DNA of 33,805 nucleotides from Octopus bimaculoides (lineage: Eukaryota), in contig NC_068997.1 in NCBI RefSeq assembly GCF_001194135.2, positions 9,197,300 to 9,231,104 on the forward strand. Reading direction: 5' to 3'. Position 1 is the stretch's first letter. Each line of letters begins with the position of its first letter. Position numbers and translations under genes: made by a program. The notes beneath the pieces were generated by a model. That model saw nothing but the letters and a program-made list of their open reading frames with translations, was not told where the DNA came from and did no database searches. This document shows positions 1 to 33,805 of this stretch, one piece after another.

Positions 1-166
1 CAAGGCAGTTGTTGACCTGGGGTTATAGTAGAAGACACTTGTTCAAGGTGTCATGTGGTGGGATTGAACTTGAAACCAATTCTTTGCAAAACAAGCTTCT
101 TAACCACACAACCAAAATATGAGCCATGTGGTTGGGAAGCAAGCTTCTTACCACACAGCCACACCA
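1..166 (-). mobile_element. tRNA-derived (CORE-like) SINE head fragment with duplicated end
   Basis: The motif tagtagaagacacttg..caaggtg...gggattgaac...gccatgtggttgggaagcaagcttcttaccacacagcc recurs at 18352-18480, 19315-19460 and 23700-23940. Its reverse complement carries A/B-box-like motifs. The aagcttctta(a)ccacaca end is present twice. Confidence 0.7.
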
Positions 167-245
167 GTAATGAATTTTTTTTTTTACATATTTCAGATTT
201 TTAAAATATTTTGCACAATAAAACATAAAGTAAATGAAAAATATC

Positions 246-280
246 TTTATTTGCTAAATTAAATGATTGATACATTTATT
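246..280 (-). promoter_or_regulatory. Candidate polyadenylation signals of the LU gene
   Basis: AATAAA occurs on the minus strand at 280-275 and 251-246, about 310-345 nt downstream of the stop. The context is AT-rich, so chance occurrence is possible. Confidence 0.3.
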
Positions 281-590
281 TAATTTATGAAATATAAAAA
301 AAAAAAAAAATTATTATTTCCATGTATCTGAGAAAACTGATGGTCTTCAGTGTGATGTTACATAATATAAAGAATTCGGTAACAACAAATAGCTTGTTAT
401 GTCATAAATATTACTCTTGTAGGAAGAAAGAAAAAGATAAGGAAGAAAAACATTGAAAAAAAAAACAATAAAAAAAACGAAATTGCAATTGAAATATGAA
501 ATATGATCGATAAATTTGGTTATTTTGTGTTTAAAAAACATTTTCTGCAAATATTATTGTAACACAGAAATGGATTTCTTAAGGCATCTA

Positions 591-1990
591 CTAGAACAAT
601 ATTAGAGCTGATAACTTTAGCAAGCAGACAAAGAGAAGTTCTGGTTTGCTTGTTAATATTTCCATCCCATTATTCATGGTAGATTTATTTGCAGTAACAT
701 TAGTTTTGTGTTTTGCTGTGACATTTTTTCTTCTTTTCAATTCATTTTCTTTATATGTTTCCTTTTTGTCAATATCTGTTTTACGTTCAAAAGCCATTTT
801 TTTCTCATTGTTCTTTAATTTTTTCTTGCCATTTATGATGTCATTTGAATCAGAAGATAAGAAGACAGCATCAGCCAAGGGCAGTTCCTGCTGTTTGGTT
901 GCTACTGTAGAAGCAAGAGTTAATGTATTCACTGCGGAACTGTTGTTCAAAATATCTGTGATGAAGTTGTTCTGCAAGGTTTGATTATGTGACAACAGTG
1001 ATTTCAACACTTCTGCTAGTGATGAAGTATTGTTTAAGGCAATTTCTTCCAATACAACTGTACCATTTTGTTGGCTCCTTTGAGAAATCTCAAATTCTAT
1101 CCATTTTTGAAGAGCCAAGTTGTCCTGTGAATTGTTTAGTTGTGAACCGTCACTTCTTGTTACCAAATTCATGTCAGAAAAATTGCTTTCTGCTAGAATT
1201 TCATTCTGCACAGCTGTTTTATCATCGTCGTCGTCATCATCATCCTCATCCTCATCCTCCTCATCATCGTCATCATTAAATTTTGAATGTAAGGAAACAT
1301 TATCAGTTGAAGTCTCATGAAAAGCTTCATTTGCTTCTTTAGAAATATTTTCATTGAAATCGTTGGCCAGATTTGCAAATGTCGACAATTTTTTCAGTGT
1401 AAACTCTTCTGTAATACTAAGAGACTGATTTTGTGCAATTTGTTCAAATGCTGTCTGAGGATATTTTGTAGAATTATTTGCCATGTAAAGTTCAACATCT
1501 TTTAAATAGGGCTGTGGTTTCATAAAGACATTTCCAAAGCTAGATAAAGAATTGTTTTCAAACGGCTTCTTTCTAAATTTGTCTATTATATTTACACTTG
1601 TATTCTTCATTGGCATTGCACTGATTGATAGATTTCTCTTTGGGTTGGCATCATCAATTTCTTCTTCAAAGTGAAAATCTATTAACTTGATAGAATTATG
1701 CTTCTTTTTCAATTGCCTGCTTGATTGAAGAAAAGTGTTATTTCTCATAAGAAATCTTTTACGGTTTGGATCAAAGTTTCCAGAAGAGTTTCTTTGGCTG
1801 GAACTGTTTTCAGTGTGTGCAGCTGAAGAATAATCTATTATGATCAAAGAACTGGGGTCAGGGTTACCATTATTGCAAAAATCAGTGGAACAAGATTGAT
1901 AACAGGTCAAAAGTTTAGAGTCACGGAAACATTTGTTGCCCCTATTGATGTTATCACAAAGTCTGGCAAAAGATTTCACATTTCCTGTGT
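591..1990 (-). CDS. Coding exon 3 (terminal): C-terminal half of LU domain, long low-complexity stalk and GPI-like tail
   Basis: The (CT)n-CAG acceptor has its AG at 1992-1991. G from exon 2 + AC gives Asp, then TGNVKSFARLCDNINRGNKCFRDSKLLTCYQSCSTDFCN (cysteines 6-10, CN motif). The frame stays open for 1400 nt to TAG at 593-591 despite the AT-rich context. The C-terminus is ...MNNGMEILTSKPELLFVCLLKLSALILF. The GTG 'start' at 1979 in the ORF track is internal Val70. Confidence 0.93.
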
Positions 1991-2356
1991 CTGAAGAGAG
2001 AGAAAGAGAGAGGGAGAGGAAAAGAGAATGAAAGAGAGAGAGGTTAAAAGAAGAAGAAATTTATAACAACAAAAACAACAATAGTATTAACAATAACAAT
2101 AAAACATTAAACTGATAACAAATATGATGTCAAGGATAGGTACATTAATGATAATTATGTTGAAAGAAAAATTAATCTAATTTATGTATGGGAAAAATCA
2201 AGGTTTCACTGTTTTTAAGAAAACATTATTAAAAGCTGAGGGAAAATAAAACTTATTCTAGCAAGAATATAATGAGAATGACAAAATGACAAAAGACTTG
2301 CTTTTGTATTGTGTTTATTTATTTATTACTCCATTACTCATTTTTCTTACATATCT

Positions 2357-2710
2357 AGGATAAGAACGGACTGGGCAGAGTTCAGAGAGCTTCTACCTTT
2401 GTTGGTAACTAAGGGGCTCTCTCTCAGAGTGAAAGGCATGTTGTATGATGCCTGTGTATGTACAGCTATGCTACATGGCAGTGAGACATGGGTTTTGACT
2501 AAAGAGAACATGCAAAGGCTTGAAAGAAATGAAGCCAGCATTCCCCACTGGATGGGTAATGTCAGTGTTCATGTACAACAGAGTGTAAATGGTTTAAGAG
2601 AAAAACTGGGTATAAGAGGCATCAAAGGCTGTGTGCAAGAGGGAAAGACTGTGCTGGTTTGGTCATGTGATGCATATGGATGAGGACAGCTGCATAAAGA
2701 AGTGTCATCA
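2357..2710 (+). mobile_element. RTE-clade LINE reverse transcriptase C-terminal remnant
   Basis: Translates as RIRTDWAEFRELLPLL...KGMLYDACVCTAMLHGSETW...RLERNE...LREKLGIRGI, then after a frameshift RLCWFGHVMHMDEDSCIKKC. This matches RTE motifs (YGSETW; RLRWxGHVxRM). Confidence 0.85.
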
Positions 2711-3794
2711 CTCCCTAAAGCTTAACAAACCCTTTGACATGCCCAGTACCACCCTGGGGTGGTACTGCTCACATTTAGAACTTCTAGTCTAGATTGTTCC
2801 AGCAACTTCCAATTGATTTTGCACGGTGTCCCTTCCTTTTTTAACCACCACATATGATTGGCTAATGTCATATAATGTTGTGCCTCCCTTGGATTTTAAA
2901 AGAGGACCTGTGGTCATTAAACCTGGCTTTAAAGAGTCTCTCCTTCACTCATTGCTCCAATATATTTCTGTATATATGTGTCTCTCTATTGCTATCATTG
3001 TTACTGTTGTTGGTGCAAATTTTATGCATAACCAGTATTTAGAACCAGTGTTTAGAACTCAGTGTGCATCCTTATACATTGAAAGAGAAAGTTGTGAAGA
3101 GAACTTGAATATTATAATCAAAGTTTTCTTCCACTGGTCTCCATAGTGACAAAGATTACAGAGTACACAGAGAAAAAACAAAACTGGAAAGCTGGTTCTG
3201 AAATTATTTGATTACATCATGTTAGACGTGTGTCAGTATATAGTTTAAATATATGAATTATATATGAGTATATATATATATATATATATATATAAGACTG
3301 TAATATACAGGTATATATAGGCATGTGTTTATATGTTTATATGTATATAAACATGTGTGTGTCTGTATGTACATAGACAAGTAGGTGTGTGTGTGTATGT
3401 GTGTGCATGGGTGCATTTGTATATGTGTCTGTGTGTCAGTGTGCCCGTGTGTATCTATAGACATATGCATGTGTATGATGATATCCATTACCTGAGGTGG
3501 TGTAAGATACAGCATAAAAACAAACAAAAAAATTGAGAAAATATCTAAGATTACCAAATAAGCACAGACATTGAGAAAAGAAGTTATATAATTTTACAAA
3601 ATATTCTGTGTATGTTTGTAAGCACACATTGACAAAACAATATGATTCACAGTTTTTTTGTTTACATGAAATTAATGCTGTTTATGTTGATACATAACTT
3701 TGCTTTTATTCCTTTGGAGGTTATTTTTTAAAGTAGAGACACGTTCACCATAACGCATGTTCAAACTGCAGCAGTTGCAGAATTCTCTCTCACT

Positions 3795-3813
3795 TCCACT
3801 TTCTTTCTTTCTT

Positions 3814-3864
<51 letters not shown>

Positions 3865-4260
3865 CATTCCCTCTCTCTCTTTCACTCTCTTTTACTCTCT
3901 CTTTATCAACTCAACTGCATCTGCCTATGTCCATGTGTGTGTGTTTACACACACACACTCACACACACACTCACACACTCACACACACACTCACACACAC
4001 ACTCACAAACACCCCCCCACATATATATACATACATATACACATGTATACACACACACACACGCACACACTCACACACATATATATATACACACATATAT
4101 ATACATATGCGTGAAACTAATTGGTAAGATCAGCCCTGATGGATATATCATACTATATATTTCAGATAATATATACATATATACATTATATATATATATA
4201 TATATCTGTATTCATATATATAGGTATTAAAATATACATATATATGTATGTGTATAAAGA
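3795..4260. repeat. Compound microsatellite (CTTT/CT, CA, TA)
   Basis: Direct reading of the sequence. Confidence 0.9.
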
Positions 4261-4930
4261 ATTAATTCTGATGATGGCATAAGTTTCTATGCAGATCTTC
4301 ATTAGAGAACAAAAATTCAATATGTGATAGAAAGACAACAAGTTTAAGGTGGCCCCATTAAGAAATCAATGTATAAATACAACATGAATTGCACGTGATT
4401 TAGCAATAAACAGGGAGGAATTATTCTTGGATATAATTAAAGGTAAAAATTGGAAAATGAAATAAAAAACATTGGAAAATAAAATAAGGTTGGAGTTAAG
4501 TGAATGGTTTTTCAGATAAAATCATGGCGAAGGGAGATAAGTCATTATAAGTTTACACAAAGACAAATTAATAGTGAAAGGTAATTGTAAATGAATGAGA
4601 GATATCTTAGAGTGAGATAATTATGATGGGAAAGCTTAAAATTATGAAGGTTATTAAAATGGATAATTAAATAATTAATTAACGCTAATGGGATAAAGCA
4701 GAATATTTAATCAGGGCAATACATATTAGACATTATCAGAATAGTGTAAATTTGGAGGAGAAGAGGTTAAATTTATGATAGAGATTTACTTTTAAATATT
4801 TGGAATTAAATGTTAGATTTTCAGTCTTGTAGTTCTAGATATTCCTGATATAATTGTAAGTGGAAACAGCAAAGATGAATATGTTGAACTTAATTGGGTT
4901 ACTTAAGTAGAGTTATAGAGACATATTATC

Positions 4931-4932
<2 letters not shown>

Positions 4933-4972
<40 letters not shown>
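4933..4972. repeat. (TG)n microsatellite
   Basis: Direct reading of the sequence. Confidence 0.95.
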
Positions 4973-4975
<3 letters not shown>

Positions 4976-5604
4976 ATGATACCTTAATTAGATTCTGCAC
5001 TAGAGGCTTAAAAATTCAAATATTAAGTGCATACATATTTGTATATAAGAGTATAAGAGTGATTGGATATTAAGTTAACTTGGTTGTAGGTTAAGTATTC
5101 TACTTGTGAATTGAGGTTTCAGTTTCATACAAGAAAATTCAAATTATAATCCTTTAAACACATTCCTAATTATGTATTATTCTAATTTGTCAAAAGAAAC
5201 TTTTTGAAGTGTTTGCATTTATTAGAAATCTCAGATCTAACATTTAAGTTATAATCAAGTATAATTTTTTTTTTTACGTTAACATATTTCTCAGACTTTT
5301 GTCATATTAACATGTAGCTTGCATCTTTCAAGAAATTTGCATTGAATATTGATTACAATCCTGCATTCTTTAAATATCTAAGTATAGTTGATTAATTTGG
5401 TAACATTCTTCTTTTCTGGGAGCAAATATGGTTCAAAAGCAATATTAAAAAGGACAGTAGAGAGGAGATGAGAGATGATTAGAGGTGTAGGAGGGAGAGG
5501 AATGTCAGAAGATAGAGCTGGTTGAGAAAATTCACAATTTTCTGGGTGAAGAGCATCATGTAATGGTAAGGACAATAAACTGTTTGGAGTTGGTGTGGCA
5601 ACTA

Positions 5605-5988
5605 AACACAGAATTATTCACAATGATCTGAACATGAGCAAAACTTGTGCAAAGTTTGTTTCCAGGGTACTCAGTGATAAAAATCCTGGTAAAAAAAACT
5701 GTTCTTCACCTTCCCTACAATCTAGACTTTGTTCCCTGTAACTTTAGTTCGTTCCCCAAGCTGAAGGAGAACCTCAGTGGTAGTCGTTTTGAAGACACAG
5801 GAGCCTGTGACAAGGGTCCTGGACAGCTTCACTTTGAAGGACTTCCCATGGGCCCTCATGAAGTGGCTAGAGTGCTACAACAAGTGCATTCAAGTCAGAA
5901 GATCCTACATCAAAGAAAATTAGAGCTTTGTATTTCTTTGAAATTAATTAATTTCTCTTGAAATGGTTCGAAAACTTCTGAAATGCAC

Positions 5989-5990
<2 letters not shown>
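5605..5990 (+). mobile_element. Decayed, internally deleted mariner (Tc1/mariner) transposase remnant
   Basis: Fragments read HRIIHNDLNMSKTCAKFVSRVL (cf. WVPHxL), VLHLPYNLDFVPCNFSSFPKLKENLSGSRFED (cf. HPPYSPDLAPxDFxLFPKLK) and KWLECYNKCIQ (cf. RWxxC). Frameshifts are present. Confidence 0.75.
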
Positions 5991-6041
<51 letters not shown>

Positions 6042-6500
6042 ATGTCATTATTCAGTTTTATTTCAAGATTTCTTGCCAACAGAGAAAGAACCGGTTTCTA
6101 ACTTAGATCCAAGTCTCCTTCACTGGAATTTCAACATCAACAGGGTATTTTTGTATGTATGTATGTATATGTGCAGATTTGTCTGTTATGTTTTATGTAT
6201 GTGTTCTCATGCATATAGTTGCATGTCTAGACATTTTCATACATACTTAAATGATAAACTTCTGGAAAGTTTTGCAGATTTTTACGGTTCCAGTAATGGA
6301 TTGGAACTATAGTCTTCGAATAAGCTTCCTCCTTTTTGGTTTTGAGAAGCCTAATTTCTCAAGACTGGTATTTGTCTAGTGTGTTACACATCCCAGTGTC
6401 CTAATAATTACAGGTATAAACCTGAAATTGTAATCTGGATAGAGTAGCTGTAGATTCCTCAATAGTTCAGTGTGGGTATTTTCTTTTTAGCTGATCTTTA
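6042..6500 (-). mobile_element. 3' end of R4/Dong-like (restriction-like endonuclease) non-LTR retrotransposon, with 3' UTR abutting (CA)n
   Basis: Minus frame reads ELLRNLQLLYPDYNFRFIPVIIRTLGCVTH*TNTSLEKLGF...LIRRL*FQSITGTVKICKTFQKFII*, which resembles the RLE C-terminus (xPxxIGALG...LxxLG...GTxKI). The 3' UTR ends aaatcttgaaataaaactgaataatga and is followed by (CA)n. The same UTR occurs at ~22310-22455. Confidence 0.7.
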
Positions 6501-6598
6501 GTATATATGTGTATGCAGAAACATATACACATACTCACATACACACAAATATTTACACACACATATGTACCTATAAGGCTTTATATGTATATATATAT

Positions 6599-6637
<39 letters not shown>

Positions 6638-6907
6638 CACATATACACATACAAACCCATAGAAAGTCACTAAGTATTCTAACTGTCAAGAATTTAAATT
6701 TATATCTTCAAAACAATGAAAATAAATTTCGCTTCTAAGACAGTTAAAACTTCTGTGAAATTTTATTAAAAATATATGTTTGAAGGAGTTTTGGGGTTAT
6801 TCACTGCAATAGTAATATAGAAATGAAAATAATGCAAACTTAAAAGTTTAAAGCAAACAAGGGGGTCATAGATAAAGATCTCTCCTAAAGAATTGTTATT
6901 TGAAATA

Positions 6908-7145
6908 NNNNNNNNNNNNNNNNNNNNNNNNNNNNNNNNNNNNNNNNNNNNNNNNNNNNNNNNNNNNNNNNNNNNNNNNNNNNNNNNNNNNNNNNNNNNN
7001 NNNNNNNNNNNNNNNNNNNNNNNNNNNNNNNNNNNNNNNNNNNNNNNNNNNNNNNNNNNNNNNNNNNNNNNNNNNNNNNNNNNNNNNNNNNNNNNNNNNN
7101 NNNNNNNNNNNNNNNNNNNNNNNNNNNNNNNNNNNNNNNNNNNNN
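6908..7145. other. Assembly gap (N); further gaps at 9975-10971, 13370-13793, 20402-20916, 21756-22227, 28643-28652, 29670-30285
   Basis: N runs, each bordered on at least one side by (TA)n, (GA)n or (CAT)n repeats. Confidence 0.99.
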
Positions 7146-7201
<56 letters not shown>

Positions 7202-7641
7202 TATATATATTACATGTATGCATACATATATCTATGGGTATAAATAGACAGACAAGCAGACAGACAGGCAAACAGACAGACAGACAGATAGATGAATGTA
7301 TATGAATGTATGTAAGTGTATGTTATTGCTTAAGATTCCGTTCCTTTCTCAAACAAACAAACAAACAAAACAAATAACATCAACAACAACATCAACAACA
7401 ATATAATATTTTTCCCCTTGTCACCATTGACACACTCTGCTTTATGATAGGAGCTTTGAAAGATCTATAATAAAAGTTTATAAACGCTTGGTGTGGAAAG
7501 TGTTTGTTTCTTTTCAGCGAGGGAGTTCTCAAGGGAACAGTTTTCTTGTAAATATAGATATTTATAATTTTTTATTTTACAAACATTAATGATTTATTCA
7601 TGTATAATTTTATTGTTTCTCAGGTCTTTTCATTGTTTATT

Positions 7642-7840
7642 TTATTTGTTTCAGTCATTGGAGTGGGGGGGGCCATGCTGGAGCACTGCTCTGAAGGATT
7701 TTTGTTGAAAAAAAAAATCCACCCCAGAACTTATTTGTTTTTTTTTTTGTTTTTTTTAAAGTCTGGTACTTATTCTATTGATGTATTTTGCTGGACTGTG
7801 AAGTTATGAGGACGTAAACAGACCAACACCGGTTGTCAAG
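7642..7840 (-). mobile_element. SINE 3' portion (same family as 1-166)
   Basis: The motif tttgtttcagtcatt...ggccatgctggagcac...ggtacttattctat...gacgtaaaca is shared with copies at 9381-9470 (+), 28005-28105 (+) and 31476-31580 (-). Confidence 0.65.
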
Positions 7841-7957
7841 GCCTGATAAGTCAGGACTGACCTGGAGTTAAACAACAAGTGTAGCAGCAAAACCCTCCAC
7901 CACAACAACAATGATAAAATAACATTAACTACAACAACCAGAATCAACGAGACTTAA

Positions 7958-8177
7958 CCCTTTAGCGTTCAAATTAATATATCAAAAGTAATCCTTATTC
8001 ATTTACATTTTTAAAAATTAATCCGGTATTATCTTGTAGCTTCAAGATTTGAAAGATGTAATTGTTTATTTTTAGAATGACATTGTAGGGTAGGTGTGAG
8101 ATGCTGGTTCTGGCCAGTTTGAGCATAAAATGAGTAGAACATTTGGACCGGATGTAGCCGGTTTAAACACTGAAGGG
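7958..8177. mobile_element. piggyBac-type MITE (TTAA TSD)
   Basis: TTAA at 7954-7957 and 8178-8181. TIRs CCCTTTAGCGTTCAAA / CCCTTCAGTGTTTAAA match at 13 of 16 positions. No ORF. Confidence 0.75.
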
Positions 8178-8280
8178 TTAATGCTCATTATACACTTACA
8201 ATTTACCAAACAACAACAACAACAACAACACCCTTACAATTTTCTTGATTTACTCGTTATCTGAAGTAAAAGATTGTTAC

Positions 8281-8427
8281 CTGAATCAATAACTTTGGCA
8301 GCAAGACAGAATTGGGAAGCGCAATTAGTGGGTTTTCTCAATCCTGTTTGACCAAAGAATGGATGAAATTCACAATGACGATCAGTGCCAACTCCACTGC
8401 ACAAGTGGCATTGAAGTGCACCAATTC
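8281..8427 (-). CDS. Coding exon 2: N-terminal half of LU (Ly6/uPAR, three-finger) domain
   Basis: The acceptor is poly-T+GCAG (AG at 8429-8428) and the donor is TCAG|GTAAC (GT at 8280-8279). The exon is 147 nt, phase 1 to phase 1, and open: (G)IGALQCHLCSGVGTDRHCEFHPFFGQTGLRKPTNCASQFCLAAKVIDS(D). It contains LU cysteines 1-5, including the LxCxxC start. Confidence 0.93.
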
Positions 8428-8622
8428 CTGCAAAAAAAAAAAAAAGAAAGAAATGAAGAATTAACTGAAAATACCATGTATATTGAATAATACATTTAAG
8501 ACAGTCATAGTGTTAATTGGTAAGATTAGTGAATGCTATATTATAAAAGGACATTTGATTGCAGAATCTTAATTGCTTAGTGAGTTTTTTTCAATGATTG
8601 TTGTTGTAAATTGTTAATGTAT

Positions 8623-8770
8623 GTAGTCAAGTGGTTACGGTATTAGGATCATGATAATAAAATTGTGGGTTCAATTCTTGGGCTGGTTAGATTGTAAATG
8701 GAGCATTACTTAAGAAAGGCACTTAATTCCATCTTGCTTCAGTCTACTCAGCTGTAATGAGTACTAGTCA
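8623..8770 (+). mobile_element. tRNA-derived SINE (degenerate)
   Basis: A-box-like tagtcaagtgg and B-box-like ggttcaattct (8668-8678), followed by aaggcacttaatt...cttgcttcagtctactcagctg...aatgagta. Confidence 0.55.
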
Positions 8771-8805
8771 AATGAACAGTAGTCAAGTGCTGGTGCTACC
8801 CTCTA

Positions 8806-8863
8806 TCACATCCTGTGTCACATCCTGTGTCACATCCTGTGTCACATCCTGTGTCACATCCTG
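8806..8863. repeat. 12-bp tandem repeat (TCACATCCTGTG) x ~4.8
   Basis: Four perfect units plus 10 nt of a fifth. Confidence 0.95.
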
Positions 8864-9137
8864 GATGCCTCTTCTGGGTCAAGAATAGGTGGTCTGAAGG
8901 AGTGTCTGCACGTGCTCATGGCTACATAGGCATTTGTAGCAGCTCTGTGATATTGGCTGACATGCAAATATACATTTCTCTATTTCAAAGTTGGCTCAGT
9001 CGACTTTGTGTGGTTACACCTTTTGTGTTACACCTTTTCCCAGAAACCTTTCTTTGTGAGTCTGTTCTTGCCATCTCATCCAATCGATGCTTTGGTCACA
9101 TCTATTCATAAACATTAAGATCTTTTTGATAGAAAAA

Positions 9138-9335
9138 CTATGTGACTTGCCATGTTTCACATATGGACAGCAGAACAGTTTTCAGCTTCATGTTAAAGAT
9201 CCTTAATTCTGTGTTTGTTGACATGGTCTGTAATCTCCTGAACGCCGTTGTAACCTTCTCAATCCTTGTCTTTATGTCCTGATCTGCTCTGCCCTTCTTA
9301 TTGATAAAACCTCCCAGGTATGTGAAATAGCAAAT
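9138..9335 (-). mobile_element. RTE-clade LINE RT remnant
   Basis: Translates as YFTYLGGFINKKGRADQDIKTRIEKVTTAFRRLQTMSTNTELRIFNMKLKTVLLSICETW (cf. FTYLGS...DIxxRIxKA...KLRIF...LLYGxETW). Confidence 0.8.
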
Positions 9336-9380
9336 CAAATTTGTTTGTGAGGGATGGTTGTGGTGATGGTCTTGTACACA

Positions 9381-9470
9381 GCAAAAAATAAGTACTGCAG
9401 TTGATTTGTTCAATGGTGCTCCAGAATGACCAAAGTCTAATGACTGAAACAAGTCAAAGACAAAAGCTAA
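9381..9470 (+). mobile_element. SINE 3' end
   Basis: The sequence ggtgctccagaatgacc...aatgactgaaacaagt is the reverse complement of the 7642-type copies. Confidence 0.6.
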
Positions 9471-10971
9471 AAGATAAGTACATATATATGCATGTACGTG
9501 TGTGTGTGTTCACATCTATGTATGTATATATGTGGGTATACATAGGTCACTTTGGTCATTAACCTACCATTTACTTTGTCTTATCCTTTCATTTATCCCC
9601 CCACCTATATATATATATATATATACATATATATATGCATATATATATATATATATAGATACACACACACACACACATATATATGCATCTACATATATAT
9701 ATGCATATATATATTTATATTTATATATTTGATCCTTTATATTGAACACTCAATATTTCATCTACATCAATACTTTATTTCATGGTGCCATCCATTTTTA
9801 TTTTATTTTATTTTATATTATATATTGTATATTATATTATATATTGTATATTCCATATTCTATACCCCACATTGGTTCTGCAGGAATATAAATAAAACAT
9901 AAAAAACAGACAGTGTTGGAACTCTTTTAAACAAAATAATATATGTATATATATCATCATCATCATCATCATCGNNNNNNNNNNNNNNNNNNNNNNNNNN
10001 NNNNNNNNNNNNNNNNNNNNNNNNNNNNNNNNNNNNNNNNNNNNNNNNNNNNNNNNNNNNNNNNNNNNNNNNNNNNNNNNNNNNNNNNNNNNNNNNNNNN
10101 NNNNNNNNNNNNNNNNNNNNNNNNNNNNNNNNNNNNNNNNNNNNNNNNNNNNNNNNNNNNNNNNNNNNNNNNNNNNNNNNNNNNNNNNNNNNNNNNNNNN
10201 NNNNNNNNNNNNNNNNNNNNNNNNNNNNNNNNNNNNNNNNNNNNNNNNNNNNNNNNNNNNNNNNNNNNNNNNNNNNNNNNNNNNNNNNNNNNNNNNNNNN
10301 NNNNNNNNNNNNNNNNNNNNNNNNNNNNNNNNNNNNNNNNNNNNNNNNNNNNNNNNNNNNNNNNNNNNNNNNNNNNNNNNNNNNNNNNNNNNNNNNNNNN
10401 NNNNNNNNNNNNNNNNNNNNNNNNNNNNNNNNNNNNNNNNNNNNNNNNNNNNNNNNNNNNNNNNNNNNNNNNNNNNNNNNNNNNNNNNNNNNNNNNNNNN
10501 NNNNNNNNNNNNNNNNNNNNNNNNNNNNNNNNNNNNNNNNNNNNNNNNNNNNNNNNNNNNNNNNNNNNNNNNNNNNNNNNNNNNNNNNNNNNNNNNNNNN
10601 NNNNNNNNNNNNNNNNNNNNNNNNNNNNNNNNNNNNNNNNNNNNNNNNNNNNNNNNNNNNNNNNNNNNNNNNNNNNNNNNNNNNNNNNNNNNNNNNNNNN
10701 NNNNNNNNNNNNNNNNNNNNNNNNNNNNNNNNNNNNNNNNNNNNNNNNNNNNNNNNNNNNNNNNNNNNNNNNNNNNNNNNNNNNNNNNNNNNNNNNNNNN
10801 NNNNNNNNNNNNNNNNNNNNNNNNNNNNNNNNNNNNNNNNNNNNNNNNNNNNNNNNNNNNNNNNNNNNNNNNNNNNNNNNNNNNNNNNNNNNNNNNNNNN
10901 NNNNNNNNNNNNNNNNNNNNNNNNNNNNNNNNNNNNNNNNNNNNNNNNNNNNNNNNNNNNNNNNNNNNNNN

Positions 10972-11008
<37 letters not shown>

Positions 11009-11147
11009 TATATATATGTGTATGTATGTATGTGCGTATGTTTTACCTAAGGTAATAAATCCCAAAATCCACATCAGGAGATTTGTCTGTTCTTTGAATA
11101 TTCTCTGGTTTTATTGTTGTTTTTATGTCCATTTTTGTTTTTCTTCT

Positions 11148-22455: not shown

Positions 22456-22904
22456 ACTAACACATACACACTACACATATGTATGCACGCACACACACAC
22501 ACACAAACACACACTTACACAGAAGATAAAACAAGATCCAAGGACACTGGTGGTAGTCTGCAAGACTTGTATTACTTAGATGAAGTGACAAAAATGATGA
22601 CAGCAGTGAATGACAGGAGAAAAACAAATGAAAGGTCACAGAGTCTTGCATCTTTTATATTTGGGTGACTGGCTGCAACTGATGGGAAACACAAGACAGT
22701 GTGAGCTTGCATACATACACAAGAAGTTGTAGGAGAGAACAAACATGTGAGACAGTTATGTGATGATCGATGATGTAACACTTGTCCATATGTTAACAAC
22801 TCTACAACTATCATGGGTCCCAAGTCACAGTACCACATTGTCAAGAGAACTCACAGAAAACAAGCACAGACATACAGATACACTTACACAAATACATATC
22901 ATCA

Positions 22905-23110
22905 TCGCCACCATCATCATCAACAACATTTAATGTCAGTCTTCCATGCAGGCATAGGTTGGATGGTTTGACAGGATCTGGTAAGCCAGAGAGGAGCACC
23001 AGGCTCCATTTGTCTGCTTTAGCAAGTTTTCTATGGCCAGATGCCCTTCATAACACCATCCACTTTACAGAGTGTACTGGGTGCTCTTTATATGGCACCT
23101 GCACTGTTGA
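22905..23110 (-). mobile_element. SINE-like repeat with (GAT)n tail
   Basis: The reverse complement carries gaagggcatctggccatagaaaac...catgc...tgcatggaagactgacattaaatg + (GAT)n. Sister copies lie at ~15160-15215, 27320-27390, 27450-27700 and 33510-33640. Confidence 0.6.
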
Positions 23111-23180
23111 ATTTTATGTGGCACCAACACCAGTGAGGTGGCCAGGTAACTTGTATGACAAAGAGAGAGAATGGAAAACC

Positions 23181-23487
23181 TGAATGATGATGGGTACAAG
23201 TAGCTTGAGATCCCTGGAGTTGGACAATATCTTGCACAGAGAAATGAAAGACAAAAAGTCATCACTGCATATTTCAAGCACCTCAAACTTCTCTTGAAAT
23301 CAAAACTCAACTCAAGGAACCTTGTGACTGCCATCAACATATGGGCTGTTGCTGTAGTCCGCTATAGTGCACCCATCCTGAAATGGACACAAGCGGAGAT
23401 TAACCAACTTGATTGCACTACCTGAAAGACAATGCATGGTTCCCTCCACCCTAAGGTGAATGTACACAAGCTCTACATGAAGAGGGG
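23181..23487 (+). mobile_element. R4/Dong-like retrotransposon RT (thumb region) remnant
   Basis: Translates as YK*L..LELDNILHREMKD(K), then after a frameshift VITAYFKHLKLLLKSKLNSRNLVTAINIWAVAVVRYSAPILKWTQAEINQLDCTT*KTMHGSLHPKVNVHKLYMKRG (cf. LNxxNxIxAINTxAVPVxRYS...W...LD...RK...LHP..V.RLY). It ends at a (TAA)/(CAA) tract. Confidence 0.8.
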
Positions 23488-23589
23488 TAATGATAATAGT
23501 AATAATAATAATAATAACAACAACAACAACAACAACAATGATAATAATAATAAGTAATAATAATAATGATAATAATAATAATTTCTACC

Positions 23590-23940
23590 ATAGGCACAAG
23601 GCCAGCAATTTTAAGAGATGTAAGTCAATTACATCAATCACAGAGCTTATATGGTACTTATATTATTGACCCCAAAAGGATGCAGAGACACCAACACTAC
23701 TTATCAAATGATGTTGGGGACAAACACAAACAGAAAGACACACACATATACATACACACATACACACACACACACATGCATACACATACACACATGATGG
23801 GCATTTTCAGTTTCTTTCCTGTAAATACACCCACAAGGCTTTGGTTAGCTCAAGGACAGTAGAAGACACTTGCCCAAGGTGGCAGGCAGTGGGACTGAAC
23901 CTGGAATTATGTAGTTGGGAAGCAAGTTTCTTACCACACA
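23590..23940. mobile_element. Adjacent SINE fragments (+ 23590-23690; - 23700-23940)
   Basis: ggtacttatattattgaccccaaaaggatg, then gatgttggggacaaacac...cagtagaagacacttgcccaaggtggcaggcagtgggactgaacc...gggaagcaagtttcttaccacaca. Confidence 0.7.
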
Positions 23941-24184
23941 CACACGTGCATGTAAATATTTATTCTACAAATACAGGAACTATCAAATAAATATAATTTA
24001 TCTTCTCATAATTTCAATGCGTTTGACACATCTGTAACAAAATAACAAAATAAATATATAAATAAAAATTAAAAAAATAAGGGAAATAAATGATATTTAT
24101 CTGACATTCTGCAATTGTTGAACACTAACAAAAAAATATTTGGTTAACAAATGAATATGTTGACTGAGAAACTGCATAGCAAAT

Positions 24185-24483
24185 AATATGCATACATACA
24201 CACGTACATACATTCGTACATACATACATACATACAAACATACATACATACATATGTGTGTACATATATATACATACAAACATGTATGTATACGTACATA
24301 TATACTATATTATATTATTATATTGCATTATATGTAAGTGTGTGTGTATATATAAATATATATATATATATGTATATATATTTGTTTATATATATATATA
24401 TATATATATATACATACACATACATATATATATATACATTTATATATATACATACATATACATATACATATGCATATATATAC

Positions 24484-24534
<51 letters not shown>

Positions 24535-24610
24535 TATATATATATATATACATACATATTTATGTATGTGTGTGTATATATATATATGTGGGACACACAC
24601 ACACACATAC
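24185..24610. repeat. Long compound (CATA)/(TA)/(CA) microsatellite at 5' end of intron 1
   Basis: Direct reading of the sequence. Confidence 0.9.
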
Positions 24611-24672
24611 GATTTATATTTTGCCTAATCATAGATATTCAATCATTTATGAAAATGTAAAGTATTTCTTAC

Positions 24673-24721
24673 CTGTTATTATCATTGACACAGACAGCAA
24701 TGCTAACCACATATGATTCAT
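24673..24721 (-). CDS. Coding exon 1 (signal peptide) of LU/three-finger domain protein gene
   Basis: Minus strand reads ATG AAT CAT ATG TGG TTA GCA TTG CTG TCT GTG TCA ATG ATA ATA ACA G|GTAAGA = [16 protein letters not shown] + 1 nt. The donor is strong (AG|GTAAGA) and its phase 1 matches the exon at 8427-8281. The joined peptide is hydrophobic and ends in ...GIGA before LQC. M4 is an alternative start. Confidence 0.8.
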
Positions 24722-25509
24722 AATATATATATATATATTTGTATATATACACAAAGATATATATATATATCAAATGAAAAACAAGCTCTAAATTAAAACA
24801 ATATGTAACTGGAAGCCAACAATTCGTTCTATAGGTTTCAATATATGTGGTCAAGAAGTGGAAAATTTGCTGCAAGTTCAAACTACAATAACATACAAAA
24901 TGGCAAGCTTCATTTGAAATATTTTCTATTTGCCTATCAAAGGTAGAAAGGGACAAATATATTTTCGTTTTTTTCCTGTCTTTGGCTCCTTCAACCAAAA
25001 CTCAGTAATCCCCTTTTCAATATTGACTCTTCATAATCCCTGTTTGCTTGGTTCCCCTGGCACAAGGTCCTTTTTTTAATATACGTTCCACCCCACAAAC
25101 CCTATTTTGTTCTTGGATTATCTTATTCTTTTTATTTTCTTATTGTTGCTGTTGGTGTTGTTTTTTTTTTATATATATAACTTGTCTTTTAAAGAAATTT
25201 TGGTTGTGATTTTTATGAAAGTAGTTTTTGTTTTTTGCTTCTCCTTTTTTGCTTTAGGAAGCAAATAGAGAATCCTGTTTAACTATTTACATTCTTCTCT
25301 TTGTCCTTGGAACTGTATGTTTAGACTTTATAGCCATTAGGAACTGACAAAGGTGAAGTTTGTGGGAGATGAAGGTTATAAGAGGAAATCTATGATAAAT
25401 ACCATTTCAAAAAAATTTACAACACAAACAAAAAACAGCAAGTAAAAACAAAAACTAAGTTTACAAAAAACAGGTCAAGGTTATTATAGATTAAAGACAA
25501 ATCAAAGTT

Positions 25510-25911
25510 GCTTTATTGCAAATTTAAGCTACCTTGGTTTCAATTAATTTTGAAAATAATGAAGAATTTAGTTGGATAACCTTGGCTGGAGTTTAGAACA
25601 TAAATTAACATGGAATTTTGATGGAAGGTTTTAATTGAAACTATTGGGTTGTCTGGAAAGTTTGTGCCGATTTGTAGTAGCTTACCTTTCGACTTATTTG
25701 CCATGAAACCACCTCAGTTCTGGGAAGAGAGTATTTTCAAGTTAAAGGAAAGATGGAGACGCATTGTGCAACAAAATGCTTCGTATTTGGTTGATTAAAA
25801 ATGTAATGGCAAGTATTTATTGACCTTTTTCTTTCCTTTAAAAGTCGGCACGAACTTTCTGAAGGTTTGAATCATAGAACCTGGGTTGGTCTTAGGTTAG
25901 TTTCAAAAGGG
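25510..25911 (-). mobile_element. piggyBac-type MITE relative (reverse orientation) interrupted by a mariner element
   Basis: The right end aaaagggTTAA (TTAA 25912-25915) reverse-complements to ttaacccttttgaaactaacc, like the 15455 copy. 25510-25640 matches the body of the 15455/31974 family on the minus strand. The other terminus is not recognisable. Confidence 0.55.
25644..25860 (+). mobile_element. Non-autonomous mariner derivative
   Basis: TA is followed by the left TIR TTGGGTTGTCTGGAAAGTTTGTGCCGATTT. The internal transposase C-terminus reads FAMKPPQFWEESIFKLKERWRRIVQQNASYLVD*. The right TIR aaagtcggcacgaactttct is truncated. Confidence 0.85.
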
Positions 25912-26524
25912 TTAAAAGCATTCCATTATTGACCATCCTGTCAGTTTTTATTTAGGTATAGTGTATCTATGATAAACTATCTAATGTGCCTTCCTAAAAA
26001 AAAAAAAAAAAAAGATTGAAGGGCATGACATGGTGTAGGGGCAGATTTAGCCACTATTTCTGGTATATCAGATGACTTGTAAAGGTTCCTGTGTTGGCTC
26101 AATCGTTTATACAATTGCTGGAATTTCTGCAGAGTTGGAATCTTTTTAATATTTCCAATGTTAGTTTAATTTCTTAATTTAGTTGTTTGAATAAGGATCA
26201 TTGTTTTCCTACAATTACATATAAAACACTTGGATCAATATTCTAGCTCCCAGATAACACCCACCACTCCACCTCTCTTCTGTCCCTTATCAACATGATT
26301 ATCTATAAATCTAGGAAACGAAGACCTTGTAATTTAAAAAAAAAAAAATTTTTTTGCTTCGTTTTGCTTTCTTTTTCTTTTTTTCTTTTTTAAAACAATA
26401 TAAACCCACTTGTGTATCAGGCTTCTTTTGATCTCAGTAAATATCTAGGTTTGATGCATTTTATTCTTGGTTTGTTTGGAATTCCACTTCAATTAATCAT
26501 TACAATGAACTATAACAGAATTTA

Positions 26525-26547
26525 TTCAATTTATTTAATTCAACATC

Positions 26548-26579
<32 letters not shown>

Positions 26580-26765
26580 CATCATCACCACCACCACCAC
26601 CACCACCATCACCATCACCATCATCATCATCATCATCTTCGTCGCTGTCGTCGTCATCATTGTCATCATCATCATCATTGTTCATTGTTCATTGTCATTG
26701 TTATCATGCTCCACCTCTTCTTCTTCTTCTTCTTCTTCTTCTTCCTCTTCCTGATCATCATCATC
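26525..26765. repeat. (CAT)/(CAC)/(CTT) trinucleotide microsatellite
   Basis: Direct reading of the sequence; it explains the poly-His and poly-Asp pseudo-ORFs. Confidence 0.95.
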
Positions 26766-27319
26766 CCTCCAATACTCAAATATATTTATGGCTTCGTGCC
26801 AATGTAAAAAGAAGGAAAAAAAAAATCATTGTTAGTCGCCATATTAGAATCACTATAGCTTTCAATAGGAAGAGTTTATCCACTACAGAGACCTAAACCT
26901 GAAAACATAATATTTAGAGAGGTATCTCTAAAGAATTCTATTTTTCTGCACAAATAAATGTATGATCTGGCCACATTTTGTTAGAATTTCCTTTCATCAC
27001 GACAATATCAAATATGATGAAGGCTACGCTAATTCACTAAAGAGTTCAGAACAAGGCTGTATCATTGCAGAGTTGTCTCCCATACTTGTCAAATATATAA
27101 TACTATTAGTAATAGTCTGATACAGATTTTCTTTAAACAGATATTTTTTCATGTTTCATCTATACTTTGGTCCAATGGTAGAACATCAGTTATGTTTTCA
27201 GAAGATGTGTGTTCATGTCGCATGAGTAGCCTTCAACTTTTTCGGTCCAAGGGAGGTTGTTTTTTGCTATTAGGAAGGACATCCAGCTATAGAGACTATA
27301 CCAAAGCTGGCACTGGAAC

Positions 27320-27845
27320 TCAGCACAGATCCCATCAAACCATCTGACCCATGCCAGCATGGAAAACAGACATTAAATGATGATGACTAGCTTTTCTTTT
27401 GGAGATAATGTCAGGTTTTGGTAACCTTTCCATTTTTGTTTTGTTGAGGACTTGACAACTTCTCTAGAGTTGCAGCAATAGCAAAATATGTCCAGAGTAC
27501 TCTGTAAAGGGGTTGGGGTTAGGAAGGGCATCCAACTAGAGAAACTATGCTCAAATAAAATTAATGATGTGTCCGCAACATACCTCAAGAGGACAGTAAC
27601 TCCAAATATGAACTAACATGGAACTTGGTAACTTGTCCAATCCAAGCCAGCATGAAAAACAGATGTGAAATGATGATGATGATGATGATGATGATGAGGA
27701 TGATCACGATGGGGGGGGGGTGATGATGACAATGATGATGATGAGGAGGAGGAGGAGGAGGAGGAGGATGGTGATGATTATGATGATGACAACAGTGACG
27801 ATGAAAGATGACGACAATGATGACAACAATGACGACGATGATGTA
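27320..27845 (+). mobile_element. Two SINE-like copies with (GAT)n tails plus GAT/GAG microsatellite
   Basis: ccatctgacccatgccagcatggaaaacagacattaaatgatgatg, and gttaggaagggcatccaactagagaaac...ccagcatgaaaaacagatgtgaaatgatgatg. Confidence 0.55.
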
Positions 27846-28004
27846 ATATTTATATCAAAACGGTGTGAGAAGTGTTATATTCAAACACAAAAATACCCAG
27901 TGGTGTTAATTATTTCCTCTTACGTAATAATTGTCCATTGTCCATTGCATTTTATATGCTACAAGAACGAAAACACAAATACAAAACCACAACACAAAGA
28001 AAGA

Positions 28005-28105
28005 AGTACTGGGATCAACATAATCACACTAAACTCTTTAAGCAAATGCTCCAGCGGGGCTACAGTCCAATGATGGAAACCAGTAAATGAAGAATAAAAG
28101 AATGG
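28005..28105 (+). mobile_element. SINE 3' end
   Basis: The sequence reads ctctttaagcaaatgctccagcggggctacagtccaatgatggaaaccagtaaatgaagaataaaag. Confidence 0.5.
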
Positions 28106-28459
28106 CAGAGCTAATGGAACAATAAACAGCCATGTCTGTGTATTGATCTTTCACGGGGTGATGGAGTTCAAGTTAAACCGAACAAAAAAATCCATATCAT
28201 ATCTTTGGATGACAATTTGAATGTTTCTACAAAACGAAGAAAGAATGGAAGAGAGAAAGAAAGAAGGAAATAAGCAAAGAAAGAAGGGAAGAAAGGAAGG
28301 AAGAAAGAAAGAAAGAAATAATGACAAGAAAGAATGACAAGAAAGATGATTGTTACTTTGTCACTCCTTCTGTTTCATTACTTTTGTTCTGCTGTGTCCC
28401 TCAACTACAAAAGATGTACAATAATGATCCAATATTAAACAAGATTAGTAATCTTATTT

Positions 28460-28583
28460 ATACTACACACACACATCCATATCTAACATACACATGCATG
28501 CACATACACACACATGCATTTATGTATATATGCACAAATATATATATATTGTGTGTGTATACATATATATACATACATACATA

Positions 28584-28642
<59 letters not shown>

Positions 28643-28683
28643 NNNNNNNNNNTATGATGATATATATATATATATATATGATG

Positions 28684-28728
<45 letters not shown>

Positions 28729-28887
28729 GCTATATATGTATATATATACATATATAGATATATATAGATATGGATATACATACATATGTACACACGCATA
28801 CACATATATATATATGTACATACATATATGCACACACACATGCACACACACACATACATATATACATACATACACACACATTCATAC

Positions 28888-28938
<51 letters not shown>

Positions 28939-29062
28939 TAGATAGATAGATAGATATAGATATATATAGATATATATGCTTACTTACATGCATATAACTA
29001 CCTATTTACGTCTTTCTTTCTCCTCCTTCTCTCTCATTCTCTGTATCTATCTATCTATCTTC

Positions 29063-29141
<79 letters not shown>

Positions 29142-29145
29142 CTGT
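28460..29145. repeat. Compound (TA)/(CA)/(GATA)/(TCTA) microsatellite block
   Basis: Direct reading of the sequence. Confidence 0.9.
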
Positions 29146-29544
29146 GTGTATATTTATATTTTATGTATGTCTTAACTGAGAGCAGCACAATAAAAGCTAA
29201 TTACAGAGACTGGAGCCTTTCACTCAAATATATTTCTTCATACAATCATTGAGATTGCAGCTTTTCAGTTATGACCCTGGAATTTTTAATGACTAGTAAT
29301 CCGGCTTATCGTGAGAAAAGGGAAGGAGAGCGAGAGTGATATGGAGGGAGATACTGGGGAGAAGAGAGAGAGTGTGGGGGGGGGGGGGAAGAAGGGAGAG
29401 AGATAGGGAAAGGGAGCGGGGTAATATAGGGACAAAAGTGAGTGACAAAAGAAAAATATATACATGTGTGTAAGTGCATATGTGTAGAAACAGAGAATGC
29501 TGAGGAAAGGATGAGAGGAGTATATATGCGTATATATACATACA

Positions 29545-29578
<34 letters not shown>

Positions 29579-30285
29579 AATATATATATATACATATATA
29601 TCCATATGTACATATACATATATATATATATATACATATAAATATGTATATATATGATATAATATATATNNNNNNNNNNNNNNNNNNNNNNNNNNNNNNN
29701 NNNNNNNNNNNNNNNNNNNNNNNNNNNNNNNNNNNNNNNNNNNNNNNNNNNNNNNNNNNNNNNNNNNNNNNNNNNNNNNNNNNNNNNNNNNNNNNNNNNN
29801 NNNNNNNNNNNNNNNNNNNNNNNNNNNNNNNNNNNNNNNNNNNNNNNNNNNNNNNNNNNNNNNNNNNNNNNNNNNNNNNNNNNNNNNNNNNNNNNNNNNN
29901 NNNNNNNNNNNNNNNNNNNNNNNNNNNNNNNNNNNNNNNNNNNNNNNNNNNNNNNNNNNNNNNNNNNNNNNNNNNNNNNNNNNNNNNNNNNNNNNNNNNN
30001 NNNNNNNNNNNNNNNNNNNNNNNNNNNNNNNNNNNNNNNNNNNNNNNNNNNNNNNNNNNNNNNNNNNNNNNNNNNNNNNNNNNNNNNNNNNNNNNNNNNN
30101 NNNNNNNNNNNNNNNNNNNNNNNNNNNNNNNNNNNNNNNNNNNNNNNNNNNNNNNNNNNNNNNNNNNNNNNNNNNNNNNNNNNNNNNNNNNNNNNNNNNN
30201 NNNNNNNNNNNNNNNNNNNNNNNNNNNNNNNNNNNNNNNNNNNNNNNNNNNNNNNNNNNNNNNNNNNNNNNNNNNNNNNNNNNNN

Positions 30286-30338
<53 letters not shown>

Positions 30339-30564
30339 TAAAGAAGAAAAGGGTAATCCTTTCAGTTCATGGGAAAATGTACAATAGTTAAACAATATTT
30401 AAAATATTGAATGAAAAAACCTTGGATAACTTCAGTTTTTAACCTTTATTTCTGAATATGTTACTTTCCTTGGTCTAGTAATTTTACCTTGTTCTTGTGC
30501 ATATTCTTAGTGCAAGTTTTGAGGAGTGCAGTTCGATTTTAACAATTATTTTTTCAAAGCTATA

Positions 30565-30870
30565 ATGGAAGTGACAAAGGAGTATATTTGGCATTTTCTA
30601 CTTTATGAGTTCAGTAAAGGCAACAACAACACAATGGAAAGTGCATGGAATATTAATGCAGTATATGGGGATAGGACAATAAGTGTAAGCTAGTGTCAGT
30701 GGTGGTTCCAGAAATTCCAAGCCAGAAACTACAGCCTAGGAGATGAGCCTCACCCTGGAGGATCTGTAGAGCTCTACGAGGATGTCCCGCAAACCCTGGT
30801 GGATCAAAATCCTGTCATAACTGTTGAGGACTTAGTAGAGAAGCTTGGACTTGGTCATTCAACAATTCAT
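30565..30870 (+). mobile_element. Mariner transposase N-terminal (HTH) pseudogene fragment
   Basis: Translates as MEVTKEYIWHFLLYEFSKGNNNTMESAWNINAVYGDRTISVS*CQWWFQKFQARNYSLGDEPHPGGSVELYEDVPQTLVDQNPVITVEDLVEKLGLGHSTIH. There is an in-frame TAG at 30691, and the fragment is truncated by a (TA)/(CA) tract. Confidence 0.88.
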
Positions 30871-30994
30871 ATATACATATATATATTTGTAAACATATAC
30901 ATATGTATATATACATGCACATACACACACATATACACACACACATACACACATATGCATGTGTGTGCATGTGTATGAATGCATTTATTGATAA

Positions 30995-31079
<85 letters not shown>

Positions 31080-31475
31080 AATAGCTAGAAATAGGTAGAT
31101 ACACAGACAGACAAGTAAATAAGTGGCAAAAAATAGCAACCTAGTTGGCCGGATGATCTATGCATATTTATATTTAATCATTTCAATGGAAGATTCAAAA
31201 GATCAGATACTTAGAAAGAAGACAAGAATAAAATTATTTTCCATGATGAATAGGAGAGACAGGAAAAAGAACAGTTATAAATATATCCATTTGTTCCTTT
31301 ACCATTTTTCTTTTAAGAATCACGAAAATCATGATATTGTAGAATAAATATTCGGTGAGGACCACCTACATAAACTGTACTCACACTAAAATGATGCATA
31401 ACATTGTATTAAATATGTCTTTTATATACATACATATATATACATACTTATATGTATACTTCCGTACGTATATCT

Positions 31476-31580
31476 TTATCTTTTACTTGTTCAGTCATTA
31501 GACTATGGTCATGCTGGGGCTCTGCCTTTTTAGTCAAATATAGCAACCCCAGTACTTATTTTTTAAAGCCTGACACTTAT
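31476..31580 (-). mobile_element. SINE 3' portion
   Basis: The sequence reads cttttacttgttcagtcattagactatggtcatgctggggc...ccccagtacttatt. Confidence 0.6.
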
Positions 31581-31647
31581 TAACAATGGCCTCTGTATTG
31601 CAGTGTTACCACTGCTATTGCAAGGGCATACATCAATACGTTTATGT

Positions 31648-31789
31648 GAGCAACTGGTCTAAGTGTTTGGAGTGAGTCTATGTGTAATAATCCATTTCAT
31701 GCAACTTACATAATATTGCATACATAACATTCTGTAAATCTTACTTAATGTGTATATATTCTATCACAAGCAGCAAAACTGCAGTATTC
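31648..31789 (+). repeat. 142-bp direct repeat, copy 1
   Basis: 139 of 142 positions are identical to 32545-32686. Confidence 0.92.
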
Positions 31790-31973
31790 ATCTTGAGAAA
31801 ACTTGTATAGACATATAGTGCTAAAAAGCACAGAAGAATATCAGTAGCAAACAAAAGGCATCCAGCAGCAGTGGTATTTCTGTGTCTTTGCACATCATCA
31901 ATAGTAACTGTCCACTATCAACTGCATGCTGAGACAAATTTCACCTCTACTGATATAGAAAAATGATGATTAA

Positions 31974-32195
31974 CCCTTTCAATACCAACCCAACTGTAAC
32001 CACCTCTGGCTCTGCAATACAAATGTCTGGTTTTCATAATTTTTGAATTAAATTCTTCCACCAAACCTTAGTCACAATTTATGTTCCTAACACTAGCTTA
32101 ATGAGAACTAAGCTATTTTGCTAAATTCTTTGTTGTATTTAAGATTAATTGAAAGAAACACAGAACATCTCAACTGAGATATGATAACAAAAGGG
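31974..32195 (+). mobile_element. piggyBac-type MITE (TTAA TSD)
   Basis: TTAA at 31970-31973 and 32196-32199, with CCCTTT...AAAGGG ends. Same family as 15455-15675. Confidence 0.85.
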
Positions 32196-32544
32196 TTAAA
32201 ATATATAATAGAGAAACAATTCTTAACTCTCAGATACTTTAACAGAGCAAAAAGATGGAAGAAATTCATGTTGTTGCTATTGTAGCTAAGAATAAACTAC
32301 ACTTCCACAAATGGCATGAAGCCCACTGGGTCATAGCTTGTAAAGGATTGTGGTTCATTTCTAATTTATTTGTCTTTTTATCAACTACCACATCTAAGAC
32401 GAGAGGACTGTGTCTGTTTGGAATGAATGGAAGAGTGAGTTGACAGCTCATGGCTAGGTGTGGTCATAAATATTGTGTGTGTCTGTACACATCTTTATTT
32501 TCCCCTGATTCTTGGCTTATAATTAATATATAGATAGATCTGTA

Positions 32545-32686
32545 GAGCAACTGGTCTAAGTATTTGGAGTGAGTTTATGTGTAATAATCCATTTCATGCA
32601 ACTTACATAATATTGCATACATAACATTCTGTAAATCTTACTTAATGTGTATATATTCTATCACAAGCAGCAAAACTGCTGTATTC
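32545..32686 (+). repeat. 142-bp direct repeat, copy 2
   Basis: 139 of 142 positions are identical to 31648-31789. Confidence 0.92.
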
Positions 32687-33441
32687 CATAAGTAAAATGC
32701 CCTGAGCAGTCTTTATATAAACCATCTAATAAATAAATAATTAACTACATGAATGAATATTAAACTGATTCTATGTAATCTTTGTTTTTTTAATGTTGAA
32801 AATTGATATAAATATACACATTTTATCTATTTTGGTTATGATATCATTTATGATAATCTTAAATTTTATCTTTATACAACATAACAATATTGTTTATAAA
32901 CAATCACCCATAGTACCCCATGATAAAATTTCCTCTGTATCAACATCATAAGTTTTATTAGCATCTTGTCCCTTTTACTGGTAATTAACATCATGATTTA
33001 GGGTCTCCCCCTATCCAGACTCCTTTATAGACAGTTACTTTATACCCAATTTACTACTCCTAATATCTTGACAATAGAAGAGATACATGGCTACTCTGCA
33101 TTATATGAAGGTGGATGGGAGTTGCTGGAAAAAGAGATATTCACCATCTTGTATTTTGAGGCCATGTCCTGATGAGGTGTTAGGACTTAGCTCCAATGTT
33201 CATGATGATGAATAAAAGAGAGAGTGGGGACAGAAGATCGGGAAGAGGAAATGGAGGAAGTTTCCAAGGCTGCAGGAGAAGAGCAAGAGTTGGTTAGAGA
33301 TGGGGACAGAGGCGATGGTGGTGGAGGGGCTGATGTACTGGCTATACTACCTCTCACTGCAACCCCTTCACTCTCTACTCTAACATCATTCAGTCAAGGG
33401 GTCTTTTTAGCCTTATGAGTTACGTGGGGACTTCACAAGAG

Positions 33442-33509
33442 CTGGTACATGAAAAAAGTGCCTGATACATGAAAAAAGTACCTGGTACATGAAAAAAGTA
33501 CCTGATACA
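33442..33509. repeat. 20-bp tandem repeat CTG(G/A)TACATGAAAAAAGT(A/G)C x ~3.4
   Basis: Direct reading. It lies inside the 5' part of a SINE-like copy that continues to ~33640. Confidence 0.9.
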
Positions 33510-33640
33510 CAGTGGAAAGTGGTTGGCATTAGGAAGAACATCCAGCCATAGAAATTATGCCAAAAGCAGAAATTATCGAACTGTCCAACAGTGTGCCAGC
33601 TTAGAAGATGGCCATCAGATGATAATGATGATGATGACGA
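33510..33640 (+). mobile_element. SINE-like repeat with (GAT)n tail
   Basis: The sequence reads gtggttggcattaggaagaacatccagccatagaaattatgccaaaa...gatgataatgatgatg. Confidence 0.55.
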
Positions 33641-33805
33641 ATGTGTGAGTGTGTGTGTGTGTGTGTGTGTGAGTGTGTGTGTGTGTGAGTGTGTGTGTGT
33701 GTCTGTATGCATATATACATATATTTCTTTGTTTATATGTGTATGTGTGTGTATGTTATGTGTGTATATATGTATGTATGTATGTGTGTGTGTATGTTTG
33801 TACAT

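Follow-up and report, generated by a model that had tools for sequence, protein, structure and literature searches.

LYPD6 and LYPD6B (PDB entries 6gbi, 6ib6 and 6zso) are GPI-anchored vertebrate proteins with a single LU domain that reaches beyond the CN motif; LYPD6, which has an LRP6-binding motif, is 171 residues long, its LU domain flanked by short tails rather than by a long stalk. C4.4A (LYPD3), also GPI-anchored, contains two LU domains, the first of which lacks the 7–8 disulfide, and a glycosylated Ser/Thr/Pro-rich linker of roughly 80 residues that separates the LU part from the anchor. In Lynx1, CD59 and the snake three-finger toxins, domains of 70–80 residues with a CC doublet are followed by a GPI signal or a stop directly after the CN motif. 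C4.4A is named among the atypical multi-LU proteins, while GPIHBP1 and SP-10/ACRV1 are LU proteins with an intrinsically disordered region, which is strongly acidic in GPIHBP1 (PMC6600238). The archetypal LU gene consists of a signal-peptide exon and two LU exons with phase-1 introns, the second of which lies at the tip of loop 2 (PMC6600238).

The window analysed here, a stretch of 33,805 nt from the Octopus bimaculoides chromosome record CM046617.1, quite probably contains a three-exon gene for a stalked LU glycoprotein of the secretory pathway with 531 residues. On the minus strand, segments 24721..24673 (49 nt), 8427..8281 (147 nt) and 1990..591 (1400 nt), spliced across two GT-AG introns that are both in phase 1, give an open reading frame of 1596 nt including the stop codon (Table 1). 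This in-frame assembly, with its phases and intron lengths, had been proposed in a first-pass annotation and was reproduced from the sequence. The donors are GTAAGA and GTAACA, either acceptor has a polypyrimidine tract and CAG, and an in-frame stop sits upstream of the first in-frame ATG. The reading frame of exon 3 runs through 466 stop-free codons at 34% GC (chance P ∼8e-17); the remaining two frames contain 35 and 59 stops. All five listed runs of N are intronic, with four in intron 1 (9975–10971, 13370–13793, 20402–20916 and 21756–22227) and one in intron 2, and these gaps affect neither continuity nor frame because each exon abuts the next in spliced RNA contigs. Intron 2 interrupts the codon of Asp66, which in the predicted model lies at the tip of loop 2, the central hairpin, whose strands comprise residues 56–64 and 70–78. 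The gene layout, exon structure and intron phases fit the LU archetype (PMC6600238).

Table 1. Features of the proposed gene, in window coordinates.
Feature	Position	Strand	Basis and remarks
5' UTR of exon-1 isoform	24722..24881	−	AT-rich, microsatellite-like; extent approximate, presumed for O. bimaculoides
Exon 1, coding: Met1–Thr16 and first base of Gly17 (most of the putative signal peptide)	24673..24721	−	sequence, GT donor
Intron 1, phase 1, 16,245 nt as assembled	8428..24672	−	GT..AG ends; many microsatellites/tandem repeats
Exon 2: end of signal peptide and first half of LU domain (C23, C26, C35, C52, C57 = Cys 1–5)	8281..8427	−	RNA contigs
Intron 2, phase 1, 6,290 nt as assembled, one gap	1991..8280	−	GT..AG ends; junction in RNA
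Exon 3a: second half of LU domain (C77, C86, C95, C99, C104-N105 = Cys 6–10) and conserved post-CN extension NGNPDPSSLIIIDYSSAA to residue 123	1818..1990	−	homology, model
Exon 3b: stalk, residues 124–504	675..1817	−	open frame, sequon enrichment, contiguous X7 RNA contigs
Exon 3c: probable GPI-attachment signal	594..674	−	hydropathy, position before stop
Stop codon TAG (591–593) and start of 3' UTR	520..593	−	sequence; RNA contigs run past 520, the edge of the stretch compared

The O. bimaculoides RNA contigs X1, X2, X17 and X18 span the junction of exons 2 and 3 (8281/1990); X1, X17 and X18 cover exactly 8281–8427, and the DNA run X15 continues through both flanks. The exon 1/exon 2 junction (24673/8427) of the first-pass annotation is found only in four RNA runs (X7, X8, X47 and X10) of one study on a closely related species (B), in whose contigs intron 1 is skipped in one piece. 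In the X7 contig (1111 nt), 755 nt of exon 3 are followed without interruption by the 147 nt of exon 2 and by exon 1, and the complete three-exon transcript is read in RNA of this sister species. Contigs from this species match exon 1 of the window without any difference, differ by one base at the start of exon 2 and extend ∼159–224 nt upstream of 24722 (X7 record 953–1111; X47 record 1–173), and 31-mers of exon 1 are identical in the DNA of four organisms (O. bimaculoides and three others, B, C and F). In O. bimaculoides RNA, exon 1 was not found in the contigs of the eight runs checked for it (nine were inspected overall), and its indexed words occur in no listed run of this species; in contig X17, exon 2 is instead preceded by 20 nt of another sequence, CTGTTCAGATTTTCCTTCAT, which is absent from the window. 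Exon 1 is therefore a putative 5' exon in this species. The 5' end probably varies, as at least one O. bimaculoides library uses a second upstream exon.

The head of the protein contains exactly ten cysteines between C23 and C104 (LQCHLC to CSTDFCN), in agreement with the earlier count, and an eleventh (C521) lies in the tail. An AF2 model of the head, based on an alignment of 69 sequences, has a pLDDT of 90.2 and a pTM of 0.81, with high confidence up to residue ∼119. Its top Foldseek matches in the PDB (LYPD6, uPAR, TbRII, GPIHBP1, LYPD6B and Lynx1) all have a three-finger fold, either as LU domains or as the related ectodomains of receptors of the TGF-beta family. By predicted fold, the head is a three-finger/LU domain, as the first-pass annotation had suggested. 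The best structural match is 6gbi (E of 4.7e-4, TM of 0.60 over 105 columns), although LYPD6 and LYPD6B are only 15–22% identical to the octopus head, which has no match to Pfam UPAR_LY6_2. Pfam yields no match to the octopus protein at thresholds as loose as E ≤ 10, a sequence-level search of the PDB gave no match, and hhalign against an approximate CD59 sequence aligned only the C-terminal YxxCxxDLCN motif, without significance; assignment to the LU superfamily therefore depends on the predicted fold, the arrangement of the cysteines and the layout of the gene. The ten plesiotypic LU cysteines are present in the head, and the 18 residues that follow the CN motif form a conserved extension. 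All ten cysteines and every family-invariant residue are intact, and C86 and C95 are lost jointly in eight-cysteine arthropod relatives, which is the behaviour expected of the LU 7–8 disulfide. Lynx1, CD59 and the snake toxins share the predicted fold, the ten-cysteine logic, the CN at the end of the domain and a gene of three exons with phase-1 introns, but show no significant sequence similarity to the octopus head, which, like its relatives, has C-x3-C where usual LU proteins have the CC doublet.

Orthologues with heads 50–63% identical, all predicted and uncharacterised, are present in six gastropod genera: Lottia gigantea LOTGIDRAFT_157014 (811 aa), Patella vulgata LOC126821513 (749 aa), Haliotis rufescens LOC125372489 (742 aa), Pomacea canaliculata C0Q70_03030 (1315 aa), Biomphalaria glabrata LOC129929001 (1173 aa) and Plakobranchus ocellatus PoB_000539800 (1257 aa). 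Two gastropod orthologues bear misleading automatic names ('FK506-binding protein 5-like' and 'protein PFC0760c'). These proteins resemble the octopus protein in having a signal peptide, one ten-cysteine head, the signature SFARLCDN...LLTCY..C..D.CN.GNPDP, a long Cys-free stalk and a hydrophobic C-terminus. The octopus and Patella proteins are 60% identical over residues 20–123, whereas the octopus stalk has no alignable similarity to the gastropod stalks, which share a short conserved island (IWP...EED+EE..IEPY+.N.T) that is not evident in octopus. Cys-free stalks recur across the family; that of octopus (∼380 residues, compared with 580–1190 in gastropods) is the shortest among the full-length molluscan members. 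The arthropod relatives of the head are small (145–170 aa), with eight cysteines (the 7–8 pair being lost), GPI-type tails and no stalk. They fall just below the threshold of the QVR model (PF17064; best 26.6 versus 27.3 bits), and one of them, Pediculus PHUM571200, is annotated with PF17064 in precomputed annotation, but the octopus protein has no QVR match, which leaves its original description as 'Quiver-like' weak. Among Quiver/Sleepless and the insect Ly6 family (Boudin, Coiled, Crooked and Crimpled), no named Drosophila gene was identified as an orthologue. Sequence comparison places the protein, as the orthologue in cephalopods, in a still uncharacterised family of 'stalked' LU proteins that spans the molluscs, with the small QVR-like arthropod Ly6 proteins as more distant relatives. 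No cephalopod protein with the octopus head turned up in an exhaustive profile search that covered 1.84 billion representatives, and the only recorded product at the locus is a 385-aa open reading frame that starts at an internal Met. The gene appears to be unannotated in O. bimaculoides, and its description as 'hidden' is plausible. What is new is an apparently unannotated octopus member of the LU superfamily; the stalked design itself is common to snails and limpets.

Only two segments are hydrophobic, residues ∼4–22 and 517–531. The first is a putative signal peptide with predicted cleavage at about G19/A20. The second, LLFVCLLKLSALILF, is a 15-residue end with the highest hydropathy window of the protein; the stop codon follows immediately, and there is no cytoplasmic segment, as previously noted. 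It is preceded by the small residues N505-N506-G507 and the spacer MEILTSKPE. A small-residue cluster, a spacer and a hydrophobic run ending at the stop are the classic layout of a GPI signal, and a by-eye reading makes the C-terminus a probable GPI-attachment signal. The intervening stalk is rich in Asn, Ser, Lys, Leu, Asp and Glu, with an 18-residue Asp/Glu block at ∼1221–1276, and contains 22 N-x-S/T sequons (the first-pass annotation had roughly 20), compared with an expectation of 8.1 ± 2.4; none of 5000 composition-preserving shuffles reached 22. This enrichment was seen only in octopus and not in the gastropod stalks, which are enriched in Ser/Thr/Pro instead.

The protein would comprise, in order, a signal peptide, one LU domain, the post-CN extension, a ∼380-residue Cys-free stalk, probably disordered and heavily N-glycosylated, and a short hydrophobic C-terminus, in place of which a GPI anchor is most likely attached. 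The slowly evolving head most likely binds a conserved extracellular or membrane partner, and the fast-evolving, glycan-coated stalk would serve as a spacer, lifting the head tens of nanometres clear of the lipid-anchored end; the stalk sequence could drift freely while its length and glycosylation are preserved. C4.4A, of which an LU domain (6ion) is among the fold matches of the head, has a far shorter linker than the ∼380–1200 residues of the stalked mollusc family. GPIHBP1, a top fold match, has an acidic region, and the octopus stalk contains its Asp/Glu block. In GPIHBP1 and SP-10/ACRV1, however, the disordered region is N-terminal and short (about 26–50 residues in GPIHBP1), and an additional exon encodes it, whereas the octopus stalk is far longer, lies C-terminal to the LU domain and is contained within exon 3.

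It is unlikely that the protein is shed or secreted, with the membrane-bound precursor cut at a basic cluster of the stalk or the tail left unprocessed; the head would in that case be a soluble ligand comparable to SLURP-1 or Drosophila Boudin, and the stalk a pro-region. Several di- and tribasic clusters do occur in the stalk (e.g. NRKRF, KKKH and KRRK), one relative (P0008) lacks the hydrophobic end, and soluble LU proteins are well known (PMC6600238). However, octopus and gastropods have no basic cluster at a matching position, as the stalks do not align, and P0008 may be a truncated gene model; the other 11 of the 12 relatives retain the hydrophobic C-terminus, which argues that anchoring matters. 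Retention of this segment as the transmembrane helix of a tail-anchored type I membrane protein without a cytoplasmic tail is rather improbable. A hydrophobic C-terminal segment is present, but it spans only 15 residues, is broken by Lys524 and ends exactly at the stop, with the N-N-G cluster nine residues upstream as in a classic GPI signal. The C-termini of relatives have the same GPI-type layout, with S-S-S or G-S-G-A-S clusters, and LU genes encode the GPI signal in exon 3 (PMC6600238).

Similarly doubtful is the view of the first-pass annotation that the LU protein is peculiar to octopus or to cephalopods, its stalk a lineage innovation for trans modulation of nicotinic-receptor-like (chemotactile) receptors or Shaker-type channels. 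The three-finger head with Lynx1 among its structural matches, the proximity of the small arthropod relatives to the QVR model and the architecture as first described would suit it, but Lynx1 is not the top match (LYPD6, uPAR, TbRII and GPIHBP1 are higher or equal) and the octopus head itself does not match QVR. Since the stalked layout, with longer stalks than that of octopus, is present in all six gastropod genera, it predates cephalopods, and a lineage-specific origin of the design is ruled out.

The stalked, GPI-anchored reading also accords with the constraint on the stalk, which is moderate (dN/dS ∼0.34; 16 synonymous and 22 non-synonymous differences from congeners). A decaying pseudogene or chance open reading frame, to which the low RNA depth in all runs (3–14× word depth) and the lack of annotation on record might point, is most improbable given the length of the open frame, the intact cysteines and invariant residues, the correct splicing in RNA, this constraint, and an interspecies indel at 1414 that is in frame (12 nt), with no stop in three other species.

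The gene lies on the minus strand of the Octopus bimaculoides window (assembly GCA_001194135.2, record CM046617.1), where the coding parts of three exons join into a 1596-nt open reading frame (ORF) of 531 codons followed by TAG. The introns (16,245 and 6,290 nt) are both of phase 1, with splice donors GTAAGA and GTAACA, and both acceptors consist of a long polypyrimidine tract ending in CAG. The exon structure, protein length and intron lengths given by the first-pass annotation, a model's proposal from the sequence alone, were reproduced from the window sequence. Reading on from an in-frame stop upstream, the first ATG in frame is the start codon at 24721.

Coordinates of the gene and of other features in the window
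Feature	Position	Strand	Length	Remark
Exon 1, coding part	24721..24673	minus	49 nt	
Exon 2	8427..8281	minus	147 nt	
Exon 3, coding part	1990..591	minus	1400 nt	
Asp/Glu block of the stalk	1221-1276		18 residues	residues ~305-322
Insertion site in organisms B, C and D	1414		12 nt	in frame
Intronic ORF	2309-2683	plus		
Intronic ORF	5647-5961	plus		
Intronic ORF	9138-9452	minus		
Microsatellite	3947-4249			
Microsatellite	4933-4972			
Microsatellite	5991-6040			
Microsatellite	9606-9728			
Microsatellite	21548-21755			
Microsatellite	24220-24587			
Microsatellite	28538-28977			

Exon 3 words are present in many RNA runs from at least three species. Splice junctions were read from loose contig ends over short stretches. 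RNA contigs of four O. bimaculoides runs (X1, X2, X17 and X18) read directly across the junction 8281/1990: where they leave exon 2 at 8281, their loose ends equal the opening 30 nt of exon 3 in reverse complement; DNA run X15, unlike the RNA contigs, continues through both flanks of exon 2. The junction 24673/8427 was read in four RNA runs (X7, X8, X47 and X10) from a single study of organism B, a closely related species whose contigs show no differences from the window in exon 1 and are one base off at the start of exon 2. Of the two predicted junctions, 8281/1990 is accordingly spliced in O. bimaculoides RNA, whereas 24673/8427 was found in organism B only and not in the O. bimaculoides RNA runs examined. 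In run X7, one 1111-nt contig leads from exon 3 (755 nt) through all 147 nt of exon 2 into exon 1 and the 5' UTR, with nothing between them. All five listed runs of N fall within the two introns and could therefore matter only through hidden extra exons; since the X7 contig is continuous, they conceal no additional exon in that isoform. Microsatellites [(AC)n, (TA)n, (CT)n and (TTA)n; 85 TRF rows] crowd both introns and the upstream region, and (TA)n or (CT)n arrays, which flank most of the gaps on at least one side, probably caused them. Three intronic ORFs, considered as decayed retroelement or transposase fragments, gave no significant Pfam match.

Contigs of eight O. bimaculoides RNA runs aligned to exon 1 left it uncovered, the first four giving AT-microsatellite noise only and the other four nothing, and the indexed words of exon 1 occur in none of the listed RNA runs of this species. 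An O. bimaculoides contig from X17 has exon 2 joined upstream to a different sequence, CTGTTCAGATTTTCCTTCAT, followed by G. This 20-mer has no match in the readable window at up to two mismatches. In the frame of the three-finger (LU) domain it is open and hydrophobic (...VQIFLH-G) and seems, by its sequence, to resemble the end of another signal peptide, which suggests that the gene has alternative first exons and that the second of these sits in a gap or beyond position 33805. Support for the originally proposed exon 1 comes from genomic DNA: the 31-mers sampled from its region (24655-24724; only three words) are all identical in DNA runs of O. bimaculoides, organism B and two other species (C and F), which argues that the exon is real, and we infer that it is also used in O. 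bimaculoides itself. Exon 3 words are kept at only 30-50% in RNA runs of B and C, so that, on three sampled words, the signal-peptide exon and its donor are more conserved than the stalk.

The head (approximately residues 20-123) contains exactly ten cysteines from C23 to C104 (C23, C26, C35, C52, C57, C77, C86, C95, C99 and C104, then N105; LQCHLC ... CSTDFCN), the number first counted; an eleventh, C521, lies in the tail. The ten plesiotypic cysteines and the final C-x4-C-N of LU domains are all present, and the deviation from the LU pattern is a C-x3-C in place of the usual CC doublet. Eight cysteines, R75 and N105 are invariant across the 69 sequences of the larger head alignment (A2). The predicted disulfide map is 1-5, 2-3, 4-6, 7-8 and 9-10. 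The 8-Cys arthropod relatives lack both C86 and C95, a paired loss that would be expected of the LU 7-8 disulfide; arthropod relatives (P0022, P0025, P0027, P0038, P0039 and others) show TYY in place of the molluscan TCY. Vertebrates are known to lack the 7-8 bond only in the first domains of multi-LU proteins (PMC6600238).

A three-finger β fold is predicted for the head by AlphaFold2, which gave a pLDDT of 90.2 and a pTM of 0.81 with alignment A2; this model supersedes one from a four-sequence alignment, which was unusable (pLDDT 54.6). The top 50 Foldseek matches in the PDB are LU domains, three-finger toxins or three-finger ectodomains of TGF-β-family receptors. The best is LYPD6 (6gbi; E 4.7e-4, TM 0.60), yet its sequence identity to the head is 15%; other top matches are uPAR, the TGF-β type II receptor ectodomain, GPIHBP1, LYPD6B and Lynx1, and C4.4A, CD177, TEX101 and snake toxins are matched as well. 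The archetypal LU gene has a signal-peptide exon and two domain exons with phase-1 introns, the internal one marking the tip of loop 2, and a GPI signal in the last exon (Leth et al.; PMC6600238). The octopus gene is organized in the same way: the intron phases are 1/1, intron 2 splits the codon of D66 at the loop 2 tip, where the model turns from strand 56-64 into strand 70-78, and the tail is encoded in exon 3. Pfam contains no family matching the full protein or the head at E ≤ 10 (UPAR_LY6, UPAR_LY6_2, QVR, Toxin_TOLIP and CD59 included), the check originally proposed for QVR and UPAR_LY6 thus giving nothing, and the Haliotis relative P0006 likewise has no Pfam match. PDB sequence searches with the head profiles A1 and A2 returned no matches, and an hhalign comparison of A2 with an approximate CD59 sequence aligned the terminal motif only and was not significant. 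Support for the three-finger fold thus comes from the predicted structure, the logic of the cysteines and the organization of the gene, and from no curated sequence model; the octopus protein is clearly a member of the LU superfamily with an unusual, conserved deployment.

The family came to light when 1.84 billion representative proteins were searched exhaustively with a profile, which yielded 103 relatives. A word-indexed homologue search gave one candidate and no match for the head alone and only 57 candidates for A2, an index of words apparently being ill suited to short queries rich in cysteine. The closest relatives are gastropod proteins that share the three-part layout of head, stalk and tail, from Lottia gigantea (811 aa), Patella vulgata (749 aa), Haliotis rufescens (742 aa), Pomacea canaliculata (1315 aa), Biomphalaria glabrata (1173 aa) and Plakobranchus ocellatus (1257 aa); further unnamed ENA and Logan entries also have the head-stalk-tail layout. 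The octopus protein matches Lottia LOTGIDRAFT_157014 with E 3.8e-35 and the Patella protein with E 2.4e-33. Gastropod heads are 50-63% identical to the octopus head (60% over residues 20-123 for Patella) and share with it the signature CSGVG.DR.CE ... KSFARLCDN..RGN.C..D.KLLTCY.SC..D.CN.GNPDP ... Y, including, beyond the CN motif, a conserved extension (N.GNPDP..L....Y) that packs against the domain in the model. With this signature, a long Cys-free stalk and a hydrophobic C-terminus, the octopus protein belongs to this molluscan family of stalked LU proteins. In 11 of 12 relatives the hydrophobic C-terminus follows small residues.

The stalks themselves cannot be aligned between gastropods and octopus. 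Those of the gastropods are 580-1190 residues long, essentially Cys-free and richer in Ser/Thr/Pro (0.21-0.32), with no excess of sequons, whereas the octopus stalk is the shortest among the full-length molluscan members and the sole one enriched in sequons (z = 5.9). The stalked protein had been proposed to be lineage-specific; since orthologues from six gastropod genera share the layout, with longer stalks, that proposal is refuted. The gastropod stalks of P0003, P0005, P0002, P0006 and P0004 contain a conserved island (e.g. P0003 residues 486-530), G[IV][VM]IWP ... EED[KR]EE..IEPY[RK].N.T, which was looked for and not found in the octopus stalk and could be a gastropod-specific binding or processing site.

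Beyond molluscs, the annelid Owenia fusiformis has a 543-aa protein with two heads (P0010) and a 209-aa protein. Tandem two-head relatives with a linker (P0010, P0015, P0024, P0062, P0066 and P0072), together with P0028 (1103 aa), in which nine stretches matched the head profile and five passed a local filter, indicate that the head also exists as a repeated module. Arthropod relatives are GPI-type proteins of 145-170 aa with eight cysteines that fall just under the Pfam threshold for QVR (PF17064). The octopus protein has no QVR match and so lies below the 27.3-bit gathering threshold, and the scores of small relatives from arthropods and annelids, at 18-26.6 bits, fall short of it in every case; one louse relative carries PF17064 in precomputed data. 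The initial description as Quiver-like is weak on these scores. The LYPD6 family (PF16975, UPAR_LY6_2) does not match the octopus protein either, its only trace being an E of 0.12 in a sea-spider relative.

The stalk (residues 124-504) carries 22 N-x-S/T sequons, in line with the roughly 20 noted at first; 5000 composition-preserving shuffles gave 8.1 ± 2.4 and never as many as 22. At 34% GC, 466 codons without a stop would arise by chance with P ~8e-17, and the alternative frames of exon 3 contain 35 and 59 stops; neither the ORF nor the sequon count nor the frame statistics is due to chance. Comparison of exon 3 with three other species gave 38 listed coding differences, 16 synonymous and 22 non-synonymous, at about 277 synonymous and 1118 non-synonymous sites, corresponding to a dN/dS of ~0.34. 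No stops occur in the three species, one apparent stop being a two-base change that gives Gln, and organisms B, C and D have an in-frame insertion relative to the window that adds NKSS and one further sequon. The lack of stops, the in-frame indel and the dN/dS show that the stalk is coding, under purifying selection that is moderate, not strong. That the stalk ORF is merely untranslated 3' sequence is ruled out by the ORF statistics, the dN/dS, the in-frame indel, the hydrophobic tail and the architecture of the orthologues. Mid-stalk there is an uninterrupted block of 18 Asp/Glu residues, to which unrelated reads of (GAT)n type are drawn in large numbers whichever run is used. A run of D also occurs in the gastropod relative P0004, and the disordered region of GPIHBP1 is likewise acidic; the block might have a function such as the binding of cations or basic ligands.

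Hydrophobic segments are confined to the N-terminus and the last 15 residues. By inspection and hydropathy, the putative signal peptide has its h-region at residues 5-16, followed by G17-I18-G19 in keeping with the -3/-1 rule. LU proteins usually have two to three residues between the cleavage site and the first cysteine, and cleavage here would be near G19|A20. The C-terminus, judged in the same way, consists of N505-N506-G507, nine polar spacer residues and 15 hydrophobic residues ending at the stop codon, which bears out the tail without a cytoplasmic segment described earlier. The gene is thus spliced and constrained, and its product combines a three-finger head with a long middle part free of Cys and rich in sequons, hydrophobic stretches being confined to the two ends. 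On the LU/GPI background, the C-terminus would be exchanged for a GPI anchor, and the stalk would be disordered and heavily N-glycosylated, acting as a spacer in which selection may bear on length and glycan cover and not on sequence. Two other fates of the same chain are improbable: the head may be shed by cleavage at basic clusters in the stalk, or the hydrophobic tail may be kept as a transmembrane segment. On the preferred reading of a GPI-anchored spacer, the head, conserved since the cephalopod-gastropod split, would bind a partner that is itself conserved. Analogy offers LRP6/Wnt (LYPD6), nicotinic receptors and Kv channels (Lynx1 and QVR), septate junctions (insect Ly6 proteins) and a secreted enzyme (GPIHBP1); these analogies diverge and the present results favour none of them, and a link to the nAChR-like or chemotactile receptors of octopus would be speculation.

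LU and three-finger domains are much reused extracellular binding modules of animals, with roles in complement control, lipolysis, Wnt co-reception, the tuning of nicotinic receptors and K+ channels and the assembly of septate junctions. To our knowledge, nearly all single-domain LU proteins described sit directly on their GPI anchor. Among described proteins, C4.4A/LYPD3 comes nearest in architecture, together with GPIHBP1 or SP-10. The GPI anchor of C4.4A is preceded by a glycosylated STP-rich linker, which is much shorter than the octopus stalk and follows two LU domains, as opposed to one here. In GPIHBP1 and SP-10 the disordered region is N-terminal, short and encoded by its own exon (PMC6600238), whereas the presumably disordered region of the octopus protein is C-terminal to the LU domain. 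Within an incomplete literature search, from which absence of evidence only can be taken, we found no protein described as carrying one LU domain on a stalk several hundred residues long and no description of a molluscan or cephalopod Ly6 family, and in the insect Ly6 literature no named Drosophila orthologue and no statement on conservation outside insects. A nearly constant head on a very long, fast-evolving and putatively glycosylated stalk represents a different, unstudied deployment of the LU module. Tentatively, and with somewhat less than even confidence, we propose that molluscs, perhaps lophotrochozoans, keep an undescribed LU class with a single, strongly conserved head (~60% identity between octopus and limpet) that implies an essential, conserved partner, a mucin-like spacer of 400-1200 residues free of sequence conservation and a GPI anchor, the octopus gene being unannotated and possibly having alternative first exons and signal peptides. 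If true, the stalk would make this the first case of an LU ligand or receptor adapted to presentation at long range or in a trans-cellular manner.

Among the 1.84 billion representatives, the search found no protein from a cephalopod that carries this head, and the octopus locus has a single recorded product, an ORF of 385 aa starting at an internal Met; the gene appears to be missing from octopus protein sets, and calling it hidden was fair. With the octopus gene apparently absent from protein sets and gastropod orthologues carrying misleading names, comparative or expression studies of molluscan Ly6 genes will miss it. The relatives described above are all annotated as uncharacterized, and two have automatic names that mislead, presumably because of the low complexity of the stalk: 'FK506-binding protein 5-like' for P0106 of Haliotis cracherodii and 'protein PFC0760c' for P0014 of Biomphalaria glabrata.
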